A stretch of 64,000 nucleotides of DNA, taken from positions 2,368,001 to 2,432,000 of the forward strand of contig OY762492.1 of assembly GCA_963665845.2 (NCBI GenBank). The letters run 5' to 3'. This DNA is from Candidatus Poribacteria bacterium (GTDB lineage Bacteria > Poribacteria > WGA-4E > GCA-2687025). The notes under the pieces are model-generated. The model saw nothing but the letters and a program-made list of their open reading frames with translations. It was not told the DNA's origin and did not search any database. The number at the start of each line of letters is the position of its first letter. Within the stretch, counting starts at the first letter, position 1. Of the stretch, positions 1 to 64,000 are shown in pieces. Both the position numbers and the translations under genes were made by a program.

Positions 1-179
1 ATGCGGTCGCAACCGCCTACGGCGCCTACAGCGAGAAAAAGATGTTCGGCAAGACATTCATGGGCGTCAGCCGAAAAACCTTTCTGATCGACAAAGAGGG
101 CAAGATCGCCAAGGCGTGGCAGAAGGTGAAAACGAAGGGTCATGCCGAAGAGGTGCTTGAAGCGATTGATGAGATGTGA
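1..179 (+). CDS. bcp: Peroxiredoxin BCP/PrxQ family, 3' part (truncated by window edge)
   Basis: Manual translation of frame 3 gives AVATAYGAYSEKKMFGKTFMGVSRKTFLIDKEGKIAKAWQKVKTKGHAEEVL..., a typical BCP C-terminus. TGA at 177-179. Confidence 0.85.
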   Translation, partial: AVATAYGAYSEKKMFGKTFMGVSRKTFLIDKEGKIAKAWQKVKTKGHAEEVLEAIDEM

Positions 180-212
180 GACGGACGGGCGTCTTAATTA
201 AAAGGAGTCGAG

Positions 213-1058
213 ATGGCGATGGAACGACAGCGGGTGTTGGTGACCGGCGCGCGCGGAGCCGTCGGAAGCGCTGCCGCGGAGGAGCTGCGCCGCCGCGGAC
301 ATTTTGTGCGCGGCTTTGATCTGCGCCCGATGGACAATGTGGACGAGGCGCATCTGGGCGATCTGGCAAATCGAGCCGCCGTCGAGACGGCGGTGGAAGG
401 CATGGACGCGGTTGTGCATCTCGCCGCGACGCCCGACGCCGCCGACTTTCTGACGATGCTGCTCCAGCCGAACATCGTCGGCGTCTATCAGGTTTTTGAG
501 GCGGTGAAGAGGCATGGCGTTCCGCGGCTCGTGTATGCCAGCACCGTTCAGACCGTCATGGGTCCGCTGCCGTCAGGGGCGCGGTTGAACATTCAGCGCG
601 GGGAAGGCGGGCTTTCCATCCCGACCGGTCCCGACAGGGGGCAGTTTGCGCCCGATTTTGGCGAGCGGCTCATTCGTCTTGAGGACGGAACGGGTCCGCC
701 GAACCATTACGCTGTAACAAAGCTGTTCGGCGAGGCGATGTGCGCGATGTACGCCCATCAATACGGCATATCGGTCGCGGCGGTGCGCCTCGGCTGGCTT
801 CCGCGCGCGCCGCATGACGTCGCCTCCATTGCGCAGCTGGAATGGGCGCAGAACATTTACTTTAGCCCAGGGGACGCGGGGCGGTTCTTCGCCCTCTGCG
901 TTGAGGCGCCCGACCTCCCGCCCGCCGCGACGCTGTTTGCGTCCAGCCGCCCCAAGACGCGGCCTGTTTTAGACCTGGAGCCGGCGCGAAAATGGATCGG
1001 TTATGAGCCGCAGGACACATGGCCCGAAGGCGCGCCGCATCCGGTTCCAGATGCATAA
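213..1058 (+). CDS. NAD-dependent epimerase/dehydratase (uronate dehydrogenase-like extended SDR)
   Basis: TGARGAVG Rossmann motif, VVHLAA, YAVTK catalytic motif, AAGGAG RBS upstream. Confidence 0.85.
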   Translation: MAMERQRVLVTGARGAVGSAAAEELRRRGHFVRGFDLRPMDNVDEAHLGDLANRAAVETAVEGMDAVVHLAATPDAADFLTMLLQPNIVGVYQVFEAVKRHGVPRLVYASTVQTVMGPLPSGARLNIQRGEGGLSIPTGPDRGQFAPDFGERLIRLEDGTGPPNHYAVTKLFGEAMCAMYAHQYGISVAAVRLGWLPRAPHDVASIAQLEWAQNIYFSPGDAGRFFALCVEAPDLPPAATLFASSRPKTRPVLDLEPARKWIGYEPQDTWPEGAPHPVPDA

Positions 1059-2343
1059 CGGCATGGGCTGGGCGTTGGCGGCGCTGTTGAGCGCGGGGCT
1101 GTATGCGGGAGCGGAGCAGGCGCCGCAGGCATGGTGGCTTTTTTTAAAGGAGCCGCCTAGCGCCTCGTTTCGTTCCGCGGCGGAGGCGGTCGGCGCGTCT
1201 GTCCGAACCGAAAGCCGATGGCTGCGCGCGGTGAGCGTCTCGGCGACCGAACGGCAGCGGGAGACGCTGGCGCGTTTGCCGGGCGTTTTGCGGACGGCGC
1301 CCGTCGCGTCCTATCGGCGCGTTGTTCAGTTTCCCGTGGATCCGACTCATCTCCCGACGCGGCATGCGCAGCCTGACTTGATGAACGCGGAGGCGTTGAT
1401 GGAGGCGGGCTGGACAGGCGAAGGCGTCCGCGTCGGCATCTTGGACGCCGGCTTTCGGCTGACGCATCCCGCCTTTGAGCGCCTGCGCGTCGGAGCCGTC
1501 ATGGATGTCATTCATCAAGACCAGAATGTGGACGAGGAGCCGGGTCAAGACGACCCTGGCGAAGCCGCCCATGGAACCGCCATGCTGTCGATTGTGGCGG
1601 GGCTGGCGCCGAACGCGGAATACTACTTAGCCAAAACGGAAGACATACAGCGCAACGGGCGCGATTTTGAGTCGCATATTGAAGAAGATTACTGGGTTGA
1701 GGGGCTGGAGTGGTGCATCGAAAACGGGTGCGCGGTCGTCAACTCGTCGCTCAACTACGCGCTGGATTACGCTTTTGCGGAGATGGACGGGCAGACCTCC
1801 CCCGCGTCGTTGGCGGCGGCGGAAGCGATGCGCCGCGGCGCGTTGATTGTGAATTCCGCCGGGAACATCAACCGCTACAACCCGTTTGGGCGCATCGCGC
1901 CGCCCGCCGATTCGGTCGGCGTCTTCACGGTCGGCGCGGCGCTTTCGAACGGGGAGCCTGCCGCATTTTCCTCAAAAGGACCGACGGGGGACGGGCGTCT
2001 CAAGCCGGACGCGCTCGCGCTGGGCGTCGGCGTCTCTGCCGCCGCGTTGGACGGGGAAGGGTTTCGGCTGGCGCGGGGTACCTCCGCGGCGTCCGCGTTG
2101 ACAGCGGGGGCTGCCGCGCTGTTGGTTGAAGCGTTTCCGTCCGCCTCTCCCGCCGAGATGATGAACGCGCTGCGCATGACCGCCTCAAACGCGGACGCGC
2201 CTGACAACCGAAGCGGATACGGCGTTTTGAACGCCGCGGAGGCGTATGAATATCTGCGCCGCGGGTTGAATCCAACCGATGCGGACGCGCCGAGCCGACC
2301 CGCCGCTGTTTTTCTCGCCGACCTGAAACGAGGCAGTTTATGA
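1051..2343 (+). CDS. Secreted S8 (subtilisin-like) serine peptidase
   Basis: Catalytic motifs VGILDAG, HGTAM, GTSAAS; VNSAGN oxyanion motif; hydrophobic signal peptide. Start is probably ATG 1051 or 1063 rather than 1003. Confidence 0.85.
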   Translation: MHNGMGWALAALLSAGLYAGAEQAPQAWWLFLKEPPSASFRSAAEAVGASVRTESRWLRAVSVSATERQRETLARLPGVLRTAPVASYRRVVQFPVDPTHLPTRHAQPDLMNAEALMEAGWTGEGVRVGILDAGFRLTHPAFERLRVGAVMDVIHQDQNVDEEPGQDDPGEAAHGTAMLSIVAGLAPNAEYYLAKTEDIQRNGRDFESHIEEDYWVEGLEWCIENGCAVVNSSLNYALDYAFAEMDGQTSPASLAAAEAMRRGALIVNSAGNINRYNPFGRIAPPADSVGVFTVGAALSNGEPAAFSSKGPTGDGRLKPDALALGVGVSAAALDGEGFRLARGTSAASALTAGAAALLVEAFPSASPAEMMNALRMTASNADAPDNRSGYGVLNAAEAYEYLRRGLNPTDADAPSRPAAVFLADLKRGSL

Positions 2344-3629
2344 AACGCATCGCCGCCGCATTGCTTCTTGCCGTTTTCGCCTCCGCCTGCGGAGATTCGC
2401 CGATTGATGAAGGATGGGAAGCGTATCGGCGGGAGGGACCTGAAAAGGCGCGCGAGGCGTTCCTCCGCCTAACGAAAGACCCGAAGAGAGCCGCCGACGC
2501 GGAGCTGGCGCTGGCGGAAATCGCCCTTGAACAGGACGAGCTGGAGGAGGCGAAAACCCGCTTTCAAAACGCCGCCGCAAAAAAAGAGCGGTTTGCGGAC
2601 GCATACGCCGGCTTGGGCGAGGCGCTGTACCGAATGGGTCGTCAAAAGGAGGCGTACGAGGTCTGGATACAGGCGCTGGAGCGGGAGCCTGACGGGTCGC
2701 ACACGGAGCGAATCGGCGCGATGACCGGCGGCGCGTACCATACAACCCGACTCACGCGAAACGGCGCCGACAGCTATTTCCCGCGCTTTCACCCTGACGG
2801 AAAAAGCGTCGTCTTCGCGTCGCACCAATATGAAAGCGGCGATCTTTACCTGCTCCGCTTGGAGGACATGGCGCTGGAGCGGCTGACCGAGATGGACGCC
2901 TCCAACGAAATCAGCCCCGTTTATTCGCCGGACGGCTCCGCGCTCATCTTTGCCGCGACGGAACATCGAACGGGCGTCGGCTACATCACGCTTCACGCCA
3001 GCGGCTCCTCCACGCGGCGCATTGTGCTGATGAAACGCGACTCTGCGGACGGCTCCGTCTCGCTTTTGACGCCGAACCCCAGCTCGGTCGCCAACCCTTA
3101 TCATCATCCGTCCGAGGCGCGCATCGCGTTTGAAGCGGCGGTGGAGGAGAATCTGGACATCTGGACGATGGACGTAGAGGGCGGGGGGCGGATTCGCCTG
3201 ACGACAGGTCCGGAAGACGACGGGTCGCCCGTCTACACGCCGGACGGAAGCTCCATTCTGTTTGTTCAAACGCAGGAGAACAATTTTGAGCTGATGCTCA
3301 TGAAGGCGGACGGGACGGAGCTTGAGCAGGCGACGCGGACGCCGTATAACGAGTTTGCGGGTTCGTTTTCGCCGGACGGGAGCCGGCTGGTTTATTTTCG
3401 GCAGCGCGATGCGTATGAGCTGGCGCTGATGGACTGGGAGACGCGGCGGTCGCGCGTGTTGTGCCGATTGAAAGGGGACGCGATGCAGCCGTCGTTTTCG
3501 CCGGACGGACAGCGCATCGTTTTTGTCAGCAACCAGAGCGACTACATGGAGCTGTATCTTCTGGATCTGTCGCAGCCTGTGCCGGGCGCGACGATATTGC
3601 GCCGTCTGCGTTCTCTGCTTGCATCATGA
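2340..3629 (+). CDS. Lipoprotein with TPR repeats and TolB-like PD40 beta-propeller
   Basis: Lipobox FASAC; TPR-like helices (AYAGLGEALYRMG); repeated PxFSPDG motifs; ATGA overlap with the upstream gene. Confidence 0.8.
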   Translation: MKRIAAALLLAVFASACGDSPIDEGWEAYRREGPEKAREAFLRLTKDPKRAADAELALAEIALEQDELEEAKTRFQNAAAKKERFADAYAGLGEALYRMGRQKEAYEVWIQALEREPDGSHTERIGAMTGGAYHTTRLTRNGADSYFPRFHPDGKSVVFASHQYESGDLYLLRLEDMALERLTEMDASNEISPVYSPDGSALIFAATEHRTGVGYITLHASGSSTRRIVLMKRDSADGSVSLLTPNPSSVANPYHHPSEARIAFEAAVEENLDIWTMDVEGGGRIRLTTGPEDDGSPVYTPDGSSILFVQTQENNFELMLMKADGTELEQATRTPYNEFAGSFSPDGSRLVYFRQRDAYELALMDWETRRSRVLCRLKGDAMQPSFSPDGQRIVFVSNQSDYMELYLLDLSQPVPGATILRRLRSLLAS

Positions 3630-3769
3630 GAGCCTTGGTTTTCAAAGCGGGTCGGCGTTCAGAATCGACTCCGCCGCCGTCGGTTAAAAAAGTTGAATGC
3701 GCAGCAAATCAATGGCATAGTAACGTCATCCGAGGGTTCAGAGATTTTAAATCCAGGCGTTGTAAGCGG

Positions 3770-3798
3770 TTGACATGCGTTTGGCGTCTTGGTATGGT
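3770..3798 (+). promoter_or_regulatory. Predicted sigma70 promoter P1 of the barrel-ExbBD operon
   Basis: TTGACA-17 bp-TATGGT with extended TG. Confidence 0.6.
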
Positions 3799-3872
3799 AT
3801 GTTGTTGCGGGCGGGGCGTTTTCGTTCCGCTAGGCAAGCGCGGCATGATTCAACGCGCAACGTGAAAAATGG

Positions 3873-3901
3873 TTGACATGCGCCGAGCGTTTTGTTATTG
3901 T
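3873..3901 (+). promoter_or_regulatory. Predicted sigma70 promoter P2 of the barrel-ExbBD operon
   Basis: TTGACA-17 bp-TATTGT with extended TG. Shares GGTTGACATGCG with P1. Confidence 0.6.
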
Positions 3902-4013
3902 AAACTTGGTTTGCGGAGGATGCGGGCGTTTCAACGCGTTGCTTGACGCAATCATGAAATTTTGAACGAGCGAGGATACGCTCTTGAGAATCAAAACTTT
4001 AAGGACAGAACTT

Positions 4014-7000
4014 ATGAGAAAGACCGCTAAAGCGGCGCTTCCATGCCTGGGTCGGTGGACATTGGCGGCGTCGCTTGCATTGATAGGATTGGGGCTGATC
4101 GGGTGCGGCACAACGCCGTTCTCCGAGCTAGGCCCGCAGGAGCCGCTGTTGCCGGCAATTGAGGGGGAGTCGAAGTTCTCCGACCGCTTTGAGCTGGAAG
4201 AAATTCCTCATTTTTTCCATGATCTGTTCGGAAAAGAGCTGCTGGAGGGGCATGAGGTTCATCACTACGGGGAAGTGAAGAAGTTCGACAACACAGGCAA
4301 CTTGAACCTCGGTTTCAGCGGACAGTGGGAGACGCTCCGATTTGTTGTGGAGCTGGACCGCGAGGTTCTGACGCATGACACCTTTAGGGGCAGGCACGCG
4401 GAAGCGGCGATCGGAGATCATCTCCGCATTCTGCCGGAGACGCTCTTTCCCGCCGGGTACATCATCCGGAAAACGGAATTTGACGGGCAGCGGTTCGACA
4501 TCTCGTTCTCTCATGAGCGTCATCTGTTCACGCTTCTCAACACGCGCATGTCCAACACCATCTACAATATCCCTCTTGGTTTCCAGACGCTCAACGGCGC
4601 CGCCGGTCGACGAACCTCCACCGAGGACGTTGCCTTTCTCGCCAACTCCAGAATCATCGGTTTCCGAGCGCAGGGGCTGATCGGGGACATCTTCCGCGTC
4701 GGCGCGACGTATATAAACGTGCGCCAGGAGTTTCATCAGCGGACGCACAACCCGCTCTTCGGCTCCGTGCCGAACACGCCGCCGCAGGTCATCGTTGTCA
4801 CTTTCCGCGACGACTCGCCTGAAGACGGGCGCGTCGGAGCCGCCTTCCAGTCGATGGATGTCGTCATACGGTACCGAGAGGAATTGTATGACGTCGAAGT
4901 CATCACGGAGGACCCGAACACGGGCGAACCGCTGGAAGAACCGGTTGTCATCCGCGCGCCGCAGGAGTCCGAGGAGCAGACGCTCACATGGCAGGTCTTC
5001 TCCGACGATATGCGGGACGGCAATCTGACGGGAGATGTGCTGAACGGCGGATCGCCCGACCCGACCGTGACGACGGAGCTTCCCAGTTCCGACCCGCGCA
5101 TTGTTCGCAATGTCGGCGCGGACAACGCCGATTATCCGTACCTGGGCGACTGGCGGGTTGCAAACGGGTTTGACGCTTTTCATTACGCGCTGGATTTGAC
5201 CAATCTGCCGGATGCGGCTGCCAACGAGCTGGGAAGCTCGCTTTTGAACCCGGCGGTTGTCATCAGCGTTGAGTTCCAGAATATCAAGGTGGCGGGCGAC
5301 TACAACATCGTCATGAGCGGATACAGCCCTGGCAACGTCGGCGATGAAGACGGCGATCAGTTGCTCAATATGAACGGAAGCGGTCTCATCGTGATGCCGT
5401 ATCGCGACGTGATACAGGCGCCTGGAAACGTCGGTCAGGAGCAGGGTCAAGACCTGGACGTGTCCGATCCGAACGGGTGGAATCCGAAAACGATCGCGTC
5501 GCTGCAGTACGGCGCGCCGCGCTCCGCTGTCTTGGCGGGCGTGGACCTTGAAGGGACGATCGGCAATGTGCTGATTCGGGCGCAGTATTCGGTCAACAAC
5601 AAATACAAAGCGTATCCGACCGTCGACGAAGAACGCATCGATATTCTTCTTCTGCCGCAGGATTCAGGGATATCGAACGCGACCGTCGGAGACGCCGCCG
5701 ACTTCAAATACGACGAGGCGTCGGAGGGGAGAACCTTTTCCGCCAACAACGGCGCGGAGTTCAAATTCACGCCCGGCGGCGACAACCATGACTCCGCCGA
5801 GGTCGCCTGGTTCATCCAGCTTGAACACCGGCTTGGACGCATCCTGTTCAAAGAAGCGTTCTACCACATCGACCCAGGCTACACGACCAACTACCAGGGC
5901 TGGGGAAACAATGTGGACCGCGACGAGGTGTACGGCAACAACCCAGGCCCGTGGCGCGAAGCGAAAGACGAACCTGGTCCAGGAACGGAAGGTCCGGGCG
6001 TGGCGGCGGGGAACGGCTTCAATGCGGACATCTACCGCTTCGTTGAAGACGACGACGACCGCGACAGCTTTCCCGACAGCATCGACTTTGACGGAGTCCT
6101 TCCGCAAGCGGACGACCGCGACCAGAACGGCATTCTGGACTATCAGGAAGATTTCCTCATCTTCGACGCCGACCCGCCCATCTTTGACGACCTGGTCGAC
6201 CATGATAACAACGGCATCATCGACTCTCTCGAAGACGACTATGAGCCGGATTATGAGTACGGGATCGACCGGCGCGGCTACCATATTGAGGTGGCGTGGG
6301 ACATTTTTGAGAACATGACGACCACTTTCGGCTGGCTGAACGAGTCGGAAGTGTCCAGCGCGCGGCGCAACAACTCGCGCTATCTCCACTTCGATTTTCA
6401 GCGCGACATTGCCGAGCTCGGCACTTTCCGCCTGCAAGACCGTCTCCGCGTTGTGGACGACGACATCCCCGACTACTCCATCGCGCTGATCCCTGGAGCG
6501 CTTGGGGAGGCGCAGATAGAGGACCAGTTGGACTTCTACAACGCGACGGAAAACACGACGACGCTGCAGTTCCTCTACAACGCGATCAACAACCTGACGC
6601 TTGAGGGCAAGTATCTCTTCACGCTTGGGCGCCAGTCGCCGCCGTCGGATGAACGGCTGATCTTCCCGGACGACCCGGACACGCCCGACATTGATGAGCG
6701 CATCGACCTGATGGTGCCGCAGACGCAGGTGGATGTCGGCGGCGGGCAGAGAGATTACCCGTTCTATCCGGACCCGAATCTGATTTTCGACATCGACAAC
6801 TGGCAGGGGCGTCGATACGGGATTCAGAGCTACTGGGATGAAGACGGCAACATCATCACTGAAGAGGGCAAGACCCTCAATCAGCAGCTGCTCATTTTCC
6901 GCGCGCAGTATGAGATTCCGCTCAAGGAGATTGGCGGTCTGCAGAGCATCGTTGAGAGCATCAGCGAAGACATCGTCATCACGCCGGTGTATAAGTACAT

Positions 7001-7478
7001 TCTTGAGCGGAGTTCGGACCGAAGCCGCGACAGCCTTTACATCTCCCGCTTCAATCTGGGCGAGTTTGACAAAGGTACGCGGTTCGCGCTGGACCCGATC
7101 AATGTCAACCCCGGCGACGCGGAGAGCCGAGAGTATCTGCGCTTCAACAAGAACAGCCGCGAAATCGTCGAGGGCGTCCGCTTCGACTATCAGTTCACGC
7201 AGCGGGCGGCGATCGTCGCCGGCTTCCAGTACCGCAAGTTCATCAACAAGGACAAGGATTACCAGCGGTATCTGTCGGTCATTCCGGACGGGCAATCGTC
7301 GGCTCCGATCGAGTACCGCCCCGATTCGCGGACTCGAATCTTTGAGCTGCAGTTGATTCAGGAAGGCGACTGGCAAGGTTTTGTTGTGGCGATCCTGTCG
7401 GGTTTCCGCATCTACAAGGATGTTCTCAACAATGTTGCGAGCAACAGCACCTACATTCGCGCGATGACCGGTTTCTAA
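4014..7478 (+). CDS. Large uncharacterised lipoprotein, probable outer-membrane beta-barrel with Asp-rich Ca2+-binding loops
   Basis: Signal peptide with lipobox LIGC; many amphipathic strand pairs; DxDxNGxxD motifs; C-terminal YIRAMTGF ending in Phe. Start ATG 4014 (the ORF track gives TTG 3984). Confidence 0.7.
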   Translation: MRKTAKAALPCLGRWTLAASLALIGLGLIGCGTTPFSELGPQEPLLPAIEGESKFSDRFELEEIPHFFHDLFGKELLEGHEVHHYGEVKKFDNTGNLNLGFSGQWETLRFVVELDREVLTHDTFRGRHAEAAIGDHLRILPETLFPAGYIIRKTEFDGQRFDISFSHERHLFTLLNTRMSNTIYNIPLGFQTLNGAAGRRTSTEDVAFLANSRIIGFRAQGLIGDIFRVGATYINVRQEFHQRTHNPLFGSVPNTPPQVIVVTFRDDSPEDGRVGAAFQSMDVVIRYREELYDVEVITEDPNTGEPLEEPVVIRAPQESEEQTLTWQVFSDDMRDGNLTGDVLNGGSPDPTVTTELPSSDPRIVRNVGADNADYPYLGDWRVANGFDAFHYALDLTNLPDAAANELGSSLLNPAVVISVEFQNIKVAGDYNIVMSGYSPGNVGDEDGDQLLNMNGSGLIVMPYRDVIQAPGNVGQEQGQDLDVSDPNGWNPKTIASLQYGAPRSAVLAGVDLEGTIGNVLIRAQYSVNNKYKAYPTVDEERIDILLLPQDSGISNATVGDAADFKYDEASEGRTFSANNGAEFKFTPGGDNHDSAEVAWFIQLEHRLGRILFKEAFYHIDPGYTTNYQGWGNNVDRDEVYGNNPGPWREAKDEPGPGTEGPGVAAGNGFNADIYRFVEDDDDRDSFPDSIDFDGVLPQADDRDQNGILDYQEDFLIFDADPPIFDDLVDHDNNGIIDSLEDDYEPDYEYGIDRRGYHIEVAWDIFENMTTTFGWLNESEVSSARRNNSRYLHFDFQRDIAELGTFRLQDRLRVVDDDIPDYSIALIPGALGEAQIEDQLDFYNATENTTTLQFLYNAINNLTLEGKYLFTLGRQSPPSDERLIFPDDPDTPDIDERIDLMVPQTQVDVGGGQRDYPFYPDPNLIFDIDNWQGRRYGIQSYWDEDGNIITEEGKTLNQQLLIFRAQYEIPLKEIGGLQSIVESISEDIVITPVYKYILERSSDRSRDSLYISRFNLGEFDKGTRFALDPINVNPGDAESREYLRFNKNSREIVEGVRFDYQFTQRAAIVAGFQYRKFINKDKDYQRYLSVIPDGQSSAPIEYRPDSRTRIFELQLIQEGDWQGFVVAILSGFRIYKDVLNNVASNSTYIRAMTGF

Positions 7479-7489
7479 ACAACGCTGAC

Positions 7490-7527
7490 AGCGGGAGGCG
7501 GTCCGCAGGGTCGGGCCGCCTCCCGCT
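7490..7527 (+). other. GC-rich intra-operon hairpin lacking a U-tract
   Basis: AGCGGGAGGCGG / CCGCCTCCCGCT perfect 12-bp inverted repeat just after the stop codon. Confidence 0.6.
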
Positions 7528-8117
7528 TGTCGCTTGAAGGCAGGCAATTGCGGAACGTTCTGATCATCATGATGCGCATATCGGCGGCGGCTCTATGGGT
7601 CGGCGCCGCCCATGCGCAGGTACAGACGTCGGCTCCAGCGGCGGCGCTGAGCGGCGTTGTGTTGAGTGTGAGAGACGGATCCGCGGTTGAAGGCGCGAAA
7701 ATGCATGCCGTTGCCGGCATCAAAGGCAGCGTCAAGGATGTAACGAAGGGAGGCGCGGCTGTCGAGGGCGCGACCGTCACGTACACGTACGTTGGGCTTC
7801 GCGCCGGTAAATCGGGCGAAGTCAAGAGCGACCAGAACGGCGAGTTTGAAATCTTTCCGCTTGCTCCCGGCGATTACTCTCTTAGCGTTGCGGCGGACAG
7901 GTATAAGGAACGCGATAACATCCTTCGCTCCGTCGTCTCTGGACAGACGACGGTCATCGAACTGAAAATGCGCAAAAAGACGACCATATTCCAGGCGCTA
8001 GGGAGGATGTACGGCGGGAATGGAGTTCTGGTCCTGCTGTTTTCCATTGCAGCGGTCGCTCTCATCTTTACGCTGACTGCGTCATGGCTCATACGAAAAG
8101 CGGAGAAGCAATCATGA
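7527..8117 (+). CDS. Membrane-anchored carboxypeptidase-regulatory-like (Ig/transthyretin-like fold) domain protein; truncated paralogue of the downstream ExbB N-terminus
   Basis: Signal peptide (AHA|Q), GIKGSVKD...GATV...SDQNGEFEI..LAPGDYSL motif, one C-terminal TM helix. Exact start uncertain. Confidence 0.7.
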   Translation: MSLEGRQLRNVLIIMMRISAAALWVGAAHAQVQTSAPAAALSGVVLSVRDGSAVEGAKMHAVAGIKGSVKDVTKGGAAVEGATVTYTYVGLRAGKSGEVKSDQNGEFEIFPLAPGDYSLSVAADRYKERDNILRSVVSGQTTVIELKMRKKTTIFQALGRMYGGNGVLVLLFSIAAVALIFTLTASWLIRKAEKQS

Positions 8118-8197
8118 ATCGATTTCTCAACAACAACGAAAACGCGGTTCGAGGATCGAACCGTTCAACCGTTTCAAACCTTATGGAGGCAAACCAA

Positions 8198-9250
8198 GTG
8201 CGTAAACTTCTTCCCGTCATCATGTCGGCGGCGCTGGCCATCTTCTGTCTCGGCGTTCAGGCGCAGGAAGCGACCGAGGATATCGGCGCCGACATGGGCA
8301 GCGAAATTGACATCGGCGGCGCCGGCCTGGACACGACCGTCAGCGAAACCGGCATCAAAGGCAGCATCAAGGATGTAACGCAGGGAGGCGCGGCAGTCAA
8401 CGGCGCGACCATCATGTATGTTGGGAACGACGTGACAGGCGAAGCCACGAGCGATCAGAACGGCGAGTTTGAAATCGGTCCGCTTGCCCCCGGCGAGTAC
8501 TCGCTCAAAGTGGTGGCGGACAATTTCCGGGACCGCGACGGCATCATTCGTACGGTCGTCGCCGGACAGATGACGATCATCGAAGTGAAAATGCGCGAAA
8601 AGACGACCCTGCTCGTGTTCGCAAGGCGGTTCGGATGGGTCGGCATTCCGCTGCTGCTCTGCTCCATCGCGGCGGTGACGTTCATCATTGAGCGCATCTT
8701 CACCTACGTGAAGCTGAACTCCGGCACCGAGGCGCTTCTTCACCGCGTGGATGAGGCGCTGGAGCATGACGATGTCAACGAAGCGCAGCAGGCGTGCGAT
8801 GAGGTGGGGACGCCGATTGCGAACGTTCTCAAGAGCGGATTGACCCGCTATAGCGCGGGGCTGGTGCGAAATGAGCCGCCGACAAAGAACGAGATACAGG
8901 AGATGATGCAGGAAGGCGCCGCCCGCGAGCTGCCCGAATTTGAGAACAACCTGACCTGGTTGTCGATGATTGCAGTGGTCTCTCCGCTGTTTGGGCTGCT
9001 GGGTACGGTGCTGGGGATGATCCGCGCGTTCACGGTGATCGCGTTGGAAGGCACAAACGACCCGAACCAGCTGGCTGACGGGATTTCGGTCGCTCTCTAC
9101 ACGACAGCGGCGGGTCTCTCGATTGCCGCTCCTGCGCTGGTGTTCTACGCGATTTTCGAAAACATCGTCAACAAGAACACCCTCCGCATTGAAGATGCGG
9201 CTTCGAATTTGGCAAACAAACTGACCGCATCCGACGCTGCGGCCAGCTAA
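8198..9250 (+). CDS. MotA/TolQ/ExbB proton channel protein with N-terminal periplasmic carboxypeptidase-regulatory-like domain
   Basis: SPLFGLLGTVLGMIRAF and GISVALYTTAAGL motifs. GTG start at 8198 after GGAGG gives a signal peptide (VQA|Q). Confidence 0.9.
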   Translation: MRKLLPVIMSAALAIFCLGVQAQEATEDIGADMGSEIDIGGAGLDTTVSETGIKGSIKDVTQGGAAVNGATIMYVGNDVTGEATSDQNGEFEIGPLAPGEYSLKVVADNFRDRDGIIRTVVAGQMTIIEVKMREKTTLLVFARRFGWVGIPLLLCSIAAVTFIIERIFTYVKLNSGTEALLHRVDEALEHDDVNEAQQACDEVGTPIANVLKSGLTRYSAGLVRNEPPTKNEIQEMMQEGAARELPEFENNLTWLSMIAVVSPLFGLLGTVLGMIRAFTVIALEGTNDPNQLADGISVALYTTAAGLSIAAPALVFYAIFENIVNKNTLRIEDAASNLANKLTASDAAAS

Positions 9251-9261
9251 ATCTTTTCATT

Positions 9262-9297
9262 TTGCGCGGCCGCCCTCATCATAAGGCGGCTGCGCAA
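9262..9297 (+). other. Intergenic hairpin between exbB and exbD
   Basis: TTGCGCGGCCGCC / GGCGGCTGCGCAA inverted repeat. Confidence 0.5.
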
Positions 9298-9320
9298 CCG
9301 CATTGAAAGGAGTCGCGGAC

Positions 9321-9767
9321 ATGTATGATGAAAATCAAACCCAAGCTACCGCCCGCAAATCGCGGCGGGAGCCTGCAGTGGACATGACGCCGATGATCGA
9401 TTGCGTGTTTCTGTTGATCATCTTTTTCATGCTGGCGACCACCTTCTCGCCGCTGCCTGGCATCCAGGTCAAACTGCCGCCCCCGTCCAATGCGCCGACG
9501 CCGCCGGAGCAGAAAAACTTCATCCTGGTGATATCGAACCCAGAAGGGGGCGCATCGGAAGGCATCATGCTACTGAACGATAGTGGAGTGAGCATGAGCG
9601 ACCTGTCGGTCAGCTTTATGGGCGGCACCGAGGAGCAAAAAGAGACGCTCATCATCCGCTCCGGACGGCGCGTGAAGCATGAGCAGATCGTGACCGTGAT
9701 GGACAAGGCGAAACGCGCCGGCATCAAAAAAATCGGATTTGCAATGGTTGCAAGCTCCTTATATTGA
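9321..9767 (+). CDS. exbD: Biopolymer transporter ExbD/TolR family
   Basis: MTPMIDCVFLLIIFFM TM motif with conserved Asp; C-terminal VMDKAKRAGIKKIGF. Confidence 0.9.
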   Translation: MYDENQTQATARKSRREPAVDMTPMIDCVFLLIIFFMLATTFSPLPGIQVKLPPPSNAPTPPEQKNFILVISNPEGGASEGIMLLNDSGVSMSDLSVSFMGGTEEQKETLIIRSGRRVKHEQIVTVMDKAKRAGIKKIGFAMVASSLY

Positions 9768-9820
9768 CAGGCGCGCCTCGTCCACCGCATCCAACAGCCC
9801 AACTTTGAAAGGGTTGCGCC

Positions 9821-10228
9821 GTGAGATTAAAAAAACCGAGGGAGAAACAGCCTCCCAAGCTGGTCATGGAGCCGCTGGTTGACTGCGTCTTCCTTCTGCT
9901 CATCTTCTTTATGGTGGCGAACATTCTGAAGCCCACCTTGCCGTTCACCGTTGAACTGCCGGATTCCAAGTCCCGCGAGGAGTATGTCCGCAAAAAGTTC
10001 AACGTGTACATCAACGCGAACGGGCAGATGTCCGTTGACGACCAGGCGATGCAGGACTATGACGCTCTGGAAAAATACCTGCTGACGCGCGCGAACGAAA
10101 TCGAGGTGCTGATGATCCACGCCGACAAGAACACGAAGCATGGAGATGTGATCGACGCGATGGAACGCGCCAAACGCGCCACGCTCGACAATATCGCCTT
10201 TGTGCTGTCGGACGAGGAGATCGAGTAG
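9821..10228 (+). CDS. exbD: Second ExbD/TolR family protein
   Basis: MEPLVDCVFLLLIFFM, VELP, IHADKNTKHGDVIDAM. Confidence 0.9.
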   Translation: MRLKKPREKQPPKLVMEPLVDCVFLLLIFFMVANILKPTLPFTVELPDSKSREEYVRKKFNVYINANGQMSVDDQAMQDYDALEKYLLTRANEIEVLMIHADKNTKHGDVIDAMERAKRATLDNIAFVLSDEEIE

Positions 10229-10270
10229 CGCTGTACGCTTGACAATTTCCCGCGTCGGTCCCATTACTGG

Positions 10271-10561
10271 TTGAATCGAAAGACGAAACCAGTAAGGACG
10301 CCGAACATGGGAAACGGAACGCGCCCGGCGGAGCAAGCGCAGCGGCGGCTGCGCATCGACGCGGCAAAGGAACATCTGACTCAAGAGGCGCTGAAACGCG
10401 CGCGGCGTCTCAACTGCCTCATGCGGGTTGTTGAGACGCCGATAGGTCTCAACTCGCGCGTGGAGGCGCTTGCCGCGCGCGAACTGGAATCGGAAGGATG
10501 GGCGACTCTCTGCGGACTTACATGCTGGTTTCTGGTGAAGCCTGGGAGCAGCCCGTCATAA
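10271..10561 (+). CDS. Small hypothetical protein
   Basis: ORF fills the gap and is co-oriented, ending 13 bp before the next gene. No recognisable motif; start may be ATG 10307. Confidence 0.45.
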   Translation: MNRKTKPVRTPNMGNGTRPAEQAQRRLRIDAAKEHLTQEALKRARRLNCLMRVVETPIGLNSRVEALAARELESEGWATLCGLTCWFLVKPGSSPS

Positions 10562-10574
10562 GACGCCGCGCGGC

Positions 10575-11303
10575 ATGAGAACGCTCAAGGGGCGTCTCGC
10601 TGCCGTATGGTCAGACCTAAGCGAAGGGTTGTCTGCCGAAGGGCGGACCGCCCTTTTGCTTGTCCCTGTGTTGCTCGCGCTTCACCGCCAATGGATGCTT
10701 CCGCGCGACTTTCGGCGGCTGTTCAGCCGTTTTCAAACGGACCCGCTCTTTGATTTCTACTCATACGCATGGTGGTATTTGGGGAGCGGCGTTTTTCTGT
10801 GCGCTGTACCTTTTCTGATCTGGCGCATTGTTTGGAAGCGGCGGTTTCGGGAGTTCGGCGCGCGTCTCGGCGAGCCGAAGGAGGCGCGGGCTATACTCCC
10901 GGCGGGAGCGGTCATGGTTGCCGTTGCGGTTGCCGCCAGTTTTGTTCCCGAATTTCAAAACAAATATCCGCTGCTCAAAGCCGCTCGAACGCGCCTGGAT
11001 CTGTTTCTTGCTTATGAGCTGCTTTACGGCGTCTATTTTTTCATGTGGGAGTTTTTCTTTCGCGGATGGATGCTGCGCAGCCTGAAACGCGATTTCGGCG
11101 CCGGCGCCGTATGGATACAGACAATACCCTTCGTCTTGATGCATTTTGGAAAGCCGCTGCCGGAAACGCTGGGCGCGGTTCCCGCCGGCCTCTTCCTGGG
11201 ATGGATCGCTTACCGAAGCGATTCGTTTCTCTACGGCTGGCTCTTGCACTGGGCGGTTGCATTCTTTATGGACGTTTCAGCCTCGCTTCAGATACATTTA
11301 TAA
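10575..11303 (+). CDS. CPBP (CAAX/Abi) family intramembrane glutamic endopeptidase
   Basis: Multiple TM helices, WEFFFRG, FVLMHFGKP..E, distal His (LLHW). Confidence 0.85.
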   Translation: MRTLKGRLAAVWSDLSEGLSAEGRTALLLVPVLLALHRQWMLPRDFRRLFSRFQTDPLFDFYSYAWWYLGSGVFLCAVPFLIWRIVWKRRFREFGARLGEPKEARAILPAGAVMVAVAVAASFVPEFQNKYPLLKAARTRLDLFLAYELLYGVYFFMWEFFFRGWMLRSLKRDFGAGAVWIQTIPFVLMHFGKPLPETLGAVPAGLFLGWIAYRSDSFLYGWLLHWAVAFFMDVSASLQIHL

Positions 11304-11330
11304 GGGAACGACGCCGATTGAGGAGAGAAG

Positions 11331-12245
11331 ATGACGCCGATCATGCTGGGGATCATTGGAGCGCGGGGGTTCGCCCATTCGCCGCACAGTTCCGTTGTGG
11401 AGGCGCAGCCCGACCGTTTTCAGATCGCCGCCGTTTACGACCCGTCGCCAGGGCGCGGACTTCAATGGGCAGGCAGATCCCACGCCGCCGCGTATAACAG
11501 CCTCCGCGACCTGCTGTCGCATCAGGAGCTGGACGCCGTTTTTATCGGGCGAAGCGCCGCTTCGGCGAGATACGACGCCGCCCAGTCGGCTCTGGAAGCC
11601 GGGCTGCATGTGGTTCTTGAGCGGCCGATGGCGGCGTCAACGGCGCAGTGCGACCAGTTAATACAGCGGGCGCGGCGCAAGGGCGTCACGCTCACCGTCG
11701 CGCATCTTCGGCGGTGGGATCATCAAACGGCGCATGCCTTGTCGCGCATCGACAGCGGCGAAATCGGCGATCCGCTCATGGTCAAGCTCGCCGCCCCTCT
11801 GCCTAAAGAGGGCGGGCTTCTCTTTTCAGACAGTCTCGATATGCTGGATCTTGCGCAGCTGTTCAACAGCTCGCGTCTTCAGGAGGCGTCCGCCGCGCCG
11901 AACGCGCGCAGCGAGAACGCGCTGGAGTCGCTTTCGGCGCTGTTTCGGTTTGAGGAGCCGCCGTGCGTTGAGCTGTCGCTGCTGCCGTCTTCCAAGTCGC
12001 CGTTTCCGCTCCCTAGGCTGACGGTGGTCGGAACGCGCGGCGCCATTGTCGATTCGTCTCCGCTGGACGCGCCGAGCGCGCAAGGCTTTTACGATGGGCT
12101 ATGGAAATCGATTCGCCAGCGGGCAAAGGCGCCGGTGATGGCGTCGTCGGCGCGCAACGCGGTTTATCTGGCGGAGAGCGTTCTGGAATCGGCGCGGCTA
12201 GGGCGCGCCGTCCAAACGGAACGGCTGCTCAAAGCGGTCGAATAG
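11331..12245 (+). CDS. Gfo/Idh/MocA family oxidoreductase (divergent)
   Basis: GIIGA, ALEAGLHVVLERPMA (EKP changed to ERP), VAHLRRWD. Confidence 0.8.
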   Translation: MTPIMLGIIGARGFAHSPHSSVVEAQPDRFQIAAVYDPSPGRGLQWAGRSHAAAYNSLRDLLSHQELDAVFIGRSAASARYDAAQSALEAGLHVVLERPMAASTAQCDQLIQRARRKGVTLTVAHLRRWDHQTAHALSRIDSGEIGDPLMVKLAAPLPKEGGLLFSDSLDMLDLAQLFNSSRLQEASAAPNARSENALESLSALFRFEEPPCVELSLLPSSKSPFPLPRLTVVGTRGAIVDSSPLDAPSAQGFYDGLWKSIRQRAKAPVMASSARNAVYLAESVLESARLGRAVQTERLLKAVE

Positions 12246-12273
12246 CGGTTAAACAAAAGAGAGGGACTGCCCC

Positions 12274-13758
12274 ATGAACGATGACATACGCGGCCTCGCC
12301 GCCATGAGGCGAGAAAAAGCGGCAAAAATGCGCGCCAAAGGCATGGACCCGTACCCGCATCTTTTTGAACCGACCGCCTTATCGAAAGAGCTGTTGGAAA
12401 AATGGGCGGAGATGGAGCCTGGCGAAACGAGCGAGGAGGAAGTATGCATCGCCGGACGCATGATGTCGCGCAGGTTGATGGGCAAAAGCGCCTTCGCCCA
12501 CCTTCAGGACGACGCCGGACCGATACAGATCTATGTTCGGCAAAACGTGGTCGGCGACGACGCTTACGACGATTTCAAAACGCTGTTCGACATCGGGGAC
12601 ATTCTCGGCGTCGAAGGTACCGTATTCCGCTCAAGGATGGGCGAGCTGACCGTGGAAGCGCGCAATGTAACGATGCTCTCCAAAGCCGTTCGCCCGCTGC
12701 CGGAGAAATTCCATGGGCTTACCGATGTGGAGACGCGCTACCGCCAGCGGTATCTCGACCTGATCATGAACCGAGAGGTGCGCGATGTGATGGAGACGCG
12801 GACGCGGGTTTTTCAAGCGACGCGCGATTTTTTGAACGGACGCGGTTTTTTGGAGGTGGAAACGCCGATCCTGCAGCCCATTTACGGCGGGGCGGCGGCG
12901 CGCCCGTTCACAACGCATCACAATGTTTTAGACGAAACGCTGTATCTGCGCATCTCCAATGAGCTGTACTTAAAACGTCTCATCGTCGGCGGAATAGAGC
13001 GGGTGTACGAGTTCTCCAAAGATTTTCGCAACGAAGGAATCGACCGCACCCATAACCCTGAATTCACCATGCTTGAGGCGTATCAGGCATACGCCGATTA
13101 CGAGGGGATGATGGAGCTGGTTGAAAACATGTCGGCGCATGCGATTGAAGCGTCCGTCGGAACCTTGCAAACAGAATGGCAGGGAAAGACGCTGGACTGG
13201 ACGCCCCCTTGGCGGCGCGTCTCCATGACAGAGAGCATACAGGAGGCGGCGGGCGTCGATGTCCTGGAGATGAGCGCGGCGCAGCTGAAGGCGGAGCTGG
13301 AGAAGCGCGGGGTTGAGATTCCCGAACACGCCGATTCATGGGGCTTGCTAGTGGCGGAGCTGTTTGAAGCGGCGGCGGAGCCTCATCTTTTTGAGCCGAC
13401 AATCATCCATGACTACCCGCTGGAGACCTCGCCGCTGGCGAAAAAGAAGCGCGGGGACGAGCGTTTCGTGGAGCGGTTTGAGGCGTTTGCCGGCGGAATG
13501 GAGCTCGGAAACGCATACAGCGAGCTGAACGATCCGGACGATCAGCGGGCGCGGATGGAGGCGCAGGCGGTTCAACGGGAACGCGGCGACGATGAAAGCC
13601 ATCTATTTGACGAGGATTATATCCGCGCGCTTGAATACGGTATGCCGCCGACAGGCGGACTCGGCGTCGGCATGGACAGGCTGGCGATGCTCGCGACGAA
13701 CAGCCCATCAATCCGCGACGTCATCTTCTTTCCGCAAATGCGAACGCATACGCCATGA
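12274..13758 (+). CDS. lysS: Lysine--tRNA ligase (class II)
   Basis: OB-fold, RYRQRYLDL, YGGAAARPF, FRNEGID..HNPEF, GMPPTGGLGVGMDRL. Confidence 0.98.
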   Translation: MNDDIRGLAAMRREKAAKMRAKGMDPYPHLFEPTALSKELLEKWAEMEPGETSEEEVCIAGRMMSRRLMGKSAFAHLQDDAGPIQIYVRQNVVGDDAYDDFKTLFDIGDILGVEGTVFRSRMGELTVEARNVTMLSKAVRPLPEKFHGLTDVETRYRQRYLDLIMNREVRDVMETRTRVFQATRDFLNGRGFLEVETPILQPIYGGAAARPFTTHHNVLDETLYLRISNELYLKRLIVGGIERVYEFSKDFRNEGIDRTHNPEFTMLEAYQAYADYEGMMELVENMSAHAIEASVGTLQTEWQGKTLDWTPPWRRVSMTESIQEAAGVDVLEMSAAQLKAELEKRGVEIPEHADSWGLLVAELFEAAAEPHLFEPTIIHDYPLETSPLAKKKRGDERFVERFEAFAGGMELGNAYSELNDPDDQRARMEAQAVQRERGDDESHLFDEDYIRALEYGMPPTGGLGVGMDRLAMLATNSPSIRDVIFFPQMRTHTP

Positions 13759-15047
13759 GCCTACCCTGCGAGCGTCTCATCGGCTGGCGTTATCTGCGGG
13801 CGAAACCGTTTCAAACGATCATCTCCGTTCTGGGGGTTTTTTTAGGGATGGTCGCGCTCATTGTGGCGTATTCGATCTGGTCGGGCTTGGAAGCGATCCT
13901 GTATAATCGGCTCATCAGTTCGGAGCCGCATCTGACGGCGCAGAAGATCGGGAAGCGGTTCATCGATTATGAAGAGTTCATTGCCAACATGGAGACGAAG
14001 GAGAAGGTGTCCGCCGTTGCGCCGAGCGTTGAGCAGGTGGCGCTGATTCAGAACCTAATGAACGGGCGCCGCTCCGGCGTTCAGATACGCGGCATCGACT
14101 CGGAGCGGGGGGGTTATGTAACCCGCATCCATGGCAATCTGGCAAGCTATCAGAACAACCCGCTGGCGGAGGAGATGTTTAAAGAGGGCGGCCCGATCAA
14201 CTTCGATCGCCCCGACATTATCAGCATCGGCCGCTCCAAGCTGCCGGAGGGGGACACCATCGCGGGGGGCATCATTCTGGGCGAGGCGGTCGCGGGTACG
14301 CTGGGGATCGACATCGGCGACCCGGCGCTGCTCTATACCGATGTGGAGCGCATCGCGGGGCGCATCGTCGCCAGCATCCGCACCTTTATTGTGATCGACT
14401 TTTATCAGTCGGGAGTGTATGCGCTGGACAGCCGCAACGCCTATGTGGAGCTGTCCGCGGCGCAGCGCGCCTTCAACATGGGAGACGCCGTCACCCGCGT
14501 GGACATCCGCACCGCGGAGCCGGACGACGCGGACGACGTGAAAAAAGAGATACTCAACGAATACGGCATGACCTACCATGCGCGGACATGGAAAGAGCGG
14601 TGGGGGGAGATGTTTGCGCTGCTTGAGCTGGAGAAGATGGGCGCGTCGATCATCTTTGCGCTCATTGTGCTGGTGGCAAGTTTCAGCATCGCCGTCATGA
14701 TCCTGATGCTTGTCAAAGAAAAGACGCGCGAGATCGGAATCCTGAAAACGATGGGAATGTCGGACAGATCGGTTCTGCGCATCTTTGGGCTTTACAGCGC
14801 CGCTATCGGCGGGATGGGCGCGGTCGCCGGGACGCTCGGCAGCCTCGGCTTGTGTTGGCTCATCACGCAGTTGGAGATACCGCTCCCGGCGCAGTTTTAC
14901 TACATCTCGACAGTTCCGGTTGAGATCAGCTGGCCCTTTATCGGTCTGGTGAACGCGTTGACGATGACGGTATGCCTTGGGGTCTCCTTTTTGCCGTCGC
15001 GCCGCGCTTCGCTGATGGATCCTGTCGAGGCGCTGCGTTATGAATAA
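13755..15047 (+). CDS. Lipoprotein-releasing ABC transporter permease LolC/E family
   Basis: FtsX/MacB-type permease, EKTREIGILKTMG, DPVEALRYE C-terminus; lies between lysS and lolD. Confidence 0.9.
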   Translation: MSLPCERLIGWRYLRAKPFQTIISVLGVFLGMVALIVAYSIWSGLEAILYNRLISSEPHLTAQKIGKRFIDYEEFIANMETKEKVSAVAPSVEQVALIQNLMNGRRSGVQIRGIDSERGGYVTRIHGNLASYQNNPLAEEMFKEGGPINFDRPDIISIGRSKLPEGDTIAGGIILGEAVAGTLGIDIGDPALLYTDVERIAGRIVASIRTFIVIDFYQSGVYALDSRNAYVELSAAQRAFNMGDAVTRVDIRTAEPDDADDVKKEILNEYGMTYHARTWKERWGEMFALLELEKMGASIIFALIVLVASFSIAVMILMLVKEKTREIGILKTMGMSDRSVLRIFGLYSAAIGGMGAVAGTLGSLGLCWLITQLEIPLPAQFYYISTVPVEISWPFIGLVNALTMTVCLGVSFLPSRRASLMDPVEALRYE

Positions 15048-15732
15048 ACGCAAGCCTTTCATTCGCGCTCAAAATGTGGTAAAAACGTTCCAGGGGGCAA
15101 GCGAGGAGCTTGTCGTTCTGCGCGGCGTCAACCTGCATATTCAGGAGCGGGAGATCTTGACCGTGGTCGGCGAATCGGGCGCTGGAAAAAGCACATTGCT
15201 GTATCTGCTGGGCGGTTTGGACAAGCCGACCGAGGGGAGCGTTTTTTACGGCGACATCAACATTGCGGAGCTGTCGCCGCCGCAGTTGGCGCAGTACCGC
15301 AGTCAGCATATCGGTTTTGTGTTTCAGTTTCACCATCTGATGCCGGAGTTCACGGCTCTTGAAAATGTGGCGATGGCGGGCATGATCGCCGGAAGAGAGC
15401 GCGGCGACGCGACCGACCGAGCGCGCGATCTTCTCATGGATGTCGGGCTGGGGGAACGGCTTGGACACCGCCCGCCGCAGCTTTCCGGCGGAGAACGGCA
15501 GCGGGTCGCGCTGGCGAGGGCATTGACAAACGAGCCGCGCGTCGTCTTAGCAGACGAGCCGACCGGCAACCTTGACCGAAAAACGAGCGAAGCCGTCCAT
15601 GACCTAATCTGGGAACTGCGCGACAAGCTGGGGCAAACATTCGCCATTGTGACGCACAACCCGCAGCTCGCTGAGCGTTCCGACAGAACGGTGGAACTGG
15701 TGGACGGACGCGCGCGTCGACAAACAGGATAG
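15040..15732 (+). CDS. lolD: Lipoprotein-releasing ABC transporter ATP-binding protein
   Basis: GESGAGKST, GFVFQFHHL LolD motif, LSGGERQR, ADEPTGNLD. Confidence 0.92.
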   Translation: MNKRKPFIRAQNVVKTFQGASEELVVLRGVNLHIQEREILTVVGESGAGKSTLLYLLGGLDKPTEGSVFYGDINIAELSPPQLAQYRSQHIGFVFQFHHLMPEFTALENVAMAGMIAGRERGDATDRARDLLMDVGLGERLGHRPPQLSGGERQRVALARALTNEPRVVLADEPTGNLDRKTSEAVHDLIWELRDKLGQTFAIVTHNPQLAERSDRTVELVDGRARRQTG

Positions 15733-15753
15733 GGGAACAGGATAGGGTTCAAC

Positions 15754-16647
15754 ATGCAAATATATCTGGACGGAGAGTTCGTCTCAAAAGAGAACGCCAA
15801 AGTCTCCGTTTTTGACCATGGGCTGTTATACGGGGACGGGATCTTTGAGGGCATCCGCCTCTACAACGGCAGAGTTTTTAAACTGGACGAGCATCTGCGC
15901 AGGCTTTACAACTCCGCCAAAGCGATCATGTTGACGATACCGATGGACATCGACGAGATGGAGGAGACGGTTCTGGAAACATGCAGGCGCAACAACCTGA
16001 CAGACGGATATATTCGGCTTGTCGTCACGCGCGGCGTCGGCGATCTTGGGCTGGGTCCTGAAAAATGCCCCAAAGCGTTTGTGATCTGCATCGCGGACTC
16101 CATCGCGCTTTATCCTGAATGGTGCTATCGAGACGGGTTGACCGTTGTGACCGCGGCGACGCGGCGCAACCTGACCGAGGCGCTGAACCCGCGCATCAAG
16201 TCGCTCAACTATCTCAACAACATTCTGGCGAAGATTGAAGGCGCTGCGGCAGGCGCGCAGGAAGCGCTGATGCTGAACCAGGAAGGTTATGTGGTAGAAT
16301 GCAGCGGCGACAACATCTTTATTGTGCAGGACGGGCGGCTTTTGACGCCTCCGACGCTGGTCGGCGCGCTGGACGGCATCACCCGCGCGGTGACGCTGGA
16401 ACTCGCCGACGGGCTCGGCATTCCGACGCAGGAGACGATCTTCACCCGATACGATATTTACACCAGCGATGAATGCTTTTTGACCGGAACGGCGGCGGAG
16501 ATCGTGCCGGCGGTGTCGCTTGACCAGCGCATCATCGGCGACGGAAAGCCGGGGCCTGTAACGCGCATGCTCATTCAAGCGTTCCGAAATATGACAACGT
16601 CAAGCGGAACCCCGCTGCATCCAAGCGGGGCGGACCGCTCGCAATAA
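15754..16647 (+). CDS. ilvE: Branched-chain amino acid aminotransferase
   Basis: LLYGDGIFEGIR, IKSLNYLNN (PLP Lys), LDGITR, GTAAEI. Confidence 0.95.
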   Translation: MQIYLDGEFVSKENAKVSVFDHGLLYGDGIFEGIRLYNGRVFKLDEHLRRLYNSAKAIMLTIPMDIDEMEETVLETCRRNNLTDGYIRLVVTRGVGDLGLGPEKCPKAFVICIADSIALYPEWCYRDGLTVVTAATRRNLTEALNPRIKSLNYLNNILAKIEGAAAGAQEALMLNQEGYVVECSGDNIFIVQDGRLLTPPTLVGALDGITRAVTLELADGLGIPTQETIFTRYDIYTSDECFLTGTAAEIVPAVSLDQRIIGDGKPGPVTRMLIQAFRNMTTSSGTPLHPSGADRSQ

Positions 16648-16680
16648 CTGAAAGCGCAGGCAGAGCGGAGGAAAGGCGTT

Positions 16681-19002
16681 ATGATTCCCAACCAGGGTTT
16701 AACCGAAGGCGCCCGCAAGGCGTTTGGAGTGGCATACGCCGAAGCGCGTAAGATGAGCCACGCCCATGTTTGCGTTGGACATCTTCTGTTTGCGCTGCTG
16801 AAAGATGTGGACAGCTCCGCCGTTCAGTGTCTTGAAAGCCTGCATATCGACATTGAAAGGCTGCAGAGGCGGCTTGAGCTGGAGCTGCATCGTCTGCCGA
16901 AAGACAGCTACGCGCGCGGAGACGAGCAATCGCAATACACGCGCCGATGCGCCTTAGCCGTCAGCCTCGCCCAAGAGGAAGCGCGCCGCTGCAAGAGCCG
17001 TTTGACCGACACCTCGCATCTGCTTTTAGCCGTATTGCGCAGCGAGGGGGAAGCGTCCGCCGCGCTGAAATCGATGGGTTTGGATGAGGAGACGCTGCGC
17101 AAAAGAATCGCGCGCGGAGCCGACCATGTCGATTCAGGAATGGGCGAACCGAAAGAGGCGGGAAAAAGCCGCAAAGAGTCGCTGCTAAAGCAATTTAGCC
17201 GAGACCTGACCGCGCTTGCCGCCGAAAATGAGCTGGACCCGCTCATCGGGCGAAGCAGGGAGCTGGAGCGGTTGACGCAGGTTCTTCTTCGGCGGACGAA
17301 AAACAACCCCGCGCTCATTGGAGAGCCGGGCGTCGGCAAGACGGCGATTGTGGAGGGGTTGGCGCAAAGAATCGCCGCGAAGAATATCCCGCCCGCGCTT
17401 GCCGATAAACGCCTTCTGTCGATCGATCTCGGCGCGCTCATCGCCGGGACAAAATACCGCGGGCAGTTTGAGGAGCGGTTCAAGGCGGTCATGAAGGAAG
17501 CGTCAAACCGACAAAACGCGATTCTGTTCATCGACGAACTGCATACGCTTGTCAACACAGGCGCGTCCGAAGGCTCCATCGATGCGGCGAATATGCTGAA
17601 ACCCGCCCTGGCGCGCGGCGACATACAGTGCATCGGCGCCACCACCGTGCGCGAGTACCGCAAGCATATTGAACGGGACGGCGCGCTGGAACGCCGCTTT
17701 CAGCCGATCATGGTGGAGGAGCCGTCCCAAGAGGAGACGATCCGCATTCTTCAAGGTCTCAAATCGCGGTATGAGGAGCATCATCAGGCGCAGTATGAGG
17801 ACGGGGCGGTGGAGGCGTCGGTTCTGCTGTCGCAGCGGTACATACAGGGGCGATTTTTGCCGGACAAGGCGATCGATGTGTTTGACGAGGCGGGGTCGCT
17901 GGCGCGCCTGCGTCAACCGCGCGAAATGGAATCGGAGGCTTCGTCAACGGAACGCGAGCCGGTCCTCGTAACCTCCAACGACGCCGCGGAGGCGGTCTCC
18001 CGCTGGACAGGCATACCGGTGTCGCGCCTGGAGGAGGGCGAATCGGAGAAGGCGCTGCGCCTGCAGGCGGAGCTGGAGGAGCGCATCATCGGGCAGGAAG
18101 AAGCGGTGCAGCTGGTGACGCGCGCGATACAGCGCTCGCGGGCGGGAATGAAAAATCCGCGCCGCCCGATCGGGTCGTTTCTGTTTGTCGGACCGACCGG
18201 CGTCGGCAAAACCTATCTCGCCGAGCAGCTGGCGGAGCTGCTGTTCGACAGCCCCGACGCGCTCATCCGCGTCGACATGTCGGAGTTTATGGAGAGGTTC
18301 AACGTCTCGCGGCTCACGGGCGCGCCGCCGGGGTATGTCGGACACGGCGAGGGCGGGACGCTCATGGAGCGGGTGCGGCGGCGCCCGTATTCGGTCGTCC
18401 TGCTGGACGAGATCGAGAAGGCGCACCCCGACGTTTACAATCTTCTGCTGCAGGCGCTGGAAAGCGGGCAGATCACCGACTCGCTTGGAAACGCGGTAGA
18501 TTTTCGGCATACGCTGCTGATCATGACCTCCAACGCGGGGACGCGCGGCTTGACGCAGGAGCGGTCGGTCGGCTTCGGCTCCGCGGAGGATGCCCCCGCG
18601 CCGCGCGAAAGCATGGAGGGGCGCATGTTGGACGCGCTCAAACAGACCTTCAGCCCAGAGTTCCTAAGCCGCATCGATGAGATCGTGATGTTTCAGGCGC
18701 TGGGGGTAGAAGAAATTCGGCGGATTGCGGACCTGATGATCGACGATCTGAAGGCGCGGACATTGGAGCATGGAAACCTGTTGATTGTGGAGCCGGAGGC
18801 GATCGATTTTTTGGTGAAGGAGGGGTTTCATCCGTCGCAGGGGGCGCGCGGTTTGAGGCGCGAGGTTCGCCGCCGACTCGAGAACAGCCTTGCTGAAGAG
18901 ATCCTGCGTTCCCAGCCGGCGCCGGGCGCCGCCATACGCGCCCTGATTCAAGACGGCGACCTTCATATAGAGGTGGAGCCGTCGCCCATCGTCGTCGCTT
19001 GA
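16681..19002 (+). CDS. ATP-dependent Clp protease ATP-binding subunit (ClpC/ClpA-like, short middle domain)
   Basis: Clp_N repeats, [28 protein letters not shown] ClpP-docking loop. Confidence 0.92.
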
Positions 19003-19117
19003 TCTTCGCGTCTTATCCTGTCCATCCCCATGCGCGTTGGCGCATTTTTCCGTTAATAATGTATCATGTGGCAGGCGGCGCTTTTCTCGGCGGGCGCTCG
19101 GAGATGGACTGCATACC

Positions 19118-20947
19118 ATGAACAAAACCCCTGATTATGTCCAATGGAATCTGCCTGAAGGCGCGGAGGCGCGGCTCGGCAAAGGGTATGTCATGGACAT
19201 CGTCTATTCGCCGGACGGAGAGACGATAGCGGCGGCAAGCAGCGCCGGCGTCTGGCTTTACGATGCAGAGACGGGTACGGAAACGGCGCTGCTGGGCGTC
19301 GCAGGCGAACGGGCGCAGGCGGCAGCCTTTTCACCCAACGGCAATCTCCTTGCCGTATGCAGCTCCTATGCGGATGACAGCGGCGGCGTCCTGCGGCTAT
19401 GGGACATTCGGACAGGAGATGTCCAATCGAGCATGGAGATGTCCGAAGATTCCTTCTGTGTCGACTTTTCCCCCGACGGAAGAACGATTGTAACGGGCGG
19501 CGGGGACGATGTACATCTCTGGGATGTCCGATTCGGCGGACTGATCGCGCCGTTGAAGGGACATAAAGAGAATGTCGCGTCGGTCGCGTTCTCTCCCGAC
19601 GGAAACATTGCCGCCAGCGGAAGCGACGACGATACGATACGGCTATGGGACGCCGAGACGGGCGATCGGCTCAAGACGCTCAAAGGACATTCCAGCAATC
19701 TCAATTGCGTTGCCTTTTCGCCGGACGGCAAAACGCTTGCCAGCGGGAGCGACGACGACGCGATACGGCTTTGGGATGTCCAATCAGGCGACTGCAGGGC
19801 GGAACTGAAAGGACATGACCGGCGGGTCATGTCGGTTGCGTATTCGCCGGACGGCAAGCGTATCGCCAGCGCAGGGAGCGACAAGAAAATACGGCTTTGG
19901 GACGCGGAAACAGGCGCGCATAAACAGCAGCTGATTGGACATGTCGGGGACATCGATTGCGTCGCCTTTTCGCCGGACGGGCGGACGATTCTCAGCGGCG
20001 GCGGCGCGCGGGAGGACGGCGCCCTTCGATGCTGGGACGCGCAAACCGGCGCCGTCCGACAGATCATCGACGGACATACGCCGTTTCTTTTCGGCTTGGC
20101 ATTTTCGCCCAAAGGAAAGACGCTCGCAGGAGGATATGGCGACGACGCGATACGGCTCTGGGATGTCCAAACCCGCTCCCTCTTGAAGACGCTGCGCGGA
20201 CATACGCGCGATGTTTATTGCGTCGCCTTTTCGCCGAACGGCAAGCGTCTCGCAAGCGGAGGCCAAGACAACACGATACGGCTTTGGAATTTTCCATCCG
20301 GCAAATGGAGAACGACGCTGAAAGGACATATTGACGGTGTCTCTTCGCTTGCGTTTTCGCCGGATAGCAAGACGCTCGCAAGCGGCGGTCCGAATGAGGA
20401 GGTTTGCCTATGGAGTCTCCAAACAGGCAATAGACGGAAAATGCCGGATGGACACAATCTTGAAAGTATCCATTGCGTCGCGTTCTCGCCGGACGGAGAG
20501 ATGATTGCGTCCGGCGGAGAAGACGGGACGGCGCATCTTTGGGATGTCCATAACGAGGAGCTGGAGCGGATCCTTGGAGGATATCAAAGCGGCGTTGTCT
20601 CGGCTCGATTCTCGCAGGACGGCAAGATGTTGGTCACAGGATGCGCGGACGGATCGATTCGTCTATGGAATGTCCAAACAGGCGCGCATTTGAAGGCTTT
20701 AACTGGACATACCGACGGCGTCAATTGCGTCGTTTTTTCGCCTGGCGGCAGGGAGGTTGCCAGCGGAAGCAATGACGGAACGGCGCGGCTTTGGGATGTC
20801 CAAACGGGAGAGCAGACGGCGGTTTTAAAAGGACATGGAAATCTTGTGGACGAGGTCGCTTTCTCGCCGGACGGCCAAACGCTCGCCAGCGGAAGCCTTG
20901 ACGGAACCATATTGCTATGGCCGCTGAATGAATGGAGTAAAAGATGA
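19118..20947 (+). CDS. WD40 repeat protein 1 (about 14 repeats)
   Basis: Repeated GH...VAFSPDG..LASGS.D..IRLWD. Start ATG 19118 (MNKTPDYVQWNLPEGA) chosen by comparison with the paralogues. Confidence 0.93.
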   Translation: MNKTPDYVQWNLPEGAEARLGKGYVMDIVYSPDGETIAAASSAGVWLYDAETGTETALLGVAGERAQAAAFSPNGNLLAVCSSYADDSGGVLRLWDIRTGDVQSSMEMSEDSFCVDFSPDGRTIVTGGGDDVHLWDVRFGGLIAPLKGHKENVASVAFSPDGNIAASGSDDDTIRLWDAETGDRLKTLKGHSSNLNCVAFSPDGKTLASGSDDDAIRLWDVQSGDCRAELKGHDRRVMSVAYSPDGKRIASAGSDKKIRLWDAETGAHKQQLIGHVGDIDCVAFSPDGRTILSGGGAREDGALRCWDAQTGAVRQIIDGHTPFLFGLAFSPKGKTLAGGYGDDAIRLWDVQTRSLLKTLRGHTRDVYCVAFSPNGKRLASGGQDNTIRLWNFPSGKWRTTLKGHIDGVSSLAFSPDSKTLASGGPNEEVCLWSLQTGNRRKMPDGHNLESIHCVAFSPDGEMIASGGEDGTAHLWDVHNEELERILGGYQSGVVSARFSQDGKMLVTGCADGSIRLWNVQTGAHLKALTGHTDGVNCVVFSPGGREVASGSNDGTARLWDVQTGEQTAVLKGHGNLVDEVAFSPDGQTLASGSLDGTILLWPLNEWSKR

Positions 20948-22773
20948 AACGCGCGCTTGAATATGTCCAATGGAACCTGCCTGAAGGCGCAAAGGCGCGT
21001 CTCGGCAAGGGGTATGTTACACAGGTCGCCTATTCGCCGCGCGATGATCTGATAGCGGCGGCAAGCAGCGCCGGCGCATGGCTCTATTACGCAAAGACGG
21101 GAGAAGAAGCGGCGCTGTTGAGAGTCCCAGGCGAACGGACGCAGGCGGTCGCTTTTTCGCCCAGCGGAAAGATACTCGCCGCCGCCAACACCGGAGGGAC
21201 GACGCGGCTTTGGAATGTCCGAACAGGCAAGCTTCTCGCCAGCTTGACGCAGAACGGCGATGTCCTGTGCGCCGCCTTCTCCCCTGACGGACAAACGCTC
21301 GCTACAGGCGGCGAGAGCTCCGCGCTTCATCTTTGGGATGTCCAACACGGTCAGCTGATTGCCGCGCTGCAGGGACACCGCGACCATATCTTGTCGCTCG
21401 CGTATTCGCCGGACGGCGAAAAGATCGCCAGCGGCAGCGACGACTGCTCCATACGCATCTGGGACGCGCAGCTGTACACGCAGGGAAACAAATCGATCAA
21501 AACGCTCAAAGGACACAAGAAGCGGGTGAACAGCGTCGCGTTCTCGCCGGACGGCAGAACGCTCGCCAGCAGCAGCGCAGACAAGACGCTCCGCCTGTGG
21601 GATGTCCAAACATGGGAATGCAAGGCGGAGCTGAAAGGACATAAGTTTCCTGTGAAGTCGATCGCCTATTCGCCGGACGGGCGGATTTTGGCGAGCGGGA
21701 GCGGAGACAAGACGATACGTCTCTGGGGCGGACAAACGGGGCAGTATAAACAGCAGCTGATTGGGCATACAGGCCATTTGGATTGCGTCGCTTTTTCGCC
21801 GGACAGCAAGACGCTCGCCTGCGCGGGTCAATACAAAGACGCCCATATACGCTTTTGGGACGCGCAAACAGCGGCGGAGCGGAGTGTCATCGAAGGACAT
21901 ACGACCAATCTGGACTCGGTCGCGTTCTCGCCGGAGGGCAAGACGCTCGTCACTGGACACTGGGACGACGCCATACGGCTCTGGGATGTCCAATCGGGCG
22001 GGCTGTTGAAAACGATCTTAGGACATACGAGCGATGTGAATTGCGCCGTCTTCTCTCCGGACGGCAAGCTGTTCGCCAGCGGCGCCGACGATCATACGAC
22101 GCGCATCTGGGATGTCCAAACCGGAAAGACGCTGAAGGTTTTGAAAGGACATACGGACGCCGTTTACCGAGTCGCTTTTTCTCCATACGGCAGAACGCTG
22201 CTCACAGGCAGTTATGACGCGACAGCGCGGCTCTGGGATGTCCAGAAAGGACAGCATAAAAGGACGCTGGAGGGGCATACAGAGGAGGTGTGCGGCGCCG
22301 CTTATTCGCCCGATGGACAAACCATCGCGACCGGCAGCGATGACAAGACAATACGCCTATGGGACGCGGACACTGGAAAAGAAAAAGCGGTTCTAAAGGG
22401 GCATGAGAAACGCGTTTGGTCAGTTCAGTTTTCACCGGACGGAAGGCTGCTAGTCAGCGCGAGCGACGATCTGACCGTTCGCTTATGGAATGTCCAAAGA
22501 GGGCGGGTTCATAAGATGTTGGAGGGGCATACGGACGGCGTCATATGCGCCGCTTTTTCTCCTGATGGACAGATGATCGCCAGCGGCGGCGCCGACCGCG
22601 CTGTCCGCATCTGGGATGTCCAAACGGGAAAGCTGAAAGCGATCTTTGAGGGGCATTCGCATCATGTGTTTGAGGTCGCATTTTCGCCGGACGGCAAAAC
22701 GCTTGCCAGCGGCAGCTACGACGGAACGGCTCTGCTTTGGACCGTTCCAAATGACGAGGAGGACTCTGGTTGA
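20944..22773 (+). CDS. WD40 repeat protein 2 (about 14 repeats)
   Basis: Same repeats and same YVQWNLPEGAKARLGKG leader; 4-nt overlap with gene 1. Confidence 0.93.
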   Translation: MKRALEYVQWNLPEGAKARLGKGYVTQVAYSPRDDLIAAASSAGAWLYYAKTGEEAALLRVPGERTQAVAFSPSGKILAAANTGGTTRLWNVRTGKLLASLTQNGDVLCAAFSPDGQTLATGGESSALHLWDVQHGQLIAALQGHRDHILSLAYSPDGEKIASGSDDCSIRIWDAQLYTQGNKSIKTLKGHKKRVNSVAFSPDGRTLASSSADKTLRLWDVQTWECKAELKGHKFPVKSIAYSPDGRILASGSGDKTIRLWGGQTGQYKQQLIGHTGHLDCVAFSPDSKTLACAGQYKDAHIRFWDAQTAAERSVIEGHTTNLDSVAFSPEGKTLVTGHWDDAIRLWDVQSGGLLKTILGHTSDVNCAVFSPDGKLFASGADDHTTRIWDVQTGKTLKVLKGHTDAVYRVAFSPYGRTLLTGSYDATARLWDVQKGQHKRTLEGHTEEVCGAAYSPDGQTIATGSDDKTIRLWDADTGKEKAVLKGHEKRVWSVQFSPDGRLLVSASDDLTVRLWNVQRGRVHKMLEGHTDGVICAAFSPDGQMIASGGADRAVRIWDVQTGKLKAIFEGHSHHVFEVAFSPDGKTLASGSYDGTALLWTVPNDEEDSG

Positions 22774-23750
22774 ATAAAACGCCTGACTATGTCCAATGGA
22801 ACCTGCCTGAAGGGGCGCGGGCGCGTCTCGACAAGGATTATGCGGACAGCGCCGCCTTTTCTCCCGACGAGCATCGAATCGTCAAAGGACGTACCTCCAT
22901 CGTTTTGAGCTGCGTCTATTCGCGCTGCGGCCGGACGCTCGCGACTGGACATGGGGACGGAGCGATTCGCTTTTGGGACGCCGCTGCCGGCGCCCTCATG
23001 AAAACGTTGCGCGGGCATGTCGGCGACGTCAACAGCGTATCGTTTTCGCCGGACGACAGGACGCTCGCCTCCGCCGGCGACGATGAGACGGTACGCCTAT
23101 GGAATGTCCAAACGGGCGCGCTTCAAAAAACGCTCAAAGGACATATCGATTGGGCGTTGTCGGTCTCCTTTTCGCCGGACGGAGAAACGATTGTCAGCGT
23201 CGGCGAGGACGGGGCGATTCGCATATGGAACGTTTCAACAGGGGAATGCGAAGCCGTCCTGAATGAAGCGCATGCCGCCCTCATCAATTGCGTTGCCTAT
23301 TCGCCGGACGGCAAGACGTTCGCCAGCGGAAGCGACGACCGATCCGTCCGCATATGGGATGTCCAAACAAGAGCGCGCTTGAGAACGCTTATTGGACATG
23401 CGGATGATGTGAACGGTTTATCGTACTCGCCTGACGGACATTTTCTTGCCAGCTGCGGCGCCGACAAGAGAATAACGATATGGAATCTCGCGTCGGGAGA
23501 GGCGCATAAGACATTGATTGGACATAAGAGCGAACTATACGGCGTTGCATATTCGCCGGACGGACGCTTTCTAGCCAGCTGCGGCGCCGACCACTGCGCA
23601 TGGATATGGGATGTCCAAACAGGAGCGCCGAAAACGGAATTGAAAGGACACAACGGGAATGTGTATGAGGCGGCGTTTTCGCCGGACAGCGGGACGCTCG
23701 CTACCGTAAGCCATGACGGTACCATTCTTCTTTGGAATGTTCCGTCTTAG
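22770..23750 (+). CDS. WD40 repeat protein 3 (about 7 repeats)
   Basis: TTG start overlapping the gene 2 stop; same leader followed directly by the second propeller half. Confidence 0.9.
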   Translation: MNKTPDYVQWNLPEGARARLDKDYADSAAFSPDEHRIVKGRTSIVLSCVYSRCGRTLATGHGDGAIRFWDAAAGALMKTLRGHVGDVNSVSFSPDDRTLASAGDDETVRLWNVQTGALQKTLKGHIDWALSVSFSPDGETIVSVGEDGAIRIWNVSTGECEAVLNEAHAALINCVAYSPDGKTFASGSDDRSVRIWDVQTRARLRTLIGHADDVNGLSYSPDGHFLASCGADKRITIWNLASGEAHKTLIGHKSELYGVAYSPDGRFLASCGADHCAWIWDVQTGAPKTELKGHNGNVYEAAFSPDSGTLATVSHDGTILLWNVPS

Positions 23751-24265
23751 CGGATGCGGAAAAGCAGCCCGTCTTTATAGAGATGGCTTGCGTATCCTGT
23801 CACGGCGGAGATGTAGAGCGGCAGCCCGATCCAGACCGCCTCCCCGCCTGTCAGCAGCGGAGCGAGAAGCAGCGGCGACGGCAGGAGAATCATCGCAACG
23901 CGCGAATGCGTCCATCCGCGGTGCTTGCCGAAGAGGGGCGTCATCGCCGCCAGCCCTAGATACGCCGCGCCGAGCAGGTACAGCGTCTCCCCTGTCCAAT
24001 GGAACGCGCCGATGAGGCAGATGTCCAAGAGCGCGAGCGCGCGATAAAACAGCCTTTGCGGTTTTGACTTGATGTCCATGTCCGGAAAGAGCGCGAACCC
24101 GACCGCCAGCGCGAAGCCGATCAGCGCGCCCGCCGCCAGCTGCGTTCCGTTCCACGGAACCTCAATCTGCAGCCGCTCCTTGAAGATCAGCAGCCCCCCG
24201 CCGACGCCGAGCAGCGCCGCATAGGACCCCGCGCCCGCTTTAAGATGCTCCTCCGTGTTCGCCAT
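23747..24265 (-). CDS. Inner-membrane metal-dependent hydrolase (YdjM/DUF2227-like)
   Basis: N-terminal His, LFPDMD, HRGWTHS and SHLYKD motifs; TM helices. Confidence 0.8.
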   Translation of the reverse strand: MANTEEHLKAGAGSYAALLGVGGGLLIFKERLQIEVPWNGTQLAAGALIGFALAVGFALFPDMDIKSKPQRLFYRALALLDICLIGAFHWTGETLYLLGAAYLGLAAMTPLFGKHRGWTHSRVAMILLPSPLLLAPLLTGGEAVWIGLPLYISAVTGYASHLYKDGLLFRIR

Positions 24266-25118
24266 GCGCCGCCTCGCCGATCTCGATGAGAACGTTGTCG
24301 ATAAGCCGCACGGAGCCGAAATAAGCGGCAGCGGCGGCCAATGTCCGTTTTGTTAACGAAGCGCATGGCTCGAACGTGTCAGGGTTCACAAGTTCAACAT
24401 AATCCAATTGGACATTTTCAAGGGCGTTGAGCCTTTCGGCGATGCCGCTCTGCAGGACGGAGGCGCGCGTTTCACCTTCAAGCGCGCGGCGGCGGGCGGC
24501 GTCCAGGGCGGCGTAGAGGGCAGGCGCCTGTCGTCTCTGCTTCTTGGACAAGAGCGCGTTTCGGCTGCTAAGCGCGAGACCGTCCTTCTCTCGAACCGTC
24601 GGATGTCCAATGATTTGGACATTCCAGCCCATGTCCAATGTCATTCGGCGGATGACGGCGAGCTGCTGCGCGTCCTTTTGTCCAAAGTAGGCGCGGTCTG
24701 GACATACCAGATGAAACAGCTTGGACACCACGGTCGCCACGCCGCGAAAATGTCCAGGGCGCGACGCCCCGCACAAGCCCGCCGCGATCCGCCCCTCCAC
24801 CTCAACATAGGTGGAAAAGCCTGCGGGATACATCTCCGCGTCGCTGGGCGCGAAGAGTATGTCGACGCCTTCCGCCTCCAGCGCGGCGGCGTCCCGTTCC
24901 AGATGGCGCGGATAACGGCGCAGGTCGTCCGCCGAATTGAACTGGGTCGGGTTCACATAAACGCTGACGACAACGCGCGCGCATTCCGCGCGGCAGGCGC
25001 GAACCAGCGACAGATGCCCCTCATGCAGCCCGCCCATCGTCGGGACAAAACCGACCGCGCCTTCCCGTTGAAGGGCGCGCCATTCCCGCATCGCATGCGC
25101 CGTTTGAATGCGCCGCAG
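24240..25118 (-). CDS. panC: Pantoate--beta-alanine ligase
   Basis: GFVPTMGGLHEGHLSL, NPTQF, RPGHFRGV, FGQKDAQQ, LALSSRN, RLIDN. Start may be CTG 25118; the first ATG is 25091. Confidence 0.95.
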   Translation of the reverse strand: MRRIQTAHAMREWRALQREGAVGFVPTMGGLHEGHLSLVRACRAECARVVVSVYVNPTQFNSADDLRRYPRHLERDAAALEAEGVDILFAPSDAEMYPAGFSTYVEVEGRIAAGLCGASRPGHFRGVATVVSKLFHLVCPDRAYFGQKDAQQLAVIRRMTLDMGWNVQIIGHPTVREKDGLALSSRNALLSKKQRRQAPALYAALDAARRRALEGETRASVLQSGIAERLNALENVQLDYVELVNPDTFEPCASLTKRTLAAAAAYFGSVRLIDNVLIEIGEAAHGEHGGAS

Positions 25119-25122
25119 CGCT

Positions 25123-27189
25123 CTATTCCTCGTCGTCGGCTGTCGCTTGCGCGATCACCTTTTCCTGCTCATTCGCGGGCGCCTGCTCGTAATGGTCAAG
25201 CTCCATTGTGTAGGTTCCGCGCGCGCTCGTCATCGACTTCAGGTCGGTCTGGTAGCGCATCATTTCAGACAGCGGCACGGTCGCCTTGATCAGCTGCCGC
25301 TTGGCGACCTGCTCCATGCCCATGACGCGCCCGCGCCGTCCGTTCAGGTCGCCGATGATGTCGCCCATCAGCTCGTCGGGGACGAAGATATTGACCGCCA
25401 TGATCGGCTCAAGGATGACAGGGTTCGCCTGCTCCATCGCCGCTTGGAAGGCTCCGCGCCCCGCGATTTGAAACGCGATGTCCTTTGAATCGACAGGATG
25501 CGTCTTGCCGTCCATGAGCCGCACCTTCAGGTCGACCACCGGGTAGCCCGCCAGCGGTCCCGATTCCATCGCCTGCCGCACGCCCTTGTCGACGCTTGGG
25601 CGGAACTGCTGGTCGATGGAGCCGCCGAAGATTTCGTCCACAAACTCGTATCCGCCGTCCCGCTCCATCGGTTCCACGGCGAGGATGACGCGCCCGTATT
25701 GACCCGCGCCGCCGGATTGCTTTTTGTGGGTGTATTCGACGGACGGCACGGCGCGCGTGATCGTTTCGCGGTAGGCCACTTTCGGAATTTCCAGCCGCGC
25801 GCCCGCCTTGAACTTCTGCTTTGCGCGAATCAACGCGAGCGACAGATGCTGATCGCCGTAGCCTTCCAGCAGCGTCTGGTTCGTCTCTCGGTCGCGGCGG
25901 ACGCGAAGCGTCGGGTCTTCTTCAGTGAGACGCGCTAGCGCGGCGCTGAGGCGGTCGTCGTCCCCCTCTTTTTCTGGAAACACGGCGCGCGAATAGGTCG
26001 GGTTCAGAAACTCAATCGGCGGAAGCGCATAACGTTTGTCGGAACGGGCTAAGGCGTCGCCCGTCGCCGACTCGTTCAGCTTCGCCACCGCGCCGAGGTC
26101 TCCAGCCGAGACGGCGTCCGTTTCGATGTCGTTTTTGCCGCTGCGGTAGACCACCTTTCCGAACCGCTCCGCGCTGTTTTTGGAAACATTGTAAATCGCT
26201 TCGGCGCCGACGGAGCCGGAATACACCTTAAAGAGCGAGAGGCGTCCGGCATACGGGTCGAAGATCGTTTTGTAGATGCGGGCGGCGAGCGCGCCGTCGG
26301 CGTCTGCCGGCAGCTCCAGTTCCTCGCCGTCCAGCTCAACGGCGGCAGGTTTGTCGGCGGGGGAGGGGAACACATCGACGATGAAGTCCAGTATCGACTG
26401 GATGCCGACCGCTTTTTCAGCCGACACCGCAAAGGCGGGCGCGACGCTGCCATCGGCAAAGCCCGCTTTGAGACCCGCCCAGATGTCGTCCGCGGTCAGA
26501 TCGTCCTCTTCAAAGTATTTTTCAAGCAGCTCCTCGTCCGATTCGGCGGCAGATTCGACGAGCGCGGCGCGCATCTCCTCGGCGAGACCTGTCAGATCGT
26601 CCGGTATGTCGGCGGCGTCGGCGTCGGCTCCGTCGTAGAGAAACGCCTGCCCGCGCGGTATGTCGACGACGCCGTTGAACGCCTGCCCCGTTCCGATGGG
26701 CAGGTTGACGGCGGCGGGAGCCGCGTCCAGCATGTCGACCGTCGTTCCGAGCGCTTTTTGGAAGTCCGCCTGCTCCGCGTCGAGTCGGTTGACGACAATG
26801 GCGCGCGGCATTTTGTGCCTGTTTAACATTTCCCACAGCTTTTCGGTACCGCTTTCGACGCCGCTTTCGCCGTCGATGAGCAGGATGACGGCTTCGGCGG
26901 CGCTGAGCGCGCATTCGACATCGCCGTACAGGTCTTCGGCGCCGGGCGTATCGATCCAGTTGATCTTGCAGTCTTTCCATTCGAGAATGCAGGGGGTCAG
27001 GCTAAGGCTGGAGCCGCGTTCGATTTCAAGCGGGTCGTAGTCGGAAGCGGTCGATCCGTTCGAGACGGAGCCCATTTTGGAGACGGCGCGGGCGTGGAAC
27101 AGCGCCGCTTCTAAGAGCGTCGTTTTTCCGACGCCTGCATGGGAAACGACAGCGATGTTGCGAATCGACGCGGGCGAGTACTGTTTCAT
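25123..27189 (-). CDS. Elongation factor G paralogue (EF-G2/FusA2-like)
   Basis: SHAGVGKTT, DTPG, NRLD, EEDPTL, YRETI, KKQSGGAGQYG, ILEPIM; not in a str operon. Confidence 0.92.
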   Translation of the reverse strand: MKQYSPASIRNIAVVSHAGVGKTTLLEAALFHARAVSKMGSVSNGSTASDYDPLEIERGSSLSLTPCILEWKDCKINWIDTPGAEDLYGDVECALSAAEAVILLIDGESGVESGTEKLWEMLNRHKMPRAIVVNRLDAEQADFQKALGTTVDMLDAAPAAVNLPIGTGQAFNGVVDIPRGQAFLYDGADADAADIPDDLTGLAEEMRAALVESAAESDEELLEKYFEEDDLTADDIWAGLKAGFADGSVAPAFAVSAEKAVGIQSILDFIVDVFPSPADKPAAVELDGEELELPADADGALAARIYKTIFDPYAGRLSLFKVYSGSVGAEAIYNVSKNSAERFGKVVYRSGKNDIETDAVSAGDLGAVAKLNESATGDALARSDKRYALPPIEFLNPTYSRAVFPEKEGDDDRLSAALARLTEEDPTLRVRRDRETNQTLLEGYGDQHLSLALIRAKQKFKAGARLEIPKVAYRETITRAVPSVEYTHKKQSGGAGQYGRVILAVEPMERDGGYEFVDEIFGGSIDQQFRPSVDKGVRQAMESGPLAGYPVVDLKVRLMDGKTHPVDSKDIAFQIAGRGAFQAAMEQANPVILEPIMAVNIFVPDELMGDIIGDLNGRRGRVMGMEQVAKRQLIKATVPLSEMMRYQTDLKSMTSARGTYTMELDHYEQAPANEQEKVIAQATADDEE

Positions 27190-27259
27190 GCGGGAGGACC
27201 TTTTTTCGGTGAATGAATCCTGTAAATGCGTTTTTTATGGGCAGTATGCCGTTGGACAC

Positions 27260-27288
27260 ATGATAATGGCTATGGGCGGCGGTGTCAA
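27260..27288 (-). promoter_or_regulatory. Predicted sigma70 promoter of the EF-G2/panC operon
   Basis: TTGACA-17 bp-TATCAT on the minus strand. Confidence 0.65.
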
Positions 27289-27297
27289 TGGGCGGCG

Positions 27298-27465
27298 CTG
27301 ACCTCATGTCTTTAGTGGGGACATGTCGGCATGGAAACGCGGACGGTTTCGGGGTGGACTCTGGATTCCCGCTTACGCGGGAATGACGACCTGGTTGATG
27401 ACGCTTTTTTCCCATGAATAGAGTGGTCATTCGTTCAAATGTCCCAACTTTCGGCGTGAGGTCGG
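27298..27465. mobile_element. MITE family A, copy 1
   Basis: Imperfect ~27-bp terminal inverted repeats (CTGACCTYAYG..TWWAGTTGGGACAT); alignable by eye to 36820-37008 and 58426-58594; internal ATTCCC-N8-GGGAAT palindrome. Confidence 0.8.
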
Positions 27466-27552
27466 GCGGCGCCGTCCTCCGCTTTCATCTCCCCATTGCG
27501 CAATGCATTTTATCCGCAGTTTTTGAGACGGTGTAAATGGCGGGCGGCGCCT

Positions 27553-27999
27553 TCACCTCCGCCGACACGCCTCATAACCCCGAATAAAGTCCTCCACCGA
27601 GACGCGCCCCGCCTCCTTTCCGATCAGGTCAAGCGGAACATCCTCAACGCGCCGAAACCGTATGCACGACTTCCCCATGTCCAGCTTGAACCCGCGCGAC
27701 CTCCACTCCGCCTGAAAACGCTCCGACGCCGCCTCGTCCATATACAGCGCATGCAGATAAAGCGACAGATGCCGCTTCTGCGACGCAAGGCAGATCGGAG
27801 CCAGCGGCAGCTTGTTATAGGTGTCGGGATAGCGCTCAAGCGGAATTACATACGCGATCATCCCATGCTGCATCGTCTCAACATACCCGTTCGGCAGGTT
27901 CTCTAAAACGACCTTTCGCACCGCCTGAACCGCCTCGGCTCGGTCGGTCGGCAGCGACTGCAGATACTCGTCAACCGTTGCGGCGGAACTATGCGCCAT
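27553..27999 (-). CDS. DUF1801 (YdhG-like) domain protein
   Basis: TVDEYL..LP, GY.E.MQHGMI, LASQKRHLSLY, LDMGKSCIRF. Confidence 0.85.
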   Translation of the reverse strand: MAHSSAATVDEYLQSLPTDRAEAVQAVRKVVLENLPNGYVETMQHGMIAYVIPLERYPDTYNKLPLAPICLASQKRHLSLYLHALYMDEAASERFQAEWRSRGFKLDMGKSCIRFRRVEDVPLDLIGKEAGRVSVEDFIRGYEACRRR

Positions 28000-28032
28000 C
28001 GGTTTTTCCTTTCATAAAAAAGCGGTTCCGTT

Positions 28033-29091
28033 TCAGCTCCAAGCGTCTGTGAAGAAGCGAATCCAGTTGCCGTATGCGATATTTTCGGCGTCCTGGTCAG
28101 AATAGCCGCGGTCTATCAGCCGATGGATAATCTTGGGCAGGTCGGCGATGGTGTCGATTTCGCGCGGGATGCGCTCCCGCCCGAAGCCGCCGTCCAGATC
28201 GCTCCCGATGCCCGCATGTTCAGAGGAGCCGGCAATTTGACAGACGCGGTCGATATGATGGACCACATCGTCGATGGACGCGCGCATCTTCGGTTTCCAG
28301 TCAGGCATCAACATCTCCGAGTCGAGCGCGGCGCCGACGACGCCCCCTCTCTCAACAAGCGCGCGGATCTGGTCGTCGTTGATCTGGCGGACGCCGGGGG
28401 CAAGGGCGCGGCAGTTGCTGTGGCTCGCGTGGACATGCCCGCCGTAAGCGTCCAGCGCTTCCCAGAAGGAGCGGTCCGATAGGTGCGTGACATCCAGAAC
28501 GATTCCAAGCCGCTCCATTTCGCGCAGCAGCGGCTTGCCAAGTTGGGTGAGTCCGCCGTCGGCGGCTGTTCCATGCGCGTAGGCGCTGACGCCGTAGTGG
28601 GCGAGGCTCAATACGCGCAGCCCGTTTTCATGCCATTCCGCCGCCTGTTCGGGCGAGACGATCGGGTCGGCGCCCTCCATCGCGGCGACCGCGCCGATGG
28701 GAGCCTCCGCGCCGCGCGCCTTCCAGTCAGCAAGATGCGTTTGGAGATCGTCCGCGCTGCGCATGATGCGCATTTTTCCCTGCGCCTCCAAGACGCGGTA
28801 GTATGCCAGCTGCCCCTGCGCTTGGGCGTGCGAGATCTCCCGCGAGGCGCCGCCCGACTGCCCGCGTTCAGGGCGCGCTGTCCGCGCAAAGAGGGTCGCC
28901 GCGCACAGGGCGACTTTCCCCTTTCGCATGGCGGGGAACGAGACGGTTCCGGTTCCGCCGCGCTCCGCCGCCCGTATCTCTTCAACAGGCAACTCCAGGT
29001 TGCGGTTGTAGTTGAGCGCGTTCATTGCCAGGTCAAGATGGGCGTCCGCGATGAGCATTTTTCCGCCTGTTTGGTTGAATTCATCCCGCAT
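28033..29091 (-). CDS. Membrane dipeptidase (peptidase M19)
   Basis: DAHLD, MEGAD, DVTHLS, ASHSN, GIGSDLDG, GNW.RF. Start is probably ATG 29058. Confidence 0.9.
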   Translation of the reverse strand: MRDEFNQTGGKMLIADAHLDLAMNALNYNRNLELPVEEIRAAERGGTGTVSFPAMRKGKVALCAATLFARTARPERGQSGGASREISHAQAQGQLAYYRVLEAQGKMRIMRSADDLQTHLADWKARGAEAPIGAVAAMEGADPIVSPEQAAEWHENGLRVLSLAHYGVSAYAHGTAADGGLTQLGKPLLREMERLGIVLDVTHLSDRSFWEALDAYGGHVHASHSNCRALAPGVRQINDDQIRALVERGGVVGAALDSEMLMPDWKPKMRASIDDVVHHIDRVCQIAGSSEHAGIGSDLDGGFGRERIPREIDTIADLPKIIHRLIDRGYSDQDAENIAYGNWIRFFTDAWS

Positions 29092-29152
29092 ATAGAACGA
29101 ACCTGGGCAGGCGTTCGCTACATGAAAACATCTGGCAGGCGGGATGGAAGCC

Positions 29153-29227
29153 CTGGCCTTAAGGCTTTAGTTGGGACATGTCGGCATGCGTATGCGGACG
29201 GCGTCTGCTGCGCCTAAGATTTCCGCT
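29153..29227. repeat. Partial MITE family A copy (one TIR and a degenerate palindrome)
   Basis: CTGGCCTTAAGGCTTTAGTTGGGACATGTCGGCATG matches the start of copies 1 and 3. Confidence 0.65.
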
Positions 29228-29395
29228 GACAGATCTGTGTAAAATGCGCTGGAACGTCGCCGCCGTAACATACGTTATCTCCGTAGAAGCGGCAATCCAG
29301 AGGACCTGTCAGGTCGGGCCCAACGAGGTTGACAAATCTGGCAGAAAGCATAAATTAGCCATGAATAAAGAATCGATACGAAAGCGCGGCAGCTT

Positions 29396-31396
29396 GTGAG
29401 CGAAAATCAAACGCAGATCATCAGCGTTCCCGACGGCTATATCCGCGATCATGTTGACGGCTATTTCCGCAGAGACACGCCCGAAGAGTATGTGCGCCAG
29501 ACGATAGAGAAGCGGTTGGTTAATGAGCACCGATACAGCCGAGACCGTATCCAGGTTGAGTTCACCTTAAAGATAGGCTCTCGCCGGCCTCGCGCCGACA
29601 TCGTCGTTTTCCCAAAAGACGCTCCAGAGCAAACGCAGGACAGCGTCTGGATGATTGTCGAGTGCAAAAATGAGAAAGTCGAGCCGAAAAATAAAAAAGA
29701 TGGCGTTGAGCAACTCAAATCCTACATGAGCGTGTGTGTGAATTGTGAATGGGGACTCTGGACGAACGGAAAATACAAGGAAGTTCTGAGAAAGGTAACG
29801 GTCGGGGACAAGATCGAATTTCAGGAGTACAACGATATTCCCGCCGCCGACGGATCGCTGGAGGATATTGACCGGCCAAAGCGCAGCGGGCTGAAAAAAG
29901 CGTATGAGGACAATCTCCTCATGGTTTTCAAAACCTGCCACAACCATATCTACGCGACCGACGGATTGCAAAAGCAGCCCGCCTTTTTTGAACTGCTCAA
30001 GTTGATCTTCTGCAAAACGCTGGACGAGCAAAATGTTGGGCAGGCTCTTGAATTTTATGCGCGTTCAGGCGAGCGGACAAACCGAGACGGACAGCTCACC
30101 GTCCAAAAGCGCATTTCCAAGATATTTGAGCGCGTCAAACGAGAATATCCGCTCATTTTTGAAACCAACGACGAAATCAGGCTTCAGCCCCGTTCACTCG
30201 CATGGGTTGCTTCCGAACTTCAGCCGTATAGCCTTCTTGAGACGCATGTTGACGTGAAAGGCAAAGCATACGAAGAGATTGTCGGCGCAAACTTACGGGG
30301 CGACCGAGGCGAGTTCTTTACGCCCCGAAATATCATGCGGATGGCTGTTGAAATGATCAATCCCAGCCCGGAGGAAAAGGTTTGCGATCCTGCATGCGGC
30401 ACTGGGGGTTTTTTGGTCTCGGCAATGAACAGGGTTATGGAGCAATTGAAACGCGCTGCCGCGACAGACTACGGAGCGCAGGAAAGTCGCTGGTCAGACG
30501 CCCAGAAAGAGGCCGTCAGAAATCGGATCAAGCAGATTGCAGAGTCGAATTTTTTCGGGTTTGACATCAATCCCGATCTGGTGAAAGCCACAAAAATGAA
30601 CATGGTCATGAATAATGACGGAAGCGGGAATATCTACCGAAACGATTCGCTGCTCCATCCTCACGAATGGAGTTCAGAGCTGAAACGGCAGCTGGCTGAA
30701 GCGCTGCGGATTAAAGAAGAATCGATTGCCAACAGCGGTTCCATTGGGTTCTTCGATGTGATCGTTACAAACCCGCCTTTCGGCAGTAAAATTCCGATCA
30801 ACGACACCCATGTTCTTGAGCAGTACGATCTTGGGCGGATATGGCGAAACGGGTCCAGCTGGCAGATGTCTGACAACCTCCAATCCTCTGTGCCGCCTGA
30901 GCAACTTTTCATCGAACGATGCCTGCAGTTCCTAAAGCCAGGCGGGCGGCTGGCGATTGTTCTCCCCGATTCTATCTTGGGCAACCCTGGCTTAGGCCAC
31001 ATTCGCCAATGGCTTTTTGAAAAGACGCGCATCGCCGCGAGCATCGATTTGCATGAGGACGCGTTCCAGCCCAGAAACGGAACGCAAACCTCGGTTCTAG
31101 TTCTGCAAAAGAAGACGCAAGAGGAAATCAGCAACGAGCGGTATGAAAGGCGAATGGCGCCGTACAACATCTTTATGGCGAGAATAGAGAAAGTCGGGCA
31201 TGACAAGCGCGGGAATACGATCTTTAAGCGCGACGCGGAAGGCAATGAACTCTGGTCAACGGAGACGATCGCAACGGTGGAGCCGGACGGAACGACCGTC
31301 CAAACAGAGCGCAAAATCCGCGTCATTGACGACCAGACCGTCGAAATCCCCGCCATTTTTCAGGAGTGGAAACGCGCAGAGGGCATTGCGTGGTAG
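29396..31396 (+). CDS. Fused restriction endonuclease (HSDR_N-like PD-(D/E)xK) and N6-adenine DNA methyltransferase
   Basis: TPEEYVRQ, RADIVVF...IVECK nuclease motifs; GEFFTPR, DPACGTGGF (motif I), NPPF (motif IV). Confidence 0.9.
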   Translation: MSENQTQIISVPDGYIRDHVDGYFRRDTPEEYVRQTIEKRLVNEHRYSRDRIQVEFTLKIGSRRPRADIVVFPKDAPEQTQDSVWMIVECKNEKVEPKNKKDGVEQLKSYMSVCVNCEWGLWTNGKYKEVLRKVTVGDKIEFQEYNDIPAADGSLEDIDRPKRSGLKKAYEDNLLMVFKTCHNHIYATDGLQKQPAFFELLKLIFCKTLDEQNVGQALEFYARSGERTNRDGQLTVQKRISKIFERVKREYPLIFETNDEIRLQPRSLAWVASELQPYSLLETHVDVKGKAYEEIVGANLRGDRGEFFTPRNIMRMAVEMINPSPEEKVCDPACGTGGFLVSAMNRVMEQLKRAAATDYGAQESRWSDAQKEAVRNRIKQIAESNFFGFDINPDLVKATKMNMVMNNDGSGNIYRNDSLLHPHEWSSELKRQLAEALRIKEESIANSGSIGFFDVIVTNPPFGSKIPINDTHVLEQYDLGRIWRNGSSWQMSDNLQSSVPPEQLFIERCLQFLKPGGRLAIVLPDSILGNPGLGHIRQWLFEKTRIAASIDLHEDAFQPRNGTQTSVLVLQKKTQEEISNERYERRMAPYNIFMARIEKVGHDKRGNTIFKRDAEGNELWSTETIATVEPDGTTVQTERKIRVIDDQTVEIPAIFQEWKRAEGIAW

Positions 31397-32829
31397 TCTT
31401 CCTCCTTCCGCATGAAAAGCCGGTTCCGTGGGCGTCCGTCAGCGTCCGAGAAGCCATCGAATCAAATCTTCGCTTAGAAGCCAGATTTTACATCAGCGAA
31501 GGCGGGCAGGCGCTGCGGCGTATTAAGCGCGGCAAGTGGCCGCTGCGCAACTTGTCGGGAGAAAACGGACATGTCGATCTTTATCGGCATACCCGATTGA
31601 AGCTCCTTCATGTTGAAAAATCGGTATATCAGTATTTCCAGCCTTCGCAAGCGAACGACCTTGCGCCAAAATCCAAAATTTATCTGTCGCCGCTGCTCAA
31701 ACCAAAGCTAGAGCCATTGCGCGTCAAAAAAGGGCAGATTTTGATCACCTGCTCCGGCTCCATCGGCAATTGCGCATATGTGCGGAAGACGCTTGACGGT
31801 CTCATTTTCAGCAGCGACCTGATCAGAATCGAAACCGGCCCCTATAACGGATATATCTATGCGTTCCTCAAATCAAAAACTGGGCAGGCGCTGATGCAGG
31901 CGAGAAAATACGGGGCGGTTATTCAGCACATCAATCCTGAGCATCTTTGCCAAATCCCGGTGCCTGATCCTCCTGACGCTGTCAAACAAGAAATACACGA
32001 TCTGATCGAAGAATCTCACAAGCTGCGGGACGATTCCAACAACCTGATTGACGCCGCGAGGAACGCGCTGCAGGAGGAGCTGAAATTGCCGGCTATGGAA
32101 GAGCTGGCAGAACAAGTTGAGCTGTTTGAGCCGACGGCAAATGTCCCCAACTACTCCGTGCCTCTAATTGATACGGACGATCGGCTGGACGCCTCGTACC
32201 ACGCCCCTATTGTGAAAGCGATTGAGCGGCGCATAAAGGAAGCAGCGCGGGATGTGGTCAAGGTCGGCGACAGCCGAATCAGCCGCTCGACGCTCATGCC
32301 TGGGCGGTTCAAAAGGTTCTATGTTGCGGAAGGTACGGGGGCGCTTTTTATTGGCGGGAAGCAGATTTACGAATTGGACCCGAACGGCAAAAAGTACTTG
32401 TCCTTAAGGCGTCACAACGACAGAATCAGGAGCGAAATCACGCTCCGAGAAAACATGATTCTCATCACACGCAGCGGGACTATCGGGAAAGTTGTGCAAG
32501 TTCCTGCGTGTTGGAACGACTGGACGGGAAGCGAACACATTATTCGAATCGTTCCGACCGACGACGCAATTGCGGGCTATCTTTATGCTTGGCTGTCGTG
32601 CGATCATGCCTATCCGCTGATCGATAGGCATACCCATGGGGCGGTGGTGGATGAAATTACCGCCGCCCAAGTTTCATCCATATCGGTTCCGCTTTTGCGC
32701 GCCGAAGAAACGCAGCGAGCAATAAACGAGACGGTTTTAAACGCCAATCAAAAGCGCGCCGAAGCCTACCATTTGGAGCAGAAAGCGTTGGCCGTTCTCG
32801 ACGAGAAAGTACTCTACGCAGCTGAATAG
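31390..32829 (+). CDS. Restriction-modification specificity (S) subunit
   Basis: Two internal repeats (RLEARFY/RLDASY, ILITCSGSIG/ILITRSGTIG, YGAVIQHI/HGAVVDEI) each followed by a helical spacer. Probable GTG start overlapping the upstream stop. Confidence 0.85.
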   Translation: MVVFLLPHEKPVPWASVSVREAIESNLRLEARFYISEGGQALRRIKRGKWPLRNLSGENGHVDLYRHTRLKLLHVEKSVYQYFQPSQANDLAPKSKIYLSPLLKPKLEPLRVKKGQILITCSGSIGNCAYVRKTLDGLIFSSDLIRIETGPYNGYIYAFLKSKTGQALMQARKYGAVIQHINPEHLCQIPVPDPPDAVKQEIHDLIEESHKLRDDSNNLIDAARNALQEELKLPAMEELAEQVELFEPTANVPNYSVPLIDTDDRLDASYHAPIVKAIERRIKEAARDVVKVGDSRISRSTLMPGRFKRFYVAEGTGALFIGGKQIYELDPNGKKYLSLRRHNDRIRSEITLRENMILITRSGTIGKVVQVPACWNDWTGSEHIIRIVPTDDAIAGYLYAWLSCDHAYPLIDRHTHGAVVDEITAAQVSSISVPLLRAEETQRAINETVLNANQKRAEAYHLEQKALAVLDEKVLYAAE

Positions 32830-32831
32830 AA

Positions 32832-32862
32832 GGCGGCGGGAGAAAACGCTTCCCCCGCCGCC
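32832..32862. terminator. Hairpin between convergent genes
   Basis: GGCGGCGGG / CCCGCCGCC inverted repeat; weak U-tract. Confidence 0.55.
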
Positions 32863-32878
32863 AAACATGCGCGGAGTC

Positions 32879-34477
32879 TTAGAGGATCCCCGCCAGCTCC
32901 TGCAGCATGCGCCAGTTTTGCCGCCGGTCTTCTTGCGCGCCGAGCAGCTCAGGCGACGGATTGCCTTCCGCGTCGAAGTGCTTGGAGAACCGCCCTTCGG
33001 AACGCGCGAAGGTGATGAAATCGATCACCTCGCCCGTCTTCGGAATGACGCACCAGTCCTCTTTGACGGTCGGGTTGCCTTTCAGATCGAGCCGTTCCTT
33101 GATCGTCTCGCCCGCGCGCGGGTCGTAGATGAAGATCGGAAACGCGCGCGACTCTTTCGCCAATCTCGCCTGCTCCGTCGCCAGCTCGTCCGCGACGCCA
33201 TGTTCAGGCTGGCAGGTCGTGTAGACGTTGATGATCGCCGGACCCTTATACTCGTTCGCCGCGGCGACCGCCTTGTAGAAGTGGTTGAAGTCGGCGCAGG
33301 TGGTCTGCGCGACATACACATCCGGGTGCATCATGCAGATCGTCGCCAGCTCTTTCCGCCGCTCCGTCTTGCCGGGGATCGCCTTGCCGTGGTAGGACAT
33401 CTTCGTGTTCTGCCCCGTGTAAGACGAAGTGGACGCCTGCCCGCCCGTGTTGGAATACACCTGCGTGTCCAGCACCAGAACGTTGATGTCCATGCCCGAC
33501 ATGAGCATGCGCGAGAGCGCTTGGAAGCCGATGTCGTTCATGGCGCCGTCCCCGCCGAGGACCCACAGCTTCTTGTCTTCCCAGCCCTGCTGGTCCCACC
33601 TGGCGCGGACGCCCATTGCGTCGGTCGGCGCGTTTTCAAACAGCGAGTTCGTCCACGGGACGCGGTACGGGTTATACGGATAGGTGGAGGTGTAGACCGT
33701 GTTGCAGCCGGTCGCCGCGACGATGCCGATGTTCTCCGGCCCGTATTTGAAGCCTGTGGACGCGAGCATCATGCGCAGCGCGGTCGCTTCGCCGCAGCCG
33801 GCGCATGAACCCGCCCCGCCGACATACAGCAGCGAGTCGTTTTTCAACATCATATCGGTCGCAAGACGCTCGTTGATGTAAGCGTCCGGCGTTTCCGGCA
33901 GATTTTCAAAGGCGCGGAACGCCTCCTGGTACTGCGGAACGTTCTTGTCGGTTTTCTGAAGCATGGAGAGCGCGTAGTCGTCGCACACTTCAACGCACTC
34001 GGCGCACCCTTTGCATTTCGTCGGGTCGATGAAGATGCCGAACAGGGCGCCGCTGCCCTCATTTTTCTTTTCGTAAGCGTCGTAGTATTTGCGCGTTTTG
34101 ACAAACCTTGAGCGCGTCATTTCCCGCACTACAGGGTCGTCTATCGCTGCCAGCTCTTCTTCCAGCGAGTCGGGGTGGATCACCTTGCCGAGAATGGCGG
34201 TGTCCGGACATTCGATGACGCACTCCATGCAGCCGATGCAGTTGGAGGGGTCGTAAAGCGGTATGTCGGGCGCGATATAGCTGAAATCGCGCAGTTTGCC
34301 TGTAGCGGCGGGGACAAAGCTGAACGCCGTGTCGTCGTCCGCTTCCAGTTCGATCTCGGCGACGCCTCGGTTGTACGCCCCGACGACGCGCCGGTTGAAC
34401 TCTTCAATATCCAGCAGTTTTGGCTCTCGCCGTCCGTTTGTCGGCGCGGCCTTCGGAATGGCGGTTTCGTCGCTCAT
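32879..34477 (-). CDS. Pyruvate/2-oxoacid:ferredoxin oxidoreductase, ferredoxin (delta) plus TPP-binding (beta) polypeptide
   Basis: CIGCMECVIECP, CKGCAECVEVC, GSCAGCGE, ATGC, GGDGAMNDIG, YSNTGGQ. Confidence 0.92.
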   Translation of the reverse strand: MSDETAIPKAAPTNGRREPKLLDIEEFNRRVVGAYNRGVAEIELEADDDTAFSFVPAATGKLRDFSYIAPDIPLYDPSNCIGCMECVIECPDTAILGKVIHPDSLEEELAAIDDPVVREMTRSRFVKTRKYYDAYEKKNEGSGALFGIFIDPTKCKGCAECVEVCDDYALSMLQKTDKNVPQYQEAFRAFENLPETPDAYINERLATDMMLKNDSLLYVGGAGSCAGCGEATALRMMLASTGFKYGPENIGIVAATGCNTVYTSTYPYNPYRVPWTNSLFENAPTDAMGVRARWDQQGWEDKKLWVLGGDGAMNDIGFQALSRMLMSGMDINVLVLDTQVYSNTGGQASTSSYTGQNTKMSYHGKAIPGKTERRKELATICMMHPDVYVAQTTCADFNHFYKAVAAANEYKGPAIINVYTTCQPEHGVADELATEQARLAKESRAFPIFIYDPRAGETIKERLDLKGNPTVKEDWCVIPKTGEVIDFITFARSEGRFSKHFDAEGNPSPELLGAQEDRRQNWRMLQELAGIL

Positions 34478-34540
34478 GCGGAATCCTTTCTTTCGTTAGA
34501 CCGTCGTTCCCGCGCAGAACGCGGGAATCGCTGGACCGGT

Positions 34541-34765
34541 TTAGACCTGATCGCGTTCCCGAAACGTTTCTCCGTTCACAATGATTTTCGGCAAACCTAA
34601 GAGCGTCCACGGGGGGCGCTGGTTCTGTTCAATGGCGGCAATGTCCTCATCAATCTCGTTCTGATTGATGCGCTCCATGATGAAGTCGCCGTCGTCATGG
34701 ATTTTGCGGCTTGTCCATTTGCCGTCTTCTTCGTTGAACTCGACATACTCGATGATTTTGGGCAT
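34541..34765 (-). CDS. Small acidic hypothetical protein inside the oxidoreductase operon
   Basis: 74-aa ORF starting 4 bp after the alpha-gamma stop; protein-like composition. Confidence 0.7.
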   Translation of the reverse strand: MPKIIEYVEFNEEDGKWTSRKIHDDGDFIMERINQNEIDEDIAAIEQNQRPPWTLLGLPKIIVNGETFRERDQV

Positions 34766-34769
34766 CTGT

Positions 34770-36743
34770 TTATTCCGATTCCCCGTTCTCTATCGGAAGG
34801 ATGATCGATTTCGGTATCTCAAACACCTCGTCGTATCCGCGCTGAACCGCCTGAACGTTCGCTTGGACGACCGCTTCGCCGCGCTTTCCGAACCACTTGC
34901 GCAGGGCGTCTTCCACCCGTTCAAACAGCGTGTCTTTGTTGATGTCGTCCGACTGCAGGATCGGCGAGACGCGCAGGAAGATGCCCGCCAGCACAATGCC
35001 CTGCATGCGCATTTCCAGGTCGGCGGTCGGCGCCACCTCGCGCGCGATCTTCACGGTGTCCAGCGCAAAGACGCGGATGTTTTTCTTCTGAATGTCCTTC
35101 TTCGCGTACTCCGGCACCGCCGCCCACACTGCCGCGGGGTCCCGCTTGTCGCTCTGAATGAACACCATCCCATGCTCCTGCAGCCCCTTCAGCGGGTTGC
35201 CGTGATGAAAGGCGTTCACATCGTTCAGCGGCACAAACTCCACATGGTTCATCTCGCAATGGGTGCGGATGCGCTCCTTGGCGGCGGTCAAGTAGTAGGT
35301 GGTCGGCAAGCCTTTCTTTTCGGAGCCGTATTTCGGGTACGCCTGCACCGTCATGCCGAGCATGCCGAGAAACGAGGCGATCACCTTGTTGGTCGTCACG
35401 GAGCCGAAGCCGCCGACCGAATGCCCGCGCATGGAGAAGGAGCCAGCGGGGCGGATGTCAGGATCGAACGGCGCCTCCACCGCCAGCTCATGCTTGATGC
35501 CCAGCACAAAGTAGCGCCGCTCCTGCCCCGTCCACATGTGCGTATAGGCGCCAATCAGGTCGCCCGGTCGGATGTCGCGGCTGCCGAGACCCGCGGAGCC
35601 GGAGTAGATTGTCGGGATATGGTCGATTTCAGGGTAGCCCGGGTGTCCGCTGATCGCGTCCGCGAAGGCTGCCTTGATCTCCGCCGTCAGCGGATTCGAC
35701 TGCGCAATCGGGTTGTCCATGCGTTCCAGGACGGCGAACGCTTTCACATGTTTGAGCGTCTCGACGATCTGTTCGCTGGGGAAGGGGCGGAAGGAGGTTA
35801 CATGAACGACGCCGACCTTCTTGCCGAATTCGCGCAGATAATCCGCCGTTACCATCGCCGTTTCCATCATGCCGCCCATGCCGACCAGCGCGTATTCCGC
35901 GTCTTCCATGCGGTACGGCTCCACCAGATCGTACCGCCGCCCCGTTTGCTTGTGCCATTCGTCCATCGCGTCTTGGAGCGCGCGGGCCATTTCGGCGTAG
36001 TAGGTTCGCTGCGCGATCTTGCCCTTCATATAGGAGTCCTGGTTCTGGACGGTGCCGGACATGATCGGATCGTAGGGGGTGAACAGGTTGCGAATGCGGT
36101 CTTCCGGTTTGCCGATGTACTCTTCAAGCAGCTCCATTTCGGGCTGCAGCGTCGATTCGACCGTGTGCGTCGTCAAAAAGCCGTCTTGCACGTTCATGAT
36201 GGGTCGGCTGCAGTCTTCGGCGGCGCGTCGGGTGATGGCGGCAAGGTCGCCGGAGGCTTGCGCGTTCATACCGAAGACGATGCCCCAGCCGGTGTCCGCG
36301 ACCGCCATGACATCGTCATGTCCGGCGTGTACGTTGAGCGACTGCGAGGTCATGGCGCGCGCGCCGATGTGGAAAACGATGGGCAGCCCTTTGCCCGCGA
36401 TGGTGTACAGGACCTCTTTCATGAGAACGAGACCCTGTCCGGAGGTGAAGGTGGTGGTGCGTCCGCCGGCGACGGCAAAGCCTTCGCATGCGCTGGCGGC
36501 GCTGTGTTCCGATTCAGGTTCCAAAAATAGAAGCGTGTCGCCCCACAGATTTTTGTATCCGTTGGAGACGGCGACATTGTATCCTTCGCCCATTTTGGAG
36601 GAGGAGGTGATCGGATAGGCGCACGCGGACTGCGTGATATTTATTTCCACCCATACGACCGTTTCGGCTCCGTCGGCGGTTATGAGCGTACCGGGGTAGG
36701 GTACCTTGTTGGCAGGTTTATCGGACGTCATATGCGGCTCCAA
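34770..36743 (-). CDS. Pyruvate/2-oxoacid:ferredoxin oxidoreductase, alpha plus gamma polypeptide (NifJ-like N-half)
   Basis: AYPITSS, ESEHSAA, FTSGQGLVLM, DGFLTTH, VGGFGSVT, YGSEKKG. Confidence 0.92.
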   Translation of the reverse strand: MEPHMTSDKPANKVPYPGTLITADGAETVVWVEINITQSACAYPITSSSKMGEGYNVAVSNGYKNLWGDTLLFLEPESEHSAASACEGFAVAGGRTTTFTSGQGLVLMKEVLYTIAGKGLPIVFHIGARAMTSQSLNVHAGHDDVMAVADTGWGIVFGMNAQASGDLAAITRRAAEDCSRPIMNVQDGFLTTHTVESTLQPEMELLEEYIGKPEDRIRNLFTPYDPIMSGTVQNQDSYMKGKIAQRTYYAEMARALQDAMDEWHKQTGRRYDLVEPYRMEDAEYALVGMGGMMETAMVTADYLREFGKKVGVVHVTSFRPFPSEQIVETLKHVKAFAVLERMDNPIAQSNPLTAEIKAAFADAISGHPGYPEIDHIPTIYSGSAGLGSRDIRPGDLIGAYTHMWTGQERRYFVLGIKHELAVEAPFDPDIRPAGSFSMRGHSVGGFGSVTTNKVIASFLGMLGMTVQAYPKYGSEKKGLPTTYYLTAAKERIRTHCEMNHVEFVPLNDVNAFHHGNPLKGLQEHGMVFIQSDKRDPAAVWAAVPEYAKKDIQKKNIRVFALDTVKIAREVAPTADLEMRMQGIVLAGIFLRVSPILQSDDINKDTLFERVEDALRKWFGKRGEAVVQANVQAVQRGYDEVFEIPKSIILPIENGESE

Positions 36744-36781
36744 TGCTCATCGCGAATGCGGCGCTTGCGCTGCGTATAATT

Positions 36782-36810
36782 AGCCTATCAGCATGGCGGC
36801 GGCATGTCAA
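36782..36810 (-). promoter_or_regulatory. Predicted sigma70 promoter of the oxidoreductase operon
   Basis: TTGACA-17 bp-TAGGCT on the minus strand. Confidence 0.55.
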
Positions 36811-36819
36811 ATCTTTAAT

Positions 36820-37008
36820 CTGACCTCATGCCTAAAGTTGAGACATTTGGACAGACGACCGCTCTATTCATGGAAAAAGGCGCCGCCAACCAGGCCGTCC
36901 CCCGCTTCCGCGAGGGCATGCATTCCCGCGCAAGCGGGAATCTAGAGGCGCCGCAGACGACGTCCGCGTTCGTCCAGCGGAATGTCCCAACTAAAGACGT
37001 AAGGTCAG
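36820..37008. mobile_element. MITE family A, copy 2 (inverted, with a ~20-bp internal insertion)
   Basis: Ends CTGACCTCATGCCTAAAGTTGAGACAT ... ATGTCCCAACTAAAGACGTAAGGTCAG. Confidence 0.85.
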
Positions 37009-37080
37009 GGCAAAACAGACAGACGCTTGACGGAGCGGGGCGGAATGGTATGATGCGTCTCAGAAACGCCGCTTTTCAAA

Positions 37081-38061
37081 ATGGAGAAATCCATGCCGTT
37101 AGAATTGATTGCGACTGCCCCTAGAACCCCCGAACTGCGCGAATACGAGGACGGACCTGTCCCTGACGGAAGCGTCCGCGTTCAGACGGAATTCGGCGCG
37201 CCGAAGCACGGTACCGAAATGACCGAATACAGAGCGCACCGCGGGAGCCGATTCCCAAGGGGGCTTGGCAACATGTGCGTCGGGCGAATCGTCGAGATCG
37301 GCGGCGTTGAAGGGTTTGAGCTTGGAGAGCGCGTCGCCGGCTACGGAAGCCTCCGCGAGACGCACACCTGGAGCGGCGGCTCCGTGTTGAAAATGTCGGA
37401 GCGCATGACATGGAAAGAGGCGGTCTGTTACGACCCGGCGCATTTTGCGCTGGGCGGCGTCAGGGACGGAAACGCGCGGGCGGGCGATCATGTTGCCGTG
37501 TTTGGTCTCGGCGCGCTTGGGCAGATGTCGGCGCAGTTTGCGCGGCTCTCCGGCGCGGACACGGTGAGCGTCATCGATCCGATTGAGGCGCGGCGGCAGG
37601 TTGCGTTGAACGCCGGCGCGGATTTCGCTTTTGACGCGGACCCTGAAGTTGCCGTTTCTGGATTAAAGGAGGTCAGCGGCGGGCGCGGACCCGACCTGAT
37701 CATCGAAACGAGCGCGAATTACCGCGCCTTAGATACGGCTTTGCGCGCTCTTTCTTACGGCGGGACGGTCGCCTATATGGGCTGGCCGAAGGAGTGCGGC
37801 GGCGGGCTGGATTTCGGCGCCAAGGCGCATTTTGAGGTCCCGAACATGATCTTCACCCGCGCCTGCAGCGAGCCGAACCGCGACCATCCGCGCTGGAGTT
37901 TTCAACGCATCAGGGAAACATGCTGGCGCTGGTTGAATGCGGGAAAGCTGAACTGCGAGGAGATTGTGTCGCCTGTCGTTTCGTTTGCGGAGGTTGTGGA
38001 GGCGTATCGAACCATCGACGAGCAGCCCGAATTGAGCGTCAAATTAGGGGTCGCGTTTTAG
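37081..38061 (+). CDS. MDR-superfamily (zinc-binding alcohol dehydrogenase-like) oxidoreductase
   Basis: KHGTE, VAVFGLGALG, PDLIIETS. Start may be 37093. Confidence 0.85.
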   Translation: MEKSMPLELIATAPRTPELREYEDGPVPDGSVRVQTEFGAPKHGTEMTEYRAHRGSRFPRGLGNMCVGRIVEIGGVEGFELGERVAGYGSLRETHTWSGGSVLKMSERMTWKEAVCYDPAHFALGGVRDGNARAGDHVAVFGLGALGQMSAQFARLSGADTVSVIDPIEARRQVALNAGADFAFDADPEVAVSGLKEVSGGRGPDLIIETSANYRALDTALRALSYGGTVAYMGWPKECGGGLDFGAKAHFEVPNMIFTRACSEPNRDHPRWSFQRIRETCWRWLNAGKLNCEEIVSPVVSFAEVVEAYRTIDEQPELSVKLGVAF

Positions 38062-38238
38062 GCGCCCGGCGTCGTCATTCTCGCGTAAGCGGGAATCTTA
38101 ACCGATACATCTTCCGATCAAATCCATCGCCGCGAATAACTCCGTTTGAGCGGCGCTAACGATTTAGGCGCCGGGCGCTGAAGAATAAGGCGCCGTCGGG
38201 TTGAAACGCGGCGAAATCGGCGTTTCTGGGGTGGAATG

Positions 38239-38256
38239 TTCGGCACAATGTTTGCG
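38239..38256 (+). promoter_or_regulatory. Possible sigma54 (-24/-12) promoter
   Basis: TTCGGCACAATGTTTGCG: GG-N10-GC spacing resembling TGGCAC-N5-TTGC. Confidence 0.45.
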
Positions 38257-38373
38257 TCTTTAGGTGGACGGCGACGCGGGCTGTCATGAGCAGACTTGAA
38301 ATGGAATTGCAAATGGACCCCGCAGAAGCCACTATTACGGAAACAACGCATCTATCCACTCAGGAGACTTTGT

Positions 38374-39105
38374 ATGTCACGCGTTACAGCAGTTCTGACG
38401 GCGCTAGCGTTTAGCGCCGGTTTTTTGGCGTCCGCGCCGAACGCGGCTGCGCAGGATGTCGCCCTTGATTTCACCTACGCCAGCGCGTATTACTGGCGCG
38501 GCGCGTCCGCCGGCGCCGGAAACGGATTTGTTCAGCCCTCCGCGGACATCTCCTTCGCCGCCTCGCCCGATCTGTCGGTCGGGTTGAACCTCTGGATGTC
38601 GCAGGGACCTGAAGCGGCTGACGCCGACAACAGCGAGATCGATTACACCCTCTACGCCGCGTACAGCGCCGGGGATATCGGCGTCTACGCCGGCGTCATC
38701 GACTATGTGATTCCCGCCGGCGCGCCGTTTGCGGACGGGCATGTGCTGGAAGCGCATGCCGGCATCGACTTCGCGGCGGGCGATCTCGGCATCGGCGTCG
38801 CCGCCGCCCTGAACCTGGACGGCGACGATGACGACTCCATGTACATCGCCCCCAGCCTCTCCTACCCGCTCGGCAACCTGAGCCTCGCATTGAGCATCGG
38901 TCTTGGGAACGGATTCTACAGCGCGGAGGAGGAAGGCGAAGAGGACGCGATGGCGCTGGTCGACCTCACGCCCAGCGTCAGCTACGCGATCCCTCTCGGC
39001 GACGATATGGAAGCGGCGGTCGGTCTGGCGATCGGTTACAACCCCGACACCGGCGCGACTCTTCCGTTCTTGACGCTCGGAACTGGCTGGAGCTGGTCTC
39101 CATAA
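38374..39105 (+). CDS. TorF/TIGR02001-like putative outer-membrane porin
   Basis: Signal peptide (AAA|Q), ASAYYWRG, VQPSAD, EIDYTLY motifs; AGGAG RBS before ATG 38374. Confidence 0.75.
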   Translation: MSRVTAVLTALAFSAGFLASAPNAAAQDVALDFTYASAYYWRGASAGAGNGFVQPSADISFAASPDLSVGLNLWMSQGPEAADADNSEIDYTLYAAYSAGDIGVYAGVIDYVIPAGAPFADGHVLEAHAGIDFAAGDLGIGVAAALNLDGDDDDSMYIAPSLSYPLGNLSLALSIGLGNGFYSAEEEGEEDAMALVDLTPSVSYAIPLGDDMEAAVGLAIGYNPDTGATLPFLTLGTGWSWSP

Positions 39106-39125
39106 ACGAACCTGTCTCATCATGT

Positions 39126-39159
39126 GTTGGCGCGGCTGTTTGACGCGGCTGCGCCAACA
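39126..39159 (+). terminator. Probable terminator hairpin after the porin gene
   Basis: TGTTGGCGCGGC / GCTGCGCCAACA followed by a pyrimidine-rich tail. Confidence 0.55.
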
Positions 39160-39278
39160 TTCTCTTATCCTCCCTTGCCCGCCGGTTGACCCCTGAAACA
39201 AAGCGAATTACTTACTGAGCTATCCTCGCGTTTCGCGCTAGTATACATGCTAGTCATGGCAGAGCCGCCGCTGTTGTC

Positions 39279-39377
39279 GTCTGAACTAGGATTGCCAAGA
39301 TGGAAAAGATTGCCAAGAAATTCCCGCAAACCGCTATCTTGGCAATCTTACTAATCCTTTAATCCTAGTTCAAAACC
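39279..39377. repeat. Repeat family B (TGAACTAGGATT inverted ends, internal GATTGCCAA 9-mers), copy 1
   Basis: Perfect 12-bp TIR at 39282-39293 and 39361-39372; inverted near-identical copy at 60472-60570. Confidence 0.85.
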
Positions 39378-39411
39378 AAGCGCAACCCGCCCGCGGAAAC
39401 CTCCCTGCCCC

Positions 39412-41448
39412 TTACAAAGGGGGAGTTATGGAAAAGCCCCTTAGCAGGCGGACGAGCAGATTGCCGTATTTGTCCACTGAAGCGCGGTCGCCTTTGCGAA
39501 GCAGGACGGCGGTGTCTTTCTGAACGATGACGGCATGCCCGTCCACCGTATGTCCGCGCCCTAGGCGCTTTCCGTCGTAAAACGGCGTTTGGAGTACGCC
39601 CTCATCGAAGACGACGCGCCGTTCCCCCGTCTTGGCGTCCTGCGCCGAACCGCCTGCCGTTTCCAACATTGGCGGCGTCGGCGGAACCGCCTTTTCCATG
39701 ACCCTCGCCCGCAGGTTCACAATTTCAACAGGCGCCCCGCGCATCGCGTGTCCATGCCGCGCCTCATGCGCCGAATGAAACGCCTCCAAAAAACCGCGCC
39801 TCAACGGAACGCTCAACTCAAACGACTGCCCGCGGTAACGCATATCCAGCTCCTTCAGCGCGGCGATGCGCGTCGGATCCGCGCCATGTTTTAACAGCTG
39901 CGCCGCCGCCCGTTCAACCATCCGCTCCGTCTGCCTGTCCAGCTCCTCAAACAGGGCGGCGCCGCCCAGCATGACGGTCTGCACATCGTCGACCGCCGCG
40001 TCCGCGGCCAGCATGCCGTATGCTGAAAGAGCCGCCGCGGCAAACGGAATCAGCGCCGTATGAATGCCGAGGCGGCGCGCCAGCCCGCAGGCGTGAAGCC
40101 CGCCGGCGCCGCCGAACGAGATGAGCGATTCCGCCCGCCCAAGCGCAATGTTGCGGACAGCGCCCTCCATGCGCGTGTCCGCAATCTGAACGACGCCCAG
40201 CGCCGTCGTTTCCGCCAGCGAGAGGCCGTCCCTCGGCTGTATGCCCGCCTCCTTGCCGAGGCGTTCCAGCGCCGCCCGCGCCTTGTCGACCTTCAGACGC
40301 ATCTGCCCGTCCAGAAAGGCGTTTGGATCAATGCGCCCTAAAACAAGGTTCGCGTCGGTGACGGTCGGCTCCTCTCCGCCTTTGCCGTAGCATATCGGCC
40401 CGGGTTCGGCTCCGGCGCTTTGCGGTCCGACCTGAACGGCGCCGCCCCTGTCCAGCTGGGCAATGGAGCCGCCGCCCGCGCCGATGGTGTGGATGTCGAT
40501 TGCCGGAAACGGCAGCGGCAGCCCATCGATCTCGGTCTGGGGCGTCATCTGCGGTTCGCCGATGATCATGGAGACGTCGGTGGAGGTTCCGCCCATGTCG
40601 AACGCCGCCGCGTTTGGAAGTCCCGCCAGACGCGCCGCAAACGCCGCCCCGACCGCCCCGCCTGCTGGTCCGGACAGGGCGGACCGCGCCGGCTGACGAC
40701 GCGCCAACTCCGACGCGACGGCTCCCCCGTTCGACTGCATCACCCGAAACTCAACGCCCTCCAGCTCCCGCTCAATGTTTCCTAAATATCTGTCCAGCGC
40801 CGGGGCGGTGTAGGCGTTCAACGCGGTTCCGCTCGCCCGCTCATACTCCCGAAACTTCGGCAGAATCTCGCTGGAGGCCGTCACAAAAAACCCGTCCGCG
40901 CGAAGCCGTTCCGCCGCCGTCCGCTCATGCTCTGGACGCAAAAACGAAAACAGAAAGCAGACCGCCACCGACTCCACCCCCAGCGCCTTCAGCCGAGCGG
41001 AAAGCGGCTCCAGTTCTTCAACGCGCAGCGGCGTCTGTATCTCGCCGTTGGAATCAACCCGTTCGGTCAGCTCAAAGCAGCGCTCTGGGGGTATCGTATG
41101 CGCGGGCTTGGCGGCGGTTAGATCGTAGATGTCCGCTCTGTTTTGACGGGCGATGGTCAAAATGTCCTTGAAGCCGCGCGTTCCAACAAAGGCGGCGCGC
41201 GCTCCTTTCCGCTCCAGAATCGCGTTCACCGCGACGGTCGATCCGTGCGCGACGGCTCTCAATCCGCCCTGTTTTAAAAAAGGGCGCAGACCCTCAAGCG
41301 CGGCGCGGGCGGGATCGTCCGGCGTGGAAAACCGCTTGAATCGGCGTATTTCGCCCGTCGATTCATCCAAAACGACAAAATCGGTGAAGGTGCCGCCGAT
41401 GTCCACCCCAATTTTCATCTTACAGATTTGCCTTTCTTGTGCCATCAT
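39412..41448 (-). CDS. Hydantoinase/oxoprolinase family, A-type (ATP-binding) subunit
   Basis: GVDIGGTFTD, HGSTVAVN, LSGPAGG, DMGGTSTD, GAGGGS, GPQSAGAEPGP, DMRYRGQS. Start is probably 41418. Confidence 0.92.
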   Translation of the reverse strand: MMAQERQICKMKIGVDIGGTFTDFVVLDESTGEIRRFKRFSTPDDPARAALEGLRPFLKQGGLRAVAHGSTVAVNAILERKGARAAFVGTRGFKDILTIARQNRADIYDLTAAKPAHTIPPERCFELTERVDSNGEIQTPLRVEELEPLSARLKALGVESVAVCFLFSFLRPEHERTAAERLRADGFFVTASSEILPKFREYERASGTALNAYTAPALDRYLGNIERELEGVEFRVMQSNGGAVASELARRQPARSALSGPAGGAVGAAFAARLAGLPNAAAFDMGGTSTDVSMIIGEPQMTPQTEIDGLPLPFPAIDIHTIGAGGGSIAQLDRGGAVQVGPQSAGAEPGPICYGKGGEEPTVTDANLVLGRIDPNAFLDGQMRLKVDKARAALERLGKEAGIQPRDGLSLAETTALGVVQIADTRMEGAVRNIALGRAESLISFGGAGGLHACGLARRLGIHTALIPFAAAALSAYGMLAADAAVDDVQTVMLGGAALFEELDRQTERMVERAAAQLLKHGADPTRIAALKELDMRYRGQSFELSVPLRRGFLEAFHSAHEARHGHAMRGAPVEIVNLRARVMEKAVPPTPPMLETAGGSAQDAKTGERRVVFDEGVLQTPFYDGKRLGRGHTVDGHAVIVQKDTAVLLRKGDRASVDKYGNLLVRLLRGFSITPPL

Positions 41449-41480
41449 GAGAGTGTATCAACACATACGCGGGGAGCTTC

Positions 41481-42785
41481 ATGAACACGCTAGAGTATAT
41501 CAACGTTGAAGGTTTGGACAAATGCACCCACTGCGGCTTCTGCCTCCCGACCTGCCCGACCTACGAGCAGCTCGGTTTTGAGATGGACTCGCCGCGCGGA
41601 CGCCTGTTTCTCATGAAAGCAGCGATAGAGGGCAGAGCCGAGATGGGCGAGCAGTTTGAAACGCACATGTATCGGTGCTTAGAATGCCGCGCATGCGAGA
41701 CGGCATGCCCCTCCGGCGTCCCGTTCGGCATACTGATGGAGCAGGCGCGCGCCGCGTATGAGGCGTCGGGGCGCCGCTCTTGGCTCCAGCGGCTGACGAT
41801 GCGCCTCGCCTACCGCTCCCTTCTGCCGAAGCAATGGCGGCTGCGTTTGCTCTTCGGGTTGATGCGCTTCTATCAGCGGTCGGGGCTTCAGAAGCTCGTC
41901 CGGCGGTCGGGCGTTCTGCGCCTGCTTGGACGCATGGGCGCGATGGAGGCGATGGCGCCGCCGCTGCCGTCGGGGCGTTTTTTGCGCGAGCTGAAACCGA
42001 TCATGCCGGCGCAGACAGAACGGCGTTACCGCGTCGGCTTTGTTGCGGGATGCGTCATGCAGCCGATGTTTGCCGATGTGAACGCGGCGACCGTCCGCGT
42101 CTTGACGCGCAACGGATGCGAGGTCGTAACCCCAAAACGGCAGCAATGCTGCGGCGCCCTGCATCTCCATAACGGCGTCCGAGACGAAGCGAAGCGTCTC
42201 GCAAAGCTGAACATCGAGACGTTTCTGGACGAGGAGCTGGACGCGGTCGTCATCAACTCGGCGGGATGCGGAGCCGCGCTGAAAGAGTACGGCGAGCTGT
42301 TTGAAGACGACCCAGAAATGCGGGACAAGGCGGAAGAGTTCAGCGAAAAAATGCGCGACGTCACGGAATGGCTTGTCGAGATCGGTTTTGAGCCGCCTGA
42401 ACATGCGATCGAGCGGCGGGCGACTTACGACGACCCATGCCATCTGCTGCACGGGCAGGGCGTCCGCGCGGAGCCGCGCAAGCTGATACAGAGCGTCCCA
42501 GGGCTTGCGTTTGACGAGATGGTCGAGGCGGACTGGTGTTGCGGAAGCGCGGGCGTCTATAACATCTTACAGCCCGAAATCGCCGAGCAGACGCTGGAGC
42601 GCAAGATGCCGCATGTGGAGGCGGCGCAGGCAGACCTGCTCATCACCGCGAACCCTGGATGCATGATCCAGCTGCGCGCCGGCATACAGAAACGGGGGCT
42701 TGAGACGCGCGTTCTGCATCTCATGGAGCTGCTGGACTGGGCGTACACGGGCGAAGAGCCGGATTCGATACGGCGCGGGTTTTAG
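41481..42785 (+). CDS. Fe-S oxidoreductase with CCG domains (glycolate oxidase GlcF-like)
   Basis: CTHCGFCLPTCPTY, SPRGR, CLECRACETACPSG, two CCG motifs, ANPGC. Confidence 0.9.
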   Translation: MNTLEYINVEGLDKCTHCGFCLPTCPTYEQLGFEMDSPRGRLFLMKAAIEGRAEMGEQFETHMYRCLECRACETACPSGVPFGILMEQARAAYEASGRRSWLQRLTMRLAYRSLLPKQWRLRLLFGLMRFYQRSGLQKLVRRSGVLRLLGRMGAMEAMAPPLPSGRFLRELKPIMPAQTERRYRVGFVAGCVMQPMFADVNAATVRVLTRNGCEVVTPKRQQCCGALHLHNGVRDEAKRLAKLNIETFLDEELDAVVINSAGCGAALKEYGELFEDDPEMRDKAEEFSEKMRDVTEWLVEIGFEPPEHAIERRATYDDPCHLLHGQGVRAEPRKLIQSVPGLAFDEMVEADWCCGSAGVYNILQPEIAEQTLERKMPHVEAAQADLLITANPGCMIQLRAGIQKRGLETRVLHLMELLDWAYTGEEPDSIRRGF

Positions 42786-42965
42786 CGTCGGTCAAAAGAC
42801 CCGCTTGCCCATAAATCGTTGTTGCGCGCCGGCGAAAGCCATTGTGCGATACAGAGGAGAAGGAAATGGCCTGCCGGAGACAGGCGTGGAGGCTGTGAGA
42901 CCGAATGACGACGCGAAGTTCCTTTTCGAATGAGCTTGCTGCGCGCCCGGTTTTCATAGAAGGAG

Positions 42966-44099
42966 TTGATGATGCGCCGAAACGCAGAATTGTTCGCCGT
43001 TTGCGCGGTTGCCGCTGCGCTGCTGTTGGCGGGAGCTTCGCGCGCTTCCGCAGTCGGCGCGCTGCCGACGCCGAGAGAGGATGTGACGAAGCTGGAAAAG
43101 CCAACCATCAGCTACAACTCGTATGACGACTACGAGATTCGTCTCATGAACTGGGACGGGACAAACGACCGACTCTGGTTAAGCAATGGAAAGATCAGGT
43201 TCACTCCTCTGGAATGGTCGCCAAACGGCAAGCGCGCCGGGGTGATCACGTTCGACAAGAGGGGATACACGCCTTATGTGATTGATCTGAAAACCGGCCA
43301 ATCTAAAAATCTGATCGACTTGGGCATTCCCGAACCGAAGGGATCATATCGGTGCCTCGATTGGTCGCCCGACGGAAACTGGATGACGCTGGTCAACACC
43401 TGGTATGTTACCAACATCATCGTTCACGGGTTCATCTGCAAAGTGAACGTCGTGAACGGTAAATATGTCCGTCTGACAAAAAATCCGTGGATGCATCCAG
43501 ACAAACCGACATGGTCTCCGGACGGTAAAAGGATTGCGTTCAACGGTTTAAAAGAGCCTAGAATAGAAGGGGTTCCCGCCAACAGCGAAATTTTTGTGAT
43601 GAACGCCGAAGGGTCCAACCTGACGAACCTTACCGACCATCCGGCATGGGAAGAGTATCCAACCTGGTCTCCGGACGGGAAGAAGATCGTCTTTCGCGGC
43701 TACCGCGACAATCAGGAGATTGAGGTACGTCGTCCGGTGGGGCGGGGGGAGCTGTATATGATCGACCTGGAGAGCAGAGATGTGGAGCGGCTGACCTTCA
43801 ACACAGGCTGGGAAGGCTCAGTTTCTTGGTCTCCCGATTCCCGATGGATTGTGTATCGGGCGGGTCCTGTCGGTCCGGGTCCTGACGATAAGACTCCAGA
43901 GGGCGTTTACCGCATGCATCTCCCGACGAGGGAGGTTGTTCTCGTGCGGGAGATGGAGATACGCGATCCGAGATGGGTCTTGGCGGGCAAGAGCCGCTTC
44001 CTCTCCGTTGACCTTGCGGGTAAAAAAAAAGCCCAGTGGGGAGCGGTGAAAAAAGCGGACAGCAGCCCGAATAGTCCAACTTCGCAGGACGGCGAATGA
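42966..44099 (+). CDS. Secreted TolB-like PD40 beta-propeller protein with C-terminal SVD..GK....WG..K tail
   Basis: Signal peptide; repeated WSPDG/WSPNG; tail LSVDLAGKKKAQWGAVKK. Confidence 0.85.
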   Translation: MMMRRNAELFAVCAVAAALLLAGASRASAVGALPTPREDVTKLEKPTISYNSYDDYEIRLMNWDGTNDRLWLSNGKIRFTPLEWSPNGKRAGVITFDKRGYTPYVIDLKTGQSKNLIDLGIPEPKGSYRCLDWSPDGNWMTLVNTWYVTNIIVHGFICKVNVVNGKYVRLTKNPWMHPDKPTWSPDGKRIAFNGLKEPRIEGVPANSEIFVMNAEGSNLTNLTDHPAWEEYPTWSPDGKKIVFRGYRDNQEIEVRRPVGRGELYMIDLESRDVERLTFNTGWEGSVSWSPDSRWIVYRAGPVGPGPDDKTPEGVYRMHLPTREVVLVREMEIRDPRWVLAGKSRFLSVDLAGKKKAQWGAVKKADSSPNSPTSQDGE

Positions 44100-44179
44100 C
44101 GCGCGGGGAAGGTTTATGCCCTCGCGCAGGCGGGGGCATGCCTTCCCTTTGCATCTTTGCCGCATCCGAAACGGGGCGG

Positions 44180-44500
44180 TTATTCCTCCGTCGGTTCTTC
44201 TTCCGCCGCTCGTTTCTGCGCTTCCTTGACCGCGTTTTCAACCCGAAGATAGAGCATCCGCATATCGTAAAGGATGTTCTCAAGGTAGCTTTTTTCAGGG
44301 GCGGTGGCGTTCGACGCCGTTTTTTCTTCTAGGATCGTCAGCAGGTTGATGGCGTATTGGGCGTAAAGCAGGTCGATGACCGGCGCGTCGGTCTGCGGGT
44401 GATTCACCGCGCCGAGAGCCATCTTCGCCTGCGCCGCCAGAAAATCGACCAGCGCGTTCATGTTCGGCTCCGGAAAATGCCGTTCATCCATTTCAGCCAT
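44180..44500 (-). CDS. DUF1844 domain protein
   Basis: QAKMALG...P......DL..AQYAINLL.ILEEKT..N....E...L..ILYDMRMLY; ATG 44500 after GGGAG. Confidence 0.8.
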   Translation of the reverse strand: MAEMDERHFPEPNMNALVDFLAAQAKMALGAVNHPQTDAPVIDLLYAQYAINLLTILEEKTASNATAPEKSYLENILYDMRMLYLRVENAVKEAQKRAAEEEPTEE

Positions 44501-44501
44501 T

Positions 44502-45905
44502 TCAACTTTTCTCCCCGTTTGAGTTCGCGTCCGGGCGCGACGATTTCGGCGCAATGCGGACGCGCCGAACGCTCCGCTCATCCGCCTCCAGAACGATGAC
44601 CATCAGATCGTCCGTCTCGACGACATCGCTTTTTTCCGGTATCTTGTCCAGCCTGTGCATCAGAAAACCGCCAATCGTTTCGTAATTGCCTTCCGGTATG
44701 GCGGCGGCGTCTTTCAACATGCTCAGCTCCGTATCGCCGCCGCATTCAATGACGCCGGTTCGTTCGTTCAGATGGTAGATGTCATGCTCGTCGTCCCGTT
44801 CGTCCCGTATTTCGCCGACGATCTCTTCCACCAGGTCTTCCATCGTCACCAGCCCGACCACGTTTCCGCGCTCATCCACCGCAAACGCCATGGAACGGCG
44901 CTGAAGGCGCAGCTCCGCCAGCAGCGTCGAGACCAGCTTCGTTTCCGGCACAAAGAGCGGCTTTCGGCGTATGAACGGGTCGATCGTCTCGGCGCCCGCC
45001 TCGTCGTAGATCACATCCAGGATATAGACGATGCCGACGATGTCGTACGCCCGTTCCGAATAGACCGGCACGCGCGAATAGCCGGACTCGCGCACCTTTT
45101 CCATCAGCTCGTCGACCGAGGAGCCTTCCTGTATGGAGACGAAGTCGGCGAGGGGGCGCATCACCCGTTCCACGCGCTGCTCGTAGGTTTCCAGGACGCC
45201 ATGAATCATCTTGCGCTGGTCTTCTTCCAGCGCGCCGTCCTCTTCGCCTGTTTCGGCAAGTATGCGCAGGTCTTCGCGGGTGACAATCTCCGGCTGCCCC
45301 GTCTGACCTGTCAGGCGCATGAACGCTGTCGCCGCGCCGAGTATGACGAAGTTGACGGGTCGAAACGCCCAGTCGAACGCGCCGAGGAGAGGCGCGATGC
45401 GCCGCATGATGCGGTCGGGGTAGGCGCGCGCGAGCGACTTCGGCAGGATCTCTCCAAACAGAAGCAGCAGCGAGCCGACTGCAACTGTGTTGACGATGTC
45501 CAGATGCTCCTCCAGCGAGTACGCTTTCAGCAGGCTTCCCGCGACCACATAGCTGCAGACGCCGGCGCCCGCGTTCACCAGGTTGTTTCCGATTAGGATG
45601 GTCGCTTGCGTCCGTTCTTTAGGTTTATAAAGGGAGGCGGCTTTGCGCGCGGACGCGTCGCCCAGCTCCGCTTCCGCCTCCAGTTTCGGCAGATTGGCGC
45701 AGAGAAACGCCGTTTCGGAACCTGAAAAGAGAGCCGAAAACGCCAAACATCCCAGCGCGATGACAAGATAGAGCGCCGCGGAGGTTTCGTCTCCCGGTTG
45801 AGCTACGGCGCCGTTGTCCGCCAGAGCCGACAACGCGGCGCCGATGGCCGCGCCTACGGCGATCCAGCGGAAAGCGGAGCTGTAGGGGATCAATCGGCGC
45901 GTCAA
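44502..45905 (-). CDS. Hemolysin/CNNM family protein (DUF21 + CBS pair + CorC_HlyC)
   Basis: FSGSETAF, ILIGNNLVN, FGEILPK, SGYSRVPVY, EDLVEEIVGEI, YETIGG. Confidence 0.9.
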   Translation of the reverse strand: MTRRLIPYSSAFRWIAVGAAIGAALSALADNGAVAQPGDETSAALYLVIALGCLAFSALFSGSETAFLCANLPKLEAEAELGDASARKAASLYKPKERTQATILIGNNLVNAGAGVCSYVVAGSLLKAYSLEEHLDIVNTVAVGSLLLLFGEILPKSLARAYPDRIMRRIAPLLGAFDWAFRPVNFVILGAATAFMRLTGQTGQPEIVTREDLRILAETGEEDGALEEDQRKMIHGVLETYEQRVERVMRPLADFVSIQEGSSVDELMEKVRESGYSRVPVYSERAYDIVGIVYILDVIYDEAGAETIDPFIRRKPLFVPETKLVSTLLAELRLQRRSMAFAVDERGNVVGLVTMEDLVEEIVGEIRDERDDEHDIYHLNERTGVIECGGDTELSMLKDAAAIPEGNYETIGGFLMHRLDKIPEKSDVVETDDLMVIVLEADERSVRRVRIAPKSSRPDANSNGEKS

Positions 45906-47323
45906 GCGTTCTCTCCTTCCTCGTCCGTTTCATCGGGGCGGCGCGTCACCAGCGCCGACAAAATGCGTTCGCCGTCCATCTCGGTCACGGTGAAGGTGTA
46001 GCCCAGCTCGTCCGTCACCGAATCGCCCGCCGACGGGGCTTGTCCGAACAGGTTGAACATATACCCGCCGAGTGTGACCGCGTCTTCGTCATGAAAAGAG
46101 GTTTCCAGCAGCTTGGAGGCGGCGCGCAAACTGGTCTTCGCGGGCAGCGGAATGCCGCCCTTCTCAAGCAGCGTCAGATCGTACTCTTCCGCTTCCTCTT
46201 CCAGCTCATCGTCGTCATCGTATTCGTCCACGATTTCGCCGACAATCTCCTCCACAATATCCTCTAGCGTCGCGAGGCCGGCGACGCCGGCGTATTCGTC
46301 CAGCAGGATCGCCATCTGCGTTCCGGCGTCGGAGAAGTCGTTCAGGAGCGCATGGAGCGGCTTCGATTCGGGCGCTTTGAGCGGCGGGCGGATCAGCGTC
46401 TCTTTGCCTTCTGGACGGTTGCGCATCCGCTCCATCAGCTCGCCGATGGTCGCGTCCAGGTCGGGCTGACCGGGGAAGTGGATCGGGAGGTCTTTGACAT
46501 GCAGAACGCCGACGATCTTGTCCGGCGTCTCGTCATAGACCGGCAGCCGCGAGTGTCCGACGCTGCGCGCCGTTTCAAGCGCTTCGCGCAGCGTTCGCCC
46601 TTTTTCGACGCAGACCATCTCGGTGCGCGGGACCAGTATGTCTTTCGCCTGCGTGTCTTGCAGGTCGAAGACGCGGTCAATGAGACGGCGTTCGTCCGTT
46701 TCGATCTGTCCCGTTTCGGCTCCCGCGTCGGCGGCGCCGCGTATCTCCTCCTCGGTGACGGCAGGTTCGGCGGACGGATTGCGCAGACGAAAGACGCGCA
46801 CCACCATATCGATTGCCCAGCGCATAGAGAAACGGAGCGGAGCGAGCAGACGCGAGCAGAACCAAAGCGGCAACGCGATAAAAGCCGAGACGCGGTCCGC
46901 ATGCCGTATGGCGAAGGTTTTCGGTCCGATCTCGCCGAAAAACAGCGTCAGAAGTGTCGCCGAGACGACCGCGGCGGAGGCGGCGTACTGGGCGCTCCAT
47001 TGGAAGACGTTGTCGCTGACCTGCTGCCATGAGGAGGCGACGACGGTCGCGATGGCGGCGTTCACAAAGGCGTTGCCGATCAGGGAGGTGTTGAGCAGGT
47101 TGCGCGGGTTGTCGACAAACATGACGATGCGGCGGCTGATGAGGCTTTTGGAGTCGCGCCGCCTGCGCACCTGGGAGCGGCTTAGGGTGAACATGGCAGT
47201 CTCGGAACTGGAGAAGAAGCCGGACAGCATGAGCAGCCCGCAAAGAAGCGCCGCTTCAGGAGCCAAGCCGCGGAGCGTCTCCATCAGTTTTGAGAGGTAT
47301 GCTTGTAACGAAGACTCGTCCAA
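45902..47323 (-). CDS. Second hemolysin/CNNM family protein
   Basis: FFSSSETA, FGEIGPK, GHSRLPVY, EDIVEEIVGEIVDEYD. Confidence 0.9.
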   Translation of the reverse strand: MDESSLQAYLSKLMETLRGLAPEAALLCGLLMLSGFFSSSETAMFTLSRSQVRRRRDSKSLISRRIVMFVDNPRNLLNTSLIGNAFVNAAIATVVASSWQQVSDNVFQWSAQYAASAAVVSATLLTLFFGEIGPKTFAIRHADRVSAFIALPLWFCSRLLAPLRFSMRWAIDMVVRVFRLRNPSAEPAVTEEEIRGAADAGAETGQIETDERRLIDRVFDLQDTQAKDILVPRTEMVCVEKGRTLREALETARSVGHSRLPVYDETPDKIVGVLHVKDLPIHFPGQPDLDATIGELMERMRNRPEGKETLIRPPLKAPESKPLHALLNDFSDAGTQMAILLDEYAGVAGLATLEDIVEEIVGEIVDEYDDDDELEEEAEEYDLTLLEKGGIPLPAKTSLRAASKLLETSFHDEDAVTLGGYMFNLFGQAPSAGDSVTDELGYTFTVTEMDGERILSALVTRRPDETDEEGENA

Positions 47324-47347
47324 AAATCGCCTCCAGCGATGCGGGCT

Positions 47348-47650
47348 TTAGCCGTCCGTGTCCCGTTGGGAGCGGCGTTTCATTTTTTCTTGAAACGCGG
47401 TTTCTAGATCAACGCCGGTCTGATTCGCCAGCGCCAGCAGCACAAACAGTATATCCGCCATCTCCTCGTCCAGATTGCGCGACCTGTCGGACGGCTTCCA
47501 GCGCTGGTCGCCGTATTGACGCGACATGACGCGCGCCAGCTCCCCGACCTCCTCCATCAGAACGACCGCGTTCGTCAGCTCGGAGTAGTAACCTTCCGTC
47601 GTGGATGCGATCCACTCGTCCACCTGCCGCTGCGCTTCCCGTATCGACAT
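47348..47650 (-). CDS. MazG-like nucleotide pyrophosphohydrolase
   Basis: From ATG 47650: MSIREAQRQVDEWI...LMEEVGELAR...EEMADILFVL. The longer listed ORF merely runs into the IS antisense strand. Confidence 0.88.
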   Translation of the reverse strand: MSIREAQRQVDEWIASTTEGYYSELTNAVVLMEEVGELARVMSRQYGDQRWKPSDRSRNLDEEMADILFVLLALANQTGVDLETAFQEKMKRRSQRDTDG

Positions 47651-47777
47651 TTGCCCCCGCTGTGTTCGCCCGCAATGAAAATCTAGCGTACCATGAGTTC
47701 GAACGCAATGCAAGCAAACCGATTTAACCCTAGAGCGTTCGCCCCCTCGGAAAACCCCCCAGCCCCCCTTTTCAAGG

Positions 47778-48797
47778 GGTACTACACGTTTGACTATATA
47801 AGCGGATTGCGCTACTCTAAAGGAAGATTGAGAAAGGAAATTCCAATGCAATCTACCAGTATCTACGAGATTTTTGAAAAATATCCCGATGAAAAAAGCG
47901 CCGCCCGATTCTTTGAAGAAAGCCGATGGCCGAACCACATCTGCTGCCCCCGATGCGATTCCAAAAACATCGCCCGAGTGAAAAACGCCAAACCGATGCC
48001 GCTCAGATGCCGAACATGCCGCAAGTATTTCAGCGTCCGCACGGGAACCATCATGGAGAAAAGCAAAATCCCCCTCCATATGTGGCTTCTGGCGCTCTAC
48101 TTGCTCCTGACGTTTAAAAAAGGCGTATCGAGCGTTACGATGGGAAAAATACTGGGCATAAGGAACCAGACTCCGCATGGTCCCTAGGCCGCCGCATCCG
48201 AGCCGCGATGGTAAGCGACGACGAAATGCTGAGCGGAACCGTGGAGATAGACGAGGTCTACGTCGGCGGCAAAGAGAGTAATAAGCATCGCAGGAAAAAG
48301 CTGGGCGTCAGAAGCGGAACCCGCGGCAAGCAGACCGTGATCGGCATGCGTCAAAGAAACGGCGAAATCCGCGCGTTTCTGCTGGACAATATGAAGATAA
48401 AAACGGTTCATGGCGCTGTAAGGGCGAATGTGGCGCCTGGGTCCACCGTTTATACCGACGCTCTCTCGACCTACAAGGGCATGGGGAATACACGCATGCC
48501 GCTGTCTCGCATCAGAAAGGCGAGTATGTTCGCGGCGATGTTCACACCAACAGCATCGAGTCGTTCTGGGCCGTCCTGAAACGCGGATACCGCGGCGTTT
48601 ACCATTTCATGTCATTTAAACATCTGGGTTTATATGTCAGCGAATTCGTGTATCGGTTCAATGTTGGCATCGACAACAGCCTGGACACTCTCGGCAAACT
48701 GATTCCGCGCATGGTCGGCAAGCGTCTCACCTTTGCGGATCTGAAAGGAGAGGGCGGCGAGAAACGACAGCAAATGGCTATCTAGGAATATAGCCCC
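47778..48797 (+). mobile_element. IS1595-family insertion sequence
   Basis: Imperfect inverted ends GGTACTACACGTTTGACTA / GGGGCTATATTCCTAGATA around a transposase; about 1.0 kb; lower GC than the flanks. Ends approximate. Confidence 0.85.
47846..48785 (+). pseudogene. IS1595 transposase with two frameshifts
   Basis: Zn ribbon CPRC...CRTC, FSVRTGT, VEIDEVYVGG, VYTD, HTNSIESFW, EF.YRFN spread over three ORF segments; frameshifts near 48165 and 48485. Confidence 0.88.
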
Positions 48798-48895
48798 CCT
48801 TGAAAAGGGTCGCGTCCGATTCCCCCCTTGAAAAGGGGGGCTGGGGGGGTTTAAGGGCGGCAGTCGCGCAAAAAAGAATACCATGCATGGGCGTA

Positions 48896-49897
48896 CTACC
48901 GCTGCGCCTCGTCTATGTCCCAAATCAGAACCTCGTTATTGGAAAATGCGGCGACCGAACTGCCGTCAGGAGAAACCGCAATCGGAATGGAGCTGATTGT
49001 TCCCAGTGGATTATGAAGCGTTTGAAGCAGCGCGCCTGTTTTGACATCCCATATCTTAATGGTTTTCTCTCCGCCGGTGACGATCCTCTTTCCGTCCGGC
49101 AAATAGGCGGCAGAATGAAGTAATTCTTGATGGGGGTCCAACGTCTGAAGCAGCGCGCCTGTCTTGACATCCCATATCCAGACGGCCTCGTCAACGGTCT
49201 CGTAAAAGGATACGCTGGCAAGCTTCTTTCCGTCCGGCGAATACGCCGCCGAAAAAGCGAAGAAGAAAGCCCCTTGAAGCGTATGAAGCAGCGCGCCTGT
49301 TTTCACATCCCATATCTTGACCGAGCGGTCGCCGTTTACGGCCGCGATCGTCTTTCCATCCGGAGAAAATACGATCGAAATTTGGCGATCTCTATATTGC
49401 GCAACTTCATGGAGCGTCTGAAGCAGCGCGCCTGTTTTGACATCCCAAATAGTGATCGAATTTGCGGGAAGTCCATCCGCCGCGGCGATTTTCTGTCCGT
49501 CCGGCGAATACGCAGCGCTGGATCTGTAGGGTCGGGCAATTTGTCTGAGCGTTTGTACGTTCTCAACATTCCACAGGCATAAACCGGGGCTGCCGCCGGC
49601 GACGGCGATCGTTGCCCCTTCGGGAGAAACGGCCGCGGAGCGGGCGCCGCTGTAATTCGCCGTATGGAGAAGCCGGCCTGAGACGGCGTCCCAGATATGA
49701 ACGCCGTCATCGCCTGCAGTGGCGATCCTCTTGCCGTCAGGGAAAAAGGCGGCAGACCAAGCGCGGACAGCATGCCCCGGCAAAATGATGCGAGGCTCAA
49801 TTGCTTCCGTATCAGCGCCGCGCATGAGCAGAAAAAAAGCGGCAACGGCCGTCAGCGCGGCCGCCGAACCGATGATCAGCCGTTTATACATGCCCAT
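48896..49897 (-). CDS. Membrane-anchored WD40 repeat protein
   Basis: N-terminal TM/signal; four near-identical IWDVKTGALL(Q/H)TL repeats. Confidence 0.9.
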   Translation of the reverse strand: MGMYKRLIIGSAAALTAVAAFFLLMRGADTEAIEPRIILPGHAVRAWSAAFFPDGKRIATAGDDGVHIWDAVSGRLLHTANYSGARSAAVSPEGATIAVAGGSPGLCLWNVENVQTLRQIARPYRSSAAYSPDGQKIAAADGLPANSITIWDVKTGALLQTLHEVAQYRDRQISIVFSPDGKTIAAVNGDRSVKIWDVKTGALLHTLQGAFFFAFSAAYSPDGKKLASVSFYETVDEAVWIWDVKTGALLQTLDPHQELLHSAAYLPDGKRIVTGGEKTIKIWDVKTGALLQTLHNPLGTISSIPIAVSPDGSSVAAFSNNEVLIWDIDEAQR

Positions 49898-49998
49898 GGA
49901 CGCCTTAACTGCCCCTGGATACTGTCGCCTTTGAAATAAAGCGTTCCGTCCAGGTCGATCAGCAGCGCTTCAATCGGCGCCTGCTCTTCTCCCGTCAT
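49876..49998 (-). pseudogene. 5' remnant of a HAD-IIA hydrolase
   Basis: Manual translation MTGEEQAPIEALLIDLDGTLYFKGDSI... carries HAD motif I (DxDGTL); ATG overlaps the upstream TGA; frame lost after about 27 codons. Confidence 0.75.
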
Positions 49999-51599
49999 GG
50001 ATTTGCAGAACGCGCAGGCTCGCCGTCCGAGAGCCGCCGCTGCCCCGCGACAATGAGCGTATCGCCAAAGTTCAACCCCTCCGTCACTTCGACCCTGTCG
50101 CCGTCCCGCAGCCCGAGCTGAACCGGTCGGCGAACGGCAAACCCGTTCTCCAACACAAACGCCGCCCCGTCCACCACCGCGGAGAGCGGAATGACGATCG
50201 CGTTCGCCCGCTCCTCCACCGCCGCGGACACGGACGCGAACATCCCAGGACGCAAAAACCCCGTCTCATTGGACGCGACAATCTCCACACGCGCCGAACG
50301 GGTAACAGGGTTCAACTTCGGCGGAATCACATACACATGCCCCTCCACCGGCGCCGGCGCGCCGACCGCCGTAATCAGAACGCGCATGCCGAGAGAGACG
50401 CTCGGCAGATCCGCGTCGATCACATCCACCACCGCCTTCACCGTCTGAACGTCCATGATCTCAAACGCGGGCGAGGCGGGGGACGCAAACCCGCCCTGCT
50501 CTACCCGCCGCTCCGACACGACGCCTGAAATCGGCGAAACGATGACCGCGTCCAGCCATTTCTTTTTTGCCAGCTCCCAGCTCGCTTCCGCCAGCGCGCG
50601 GTTCGCCCGCGCCGTGTCGATCTCCGCCTTCCAGCTCAGCGCGTTCTCCTGCGCGAGCGCGATCTTTTCGCCCGACTCGGCGAGCTGGAGCTTCGTTCGC
50701 GCCGTCTGCAGATCGGTTTCCCACGTCTCCGCGTTCACCTGCGTCATGGCGAGGTCTAGCGCCGCCTGCGCCTGCGCCGCCTGCGCCTGCATCGCGTCCA
50801 CATCTTCCAACCGCGCGCCGTTTTCGATGGCGTTCAGCGCCTCGGACGCGGTGTCGCGCCGCGCGCGGGCGACGTCCAGCGCCGTCTCTGCCGCTTCTCT
50901 GTCCCGTTCGCTGAGGGCGCCCTCCTCAAACAGCCGCCGCGCGCGTCCGTATGCTTTCTCCGCCTGCTTCAGGTTCGCCTCCGCCAGCGAGAGCGCCGCC
51001 CGCGCCTGTTCCCGTTCCTCGCTTCGCGCGCCCGCTTTTATCTTGTTCAGGGACGCCTGCGCCGCGTCAAGAGCCGCCTGCGCCTGCGCCGCCTTCAGCT
51101 GAACCGTTCGCTTTCCAATCTTGTTCGCCATTTCCAACGCTTGGCGCGCCGCTTCCGCCGACGCATGGGCGTCCGCGACGCGCGCCGCCGCCCGCGTTTT
51201 GGCGAGAGCCTGTGTCTGCTCATGCGCGATGCGGGCGGCGGCGTACTGCGCCTCTGCCTGCTTCGCCGCGAGCCTCAAGGTTTCGTCGTCCACCGCGGCG
51301 AGCAGATGCCCCTTCTCCACCCTATCGCCGACCTCCACCGCCAGCTCTACGATCTCGCCCGCAACCTTTGGCATGACCAGCACAGCGGAGCGCGCCTCTA
51401 TCGTTCCCGACCACTCCAGCCGCTTGTCGATGCGCCCGCTTCTGACCGGCTCCGTTTGAACCAGTCGAGGCGTCGGCATCTCTTGATCTGTTTGACTGGT
51501 TTCTTGACCGATGAGGACCGCAGCCGCAACCGCTAGAAATACCGCCAAAGCGCGCTTCATTGTCCACTCCGTTTCAAGCGAAGATGCAGAACGCAACAC
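49995..51599 (-). CDS. Efflux RND/ABC transporter periplasmic adaptor subunit with long coiled coil
   Basis: Lipoyl half-motifs (PKVAGEIVEL.VEVGDRV; SPISGVV), GAR.E repeats, LRPGMFA, EGL..GD. Start is probably 51560. Confidence 0.9.
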   Translation of the reverse strand: MLRSASSLETEWTMKRALAVFLAVAAAVLIGQETSQTDQEMPTPRLVQTEPVRSGRIDKRLEWSGTIEARSAVLVMPKVAGEIVELAVEVGDRVEKGHLLAAVDDETLRLAAKQAEAQYAAARIAHEQTQALAKTRAAARVADAHASAEAARQALEMANKIGKRTVQLKAAQAQAALDAAQASLNKIKAGARSEEREQARAALSLAEANLKQAEKAYGRARRLFEEGALSERDREAAETALDVARARRDTASEALNAIENGARLEDVDAMQAQAAQAQAALDLAMTQVNAETWETDLQTARTKLQLAESGEKIALAQENALSWKAEIDTARANRALAEASWELAKKKWLDAVIVSPISGVVSERRVEQGGFASPASPAFEIMDVQTVKAVVDVIDADLPSVSLGMRVLITAVGAPAPVEGHVYVIPPKLNPVTRSARVEIVASNETGFLRPGMFASVSAAVEERANAIVIPLSAVVDGAAFVLENGFAVRRPVQLGLRDGDRVEVTEGLNFGDTLIVAGQRRLSDGEPARSANP

Positions 51600-51605
51600 G
51601 CCCGA

Positions 51606-52418
51606 TCAGTCTACTTCAAGGATGTTTTCGCTCGTGTATTTTCCCCTCACGCCATCAATGCTGATCTCGCAGACTATCCTGTATTGACCTGCGCGGGCGG
51701 GAGAATAGGAGCAAATTTTTCCATCCACCTCTGTTCCTGGTATGTCAACCCATGAGCTGGAGGCGTTGTTTCTTCGCTGCCACTTTGATGTGTGCGTGGT
51801 GTACGTGACTCCGTTAATGGAGCTATCAACGATTTCGATGCACCTTCCCGCGGTAAAGAAAAGGAATTGAATTTTCCCATCGGAGATGACGAGCCCCTGC
51901 AACGGCTTGTATTCGCCGTTTCCGTTTCCGTTTCCGTTTCCGTCTTCTCTAACGACAGTGACTTCAAACGTCATCGGCTCTGCGTCTGCGTTTTCATGAC
52001 CGCTGTTGTCTGAAGCCGTAACGGTGATGATCGCGAAGCCAACGGACACACCCTTGATGGTCAGCGTCAGCCTCGTCGGCGCAGAACTGGAACTGGACAC
52101 GCTCAGATTTGTATCAATGAGGGCGGTTGATGAAGGGTCTATAGAAAAATCAACGTCATGCAGATCGCCAATATCGTCGCGGATGGCCGTTTCCACAGTG
52201 ATTGATTTTCCTAAATCGACCGACTGATCGGGTATCGCTTCGATCACAGGCTGGCTGTTGCCAGCGTCATCTTCCCCGCAACCTGCGAATGCGGCGATGA
52301 AACAGAGCAGAAAAGCAACTGACGCCGCTACAAAAGCGGACAGCTCGAAGTCAGTCAACCGAGCTCTTTGGAACTGTGTTTGCTTGACGGTTTTTATTAC
52401 CATGTTGATCCTGACCAT
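51606..52418 (-). CDS. Hypothetical lipoprotein with Ig/cadherin-like domain
   Basis: Lipobox FAGC, N.P.I..IPDQ...ITVTASD...FEVTV, GNGNGNG linker, Cys-containing C-terminal domain; lower GC. Start uncertain. Confidence 0.7.
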   Translation of the reverse strand: MVRINMVIKTVKQTQFQRARLTDFELSAFVAASVAFLLCFIAAFAGCGEDDAGNSQPVIEAIPDQSVDLGKSITVETAIRDDIGDLHDVDFSIDPSSTALIDTNLSVSSSSSAPTRLTLTIKGVSVGFAIITVTASDNSGHENADAEPMTFEVTVVREDGNGNGNGNGEYKPLQGLVISDGKIQFLFFTAGRCIEIVDSSINGVTYTTHTSKWQRRNNASSSWVDIPGTEVDGKICSYSPARAGQYRIVCEISIDGVRGKYTSENILEVD

Positions 52419-52575
52419 TTTGAGTGTCTTTTACCAACGTCTTGGATTATAGCATGGTTGTCGCGTCAAATCTACCACCTTACAGGACGTCATTCCCGCG
52501 CAGGCGGCGGATCTATGCGTTCGGCGGTGAATCCCCTTACAAATGGAGAACGCATTGTCGCCCGCCCGCGGAATC

Positions 52576-53346
52576 TTATTGCGCCATCCCGCGCGACTTC
52601 AGATACTCAAAGCTCATGCGCGCCGACTCGATGGGCGGGCGGACGCATCTGTCCTGCTCCACGATGAGCCATTCAACGCCGCTTTTTTTCGCCGACTCAA
52701 AGATGTCGTCCCAGTCCAGTATGCCATGCCCGACCTCCGCGAAGGGGCATTCGGCGTCGTCCGGCGCGGGCGCCCTGTCTTTGATGTGAAGATGCGGGAG
52801 CCTGCCGGCGTATTTGCGGATGTAGGCGCCGGGGTCTTCGCCGCCTGTTTGAATCCAGTACGTGTCCAGCTCGGCGCCCATATGCTCGGCGGGGATGTTC
52901 TCCAGCATATAGTCCAGCCCATGCTGTCCGTCCACGCCGCTTTCCAGCTCAAAAGCGTGGTTGTGGTACAGTATCTCCAGCCCCGCCTCGGCGGCGTTGG
53001 CGCATCCTTCAGCCAGCAGTTCGGTGACCTGTTTCCAGTCGTTGTTGAGACGGCGCAGATCGCCGCCGACGCCTGTCATGAGGCGCGTCACGCCGAGCGC
53101 CTTGGAGCGTTCGGCGAGGCGGTCGATGTCGCTGCGCATCTCCGTCGGCGAGCAGCCCCCGCCGATGAGCGTCATGCCGAGATCGTCCAGCGTCTCAAGA
53201 AACGCCTGGGCGTCCATGCCGCCGGGCGGCCCGCCCTCCACGCCGGCGTATCCGATGTCGGCGACCGCTTTGAGCGTCTCGTTCGGCTCTGCCGCCAGCT
53301 GATCGCGCACCGTGTACAGTTGAATGCCGATGGGTATGTTTGCCAT
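52576..53346 (-). CDS. Sugar phosphate isomerase/epimerase (xylose isomerase-like TIM barrel)
   Basis: GIQLYTVR, YHNHAFE, ELDTYW, HIKD, EVGHG, IVEQD. Confidence 0.9.
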   Translation of the reverse strand: MANIPIGIQLYTVRDQLAAEPNETLKAVADIGYAGVEGGPPGGMDAQAFLETLDDLGMTLIGGGCSPTEMRSDIDRLAERSKALGVTRLMTGVGGDLRRLNNDWKQVTELLAEGCANAAEAGLEILYHNHAFELESGVDGQHGLDYMLENIPAEHMGAELDTYWIQTGGEDPGAYIRKYAGRLPHLHIKDRAPAPDDAECPFAEVGHGILDWDDIFESAKKSGVEWLIVEQDRCVRPPIESARMSFEYLKSRGMAQ

Positions 53347-53371
53347 GCTTGCCCGCTTTCTTGCTTTTATT

Positions 53372-53956
53372 TTAGCGCCGCCCCAGCTTTTTGACCTCTG
53401 ACAGCGCTGCCTTGTATGTTTTCCATTGTTCAGGCGCCGCTTCTTTCAGCGCCGTTTCTGCCGCTTCCCGCGCCTTTTCGAAGCTCTTAGCGGCTGCGCT
53501 TTTTGCCGCTTTGCCGGTTCTCTCCGCGATGAGCGCCGCTTCCCATGCCTCCCATTCGCCGCTTGCGGCATCCTGCAGCGCGCTCTCCGCCTCGGTCAAC
53601 GCTGTCCACATGGCGCGCCGCGCGATATTCGCCGCGTTGTGCGCCGCGATGTAGGCGTCCCATTCGGCGGGCGCCGCCTGTATCAGCGCGTCCCGTTCTA
53701 TTCTGCCCAAAACGCCTACATATTCAATCGCGTAACCTCCGTTTGGAAACTCGGCGGCGCGGAATGTCTTCCGCGAAGAGACGCCGTTGTTCCGATATCG
53801 ATCCCATTCTGTAGGCGCCGCCTTCATGAGCGCGCGGCGCGCCTTTTCTTCCGTCTTAACCGCCTCGCGGCGCGCCTTTTGCGCGGGGGTCTGATCGCCG
53901 CAGCCCGACAGCGCCAGCGCCGCCGCTATTAACATGACGAATGCGGCGCGCCTCAT
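53372..53956 (-). CDS. Hypothetical alanine-rich helical-repeat lipoprotein
   Basis: Lipobox LSGC; four AL..AA(P/S)..W..(Y/W) repeats; 4-nt overlap with the upstream gene. Confidence 0.7.
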   Translation of the reverse strand: MRRAAFVMLIAAALALSGCGDQTPAQKARREAVKTEEKARRALMKAAPTEWDRYRNNGVSSRKTFRAAEFPNGGYAIEYVGVLGRIERDALIQAAPAEWDAYIAAHNAANIARRAMWTALTEAESALQDAASGEWEAWEAALIAERTGKAAKSAAAKSFEKAREAAETALKEAAPEQWKTYKAALSEVKKLGRR

Positions 53957-54972
53957 TCCGCTCCCTCCTTGGACACCTCCACCGATTCGCCCGTCTCCAT
54001 CGATTCAAAAATGGCGTCGATGGTGTTCATCTGTCCGACGCTGTTGCGGGCGGGTATGCGGTGCGTGTCGCCTGTTTCGAGGCAATCGAGCAGGTGGCGC
54101 ATTTGCAGGGCGAACTGATCGTACGGCTCAAATTCAAAGTCCTCTGAACGGCTCCGCGCCCGTAGATGCAGCGATGTCGCGCGTCCGCCGCAGTTCCATA
54201 CCGCGTCCATGCGCATCGACCCGCCCTGTCCGCCGATCTCAATATACTCCGCCGACCAGGAGGTCCACCCGACGGAGATTTGCGCCGTCCCGCCGCACGG
54301 GAAAACGAACAGCATATACGCCGCGTCGTCCACCTCAAAGCCCGGCTGCTTCGCGGCGAAGACGCGCACAGGGTCGGCGCCGAAAATGTAGCGCGCGTGG
54401 TGAATGTTGTAGCAGGCGAGGTCGTAGATGCTCCCGCCGCCCTGCGACTTCGTCCAGCGCCAGTTGCTGCCGGGCGTCCGCGCGTCTTTGCGCGAGCCGA
54501 TGCAGAAGGTGCTGCGCACCGTCGTCAACTCTTCGATGGCGCCTTCGTCGATGAGCGCCTTCGCTTTCATGTGTCTTGGGTGATGGCGGAATTTGAACGC
54601 CTCGGCGACCAGAACGCCGTTCTCTTCGCATGCGTCCACGAAGGCGGCCGCCTCGGCGCCGGTGGAGGTGAACGGCTTTTCGCACAAGATCGCCTTCGCC
54701 GCCTTCGACTCGGCAATCTGAATGCCGACCTCCGCATGGTAAGCGCCCCAGACGCAGATGACAGCGGCGTCGAACTCTTCGTTTTTCAACATCTCCTCAA
54801 GGGAGCCGTAATGGTTGTCGGCTCCGTAGTCATTGGCGTAACGCTCCGCCGCTTCGGGGCGTATGTCGCAGACGGCGGCGATATGGACATCCTCCAGCTG
54901 CCTGCATGCGTTGCCGTGCGCGCGGGAGATTCCGCCCGCTCCGACGATTCCGATTCGTTTGACATTGCTCAT
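53953..54972 (-). CDS. Gfo/Idh/MocA family oxidoreductase
   Basis: GIVGAGGI, LCEKP, EAFKFRHHP, GGGSIYDLACY. Confidence 0.9.
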   Translation of the reverse strand: MSNVKRIGIVGAGGISRAHGNACRQLEDVHIAAVCDIRPEAAERYANDYGADNHYGSLEEMLKNEEFDAAVICVWGAYHAEVGIQIAESKAAKAILCEKPFTSTGAEAAAFVDACEENGVLVAEAFKFRHHPRHMKAKALIDEGAIEELTTVRSTFCIGSRKDARTPGSNWRWTKSQGGGSIYDLACYNIHHARYIFGADPVRVFAAKQPGFEVDDAAYMLFVFPCGGTAQISVGWTSWSAEYIEIGGQGGSMRMDAVWNCGGRATSLHLRARSRSEDFEFEPYDQFALQMRHLLDCLETGDTHRIPARNSVGQMNTIDAIFESMETGESVEVSKEGAE

Positions 54973-54987
54973 CGTTCGTCTCCTTAA

Positions 54988-55587
54988 TTAAGACATCTTC
55001 GGCGCGGCTTCTAAACCCCATACTTCCCATCCTTCAGGGGCTGGGCCGCGGGCAAAAAGTTCCAACTTGCGCTGCGTCGGAAACATCTGGTCGATTCGTT
55101 TGCGTATCTCTTCCGGTTTTTGCGAATGCGTCCGCCGCGGTTCCGACAGCAGTTGCCGGACGTTGCGCGCGCCTCTCGGCGTCGGTATGCGCCCTTTTTT
55201 AAAAACAAGGCACAGCTCGCACTGGCTCATCGTATAAAAACCTGGGTTGACGCGCATCTTGTCCCAAACGAACGCGACCGTCGCCCAACGAAAACCCCAC
55301 GCTTTGCCGAGGTCAACGGCTTGATCTAGGTGCGGATTCGTTGTCCACATAAAAAGCAGGCTGTCCTCGGCGGCCGCCTGTCCAACATCAAGCGTTTTGA
55401 GAGCGGACAGCGCGACGGTCGGATAATGGCGGACGGCGCCGCCGGTGTCGCCGCTCCCGGCGCCGGCATGCTGCAGCTGCCCCTTGTAGTCCCACGGCGG
55501 ATCGGCGTACAGTATCTCAAATTGAGCGGGCGGCAGCGGCGGAAACAGCGCGCTGTCGGCGTCTGCGTTGTCGAACATGTTTTTCAA
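54988..55587 (-). CDS. MT-A70 family N6-adenine methyltransferase
   Basis: ILYADPPW, LFMW, AWGF, FVWDK, HSQKPE, KLELFAR, GWEVWG. Likely start is TTG 55587 or ATG 55578 (AAGGAG RBS; TGnTATACT upstream) rather than 55653. Confidence 0.9.
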   Translation of the reverse strand: MKNMFDNADADSALFPPLPPAQFEILYADPPWDYKGQLQHAGAGSGDTGGAVRHYPTVALSALKTLDVGQAAAEDSLLFMWTTNPHLDQAVDLGKAWGFRWATVAFVWDKMRVNPGFYTMSQCELCLVFKKGRIPTPRGARNVRQLLSEPRRTHSQKPEEIRKRIDQMFPTQRKLELFARGPAPEGWEVWGLEAAPKMS

Positions 55588-55694
55588 GCGCTCTCCTTCG
55601 GCGGGGGCGACGTTCGGATAGTATAACACACTTTCTGGAAAATTCAGGCGCATTGCAGGCGTTTTAAGATTCCCGCTTGCGCGGGAATGACGCG

Positions 55695-55792
55695 GCGCCG
55701 CGTCCGATTCCCCCTTGAAAAGGGGGCTAGGGGGTTTAAAGGAGGGCGCGGCTGCTGCGGCGCCTTAAGATTCCCGCTTACGCGGGAATGAC
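55695..55792. repeat. Composite repeat: CCCCTTGAAAAGGGG hairpin plus ATTCCC-N8-GGGAAT palindrome
   Basis: Alignable over ~95 bp with 63009-63110. The hairpin alone also occurs near 47765, 48795, 48822 and 60425. Confidence 0.8.
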
Positions 55793-55989
55793 GCGGCGGG
55801 GAGGGAATAACGCGGCGGGGAGGGAATGACGCGGCGGGGGAGGGAATGACGCGGCGGGGGAGGGAATGACGCGGCGGGGGAGGGAATGACGCGGCGGGGG
55901 AGGGAATGACGCGGCGGGGGAGGGAATGACGCGGCGGGGAGGGAATGACGCGGCGGGGGAGGGAATGACGCGGCGGGGGAGGGAATGAC
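55784..55989. repeat. G-rich tandem repeat (VNTR), 10 units of 19-20 bp plus a partial unit
   Basis: Unit GGGAATGACGCGGCGGGG(G)A, head to tail, no spacers. Confidence 0.95.
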
Positions 55990-56108
55990 AGCAAACGGGC
56001 TGAAGCTTCTTGAGAATCCGGCGGAAGCTGCTAGACTGCATGCGCCTTGCCTTCCGCTTGGATCGTCAGGCGCAGCGTCCATTTCCGTTTTTGTTAAAAG
56101 GAGACGCC

Positions 56109-57266
56109 ATGCCGCGCGTCCAGACAGGGCTTGAAACGCTTGCCGCCTCGGACTTCAAGGCGGTACAAAACATGCGCGTCGGACTCATCTCGAACCAGAC
56201 AGGCGTCGATTCGCGTTTTGAGGACAACGCTTCGCTCATCGTTCGGTCGGGGAAAGCGGAGCTGACAGCGTTTTTTGCGCCTGAACATGGGCTTCTCGGA
56301 ACGCAGCAGGCGGGCGGCAAAGTAGAGGACGCGCGGGAGCGCCGTTTTCAGATACCGGCGCATTCGCTTTACGGGAAACTGCGCGCGCCGTCCGACGCCC
56401 AGCTGGAAAACATTGACGCGCTCATCTACGACATTCAGCCTGTCGGCGCCCGATACTACACCTACCTTTCAACCTTGAAGGGCTGTCTCGAAAAAGCGGC
56501 GGAGGCGGGCGTTCGATTTGTCGTGTTAGACCGCCCAAACCCGCTTGGCGGCGAGGCGGCGGAGGGGTTCCCCCCGTTTGACGACAGGTTCCGCTCCTTC
56601 GTCTCATGCGCCCCCTTCCCGATACGGCATGGTCTCACCGCCGGCGAATTCGCCCGCTGGATCGTTCATGAATACGCGCTGGATGTCGACCTTGAAATCG
56701 TCCAGATGCGCGGATGGAAGCGCGCGATGTACTACGCCGACACAGGGCTGCCATGGGTCGCGCCGTCTCCGAACATGCCGACGCCGACGACCGCGCTGGC
56801 GTACCTGGCGTCCTGCCTCATCGAAGGGACGAACGCGAGCGAGGGGCGCGGAACGACGCAGCCGTTTGAGCTGTTTGGGGCGCCTTGGGCGGACGCTTAC
56901 GGTCTATGCGCGGATCTGAACGGGCTGGGGCTGCCGGGCGTCTGGTTTCGCCCGGCGTCGTTCAAGCCCTCTTTTTCCAAACACTCGGGGGAAGTATGCG
57001 AAGGGGCGCAGATGCATATCGCGGAGCCGCGGGCGTTCCGCGCCGTTCAAACAGGCATGGAGCTGCTTGCGGCGCTGCGCCGCCAGAGCGGTCAGTTTGC
57101 ATTCATCGGCGGTGAAAACCGAAAGATGATCGATCTGCTGCTGGGAAACGACGCGCCGAGGCGGGCGCTGGAAGCGGGGGCTGAAGGCAGAGAAGCGTCC
57201 GACGGATGGGAGGCGCGCGCAAAGGCATGGCAAGAAGAAACGGCGCATCTTCGCCTTTACGATTGA
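56109..57266 (+). CDS. DUF1343 / NamZ-like exo-beta-N-acetylmuramidase
   Basis: GLISNQTG, FAPEHG, HSLYG, LDRPNP, PSPNMP, SEGRGTT. ATG 56109 after AAGGAG. Confidence 0.9.
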   Translation: MPRVQTGLETLAASDFKAVQNMRVGLISNQTGVDSRFEDNASLIVRSGKAELTAFFAPEHGLLGTQQAGGKVEDARERRFQIPAHSLYGKLRAPSDAQLENIDALIYDIQPVGARYYTYLSTLKGCLEKAAEAGVRFVVLDRPNPLGGEAAEGFPPFDDRFRSFVSCAPFPIRHGLTAGEFARWIVHEYALDVDLEIVQMRGWKRAMYYADTGLPWVAPSPNMPTPTTALAYLASCLIEGTNASEGRGTTQPFELFGAPWADAYGLCADLNGLGLPGVWFRPASFKPSFSKHSGEVCEGAQMHIAEPRAFRAVQTGMELLAALRRQSGQFAFIGGENRKMIDLLLGNDAPRRALEAGAEGREASDGWEARAKAWQEETAHLRLYD

Positions 57267-57276
57267 CGCCCGCGCT

Positions 57277-57305
57277 TTGACAACGCCGACCCGTTCCAGT
57301 ACACT
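57277..57305 (+). promoter_or_regulatory. Predicted sigma70 promoter of the PhyH gene
   Basis: TTGACA-17 bp-TACACT. Confidence 0.65.
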
Positions 57306-57335
57306 CACCCCAACATCACACACAGGAACCTCAAC

Positions 57336-58130
57336 ATGCGCACCGAACTGACCCAAGACCAGATCAAGTTCTACCGAGAAAACGGCTTCATTGTGCTGGA
57401 CGAATTTTTAGACGCGGGCGAACTGGAGGAGTGGCGCGAAGCGGTTGATGAGACCGTCCACAAGCGGGGAATGTATCTTGACCCTGAAAAACGGCGCGAG
57501 AAAAGCGGCTACTACCAGCGCGTCTTCATTCAATCGCTCAACATGTGGAAAGAAAGCGAGCGCATCCGCAAGCTGATCCTCGATCCCAGAATCGGCGAGA
57601 TGTGCTGCAAGCTGGAGGGCATGAGCGGGTACCGCGTCTGGCATGATCAGGCGCTCATCAAGGAACCGTGGGCGAACCAGACCAGCTTCCATCTCGACAA
57701 CCCGTACTGGTCGTTCAGCTCGCCCCATGCGGTCAGCATCTGGGTCGCGCTGGACGACGCGACCTATCAGAACGGGTGCCTTTACTTTTTGCCGGGGACG
57801 CACAAGCAGGCGCGTTACGACAATGTCGGCATCGGTCCGCATTTCGGCGCGCTGCTTGACGTCTATCCTGAATGGGCGGAGATTGAGGCGGTCGCGGCGC
57901 CGATGAAGGCGGGCTGCTGCTCCTTCCACAACGGACTCGTCGCCCACGGCGCCGGCGCCAACGCGACGCCCGGCTATCGACGCGCCATGACCTGCGGCTA
58001 TATGCCGGACGGCGCTACCTTCAACGGCAAACAGAACATCTTGACGAACGAGCAAATAGCGCGGCTGGAGATCGGCGACCCGCTCATTGACCCTGAGCAG
58101 AACCCGCTCGTGTTCTCTACGGAGGGGTGA
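57336..58130 (+). CDS. Phytanoyl-CoA dioxygenase (PhyH) family protein
   Basis: FYRENGF, HLD (HxD), WVALDDA...NGCL..LPGTH, distal His in AHGAGAN. Confidence 0.92.
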   Translation: MRTELTQDQIKFYRENGFIVLDEFLDAGELEEWREAVDETVHKRGMYLDPEKRREKSGYYQRVFIQSLNMWKESERIRKLILDPRIGEMCCKLEGMSGYRVWHDQALIKEPWANQTSFHLDNPYWSFSSPHAVSIWVALDDATYQNGCLYFLPGTHKQARYDNVGIGPHFGALLDVYPEWAEIEAVAAPMKAGCCSFHNGLVAHGAGANATPGYRRAMTCGYMPDGATFNGKQNILTNEQIARLEIGDPLIDPEQNPLVFSTEG

Positions 58131-58180
58131 AGCGAACCGAAACGGCGCGGCAAACGGAATGGTAGGCGCGCTTTAGGGTT

Positions 58181-58222
58181 AAAAAAAAGAACCGAGGGAT
58201 CTTAGAGACACAGACCCCTCGG
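58181..58222 (-). terminator. Intrinsic terminator, minus strand
   Basis: CCGAGGGGUCU/AGAUCCCUCGG 11-bp stem (the G-U pair exists only on the minus strand) followed by UUCUUUUUUUU. Confidence 0.8.
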
Positions 58223-58379
58223 AACAAAAGGAAAAAATAAGGAAGCGCCGCCGCTCAAAAAAGTTGAGCTTATCGGCTGCCTTTATGTCCTGGGAAGCGG
58301 CGGAGCCTCGAGTCGCAACCCGTTTTGGCGCCGCGTGCGCTGTTTGCAGGAACGCCGCAGCCGGATATAGGCGGCATTT
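58181..58379 (-). ncRNA. Candidate structured small RNA (unassigned family)
   Basis: Own predicted promoter, nested complementary segments, intrinsic terminator with U-run; only a 35-codon ORF inside. Confidence 0.55.
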
Positions 58380-58385
58380 GATTTA

Positions 58386-58414
58386 ACTATAGCGCCAAAC
58401 GCGGCCGGCGTCTA
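58386..58414 (-). promoter_or_regulatory. Predicted sigma70 promoter of the candidate sRNA
   Basis: TAGACG-17 bp-TATAGT with an A-rich upstream tract. Confidence 0.6.
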
Positions 58415-58425
58415 TCTTTTTATTT

Positions 58426-58594
58426 CTGACCTTACGTCTTTAGTTGGGACATGCCGGCCGGAGGGACGCGGACGGTTTCGGCGGCGCCTCTAGATTCCCG
58501 CTTGCACGGGAATGACGGCCTGATTGGCGGCGCCTTTTTCCCATGAATAGAGCAATCATGCGTTCAAATGCCCCAACTTTATGCATGAGGTCAG
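58426..58594. mobile_element. MITE family A, copy 3
   Basis: Ends CTGACCTTACGTCTTTAGTTGGGACAT ... ATGCCCCAACTTTATGCATGAGGTCAG. Confidence 0.85.
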
Positions 58595-58708
58595 TTCCCA
58601 AGGCGCGCTGACCGTATAGACCGCCAACAGCCGATACGGCCCAGGCTCCCCGATGACTCGTTTCTTTTCAAGATTCTCAACCGCTAACGCCTTTCCGCCT
58701 TTGCGTTT

Positions 58709-59482
58709 CTATATTGAGTACATCATACGCATCGCTTCGAGAATGTCGAGCGCGTCCACAAGATAGCGTTTCGCTTCCTCCTCAATCTCGCGCGGTATTC
58801 CATGCAGCGCTTCGGCGATCGGTCCAGCGATGGCGGCGAGCGTGTCGGAATCGCCGCCGAGCGAAACGGCGTTGCGAACGGCGTCCTCAAAGCTGATCGA
58901 TTCCAAAGCGCATGCGATCGCTTCAGGGACGGTTTCTTGACAGCTCTCATTGAAGACATAGTTAGGGCGTATTTCGTCCACCGATCTGCTCAGGTCGTAT
59001 CCGTATGTGGAGACAATCTCGCTGCGAATCTCTTGCGGATCCGTGTCATTGAAGGCAAGCCAAATCGCATGCGTTGTCGCGCGGGCGCCTTTCATCCCTT
59101 CAGGGTGGTTATGAGTGACGGCCGTTACCTTGTCGGACGCCTCTAGCGCGTTCGACAGGCTGTCCTTGTTCAAAAACGCCGCCGGAGAGACGCGCATCCC
59201 TGCGCCGTTGCCCCAGCTGTTGTACGGCGCCGGATCGGACGAATAGATCCATCGGACGAAGTTGCCGCCGTAACTGTGGTTGGGATGCTGCCGGCACCAT
59301 CGCTGCATCGTCTGCGCGGGCGGCTTGTCATGCATTAGAATATCCGCGACTGCAGCCGTGCAGACCGTATCGTCCGTGAATTTGCTGCGCGGTCCGAAAA
59401 GCGGAAAATCCTTCGTCTTAATTTGATGCGGGCTGAATTCGTAGGGAGCGCCGACAATGTCCCCAATCACGGCTCCAAGCAT
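58709..59482 (-). CDS. ADP-ribosylglycohydrolase (DraG/ARH) family protein, copy 2
   Basis: GAVIGDIVGAPYE, FTDDT, GNGAGMRVSP, THNHPE, GGDSDT. Confidence 0.93.
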   Translation of the reverse strand: MLGAVIGDIVGAPYEFSPHQIKTKDFPLFGPRSKFTDDTVCTAAVADILMHDKPPAQTMQRWCRQHPNHSYGGNFVRWIYSSDPAPYNSWGNGAGMRVSPAAFLNKDSLSNALEASDKVTAVTHNHPEGMKGARATTHAIWLAFNDTDPQEIRSEIVSTYGYDLSRSVDEIRPNYVFNESCQETVPEAIACALESISFEDAVRNAVSLGGDSDTLAAIAGPIAEALHGIPREIEEEAKRYLVDALDILEAMRMMYSI

Positions 59483-59528
59483 ATGGTTCCTTTCTATGGA
59501 CTTTCAAGCTGCTTCCGCCTTTGCGTTT

Positions 59529-60320
59529 CTATATTGAGTACATCATACGCACCGTTTCAAGAATGTCTAGCGGACGGTCAAGCGCGTCAAGAAGCCGGCA
59601 TTCCGCTTCCTCCTCAATCTCGCGCGGTATTCCATGCAGCGCTTCGGCGATCGGTCCCGCGATGGCGGCGAGCGTGTCAGAATCGCCGCCGAGCGAAACG
59701 GCGTTGCGGACAGCATCCTCAAAGCTGGTTGCTTCCAGGGCGCATGTGATCGCTTCTGGAACGGTTCCTTGACACGACACATCGAAGGAGTAGTCAGGGC
59801 GAATCTCATCCACCGACCTGCTCAGATCGTATCCGTATGTCGAGACGATCTCGCTGCGAATCTCTTGAGGATCCGCACCGTTGAAGGCAAGCCAGATCGC
59901 ATGCGTTATCGCGCGGGCGCCTTTCATTCCTTCAGGGTGGTTATGAGTGACGGCCGTTACCTTGTCGGACGCCTCTAGCGCGTTCGACAGGCTGTCCTTG
60001 TTCAAATACGCCGCCGGCGAGACGCGCATCCCGGCGCCGTTGCCCCAGCTTTTGTACGGCGCCGGATCGGGCGAATAGATCCATCTGCCGAAGTTGCCGC
60101 CGTATCCTTTTCTGGGATGACGCCGGCACCATTGCTGCATCGTCTCCGCAGGCGGCTTGTCATGCATCAGAATGTCCGCGACTGCAGCCGTGCAGACCGT
60201 ATCGTCCGTGAATCTGCTGTAAGGTCCGAAAAGCGGAAAATCTTTCGTCTTTATTTGGCGCCCTCTGCCTTCATACGGAGCGCCGACAATGTCCCCGATC
60301 ACGGCTCCAAGCATACGCAT
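59529..60320 (-). CDS. ADP-ribosylglycohydrolase family protein, copy 1
   Basis: Same motifs; close tandem paralogue of 58709-59482. Confidence 0.93.
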   Translation of the reverse strand: MRMLGAVIGDIVGAPYEGRGRQIKTKDFPLFGPYSRFTDDTVCTAAVADILMHDKPPAETMQQWCRRHPRKGYGGNFGRWIYSPDPAPYKSWGNGAGMRVSPAAYLNKDSLSNALEASDKVTAVTHNHPEGMKGARAITHAIWLAFNGADPQEIRSEIVSTYGYDLSRSVDEIRPDYSFDVSCQGTVPEAITCALEATSFEDAVRNAVSLGGDSDTLAAIAGPIAEALHGIPREIEEEAECRLLDALDRPLDILETVRMMYSI

Positions 60321-60471
60321 CCTTTCTATGGACGGTCAAACTGCGGTATCTGGGCTTATGATACCATGCCTGCGGCGCTTTAAGATTCCCGCTTGCGCGA
60401 GAGGAGAGGGGCGCCGACTAGACTCCCCTCTTGAAAAGGGGGCTGGGGGTTTGAGCGCGCGGGTTGAAGTC

Positions 60472-60570
60472 GGTTTTGAACTAGGATTAAAGGATTAGTA
60501 AGATTGCCAAGATAGGGGCTTACAGAAATTTCTTGGCAATCTTTTCAATCTTGGCAATCCTAGTTCAGAC
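60472..60570. repeat. Repeat family B, copy 2 (inverted)
   Basis: TGAACTAGGATT ... AATCCTAGTTCA ends; reverse complement of 39279-39377. Confidence 0.85.
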
Positions 60571-60577
60571 AACGGCT

Positions 60578-60700
60578 AAGATTCCCGCTTGCGCGGGAAT
60601 GACCCCCGTTTTCACGGGGGCAGGCTATGAGGGCGCGGGAATGCATGTCCTCGCGGAAGCGGGGAACGACCTGGTTGGCGGCGCCTTTTTCCCATGAGTA
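60578..60700. repeat. Palindromic repeat plus internal fragment of MITE family A
   Basis: GATTCCCGCTTGCGCGGGAATGAC, then GGGAATGCATG...CCTGGTTGGCGGCGCCTTTTTCCCATGA matching the interior of MITE copy 2. Confidence 0.7.
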
Positions 60701-60704
60701 ATCG

Positions 60705-61937
60705 TCATCGGAGATGCTTGTCGGCAAAATCAAGGAAACGCGCCCAGTCGTACGCCTTGACATCATGTCCGCCGCGGCGGATATGACAGCCGATTCGGCT
60801 CGTCACAGGAGATTCAAGAGGCGGCATTTCCTCCGCCGACATGCCGTCCGTTCCGAGCAATCGGTACACGTTGTCCGCATGTTTCGCGCTTAAAAATTCG
60901 CCGCGCGGGTCTGCCCATCGATCCTCCTCCGCGCTGGCGACATACACAGGGCGCGGCGCCGTCAGCGCGACCAACTGGTGCTGGTCAAACGGAAGCGCGT
61001 TTTCATTTTCGTTGTAACGCTTGAAGTTGCCGCAGAACCAGTGCGGGAACGCCGTATTGATGCGCGCGACCGTTTCGCCGAACCGCCGCCGCGACAGCGC
61101 CGCCCCGCCGCAGCCCGAATTGTTGGAGACGACCAGCGCAAAACGCTCATCCTGCGCCCCCGCCCAGAGAGCCGTCTTGCCCAAACGCGAATGCCCCAGA
61201 ACCGCGGCGCGCGACCCGTCAACCCGCGCCGCAACGGAATTTTCCGACAGCAGCATGTCCAGCGCGCGGCTCAACCCCCATGCCCACGCGCCGATGGAAC
61301 CCCATTCGTCCGCCGCCGGAACGCCCTCGCCGTGAAAAAGCGGATGAACGCCGTTGCGGAACCCGTCGTCCATATCCGGATCAATGTCGCCGTAGTAGGC
61401 GGTCGCCAGCGCGTATCCGCGGGATACGACCATTTCCGCCTGCCATCTGCCCGCCGATGCGCCGCGCTCCTCTTCTGAAGCCGGCTCTCCCGTCCGCATT
61501 GGCGATTCAGGCAAACGTATGCCGGGGTCGGAATGAACCGTATGGTTTCCGCCAAAATTCAATCCGACAAACGCAGGCGCGGGAGAAGACGCGCCGTTCG
61601 GCAGAAAAAGCAGGACATCCATATGCAGCGCGCCGCCGCTGAAATGGATGCGAACCTGCTTGCGCGTCGCGGCTCCGTCCAGCGCGTTTTCGTCTGTCGA
61701 AAACGTTTCATACTCAACCGGCAAAGAGGCGGTCGGCGTCTTGCCGTACATCTGCTCGGCGAAGAGGCGCAGCAGCTCTGGACGCCGCTTCATTCGCCAT
61801 GCTTCCTCCGTCTCAACGCGGGAGCCGTCCAGCATTAAAAGCGCGTCCGGCAAGGCGTATTCGGGAACCTTGCTCTCATCGTAATTCGTTTCCGACATGG
61901 CGGACGCCGCCAGCGCCGCGATCCATAAAACGCTCAT
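60705..61937 (-). CDS. CE15 glucuronoyl esterase-like / acetylxylan esterase alpha/beta hydrolase
   Basis: [30 protein letters not shown] nucleophile motif, [12 protein letters not shown]. Confidence 0.88.
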
Positions 61938-62905
61938 ACGGTCCGCCTTTCCTTCTTCGGCTCAATCAACGCCGGCGAATGCCGCCGCGCAAACCGCTCC
62001 GCCAGCGGACCCGCATACGGCGCGCCCATCTGCTTCTCCGCCCAGGTCTGCCGTTTTCGCCGATGCAGCTTCACGCCCGAATCGCTTTCAGGGTCGCAAT
62101 CCTTTCCGGCGCTGCGGTCTAAAAACAGCGGCGAATCGGACTCCGGCGGCTTTGTCCGCGCGTAAGGCGAGGAGTAGCTGCGCATGATGATCCGCTGTTC
62201 CCGGTTGAGCGTTTTGAGCCATGCGTCGTTGGAACGATGCCGATCCGCTTCGCAGACCCAGGAGGGGCAGTAGGCAAAGAAGATGTTTTTGCGGACCACG
62301 TCGCTCAAGTTCGGCTCAACGCGGTGCCACAGGCTGGCATGCATGAGCGTCATCGTTCCCGCCTTGAGCGTCAGGATGCGCTCGCCGGGCAGCGATTCAT
62401 GCGTGTCGTATCCGCGCAGATAGTGCGTTCGGTGGCTGCCGGGCATATAGACAAAGTTGCCCATTTTCGGCGCCGGCAGATCGGTGAGCCAATATCCGAC
62501 CTTCAACTGCATCGGCAACTCTGGCGAGAAGACGCCGTACGGAACGCCCCGCGCGCCGTCCGGATGCCAGATGTTGTGGCTCCCTCCCTTCGGACGCATG
62601 AAAACCTGCGAGATATGCAGTTTCAGCAGCTCGCCGTAGATGTCGTATGCGTATCCAACATGGCGCGGATGGTCAATCATTTCGGCGAAGGCGCGATGGC
62701 GTTCCACCGCGTTCGAGAACGAATAGGTTTTGGTTGGGTTGAATTTAGAGTCGGCGGACGCAACCTGTTCAATGGCGTTCAGATAATAGGCAACCTCATC
62801 GGCGTCAAGGGCGTTTTCGATGACGAGAAAACCCTCTTCCATAAAGTCGCCCCATTGCGCCTCTGTGAAACCGGGCGGCGCCAACCGGTATGCTTTCTCT
62901 GCCAT
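61934..62905 (-). CDS. PhyH family dioxygenase
   Basis: [29 protein letters not shown]. Confidence 0.88.
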
Positions 62906-63008
62906 GCCGTTCTCCTACGGTTCTATGGAGATACGGGCATGGTAGCGGAAGGAGGGCGGCGGCGCAAGCGGCTCTCTATAAGGATAGTACGCTCATACGG
63001 GGATATTC

Positions 63009-63110
63009 GCGCCGCGTTCGATTGCCCCTTGAAAAGGGGGGACCAGGGGGGTTTAAAGGACGGGCGCGACGGCTGCGATGCCTTAAGATTCCCGCTTACG
63101 CGAGAATGAC
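63009..63110. repeat. Composite hairpin plus palindrome repeat, second copy
   Basis: Matches 55695-55792. Confidence 0.8.
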
Positions 63111-63198
63111 GACGTCCGTGCGCTGTCCTTGCCGCTGAACCTCATCACAAAATAGGCGCCTCCAAGCATGAGCAGAACGAGAAGCGCCGACCTTCTAG

Positions 63199-64000
63199 TT
63201 ATCCGCCCTCCGCGTTTTCGTTTTCCTCTTCGGAGGAGCTGAATTTCATGGCGAGATAAATCCCTCCGAAAAGCAGAAGCAGGACGGCTCCCGCCCCAAT
63301 CATAAAGCGGCGCATCCGCGGGTTCATCCCGTTGTTGGCAGTATGCATATTCAGCGCCGAGATCAAAACGAACGGAATTTTATAGGTTAAAGGGGAGCCG
63401 AAGGAGTTCATCTGCCGACTGCCGGAGCTGTCAAAAAACAAAAGCTCCCCCGCCTCTTTATCGAATTGAACGGTCGGCGTCAGTTTGTCAAACTCTTTGA
63501 CGATCTCGATCAACTTGCCGCGCAGTTCCTCGGCGCGCTCCTCGTCCGACTTTCCCTTTAAAGACAGCTCCACATCCAACTTTGAAAGCTCATAGCCGAT
63601 ATCCTCAACCATGGAGGCGACCCCTCTCGGATACTTCAGCGGCGAGATCGAAGCGGAGGTTGACGTCAATCCCGACAAAAAGGGCGGGATCATTGATGTA
63701 CCTGACGAAGGCCCCCCATGAAAATGCCCGTGAATATGGCCGCTGAGAATCCGGAAATGCGTGTGTTGAAAGCTGCGCCAGTTGTTTTCAAGATGCGACA
63801 ATGCGGCGTTCAGATTGAGCGCAAACGGGTCGTCCTCAACCATATTGAATGCAAGCAGACTATTCAGCCGGTGAGCGAATGTGCCGCCCCCGCCGCTGCC
63901 GCTGCTTCCCGACGGCGTGATATGGTAATGGTAACACATCAGCGTTTGAGTTCGCTCGTTGTACTTGACGGAGGAGGCGCCGTCCGGCGTCAGATCATGG
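63199..64000 (-). CDS. Hypothetical membrane-anchored protein with His-rich motifs (5' end outside the window)
   Basis: Frame stays open upstream of ATG 63939 to the window edge (HDLTPDGASSVKYNERTQTL); HYH, HTH, HIHGHFHG; C-terminal TM helix and acidic tail. Confidence 0.75.
   Translation of the reverse strand, partial: HDLTPDGASSVKYNERTQTLMCYHYHITPSGSSGSGGGGTFAHRLNSLLAFNMVEDDPFALNLNAALSHLENNWRSFQHTHFRILSGHIHGHFHGGPSSGTSMIPPFLSGLTSTSASISPLKYPRGVASMVEDIGYELSKLDVELSLKGKSDEERAEELRGKLIEIVKEFDKLTPTVQFDKEAGELLFFDSSGSRQMNSFGSPLTYKIPFVLISALNMHTANNGMNPRMRRFMIGAGAVLLLLFGGIYLAMKFSSSEEENENAEGG

What the first reader, a model, noticed from the sequence alone, without database searches (positions are those of the whole stretch)
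3770..10228. Candidate undescribed PMF-driven envelope machine: giant lipidated Ca2+-binding barrel plus Ig-fused ExbB and two ExbD, with no TonB
Seen: five co-oriented genes behind two tandem predicted promoters. They encode a 1154-aa protein with a lipobox, a membrane-anchored Ig-like protein, an ExbB/TolQ with a signal peptide and periplasmic Ig-like domain, and two different ExbD proteins. No Pro-rich TonB/TolA, TolB, Pal or recognisable TonB-dependent receptor lies inside the operon. Established: ExbBD/TolQR/MotAB-type motors energise outer-membrane processes through a transducer. Inference: the periplasmic domain fused to ExbB may couple directly to the large barrel, forming a lineage-specific import or secretion apparatus. 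One speculative cargo class is proteins with the C-terminal sorting-like tail seen at ~44000.
Basis: partly seen in the sequence, partly recalled or inferred. Interest (0 to 1): 0.85.

Follow-up and report, generated by a model that had tools for sequence, protein, structure and literature searches.

The report
Proton motor paired with unknown barrel
In sponge-symbiont Poribacteria and in Latescibacterota, genes for a proton-driven ExbB-ExbD-ExbD motor sit beside an unclassified, predicted large outer-membrane barrel, and they likely form an undescribed envelope machine that may export or display surface proteins.

Summary
The five genes are real; the organism is a Poribacterium. The 1154-aa protein matches no Pfam/NCBIfam family and is predicted as a 24-26-strand outer-membrane barrel without a TonB-receptor plug; Deinococcus SlpA is the nearest solved fold, only weakly. 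The Ig-fused ExbB follows it directly in 98 of 101 Poribacteria. Homologous barrels in Latescibacterota lie within 35 kb of an exbB in 28 of 37 loci (2.2 expected), although 12 of 12 genomes checked there have a separate exbB-tonB operon. A long, likely membrane-anchored TPR protein and type IX-type (FlgD/CTD) proteins travel with them. Gene 2 is a genus-level partial duplicate of exbB. The Ig domain and lipobox are absent from the Latescibacterota versions. The motor genes were noted before (Kamke 2014, Jahn 2016) as a Ton system; the barrel was 'hypothetical'. Best reading: a motor-TPR-barrel machine handling surface proteins beside a divergent SprA, in genomes where GldM was not found. Cargo and direction are untested.

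The parts
3770..3798 (+). Predicted extended sigma-70 promoter 1 (TTGACA-17-TATGGT)
   Evidence: RNA-library contigs of relatives begin at 3740-3815 in two studies, a weak hint only
3873..3901 (+). Predicted extended sigma-70 promoter 2 (TTGACA-17-TATTGT)
4014..7478 (+). 1154-aa predicted lipidated outer-membrane beta-barrel, 24-26 strands, with an inserted beta-sandwich (about 255-500) and an acidic, putative Ca2+-binding loop (about 670-750), both inferred to face outward; no receptor-type plug
   Evidence: AlphaFold2 pLDDT 81.7, pTM 0.82; fold searches; no family hit; lipobox
7527..8117 (+). Signal peptide + CarboxypepD_reg Ig-like domain + C-terminal membrane helix; partial duplicate of the exbB 5' half, seen next to the barrel only in this genus
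   Evidence: 48% identity to ExbB residues 23-194; absent from the other loci viewed
8114..9250 (+). ExbB/TolQ-type motor subunit with signal peptide, acidic linker and periplasmic Ig-like domain (ATG overlapping the stop of gene 2; longest ORF starts 8084)
   Evidence: channel threonines of the GLLGT and LxTTA motifs invariant in 15 of 15
9321..9767 (+). ExbD paralogue 1 with the transmembrane Asp
   Evidence: Asp in 20 of 20
9821..10228 (+). ExbD paralogue 2 with the transmembrane Asp
   Evidence: Asp in 19 of 19

Best explanation
The operon encodes an ExbB-ExbD-ExbD' proton motor and a predicted 24-26-strand outer-membrane barrel that likely work together, probably bridged by a long, likely membrane-anchored TPR protein, to export or display type IX-type surface proteins alongside a divergent SprA. 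Shown: gene content, motor residues, conserved linkage, co-occurrence with TPR and FlgD/CTD genes. Predicted: the barrel fold. Inferred: a 5:1:1 motor with an ExbD heterodimer; the TPR solenoid (here C1:866117-870922, outside the window; between barrel and exbB in the other class and in Latescibacterota) as the periplasm-spanning link; the cargo class and direction. In Poribacteria the same motor very likely also drives the orphan TonB proteins. Odds: about 0.7 that motor and barrel form a dedicated machine, about 0.55 of that for the surface-protein role.
For: Barrel then Ig-ExbB, same strand, in 98 of 101 Poribacteria; two ExbD follow in the loci viewed. In G006 a 1478-aa N-anchored TPR gene lies between barrel and exbB, and G002 has its start there; its orthologue is in 99 of 101 genomes. 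Latescibacterota homologues (hhalign 99%, E 2e-18): exbB within 35 kb in 28 of 37 chromosome-level loci, 2.2 expected; direct barrel-TPR-exbB-exbD order in L155, L166 and, by tree and gene position, L162/L163; 12 of 12 of these genomes keep a separate exbB-tonB operon, so the cassette motors are extra. Of 56 loci with full flanks, 56 have a FlgD/CTD-type gene upstream, 43 the anchored TPR, 46 three tandem barrels. Second barrel copies in Poribacteria have a CTD gene as direct neighbour in 5 of 6 loci viewed; one Elusimicrobiota locus has two FlgD-type genes upstream. SprA-like gene in 101 of 101, 12 PorV-family matches and 55 CTD hits in this genome; GldM not found in 41 genomes, GldL and GldM not in this one.
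Against: No physical interaction was tested. SprA itself is the obvious translocon for CTD proteins and is never near the operon in the loci viewed. The GldL/GldM searches had no positive control. CTD and tail genes are abundant in these genomes, and related loci are not independent. TPR gene and barrel are unlinked in most Poribacteria. G004 (91% complete, 450 contigs) has SprA and 109 tail matches but no full-length barrel, Ig-ExbB or TPR. The 778-aa paralogue and the second full-length copies have no exbBD nearby, and 9 of 37 Latescibacterota loci lacked a listed exbB. The ExbB tree does not resolve Poribacteria and Latescibacterota cassette ExbBs as sisters (quick tree). Jahn 2016 reports zero read coverage flanking the three motor genes, so the barrel may be transcribed separately there (passage).
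Confidence: 0.38

Rival explanations
1. Same motor-TPR-barrel machine, but an importer: type IX-exported CTD proteins act as surface binding partners (SusD-like logic) and the barrel takes up glycans or other large solutes, opened by the motor through the TPR or an AgmX/GltG-like TonB_C lipoprotein.
For: ExbBD motors usually energise uptake (established knowledge). Up to five cassettes per Latescibacterota genome suggest substrate-specific copies. The ~700-aa neighbour has an F5/8 carbohydrate-binding-type domain plus FlgD; CBM9 and apparent sulfatase and permease genes flank several cassettes (the latter named from sequence look only). Some cassettes encode an AgmX/PglI-type TonB_C lipoprotein (63 bits, cut-off 40). 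Jahn 2016 proposed B12 uptake for this motor.
Against: No plug domain: only about 35-45 residues between Cys31 and the first strands. These genomes already hold canonical receptors and TonB. Poribacteria mostly keep one motor-linked copy with no catabolic neighbours. No AgmX-like match in this genome.
Confidence: 0.27
2. The motor is simply the cell's general Ton motor for orphan TonBs; the barrel is an abundant co-located envelope protein with no mechanical link.
For: TonB_C in 101 of 101 genomes, 1-7 copies; exactly two ExbD matches in 71 of 101 (not each checked to be the operon pair); three TonB and about ten receptors here. Two ExbDs also occur in ordinary exbB-exbD-exbD-tonB operons (L154). 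Serratia ExbB uses its periplasmic extension to bind a TonB paralogue (PMC9008036).
Against: Does not explain why Latescibacterota keep extra exbB-exbD-exbD sets inside barrel cassettes (28 of 37) while having a separate Ton operon (12 of 12), nor the shared barrel-TPR-exbB order in two phyla.
Confidence: 0.17
3. An envelope-tethering or Tol-like maintenance machine: an SlpA/OmpM-like structural barrel, possibly trimeric, whose link to the cell wall or inner membrane is remodelled by the motor.
For: SlpA is the top fold match in three searches (E 2e-9 and 3.5e-12; Z 15.8, rmsd 8.6 over 406 residues); four small paralogues hit SlpA_C at E 1e-7 to 2e-6, under the cut-off. Near-universal, lipidated, with Wzz- and Wza-like genes upstream in many loci. 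Three tandem paralogues would fit a heterotrimer.
Against: TM-scores are 0.15-0.17 and porins and ushers follow within 2.5 Z units. No SLH domain or coiled-coil stalk. Multiple cassettes per genome with CTD genes are odd for a housekeeping tether.
Confidence: 0.13
4. One reading: the ExbB Ig domain contacts the barrel directly and WGxxK-tail proteins are the cargo.
For: Ig fusion is conserved in Poribacteria. The tail is a true C-terminal signal-like motif (101 versus 0 internal) and also occurs in Latescibacterota.
Against: Cassette ExbBs in Latescibacterota lack the Ig domain; the domain directly precedes TM1 and the barrel has no long periplasmic part; G004 has many tails without the full-length barrel (incomplete genome).
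Confidence: 0.05

Closest known systems
Ton system (ExbB-ExbD-TonB with TonB-dependent transporters); long ExbB of Serratia marcescens (PMC9008036)
   Same: ExbB and ExbD families with intact channel residues; signal peptide and periplasmic N-terminal extension on ExbB; TonB genes elsewhere in the genome
   Different: Extension is a folded CarboxypepD_reg domain; linked outer-membrane protein is not a plugged 22-strand receptor; no tonB in the operon; anchored TPR partner
Myxococcus Agl-Glt gliding machine (PMC11761067)
   Same: One TolQ-like plus two TolR-like subunits (predicted AglR5QS heterodimer plug); TPR proteins; GltG-like TonB_C domain in some Latescibacterota cassettes; three outer-membrane barrels in those cassettes
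   Different: Barrels here are 780-1150 aa and match no Glt family in NCBIfam; no GltG-like gene in this operon; no evidence for motility
Type IX secretion system (SprA, PorV, GldLM motor)
   Same: Genome has SprA-like, PorV-family, PorU-like and CTD proteins; CTD genes flank barrel homologues
   Different: This barrel is not SprA; GldL/GldM not found; the motor is of the ExbBD class
Deinococcus SlpA / OmpM barrels
   Same: Nearest solved fold, collinear over the barrel; weak SlpA_C hits in paralogues; acidic loops
   Different: TM-score under 0.2; fewer strands than the 30 recalled for SlpA; no SLH domain; genetic link to a motor
Poribacterial 'BMC-A region' (Kamke 2014 PMC3909097; Jahn 2016 PMC5087111)
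   Same: Same ExbB (CarboxypepD_reg + MotA_ExbB) and two ExbD genes, highly transcribed, ExbD located at the membrane
   Different: The adjacent gene was 'hypothetical protein' (my match by gene order in Table S2); the motor was read as a Ton system for B12; BMC/PduL genes are not beside the operon in this genome

Membership tests
TonB-dependent transporter | N-terminal plug domain of about 150 residues before the barrel | tested here: not met
   No Plug or receptor Pfam/NCBIfam hit; strands begin at residue 66-75, about 35-45 residues after Cys31
TonB-dependent transporter | 22-strand barrel | tested here: not met
Ton motor (ExbB-ExbD-TonB) | ExbB channel threonines and ExbD transmembrane aspartate | tested here: met
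   15/15, 20/20, 19/19; residue roles recalled from E. coli work
Ton motor (ExbB-ExbD-TonB) | A TonB partner available | tested here: met
   3 TonB_C genes elsewhere in the genome, none in the operon; pairing untested
Tol-Pal | tolA, tolB, pal with tolQR | tested here: not met
   None inside the operon or seen in related loci; genome-wide Pal/TolA search not done
Agl-Glt | TolQ-like plus two TolR-like subunits | tested here: met
Agl-Glt | GltG/GltJ transducer and GltA/B/C/D/E/F/H orthologues | tested here: inconclusive
   AgmX/GltG-like C-terminal domain in some Latescibacterota cassettes, far under the GltG cut-off; none on the five genes; no genome-wide Glt search
Type IX secretion system | SprA translocon | tested here: inconclusive
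   Separate 2205-aa gene, TIGR04189 181.7 bits against cut-off 200, SprA_N over cut-off; matches in 101 of 101; the operon barrel is not SprA
Type IX secretion system | PorV-family proteins and CTD substrates | tested here: met
   5 PorV_fam matches over cut-off of 12; 55 CTD-profile hits
Type IX secretion system | GldL/GldM motor and GldK/N ring | tested here: inconclusive
   GldL, GldM not found but no positive control rang; GldK/N not searched
SlpA/OmpM | N-terminal SLH domain and coiled-coil stalk | tested here: not met
   No SLH hit; no stalk in the model
SlpA/OmpM | SlpA-type barrel and trimer | tested here: inconclusive
   Top fold match but TM 0.17, rmsd 8.6; SlpA_C under cut-off; trimer too large to model

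The most novel reading that the evidence does not exclude
A previously unrecognised class of proton-driven envelope machine in Poribacteria, Latescibacterota and scattered other phyla: an ExbB-ExbD-ExbD' motor works through an anchored TPR solenoid instead of TonB on a new large-barrel family, and replaces GldLM as the energiser of a divergent type IX-like export route for CTD and WGxxK-tail proteins.
Probability: 0.25. Interest if true: 0.9.

Novelty: new variant of a known kind. Interest (0 to 1): 0.72.

Why it matters
5:2 proton motors power few known jobs (uptake, Tol-Pal, flagella, gliding, type IX export, Zorya). A conserved pairing with an unnamed barrel family (891 clusters at 50% identity) points to another. 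It bears on an open question stated by Kamke 2014: Poribacteria encode many proteins with type IX-like sorting tails but no secretion pathway was found. This work names testable parts in dominant sponge symbionts: SprA-like translocon, PorV family, this motor, the TPR link and the barrel. [quoted passage not shown]

Tried and rejected
Sequence search of solved structures with the 55-row profile: no match at E up to 1. First AlphaFold model (55 rows, pLDDT 65) left the N-terminal strands unresolved; its wide structural search gave only generic barrels, Z up to 13.1. A wide search with the better model could not be run (queue). Complex prediction of barrel with the TPR C-terminus was not available, so no binding claim is tested. 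ESM Atlas: recognition score below its threshold, hits used only as a lead to Latescibacterota. I first guessed the barrel was the 'RhoGEF COG5422' gene of Jahn 2016; Table S2 gene order shows that is another gene. An apparent TonB gene near second barrel copies is 9-17 kb away and unrelated in context. ExbB tree: careful search unfinished, deep nodes open. RNA-library contigs cover the operon in relatives but cannot show starts, strand or level. Metagenome scan gave one locus, cut at the barrel's end, so motor linkage outside the two phyla is unknown. Taxa of distant homologues: only 2 of 20 looked up carried a phylum name. Literature searches found no paper describing the barrel family or the cassette; the library lacks most subscription papers, and Jahn's figures and supplements were not seen.
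Full report
Observation. Homologues named in databases are all Candidatus Poribacteria hypothetical proteins. The genome is 3.98 Mb, 90% complete.

The large protein. It has no Pfam, NCBIfam or PDB sequence match. With a 149-row alignment AlphaFold2 gave pLDDT 81.7 and pTM 0.82. From the secondary-structure listing I count 25 long strands plus a short one at 66-69 as barrel, so 24 or 26 strands; I could not inspect coordinates. Counting back from the C-terminal Phe places the inserted beta-sandwich (about 255-500) and the acidic loop (about 670-750, three calcium-type motifs) outside the cell; this is inference. Only about 35-45 residues separate the lipobox Cys from the first strands, leaving no room for a receptor plug. 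Fold searches rank Deinococcus SlpA first (E 3.5e-12, TM 0.17; Z 15.8, rmsd 8.6, 406 aligned), then porins and ushers. So it is a large barrel of no assignable family. The lipobox pattern is in 115 of 120 Poribacteria long forms, 5 of 41 short paralogues and 3 of 55 Latescibacterota forms.

The motor. ExbB keeps both channel threonine motifs and each ExbD keeps its aspartate. Gene 2 is 48% identical to the ExbB N-terminal half and sits beside the barrel only in this genus, so the core is four genes.

Linkage in Poribacteria. All 101 genomes searched match the barrel, 100 strongly. The Ig-ExbB match follows within 104-1158 bases on the same strand in 98 of 101. In G006 a 1478-aa TPR protein with an N-terminal hydrophobic anchor lies between them; G002's contig ends in that gene; G004 has only short paralogues. 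The TPR orthologue is in 99 of 101 genomes, here at C1:866117-870922.

TonB is not missing from the cell. This genome has three TonB_C genes and 11 receptor-barrel matches in about ten genes, but only this ExbD pair plus one fused ExbD domain and one orphan exbB. TonB_C is in 101 of 101 genomes and 71 of 101 have exactly two ExbD matches. In Poribacteria the motor therefore very likely serves TonB as well.

A second phylum separates the two readings. A distant hit is homologous (hhalign 99%) and defines a Latescibacterota family (best 80 of 225 loci kept). Of 56 loci with full 8-kb flanks, 46 have three tandem barrels, 43 the anchored TPR and 56 a FlgD/CTD-type gene upstream. An exbB lies within 35 kb in 28 of 37 chromosome-level loci against 2.2 by chance (only 150 of 203 exbB matches were listed, and the genomes are related). 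Most of the loci read show exbB-exbD-exbD with DUF4159, DUF5683 and small lipoproteins; some add an AgmX/GltG-like TonB_C lipoprotein. Several show barrel-TPR-exbB-exbD directly, the order seen in G006. All 12 genomes checked also have an ordinary exbB-tonB operon, so the cassette motors are additional. Their ExbBs have no Ig domain. The family has 891 representatives at 50% identity, including one Spirochaetota and one Elusimicrobiota name; the latter locus has FlgD-type genes upstream and ends at the barrel.

Type IX-like background. A 2205-aa SprA-like gene (181.7 bits, cut-off 200) lies elsewhere and is matched in 101 of 101 genomes. PorV-family and CTD genes are plentiful. GldM was not found in 41 genomes, nor GldL here, without a positive control. 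The WGxxK tail ends 101 ORFs and never occurs internally, but G004 has 109 tail matches without the long barrel.

Mechanism. Most likely the motor turns proton flow into force passed across the periplasm by the anchored TPR solenoid to the barrel, and the job concerns CTD-type surface proteins; import with those proteins as surface binders is the close rival. No interaction was tested.

Prior work. Kamke 2014 (passages and Table S2) lists these motor genes with a hypothetical neighbour and notes sorting tails without a known pathway. Jahn 2016 (passages) shows high transcription and membrane location and proposes B12 uptake. PMC9008036 and PMC11761067 (passages) give the precedents for extended ExbB and for an ExbD-type heterodimer. 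A 2026 preprint (passages) detects Poribacteria SprA and ExbB proteins. Five searches found no description of the barrel family or cassette.

Verdict. Real, conserved and under-described: a new variant among 5:2-motor envelope machines, function not yet fixed. Interest 0.72.

Noticed in passing
window 42966-44099; about 100 further genes in G000: C-terminal VxPxGKxxxxWGxLK-type tail, 101 ORFs by strict pattern and none internal; also in other Poribacteria and Latescibacterota. No NCBIfam or Pfam model hit it on the window protein. A candidate unnamed sorting signal.
   Followed up: partly
G000 C1:935094-941711 (L038): 2205-aa SprA-like gene just upstream of the rsmH-ftsI-mur cell-wall cluster; matched in 101 of 101 Poribacteria although earlier work found no type IX genes.
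   Followed up: partly
G000 C1:1507000-1509336 (L039): 778-aa non-lipidated paralogue of the barrel near a PorV-like gene, with an apparent DNA methylase gene inserted between them.
   Followed up: partly
G000 C1:1858843-1865773: 1976-aa protein resembling a PorU/gingipain-type sortase with CTD, followed by a PorV-family gene (named from sequence look).
   Followed up: no
L169, L170, L171, L023; orphan at G000 C1:2619042-2619797: A second Poribacteria operon: TPR, 550-650-aa barrel-like gene, ExbB, TonB-like gene, with no ExbD; it would have to borrow ExbD from the operon studied here.
   Followed up: partly
G000 C1:1316798-1326741: Three tandem pairs of MotA-like and OmpA/MotB-like genes with HNH-like neighbours, resembling Zorya defence systems; not scanned against PADLOC.
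   Followed up: no
G000 C1:3385132-3386784 (L044): 550-aa protein with a C-terminal ExbD domain, downstream of an apparent ECF sigma and anti-sigma pair.
   Followed up: no
window 2340-3629: TPR plus TolB-like PD40 propeller lipoprotein directly upstream of the promoters; adjacent to the barrel only in this genus.
   Followed up: partly
L022, L028, L031-L033: Conserved upstream block in other Poribacteria (DUF5683, small lipoprotein, Wza-like, Wzz-like) is scattered in G000 (C1:1879522-1881490, 850794, 2043154); DUF5683 also occurs in Latescibacterota cassettes.
   Followed up: partly

Follow-up and report, generated by a model that had tools for sequence, protein, structure and literature searches.

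We asked what the long open reading frame at positions 4014..7478 on the forward strand of a 64,000-nucleotide Poribacteria contig segment (the window) encodes and which machinery its product belongs to. The frame is genuine and specifies 1,154 amino acids; a TTG at 3984 provides an alternative start upstream, while homologue alignments begin at the ATG at 4014. Two sigma-70-like promoters are predicted ahead of it on the same strand, each with a perfect −35 and an extended −10 element (3770..3798, 10 of 12 positions, by consensus match only; and 3873..3901), although the count of such sites in the region, four against 2.4 expected, is not significant. A first-pass annotation had proposed a lipid-anchored outer-membrane barrel of unrecognized family with Ca2+-stabilized extracellular domains, and all strings that it quoted were present where expected in the translation. 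The lipoprotein signal peptide (4014..4106) ends in Cys31, as placed by homologue alignment and lipobox conservation, amphipathic hairpins occupy residues 217–236, 507–525, 598–623 and 755–775, and the last predicted strand (7452..7475, forward) carries a conserved BAM-type signal with a Gly-Phe end, the C-terminal motif Y-x-R-x-x-x-G-F spanning residues 1147–1154. The large insertion was likewise found, with a length of 270 rather than the claimed ~260 residues. Conservation of the lipobox pattern in 119 of 120 close homologues backs the predicted lipid anchor, but the pattern occurs in only two of 78 distant homologues; similarly, Gly-Phe ends 118 of the 120, and Phe is the last residue in ten of the 78. 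Lipidation and the terminal Phe, thus, appear to be traits of the Poribacteria branch and not of the family as a whole.

Two independent AlphaFold2 models predicted a confident barrel (pLDDT 85.5) with ~24 long strands, counted by DSSP without coordinates, and every fold-search match was a membrane barrel, consistent with the proposed outer-membrane location. Only ~45 residues precede the first strand by the same kind of count; this segment (4107..4241, forward), highly conserved in the alignment and of low pLDDT, is a candidate plug or contact for an energizing arm. No close solved fold was found (best TM 0.28), and among the matches listed the models retrieved generic barrels only, leaving room for families beyond these. 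Because Pfam, NCBIfam and PDB sequences gave no match to the protein and a profile built from distant homologues retrieved nothing from the PDB, the family is indeed unrecognized. A literature search that covered few subscription papers yielded no published description of it or of the DUF4159 arm introduced below.

We then compared the protein with known barrel classes. TonB-dependent transporters combine 22 strands with a plug of ~150 residues, whereas neither a plug domain nor a TonB box was identified here, and TonB_dep_Rec barrel and plug profiles matched neither the protein nor 43 homologues, against 11 matches elsewhere in the same genome (G000). The PorP/SprF/PorV shuttles are FadL-like barrels of ~300 amino acids, and the PorV/PorP profile matched a separate neighbour gene instead of the barrel. 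SprA/Sov translocons (TIGR04189, >2,000 amino acids) co-occur with the barrel in every genome tested and are also large barrels with inserted domains, but the protein studied here is half their size, and a separate SprA is encoded in the same genome; on visual inspection, common strand motifs had suggested homology to SprA, but an hhalign profile–profile probability of ≤2% led us to reject it. LptD, marked by its own profile and an N-terminal jellyroll domain, does not fit either (no Pfam or NCBIfam match, no N-terminal domain in the model, TM ≤0.2). Chaperone–usher pores are defined by a 24-strand barrel with a plug inserted in it and with periplasmic domains at both termini. The protein agrees in strand number and has an inserted sandwich, but periplasmic terminal domains and a profile match are missing, and the Z scores are only 8–10.

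The inserted β-sandwich domain (residues ~237–500; 4722..5513, forward), predicted by AlphaFold2 to root on the outer face, matched no known family when searched by itself. Further downstream, an acidic block (residues 678–748; 6045..6257, forward) contains near-invariant Asp and Asn residues and a predicted metal (Ca2+) site, with acidic motifs at residues 678–688, 700–713 and 729–742. The best 75-residue stretch holds 24 Asp (maximum 20 across 2,000 shuffles), the motif D-x-[DN]-x-[DN]-G occurs twice against a shuffle mean of 0.22 (two are reached in 43 of 2,000 shuffles), and ~20 acidic or Asn positions in residues 678–746 stay D, N or E in >90% of 76 distant homologues. These near-invariant motifs make Ca2+ binding plausible. 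They share the D-x-D-x-D/N-G type with thrombospondin type 3-like repeats, although the barrel has no Pfam match to a thrombospondin-type domain. By strand counting from the C-terminus, again without coordinates, the roots of all large insertions lie on the outer face, which agrees with the suggested extracellular domains at the level of their attachment; however, comparable metal-binding insertions of Deinococcus SlpA are described as folding into the pore (PMC9388160), and by analogy those of the barrel may partly fill its lumen.

Our main point, absent from the first-pass annotation, is that the barrel has conserved ties to an ExbB/ExbD motor and to type IX cargo. Behind it, all on the forward strand, the window encodes a CarboxypepD_reg domain with one membrane helix (7566..8117; start uncertain), which duplicates the front of the ExbB gene, an ExbB/TolQ-family motor subunit with an N-terminal CarboxypepD_reg domain (8114..9250; true start probably later) and two ExbD/TolR subunits that keep the membrane Asp (9321..9767 and 9821..10228). 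The order of barrel followed by ExbB and ExbD genes recurs in 17 of 21 Poribacteria loci, and the window's ExbB was the better match to the profile built on the operon ExbB of the barrel's relatives (169 versus 102 bits). G000 has ~ten TonB-dependent receptors and three TonB proteins but no more than two true ExbB genes, so the barrel-linked motor may also serve ordinary Ton uptake. No CTD, TPR or DUF4159 gene adjoins the window's own barrel copy; such genes are scattered in the genome, with two DUF4159 arms in G000 and only one protein with a type B motif in the window's own genome. A TPR/PD40 lipoprotein and a subtilase encoded upstream in the window recur only within the same genus and were set aside.

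In print, the locus has appeared only as a hypothetical protein of a Poribacteria BMC-A region taken as vitamin B12 uptake (PMC5087111); the ‘outer-membrane RhoGEF’ of that paper is a distinct gene of 1,596 nt. In the supplement to the same sponge transcriptome, genes were matched by position, length and Pfam label only, which identified a 3,402-nt gene between ExbB and a Wzz-like gene as the likely barrel orthologue, expressed at 3.0x housekeeping level. ExbB is given there at 4.9x, ExbD at 3.3x and 2.6x, and a 1,290-nt DUF4159 gene at 33.8x, rank 2 of ~4,769 genes; the best pfam03544 TonB row stands at 0.65x, and a TonB gene at 1.7x is cited in the text. In RNA runs of two studies, contigs also match segments of the barrel and motor genes from related strains, but as contigs reveal neither level nor co-transcription, they are left out of the evidence here.

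A strong barrel match in 80 of 81 Poribacteria genomes, in one or two copies, identifies a core gene of this phylum. In a FastTree tree of 66 rows, the Poribacteria clade received a support of 100, while a second G000 paralogue sits on a long branch of unreliable placement. Relatives occur in Ignavibacteria, Kryptonia, KSB1, Zixibacteria, Marinimicrobia and Latescibacterota, and three genomes of the last contain 53, 28 and 43 barrel matches versus 26, 14 and 22 matches for TonB-dependent receptors. Outside Poribacteria, the neighbourhood of the relatives encodes a long TPR protein, type IX surface proteins with a type B CTD and an arm that resembles TonB but is tipped with DUF4159: among 54 loci with long flanks, TPR was found in 54, membrane-anchored DUF4159 in 50, a strict-motif CTD protein in 40, a PorV/PorP-like barrel in 39 and ExbB in 33. 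The single membrane helix of the arm has an invariant His with Ser or Ala four residues before it. In a sample of 151 genomes of the Bacteroidota phylum, the long-form arm and the barrel occur in the same four genomes, and the arm in none of the other 147. Within Latescibacterota, 20 of 21 sampled barrel copies lie ≤100 bp from a CTD protein, with two to three CTD proteins per locus, and a DUF6785 membrane protein (putative transporter) is present in ten of 20 loci.

A pore beside an ExbB/ExbD motor, secreted surface proteins and a TonB-like arm is likely part of an undescribed energy-driven uptake or surface-display machine, and gene linkage together with the TonB-type helix motif suggests that ExbB/ExbD may energize the barrel. 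Tentatively, we favour a gated, proton-energized receptor or importer that resembles SusC with secreted lids and is not a TonB-dependent receptor. In this best explanation, the fold model, gene links and copy numbers are our observations, from which we infer the mechanism. BAM would insert the barrel, with bound metal stiffening the acidic loop; surface proteins that carry a type B CTD and F5/8 domains of the carbohydrate-binding type would exit through SprA and dock on or beside it as substrate-capturing lids. The ExbB–ExbD–ExbD motor encoded behind the barrel would drive an inner-membrane arm in which a helix of the TonB type (S-x-x-x-H) is joined by an extended linker to DUF4159, the head that replaces the TonB C-domain. 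Directly or via the long TPR protein, this arm would pull the conserved N-terminal segment, whereupon the pore would open and a large substrate enter.

The 28–53 Latescibacterota copies, with a CTD protein close to each sampled copy bar one, point to a receptor-like expansion. A PPIase lipoprotein in 16 of 20 Latescibacterota loci suggests protein handling as much as nutrient uptake, and the one or two very highly expressed Poribacteria copies are more in line with housekeeping than with substrate specificity. Uptake is also opposed by the lack of ExbB in 21 of the 54 long-flank loci, by the few catabolic enzymes among the 49 neighbours scanned and by the lack of any recognized TonB box or plug. 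With Ton systems and SusC/SusD utilisomes the putative machine shares the ExbB/ExbD motor, the TonB-type arm helix, a large barrel and paralogue expansion with locus-specific surface proteins. It differs in the barrel, which lacks a TonB-receptor Pfam match or recognizable plug and has ~24 rather than 22 strands, in an arm ending in DUF4159 instead of TonB_C and in surface partners that are type IX cargo rather than lipoproteins. With greater reserve, we consider it possible that the protein founds a second class of energized outer-membrane transporters, separate from the TonB-dependent receptor fold. Its ~24-strand, metal-stabilized barrel would be opened by ExbBD via a DUF4159-tipped arm and the long TPR protein, and surface binding proteins delivered through a GldLM-less type IX system would feed it.

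The closest rival, in our view somewhat less likely, is that type B CTD surface proteins use the barrel as their giant cognate anchor or shuttle, the part that SprF/PorP plays in Bacteroidota, with the motor moving, presenting or releasing adhesin-like proteins. The myxobacterial Agl–Glt machine offers an analogy for adhesion or slow surface motility of this kind. Latescibacterota barrel genes lie directly behind a CTD gene, with a PorP-like gene detected in none of 20 loci, and this is the position where F. johnsoniae places the cognate shuttle gene behind its type B CTD gene, also in repeated sets (PMC12618676). In 59 of 80 loci from Ignavibacteria, KSB1 and others, however, the place behind the CTD gene is already taken by a PorV/PorP-like gene, making the large barrel an extra there, and a 24-strand pore is far bigger than anchoring requires. 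Set against the PorP/SprF proteins described (PMC12618676), the barrel is also roughly threefold larger, shows no sequence relationship and goes with ExbBD instead of GldKLMN or PorE. The PPIase and TPR neighbours suit an anchor, as does the resemblance to the loci of vWA-headed transducers (TPR-tolQ-tolR-tolR), for which gliding has been suggested: these likewise combine a TPR gene with a single ExbB/TolQ, a pair of differing ExbD/TolR and a non-TonB head on a TonB-like arm (PMC12204202). Here, the head is DUF4159, a term absent from the main text of that paper, and the set identified includes type IX cargo as well as a barrel in the outer membrane.

It is improbable that the barrel acts as an abundant structural envelope protein, an SlpA-like scaffold or Tol-like tether on which the motor pulls to keep the outer membrane attached. 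SlpA was the top fold match of both models (Z 13.3–13.8, 368–400 residues aligned, rmsd 7.4–7.7), but this Z score hardly exceeds that of unrelated porins, and the weak SlpA_C Pfam matches in three of 43 homologues and a paralogue (E 3e-4 to 0.02) span one ~80-residue stretch under the cut-off. SlpA, described as a 30-strand barrel, is likewise large and abundant with Asp-rich metal-binding insertions (PMC9388160); the barrel has fewer strands, is motor-linked and showed no SLH match and no long helix or coiled coil before the barrel as tether marks of SlpA/OmpM. Near-universal occurrence, lipidation and high expression in Poribacteria would suit a scaffold, whereas 28–53 paralogues each with their own surface proteins would not be needed, and occurrence among Ignavibacteria-type genomes is patchy.

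We regard as very improbable a porin for secreted polysaccharide working with neighbouring Wzz/PCP and OPX proteins. Poribacteria loci contain Wzz/GNVR in nine and OPX/SLBB in five of 21 cases, and an Atlas look-alike scoring 0.88, under 0.9, is DUF6029, which has been linked to polysaccharide export (PMC9603273). Against this, no Wzz/OPX-type cluster appears as a recurrent neighbour in the 80 loci of other phyla or adjoins the window's copy, and the Wzz-like gene is listed at 0.15x, 20-fold below the barrel (PMC5087111 supplement). Hardly credible and largely refuted is a general rule by which the barrel replaces GldLM as energizing partner, or serves as alternative translocon, of type IX secretion in GldLM-less lineages: SprA was matched in all 80 barrel-bearing genomes tested and GldM in none, and G000 encodes a 2,225-aa SprA-like protein and 57 CTD-like domains, but only four of 82 SprA-positive genomes without GldM in the Bacteroidota-phylum sample carry the barrel, one of them the sample centre picked for having it, and the SprA profile comparison above argues against a translocon.

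In a major sponge symbiont, the barrel belongs to the most highly expressed envelope genes, and with relatives labelled Ignavibacterium album and Kryptonia, the question of its function may be testable there. A separate barrel family on the same kind of motor via a different arm would widen the picture of energized transport. Such a machine would give DUF4159 a role and tell what type IX cargo does in phyla without a gliding motor. If the barrel indeed founds a second transporter class, this class would be core in Poribacteria and, with dozens of substrate-specific copies, would outnumber TonB-dependent receptors in Latescibacterota.

The ORF at window positions 4014-7478 (+ strand) encodes a predicted outer-membrane β-barrel protein of 1,154 residues, with two predicted near-consensus promoters immediately 5′ of the gene. 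On re-reading the translation, each sequence string cited in the first-pass annotation was found where expected, and the large insertion that it described is present, although 270 rather than ~260 residues long. The Asp density of the acidic block exceeded that of all 2,000 shuffles, and ~20 of its acidic positions are conserved in >90% of 76 distant homologues. AlphaFold2 models of this barrel (mean pLDDT 85.5, pTM 0.86) and of one distant relative (mean pLDDT 82.9, pTM 0.83) both contain 24 predicted strands, counted as long strands by alternation starting at the C terminus, or 26 if the N-terminal hairpin is part of the wall. On this count, the outer face is the predicted side on which the inserted β-sandwich, the acidic block and the remaining long loops have their roots. 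Fold searches returned generic barrels only (TM ≤0.28), the best Z (13.3-13.8) belonging to SlpA at an rmsd >7.

Searches of Pfam, NCBIfam and PDB sequences gave no match, in agreement with the initial impression of an unrecognized family. Named close homologues were all hypothetical proteins of Candidatus Poribacteria (best 120 of 318 matches; 42-88% identity). Strong matches occurred in 80 of 81 Poribacteria genomes, the remaining one having a weak paralogue-type match only, and many of the 81 carry two full-length copies. Distant full-length relatives (740-1,050 aa), nearly all without the lipobox, came from records labeled Ignavibacteria, Kryptonia, KSB1, Zixibacteria, Marinimicrobia, Latescibacterota and Gemmatimonadota, judged by the top 80 among 313 confirmed matches. 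Homology to SprA was considered and rejected, no relationship being detectable. The window's own contig (C1) also encodes a shorter, non-lipidated paralogue of 778 aa (C1:1506958-1509336; L001:10001-12337); a PorV/PorP-like gene is close by, separated from it by an inserted ORF that resembles DNA methyltransferases.

Within the window, the barrel gene is followed by a CarboxypepD_reg-plus-helix fragment, an ExbB gene whose product carries a CarboxypepD_reg domain at its N terminus, and a pair of ExbD genes, with no TonB gene among them. The fragment (7527-8117), with its CarboxypepD_reg domain and single helix, is a duplicate of the ExbB gene's front part, and like duplicates occur in loci L125 and L138. 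ExbB and ExbD lie downstream of the barrel in 17 of 21 Poribacteria loci; of the other four, three are second copies that lack a motor and one is cut off by the end of its contig. The window's motor may serve ordinary TonB receptors too. In the most distant Poribacteria family, a 1,478-aa TPR gene stands between barrel and ExbB; its orthologue in the window's genome is located elsewhere, and the partner genes there are, motor excepted, unlinked to the barrel. Frequent neighbors are Wzz-like (9/21 loci) and OPX (5/21 loci) genes. A subtilase and then a TPR plus PD40-propeller lipoprotein (TolB/PorE-like; 1003-3629) adjoin the barrel only in this genus. A PPIase encoded ~10 kb 5′ of the barrel gene and just beyond the window (C1:2360008-2361978) is related to PPIases beside Latescibacterota barrels. 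Bacterial microcompartment and PduL genes adjoin the locus in many Poribacteria (L120, L121, L123, L125, L129, L131, L134); the window's copy has no such neighbors, so that link is not essential.

In 80 loci of other phyla, the recurring gene order comprises a protein with a type B C-terminal domain (CTD) of type IX secretion cargo and an F5/8 domain, a PorV/PorP-like barrel, the large barrel, a ~1,045-aa TPR protein, ExbB, ExbD, DUF4159 proteins and lipoproteins. Among 54 long-flank loci, TPR genes were present in 54, membrane-anchored DUF4159 in 50, strict-motif CTD proteins in 40, PorV/PorP-like genes in 39, ExbB in 33 and ExbD in 31. The long DUF4159 proteins ('arms') carry the motif (S/A)-x-x-x-H in a single membrane helix at the N terminus, which an extended linker joins to the DUF4159 head, a layout shared with TonB/TolA-type force transducers (PMC12204202). 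Of nine long DUF4159 frames inspected in Poribacteria, seven have this helix. Across a 151-genome Bacteroidota-phylum sample, the long form and the barrel occupy adjoining genes in the same four genomes, and 104 others contain only shorter-match DUF4159 proteins. The window's genome encodes two TonB-like proteins headed by DUF4159 (C1:3321233-3322612 and C1:1612042-1613580), and many Poribacteria genomes have multiple copies of such long forms.

Published expression values are available for the barrel's Poribacteria region, named BMC-A in PMC5087111, whose table genes were matched to barrel, motor and arm by position, length and Pfam label. By this matching, a hypothetical gene of 3,402 nt, flanked by ExbB and a Wzz-like gene, stands at 3.0× housekeeping (row 55 of 4,771), ExbB at 4.9×, the ExbDs at 3.3× and 2.6× and the Wzz-like gene at 0.15×. 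The second-highest entry is a 1,290-nt DUF4159 gene (33.8×); the top pfam03544 row reaches 0.65×.

Three Latescibacterota genomes contain 53, 28 and 43 barrel matches and 26, 14 and 22 TonB-dependent receptor matches, respectively, and long DUF4159 arms are multiplied there too; one KSB1 and one Ignavibacteriales genome have a single barrel match each. From the 53-copy genome, we sampled 20 loci covering 21 copies, which were high-scoring, mostly single and away from DUF4159 clusters. A CTD protein lies ≤100 bp from the barrel on the same strand in 20 of the 21 copies, with two to three CTD proteins per locus and a type B motif in most of these CTDs. PPIase lipoproteins accompany 16 and DUF6785 membrane proteins ten of the 20 loci; no PorP-like gene was detected in them, nor any motor gene, the latter partly owing to the choice of loci. 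Judged by gene order, the barrel behaves as the outer-membrane partner cognate to surface proteins with a type B CTD, the strongest clue to its function.

Many barrel loci of this genome (L191-L210) also feature a recurring ~300-aa secreted protein that has no Pfam match and a short conserved tail at its end; similar tails terminate many proteins of the window's genome. The latter has a PorV/PorP-like gene between two DUF6785-like membrane genes (C1:1216245-1221206), other DUF6785 copies in the vicinity of a TonB-dependent receptor and of a CTD protein, and a cluster of three MotA/MotB-like pairs (C1:1316798-1326777), which we take to resemble Zorya defense genes.

A 2,225-aa divergent SprA-like protein (C1:935094-941771; L112-L114), 57 CTD-like domains and at least seven PorV/PorP-like genes are encoded in the window's genome, which yielded no GldM match at ~90% completeness. 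The SprA-like protein, CTD-like domains and lack of a GldM match suggest that Poribacteria have a type IX-like system without GldLM. SprA matched in 80 of 80 barrel-bearing genomes, falling below the curated cut-off in the Poribacteria among them (30/30 tested), and GldM in 0 of 80; the GldM search was positive in 38 genomes of the 151-genome sample.

For the barrel's role, our first choice is energized uptake, held tentatively and at somewhat under even odds, because one motor that would serve many barrels, each with its own surface proteins bearing carbohydrate-binding-type domains, follows the logic of Ton-driven utilisomes. Apart from the fold, the motifs, the gene order, the copy number and the published expression values, every step of this scheme is inferred. 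A giant SprF-like anchor for surface proteins, combined with motor-driven display, would fit the same data and is a possible, if less probable, reading. A structural tether fits worse than either uptake or anchoring and is doubtful; a polysaccharide porin, also the poorer fit, is decidedly improbable. Least probable, and again inferior in fit, is a general type IX energizer: SprA occurs without GldM in 82 of the 151 Bacteroidota-phylum genomes and the barrel in only four of these 82, which makes the barrel an accessory module rather than the general type IX engine.

Our literature search found no description of the barrel family; the one mention of the locus that it yielded, in PMC5087111, is as a hypothetical protein. 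Besides testing the barrel-motor pairing, this analysis contributes a strand count, a test of co-occurrence, the adjacency of barrel and CTD genes over paralogues and the expression ranks. Motors of this kind are known; neither the barrel nor its arm, nor the two combined with type IX cargo, corresponds to a family or system described so far.

Follow-up and report, generated by a model that had tools for sequence, protein, structure and literature searches.

A block on the minus strand, running from a sigma-70-type promoter-like site to an intrinsic-terminator-like hairpin, is a discrete and previously uncatalogued predicted small-RNA gene of one Poribacteria genus. Judged by comparison with four-fold-degenerate sites, than which it is more conserved, the RNA is under purifying selection, and there is a matching predicted fold in the two species of the genus compared. 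A sequence-only reading of this DNA had offered three functions, namely a trans-acting sRNA, a divergent 6S-like RNA and a dual-function RNA. The first of these fits best, and neither membership of the 6S family nor the dual-function RNA could be upheld. Tentatively, and at somewhat less than even chances, we regard the RNA as a trans-acting sRNA that would act without Hfq, blocking ribosome binding by means of an exposed anti-Shine-Dalgarno-like tract as in Listeria LhrC.

Organisation and genomic setting of the RNA unit

The window, that is the whole 64-kb stretch of DNA analysed here (G000:C1:2368001-2432000), belongs to the genome of a Candidatus Poribacteria bacterium (G000; 3.98 Mb, 90% complete), and G001 is the sole other species of the genus that was compared. 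The features of the unit, in window coordinates, are as follows.

58415..58423, minus strand: A-rich stretch preceding the -35 box, with which the conserved block starts on its 5' side (G001 identity begins at 58423)
58386..58414, minus strand: sigma-70-type promoter-like site, with -35 TAGACG (58414-58409), 17-nt spacer and -10 TATAGT (58391-58386)
58181..58379, minus strand: predicted RNA of 199 nt, putative start 7 nt past the -10 box
58247..58375, minus strand: structured body, in which P1 closes a three-way junction and is invariant in G001
58375-58370 with 58252-58247, minus strand: closing helix P1, 6-7 bp in the predicted fold
58274..58363, minus strand: irregular rod of P2, P3, three short helices and an apical hairpin
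58363-58357 with 58280-58274, minus strand: rod helix P2, in a shifted register in G001
58351-58347 with 58292-58288, minus strand: rod helix P3 of the predicted fold
58322-58309, minus strand: predicted apical hairpin with a UGCG loop
58253..58269, minus strand: side hairpin GCUCAA/UUGAGC of 6 bp with a U-rich loop; stem invariant in G001, 1-nt loop deletion there
58226..58245, minus strand: CU-rich tract with anti-Shine-Dalgarno-like motif, 19 of 20 positions pyrimidines, predicted single-stranded; proposed pairing region
58181..58222, minus strand: intrinsic-terminator-like hairpin (58222-58192; 11 bp, -19.3 kcal/mol) and U-tract (58191-58181)
58270..58377, minus strand: 35-codon open reading frame, most likely no gene (neither stop nor frame kept in G001, a coding score of -13.2 and no site for ribosome binding)

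The hexamers TAGACG and TATAGT with their 17-nt spacing, the helices, the CU-rich stretch and the terminator described in the sequence-only reading are all present on this strand. The promoter-like site scores 9/12 and is weak by itself, because 1.7 kb of sequence contains two such sites and its shuffled versions 0.6 +/- 0.8. The terminator went unlisted by the terminator scanner since its loop of 9 nt exceeds the scanner's limit of 8. An imperfect palindrome covers the -35 box and part of the spacer (window 58397-58413) and is one base better in G001; it has no further copy in the intergenic DNA of G000, and thus no regulon can be drawn from it.

To the left of the unit a PhyH-family dioxygenase gene on the plus strand ends at 58130 and is convergent with it. 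To the right lie two ADP-ribosylglycohydrolase genes on the minus strand, the nearer one ending at 58709, and the DNA directly upstream of the unit (about 58425-58600) is filled by dispersed repeats. The unit itself is single copy in G000, with no further genome match longer than 28 nt. It is not an assembly artefact, because one contig in each of four DNA runs (all from one study, possibly of the source sample) spans it without differences. Being single copy, and with no recombinase among the adjacent genes, it is probably not a mobile element or bridge RNA.

Short palindromic repeats are abundant in G000, taking up 8.7% of the contig and 33% of its intergenic DNA, and the window has examples at 58425-58600 and 55644-56082. 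An MT-A70 family methyltransferase gene (54988-55653, minus strand) adjoins the repeat array near 55650-56080.

Conservation in the congener

G001 carries the same promoter-to-terminator block, with 91% identity over 240 nt, between unlike genes. Identity runs from 58423, just upstream of the -35 box, to within the U-tract, and the flanks are unrelated. In G001 the block is flanked by an ABC permease gene, presumably part of a cytochrome oxidase cluster, and by a carbon-nitrogen hydrolase/nadE/rsmI operon, in which we take the last gene to be rsmI from its translation. Orthologues of two of these neighbours lie 290 kb apart in G000, away from the RNA unit. By inspection the carbon-nitrogen hydrolase gene has a promoter-like site of its own, downstream of the terminator, in both genomes. 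The block thus appears as the stand-alone unit that had been proposed. Its different address in G001 indicates independence and not mobility, because many intergenic regions are rearranged between the two genomes. Gene order between the two species is shuffled gene by gene at about 90% identity.

A functional link to the ADP-ribosylglycohydrolase genes, which had been raised together with a check of their homologues, found no support there: in G001 the pair sits on another contig with other neighbours. The tandem pair (window 58709-60320, minus strand) is kept together in G001 and, with the query used, was found in 2 of 5 other family genomes.

As a neutral yardstick we used four-fold-degenerate sites in 23 orthologous open reading frames (4 of 27 rows were dropped as shadow frames), of which 2768/3487 (79.4%) are identical between the two species. 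Against this the RNA has 179/199 identical positions (binomial p 5e-5), the rod core 66/68 (p 3e-5) and the terminator 36/37 (p 2e-3), where the one change turns an A-U pair into G-U. In the promoter 40/44 positions are identical, the four differences all falling in the spacer and both hexamers being invariant. Differences affect 6/104 paired and 14/95 unpaired positions (p = 0.057). None of the 22 unpaired rod-core bases has changed (p = 0.006), and the 9-nt terminator loop is invariant as well.

The predicted folds have 46 of 52 pairs in common, P2 being rebuilt in its shifted register in G001. In the consensus fold four pairs are changed on one side and none on both. Of the conservation and covariation that had been put forward as a check, the former is therefore present, above the level of four-fold sites, and no double compensatory change is seen, as two sequences cannot show covariation.

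Predicted fold and strand

Over 205 nt the minus strand folds with -79.7 kcal/mol (z = -4.5, 0/200 shuffles as good) and the plus strand with z = -2.5. When the terminator is left out, z is -2.7 on the minus strand against -1.3 on the plus strand in G000, and -2.6 on both strands in G001. G-U pairs had been said to favour the minus strand; since the two strands of G001 fold equally well, the strand call rests on the promoter and the U-tract instead.

The structured body is predicted to span some 130-135 nt. The second helix of the sequence-only reading is present but interrupted by a bulged C, with 7 of its pairs formed in the best fold. In the upper rod the proposed GCGGCG/CGCCGC register gives way to AGCG/CGCU, GCGG/CCGC and GCC/GGC. 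An alternative 8-bp helix, thought to be mutually exclusive with the rod, costs +6.8 kcal/mol in G000 and +12.2 in G001 and has a pair probability of about 0, and therefore does not make an equilibrium switch. Blocking the 5' end of the RNA leads to predicted refolding that is unlike in the two species.

A tRNA-Cys anticodon-loop mimic and a kink-turn were also considered and rejected by eye, as the flanking pairs and the motif bases do not suit both species.

Searches for families and homologues

At gathering score the window has no Rfam match, and the six matches returned at E <= 10 are all at chance level. As far as Rfam goes, the novelty claimed for the RNA is borne out. By BLAST, full-length matches were obtained in 2/61 genomes, G000 and G001. 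A model (R1) built from these two sequences matched 7/41 class genomes at E <= 1, 0/5 family genomes at E <= 10 and 4/121 phylum genomes at E <= 0.05; all matches beyond the two species skip the core or cover a fragment and were rejected as homologues. The sensitivity of R1 is low because it was built from two sequences, and its range is therefore to be read as not found in the genomes searched.

Pattern scans had a similar outcome. No homologue was seen among the 80 of 88 matching metagenome stretches that were examined, one weak match lying antisense within a coding gene. The GTDB scan returned three matches, the congener and two unsupported ones, and scans of viral contigs returned 0 and 23, none supported. 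BLAST yielded no match in plasmids and one 26-nt chance match in phages. At 14 loci where orthologues of the G001 neighbours occur, the adjacent regions yielded no homologue, and a family-wide motif pattern matched at or below the control rate. In the genomes and databases searched (121 Poribacteria genomes, GTDB, metagenomes, viruses), no homologue was found outside the genus.

The CU-rich tract and a proposed trans-acting role

In the proposed mechanism the RNA would be transcribed from its own promoter-like site to the U-tract, both transcription and its start being inferred; the exposed CU-rich tract would pair with the ribosome-binding sites of mRNAs and block ribosomes, and the body of about 130 nt would act as a protein-bound stabilising module. 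Two sequence features agree with this. The promoter-like site and intrinsic terminator are the unit's own, independent of the neighbours, and a CU-rich motif complementary to the Shine-Dalgarno sequence is predicted to be accessible, being fully unpaired in 860 (G000) and 983 (G001) of 1000 sampled folds. In G001 the tract has 8 nt identical to the 3' end of the G000 16S rRNA. The G000 tract differs by a C-to-U change, and its wobble pairing with the Shine-Dalgarno consensus is worth -9.8 kcal/mol versus -12.2. Among family genomes Hfq was detected in 0/8, CsrA in 0/8 and KhpA/B in 8/8; KhpA and KhpB are candidates for binding the body only because the family encodes them.

The layout is that of Listeria LhrC, described as stem-loop, CU-rich single strand and terminator, acting independently of Hfq (PMC13350326). 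Likewise the predicted RNA has a 5' stem-loop, a CU-rich single strand and a terminator, with a pyrimidine motif complementary to AG-rich ribosome-binding sites, and its host family is without detectable Hfq. The two differ in that the Poribacteria RNA is single copy, has one CU-rich region rather than several, and possesses a much larger three-way-junction body (about 130 nt) which is better conserved than the tract. Membership of the LhrC Rfam family was rejected, there being no sequence or Rfam match, but by analogy the RNA may work like LhrC without being a member.

An SD-like motif precedes 1403/3111 called genes of G000, and pairing with the tract below -12 kcal/mol is predicted for 958 of about 3100 start regions versus 407/2779 gene interiors. 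No specific mRNA target stood above shuffled controls in the start regions of G000: the best duplex has -22.4 kcal/mol, and most of 25 tract shuffles do better (best values -21.7 to -29.5), so the complementarity is compositional. There are 33 similar pyrimidine tracts in the unique intergenic DNA of G000. Moreover, the tract can pair weakly with the 5' arm of the terminator before the 3' arm is made. Over about 22 nt, the G001 copy of the tract differs by 2 substitutions and 1 deletion. Because the unpaired bases of the rod core are invariant and the tract is less conserved, the rod and not the tail appears to be the main functional surface.

This distribution of conservation, with 22 unpaired rod-core bases and a 9-nt terminator loop all invariant, together with a tract that has no standout target, would also suit an RNA serving as decoy or scaffold, in which an RNA-binding regulator would be bound and titrated by the rod loops, with the CU tract as no more than a spacer or a nuclease or chaperone site. 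We consider such a role unlikely, as there is no repeated binding motif (one GGA occurs, and it is paired), CsrA was found in 0/8 family genomes, no candidate protein gene is linked to the unit, and the anti-SD-like motif is left unexplained. The paired GGA and the CsrA count are also the grounds on which a decoy of the CsrB/RsmZ type was rejected. Type I toxin-antitoxin RNAs have an overlapping or long complementary partner and a small hydrophobic open reading frame. Such an identity was discarded here, as no genome match exceeds 28 nt and the plus-strand reading frame is broken by stops in G001.

Comparison with 6S RNA

A second role to be weighed against the trans-acting sRNA is that of the lineage's RNA-polymerase-binding RNA, in a compact 6S-like form, which we hold to be possible though rather doubtful. 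In this model upstream promoter DNA would be mimicked by the rod and the bubble by the junction and its 3'-side hairpin, while the short closing helix would template the product RNA. The place for such an RNA seems vacant: RF00013 matches 0/61 class genomes, versus scores over the cut-off in 4/14 controls, and 6S-Flavo (RF01685) was found in 0/5 genomes, while SRP RNA, RNase P RNA and tmRNA were found elsewhere in G000. 6S genes typically lie at zapA, rny or ygfA, and none of the 20 zapA, 5 ygfA and 1 rny loci examined had a 6S match. When 500 unique intergenic segments of G000 were scanned in two ways, the yield was 16 promoter-terminator units, of which 5 have tRNAs, and 38 terminators preceded by long unique non-coding DNA. 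Among the best 22 of these terminators by z, the present unit alone combines z <= -2.5 with a promoter-like site scoring 9/12 or more and the lack of a following gene on its strand. Since the scans need a terminator, they would miss a processed 6S RNA elsewhere. A scan for 6S-like shapes over 13% of the contig was non-specific.

In its general form the RNA resembles 6S RNA (SsrS, RF00013; 6S-Flavo, RF01685; B. subtilis 6S-1), being a stand-alone unit of 200 nt with an irregular rod of short helices, paired 5' and 3' parts, a short hairpin 3' of the junction and an apical arm. The invariant rod loops would agree with this function too. B. subtilis 6S-1 has a hairpin of 5-7 bp in the 3' bubble, and truncation to short arms leaves it active but 10-fold weaker (PMC8876501). 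The dimensions are however different. The closing stem has 6-7 bp and at most 10 bp in all 11,188 (G000) and 9,671 (G001) folds within 5 kcal/mol, and upstream sequence does not lengthen it. The 5' strand of the bubble, 4-6 nt long, is found 11-16 nt from the 5' end, whereas the product RNA of 6S-1 starts at nt 40 (PMC8876501). Where 6S RNAs have about 160-200 nt, the present RNA has 199 nt with tract and terminator and about 135 nt as folded body, so that the comparison would depend on its processing. The body is below the range of 6S candidates, the shortest known 6S RNA having about 160 nt and lengths under 150 nt having been used for exclusion (PMC9130861). In addition RF00013 gives no score even at E <= 10, the unit is not at zapA, ygfA or rny, and the refolding with a blocked 5' end is unlike in the two species. 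Membership of the canonical 6S family was therefore rejected on the lack of an RF00013 or RF01685 match, the short closing stem, the small bubble and the missing typical synteny. By analogy it is possible that the RNA works like 6S, and it is not filed as one.

Intergenic structured RNAs of narrow range occur in other lineages without recognised 6S, such as Ms1 (about 300 nt), CoRP (516 nt) and scr0792 (about 85 nt), and CoRP homologues were likewise found in one genus only (PMC11077062, PMC9130861). These RNAs have other sizes and showed no similarity to the present unit, for which polymerase binding is conjectural. The most specific form of the proposal, that the missing polymerase-binding RNA of Poribacteria is a miniature 6S-like body with a downstream helix of 6-7 bp and an anti-Shine-Dalgarno tail, seems to us quite improbable. 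If it were true, one RNA could hold polymerase- and ribosome-binding sites and couple the shut-down of transcription and translation.

Some observations were made along with these searches. Of five genomes searched for RNase Y, one gave a full-length match (G003, versus G000, G001, G005 and G012), G000 and G001 having a short domain match only. In 3/5 genomes the gene immediately before that for 5-formyltetrahydrofolate cyclo-ligase is a small one, the product of which, we presume, resembles a microcompartment vertex protein. An intergenic stretch near G000:C1 1534500-1534650 (plus strand) has z = -5.0 and stacked hairpins before a terminator, with no promoter-like site scored, and probably represents tandem terminators.

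The short open reading frame and leader readings

The open reading frame of 35 codons at 58377-58270 does exist, with its AUG at +3 and no Shine-Dalgarno sequence. The G001 copy lacks the stop and stays in frame through the terminator, although the first 31 codons are open in both species. With -13.2 the coding score in G000 is lower than that of every real gene start sampled (up to 800; mean 11.4), and at this spacing the leaderless signature does not exceed background (12/1322). On these sequence grounds it is probably not coding. The dual-function RNA was abandoned with the loss of stop and frame and this score, and a small-protein gene was likewise rejected for want of a conserved reading frame with a translation signal. 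The coding score alone would leave a leader peptide possible, because a likely leader peptide upstream of ileS also has a negative score (-3.5).

That leader (G000:C1:1570209-1570392, plus strand, before ileS, TIGR00392) has a strong promoter-like site, a 29-codon open reading frame with three Ile codons and a terminator, and has no Rfam or T-box match. A similar terminator is found in nearly all of 29 Poribacteria ileS upstream regions, many with tandem ATT triplets before it (by eye). From its sequence it looks like ribosome-mediated attenuation. A motif common to this leader and the RNA unit, present twice in the contig, was picked post hoc and was set aside as chance, as the two RNAs do not align.

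Attenuators of the riboswitch, T-box and leader-peptide kinds share with the unit a promoter, a structured RNA, a terminator and a short open reading frame near the 5' end. They differ in that the unit has no shared downstream gene, no competitive antiterminator and no Rfam match. That it is not a riboswitch leader, as had been argued from the lack of a following gene, agrees with the convergent next gene in G000 and the absence of any downstream gene common to the two species. Riboswitch, T-box and attenuator leaders were all rejected, there being no conserved co-oriented downstream gene and no competing antiterminator; a T-box match was found in 0/1 genome.

An alternative to any trans-acting RNA is that the unit is a cis element or a relic, either a detached attenuator leader with its short peptide or a shuffled promoter and terminator without RNA function. 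At ileS the lineage seems to employ attenuation by a leader peptide, most intergenic regions are shuffled between the genomes, the overall identity of 91% is near the 89-90% of neighbouring coding blocks, the CU-rich tract is able to pair with the terminator 5' arm, and the first 31 codons are open in both species. However, that competing pairing is worth about 4-7 kcal/mol versus 19 for the terminator, and the reading frame has no amino-acid run, Shine-Dalgarno sequence or conserved stop, besides its score far below the mean of real starts. Furthermore the unit is followed in G000 by a convergent gene and in G001 by a gene with a promoter-like site of its own, and the RNA is conserved above four-fold sites in two species without a shared neighbour. 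We therefore judge this explanation improbable.

Significance

Literature searches on Poribacteria together with either 6S RNA or noncoding metatranscriptome work found no paper. The interest of the RNA comes from its context, a family without detectable Hfq and CsrA in a class without an Rfam 6S match in 61 genomes, and its value is bounded by two sequences and a predicted function. Within these bounds the unit is the best candidate found in G000 for the vacant polymerase-binding RNA, and as a conserved stand-alone RNA it offers a first handle on RNA-based control in the uncultured Poribacteria.
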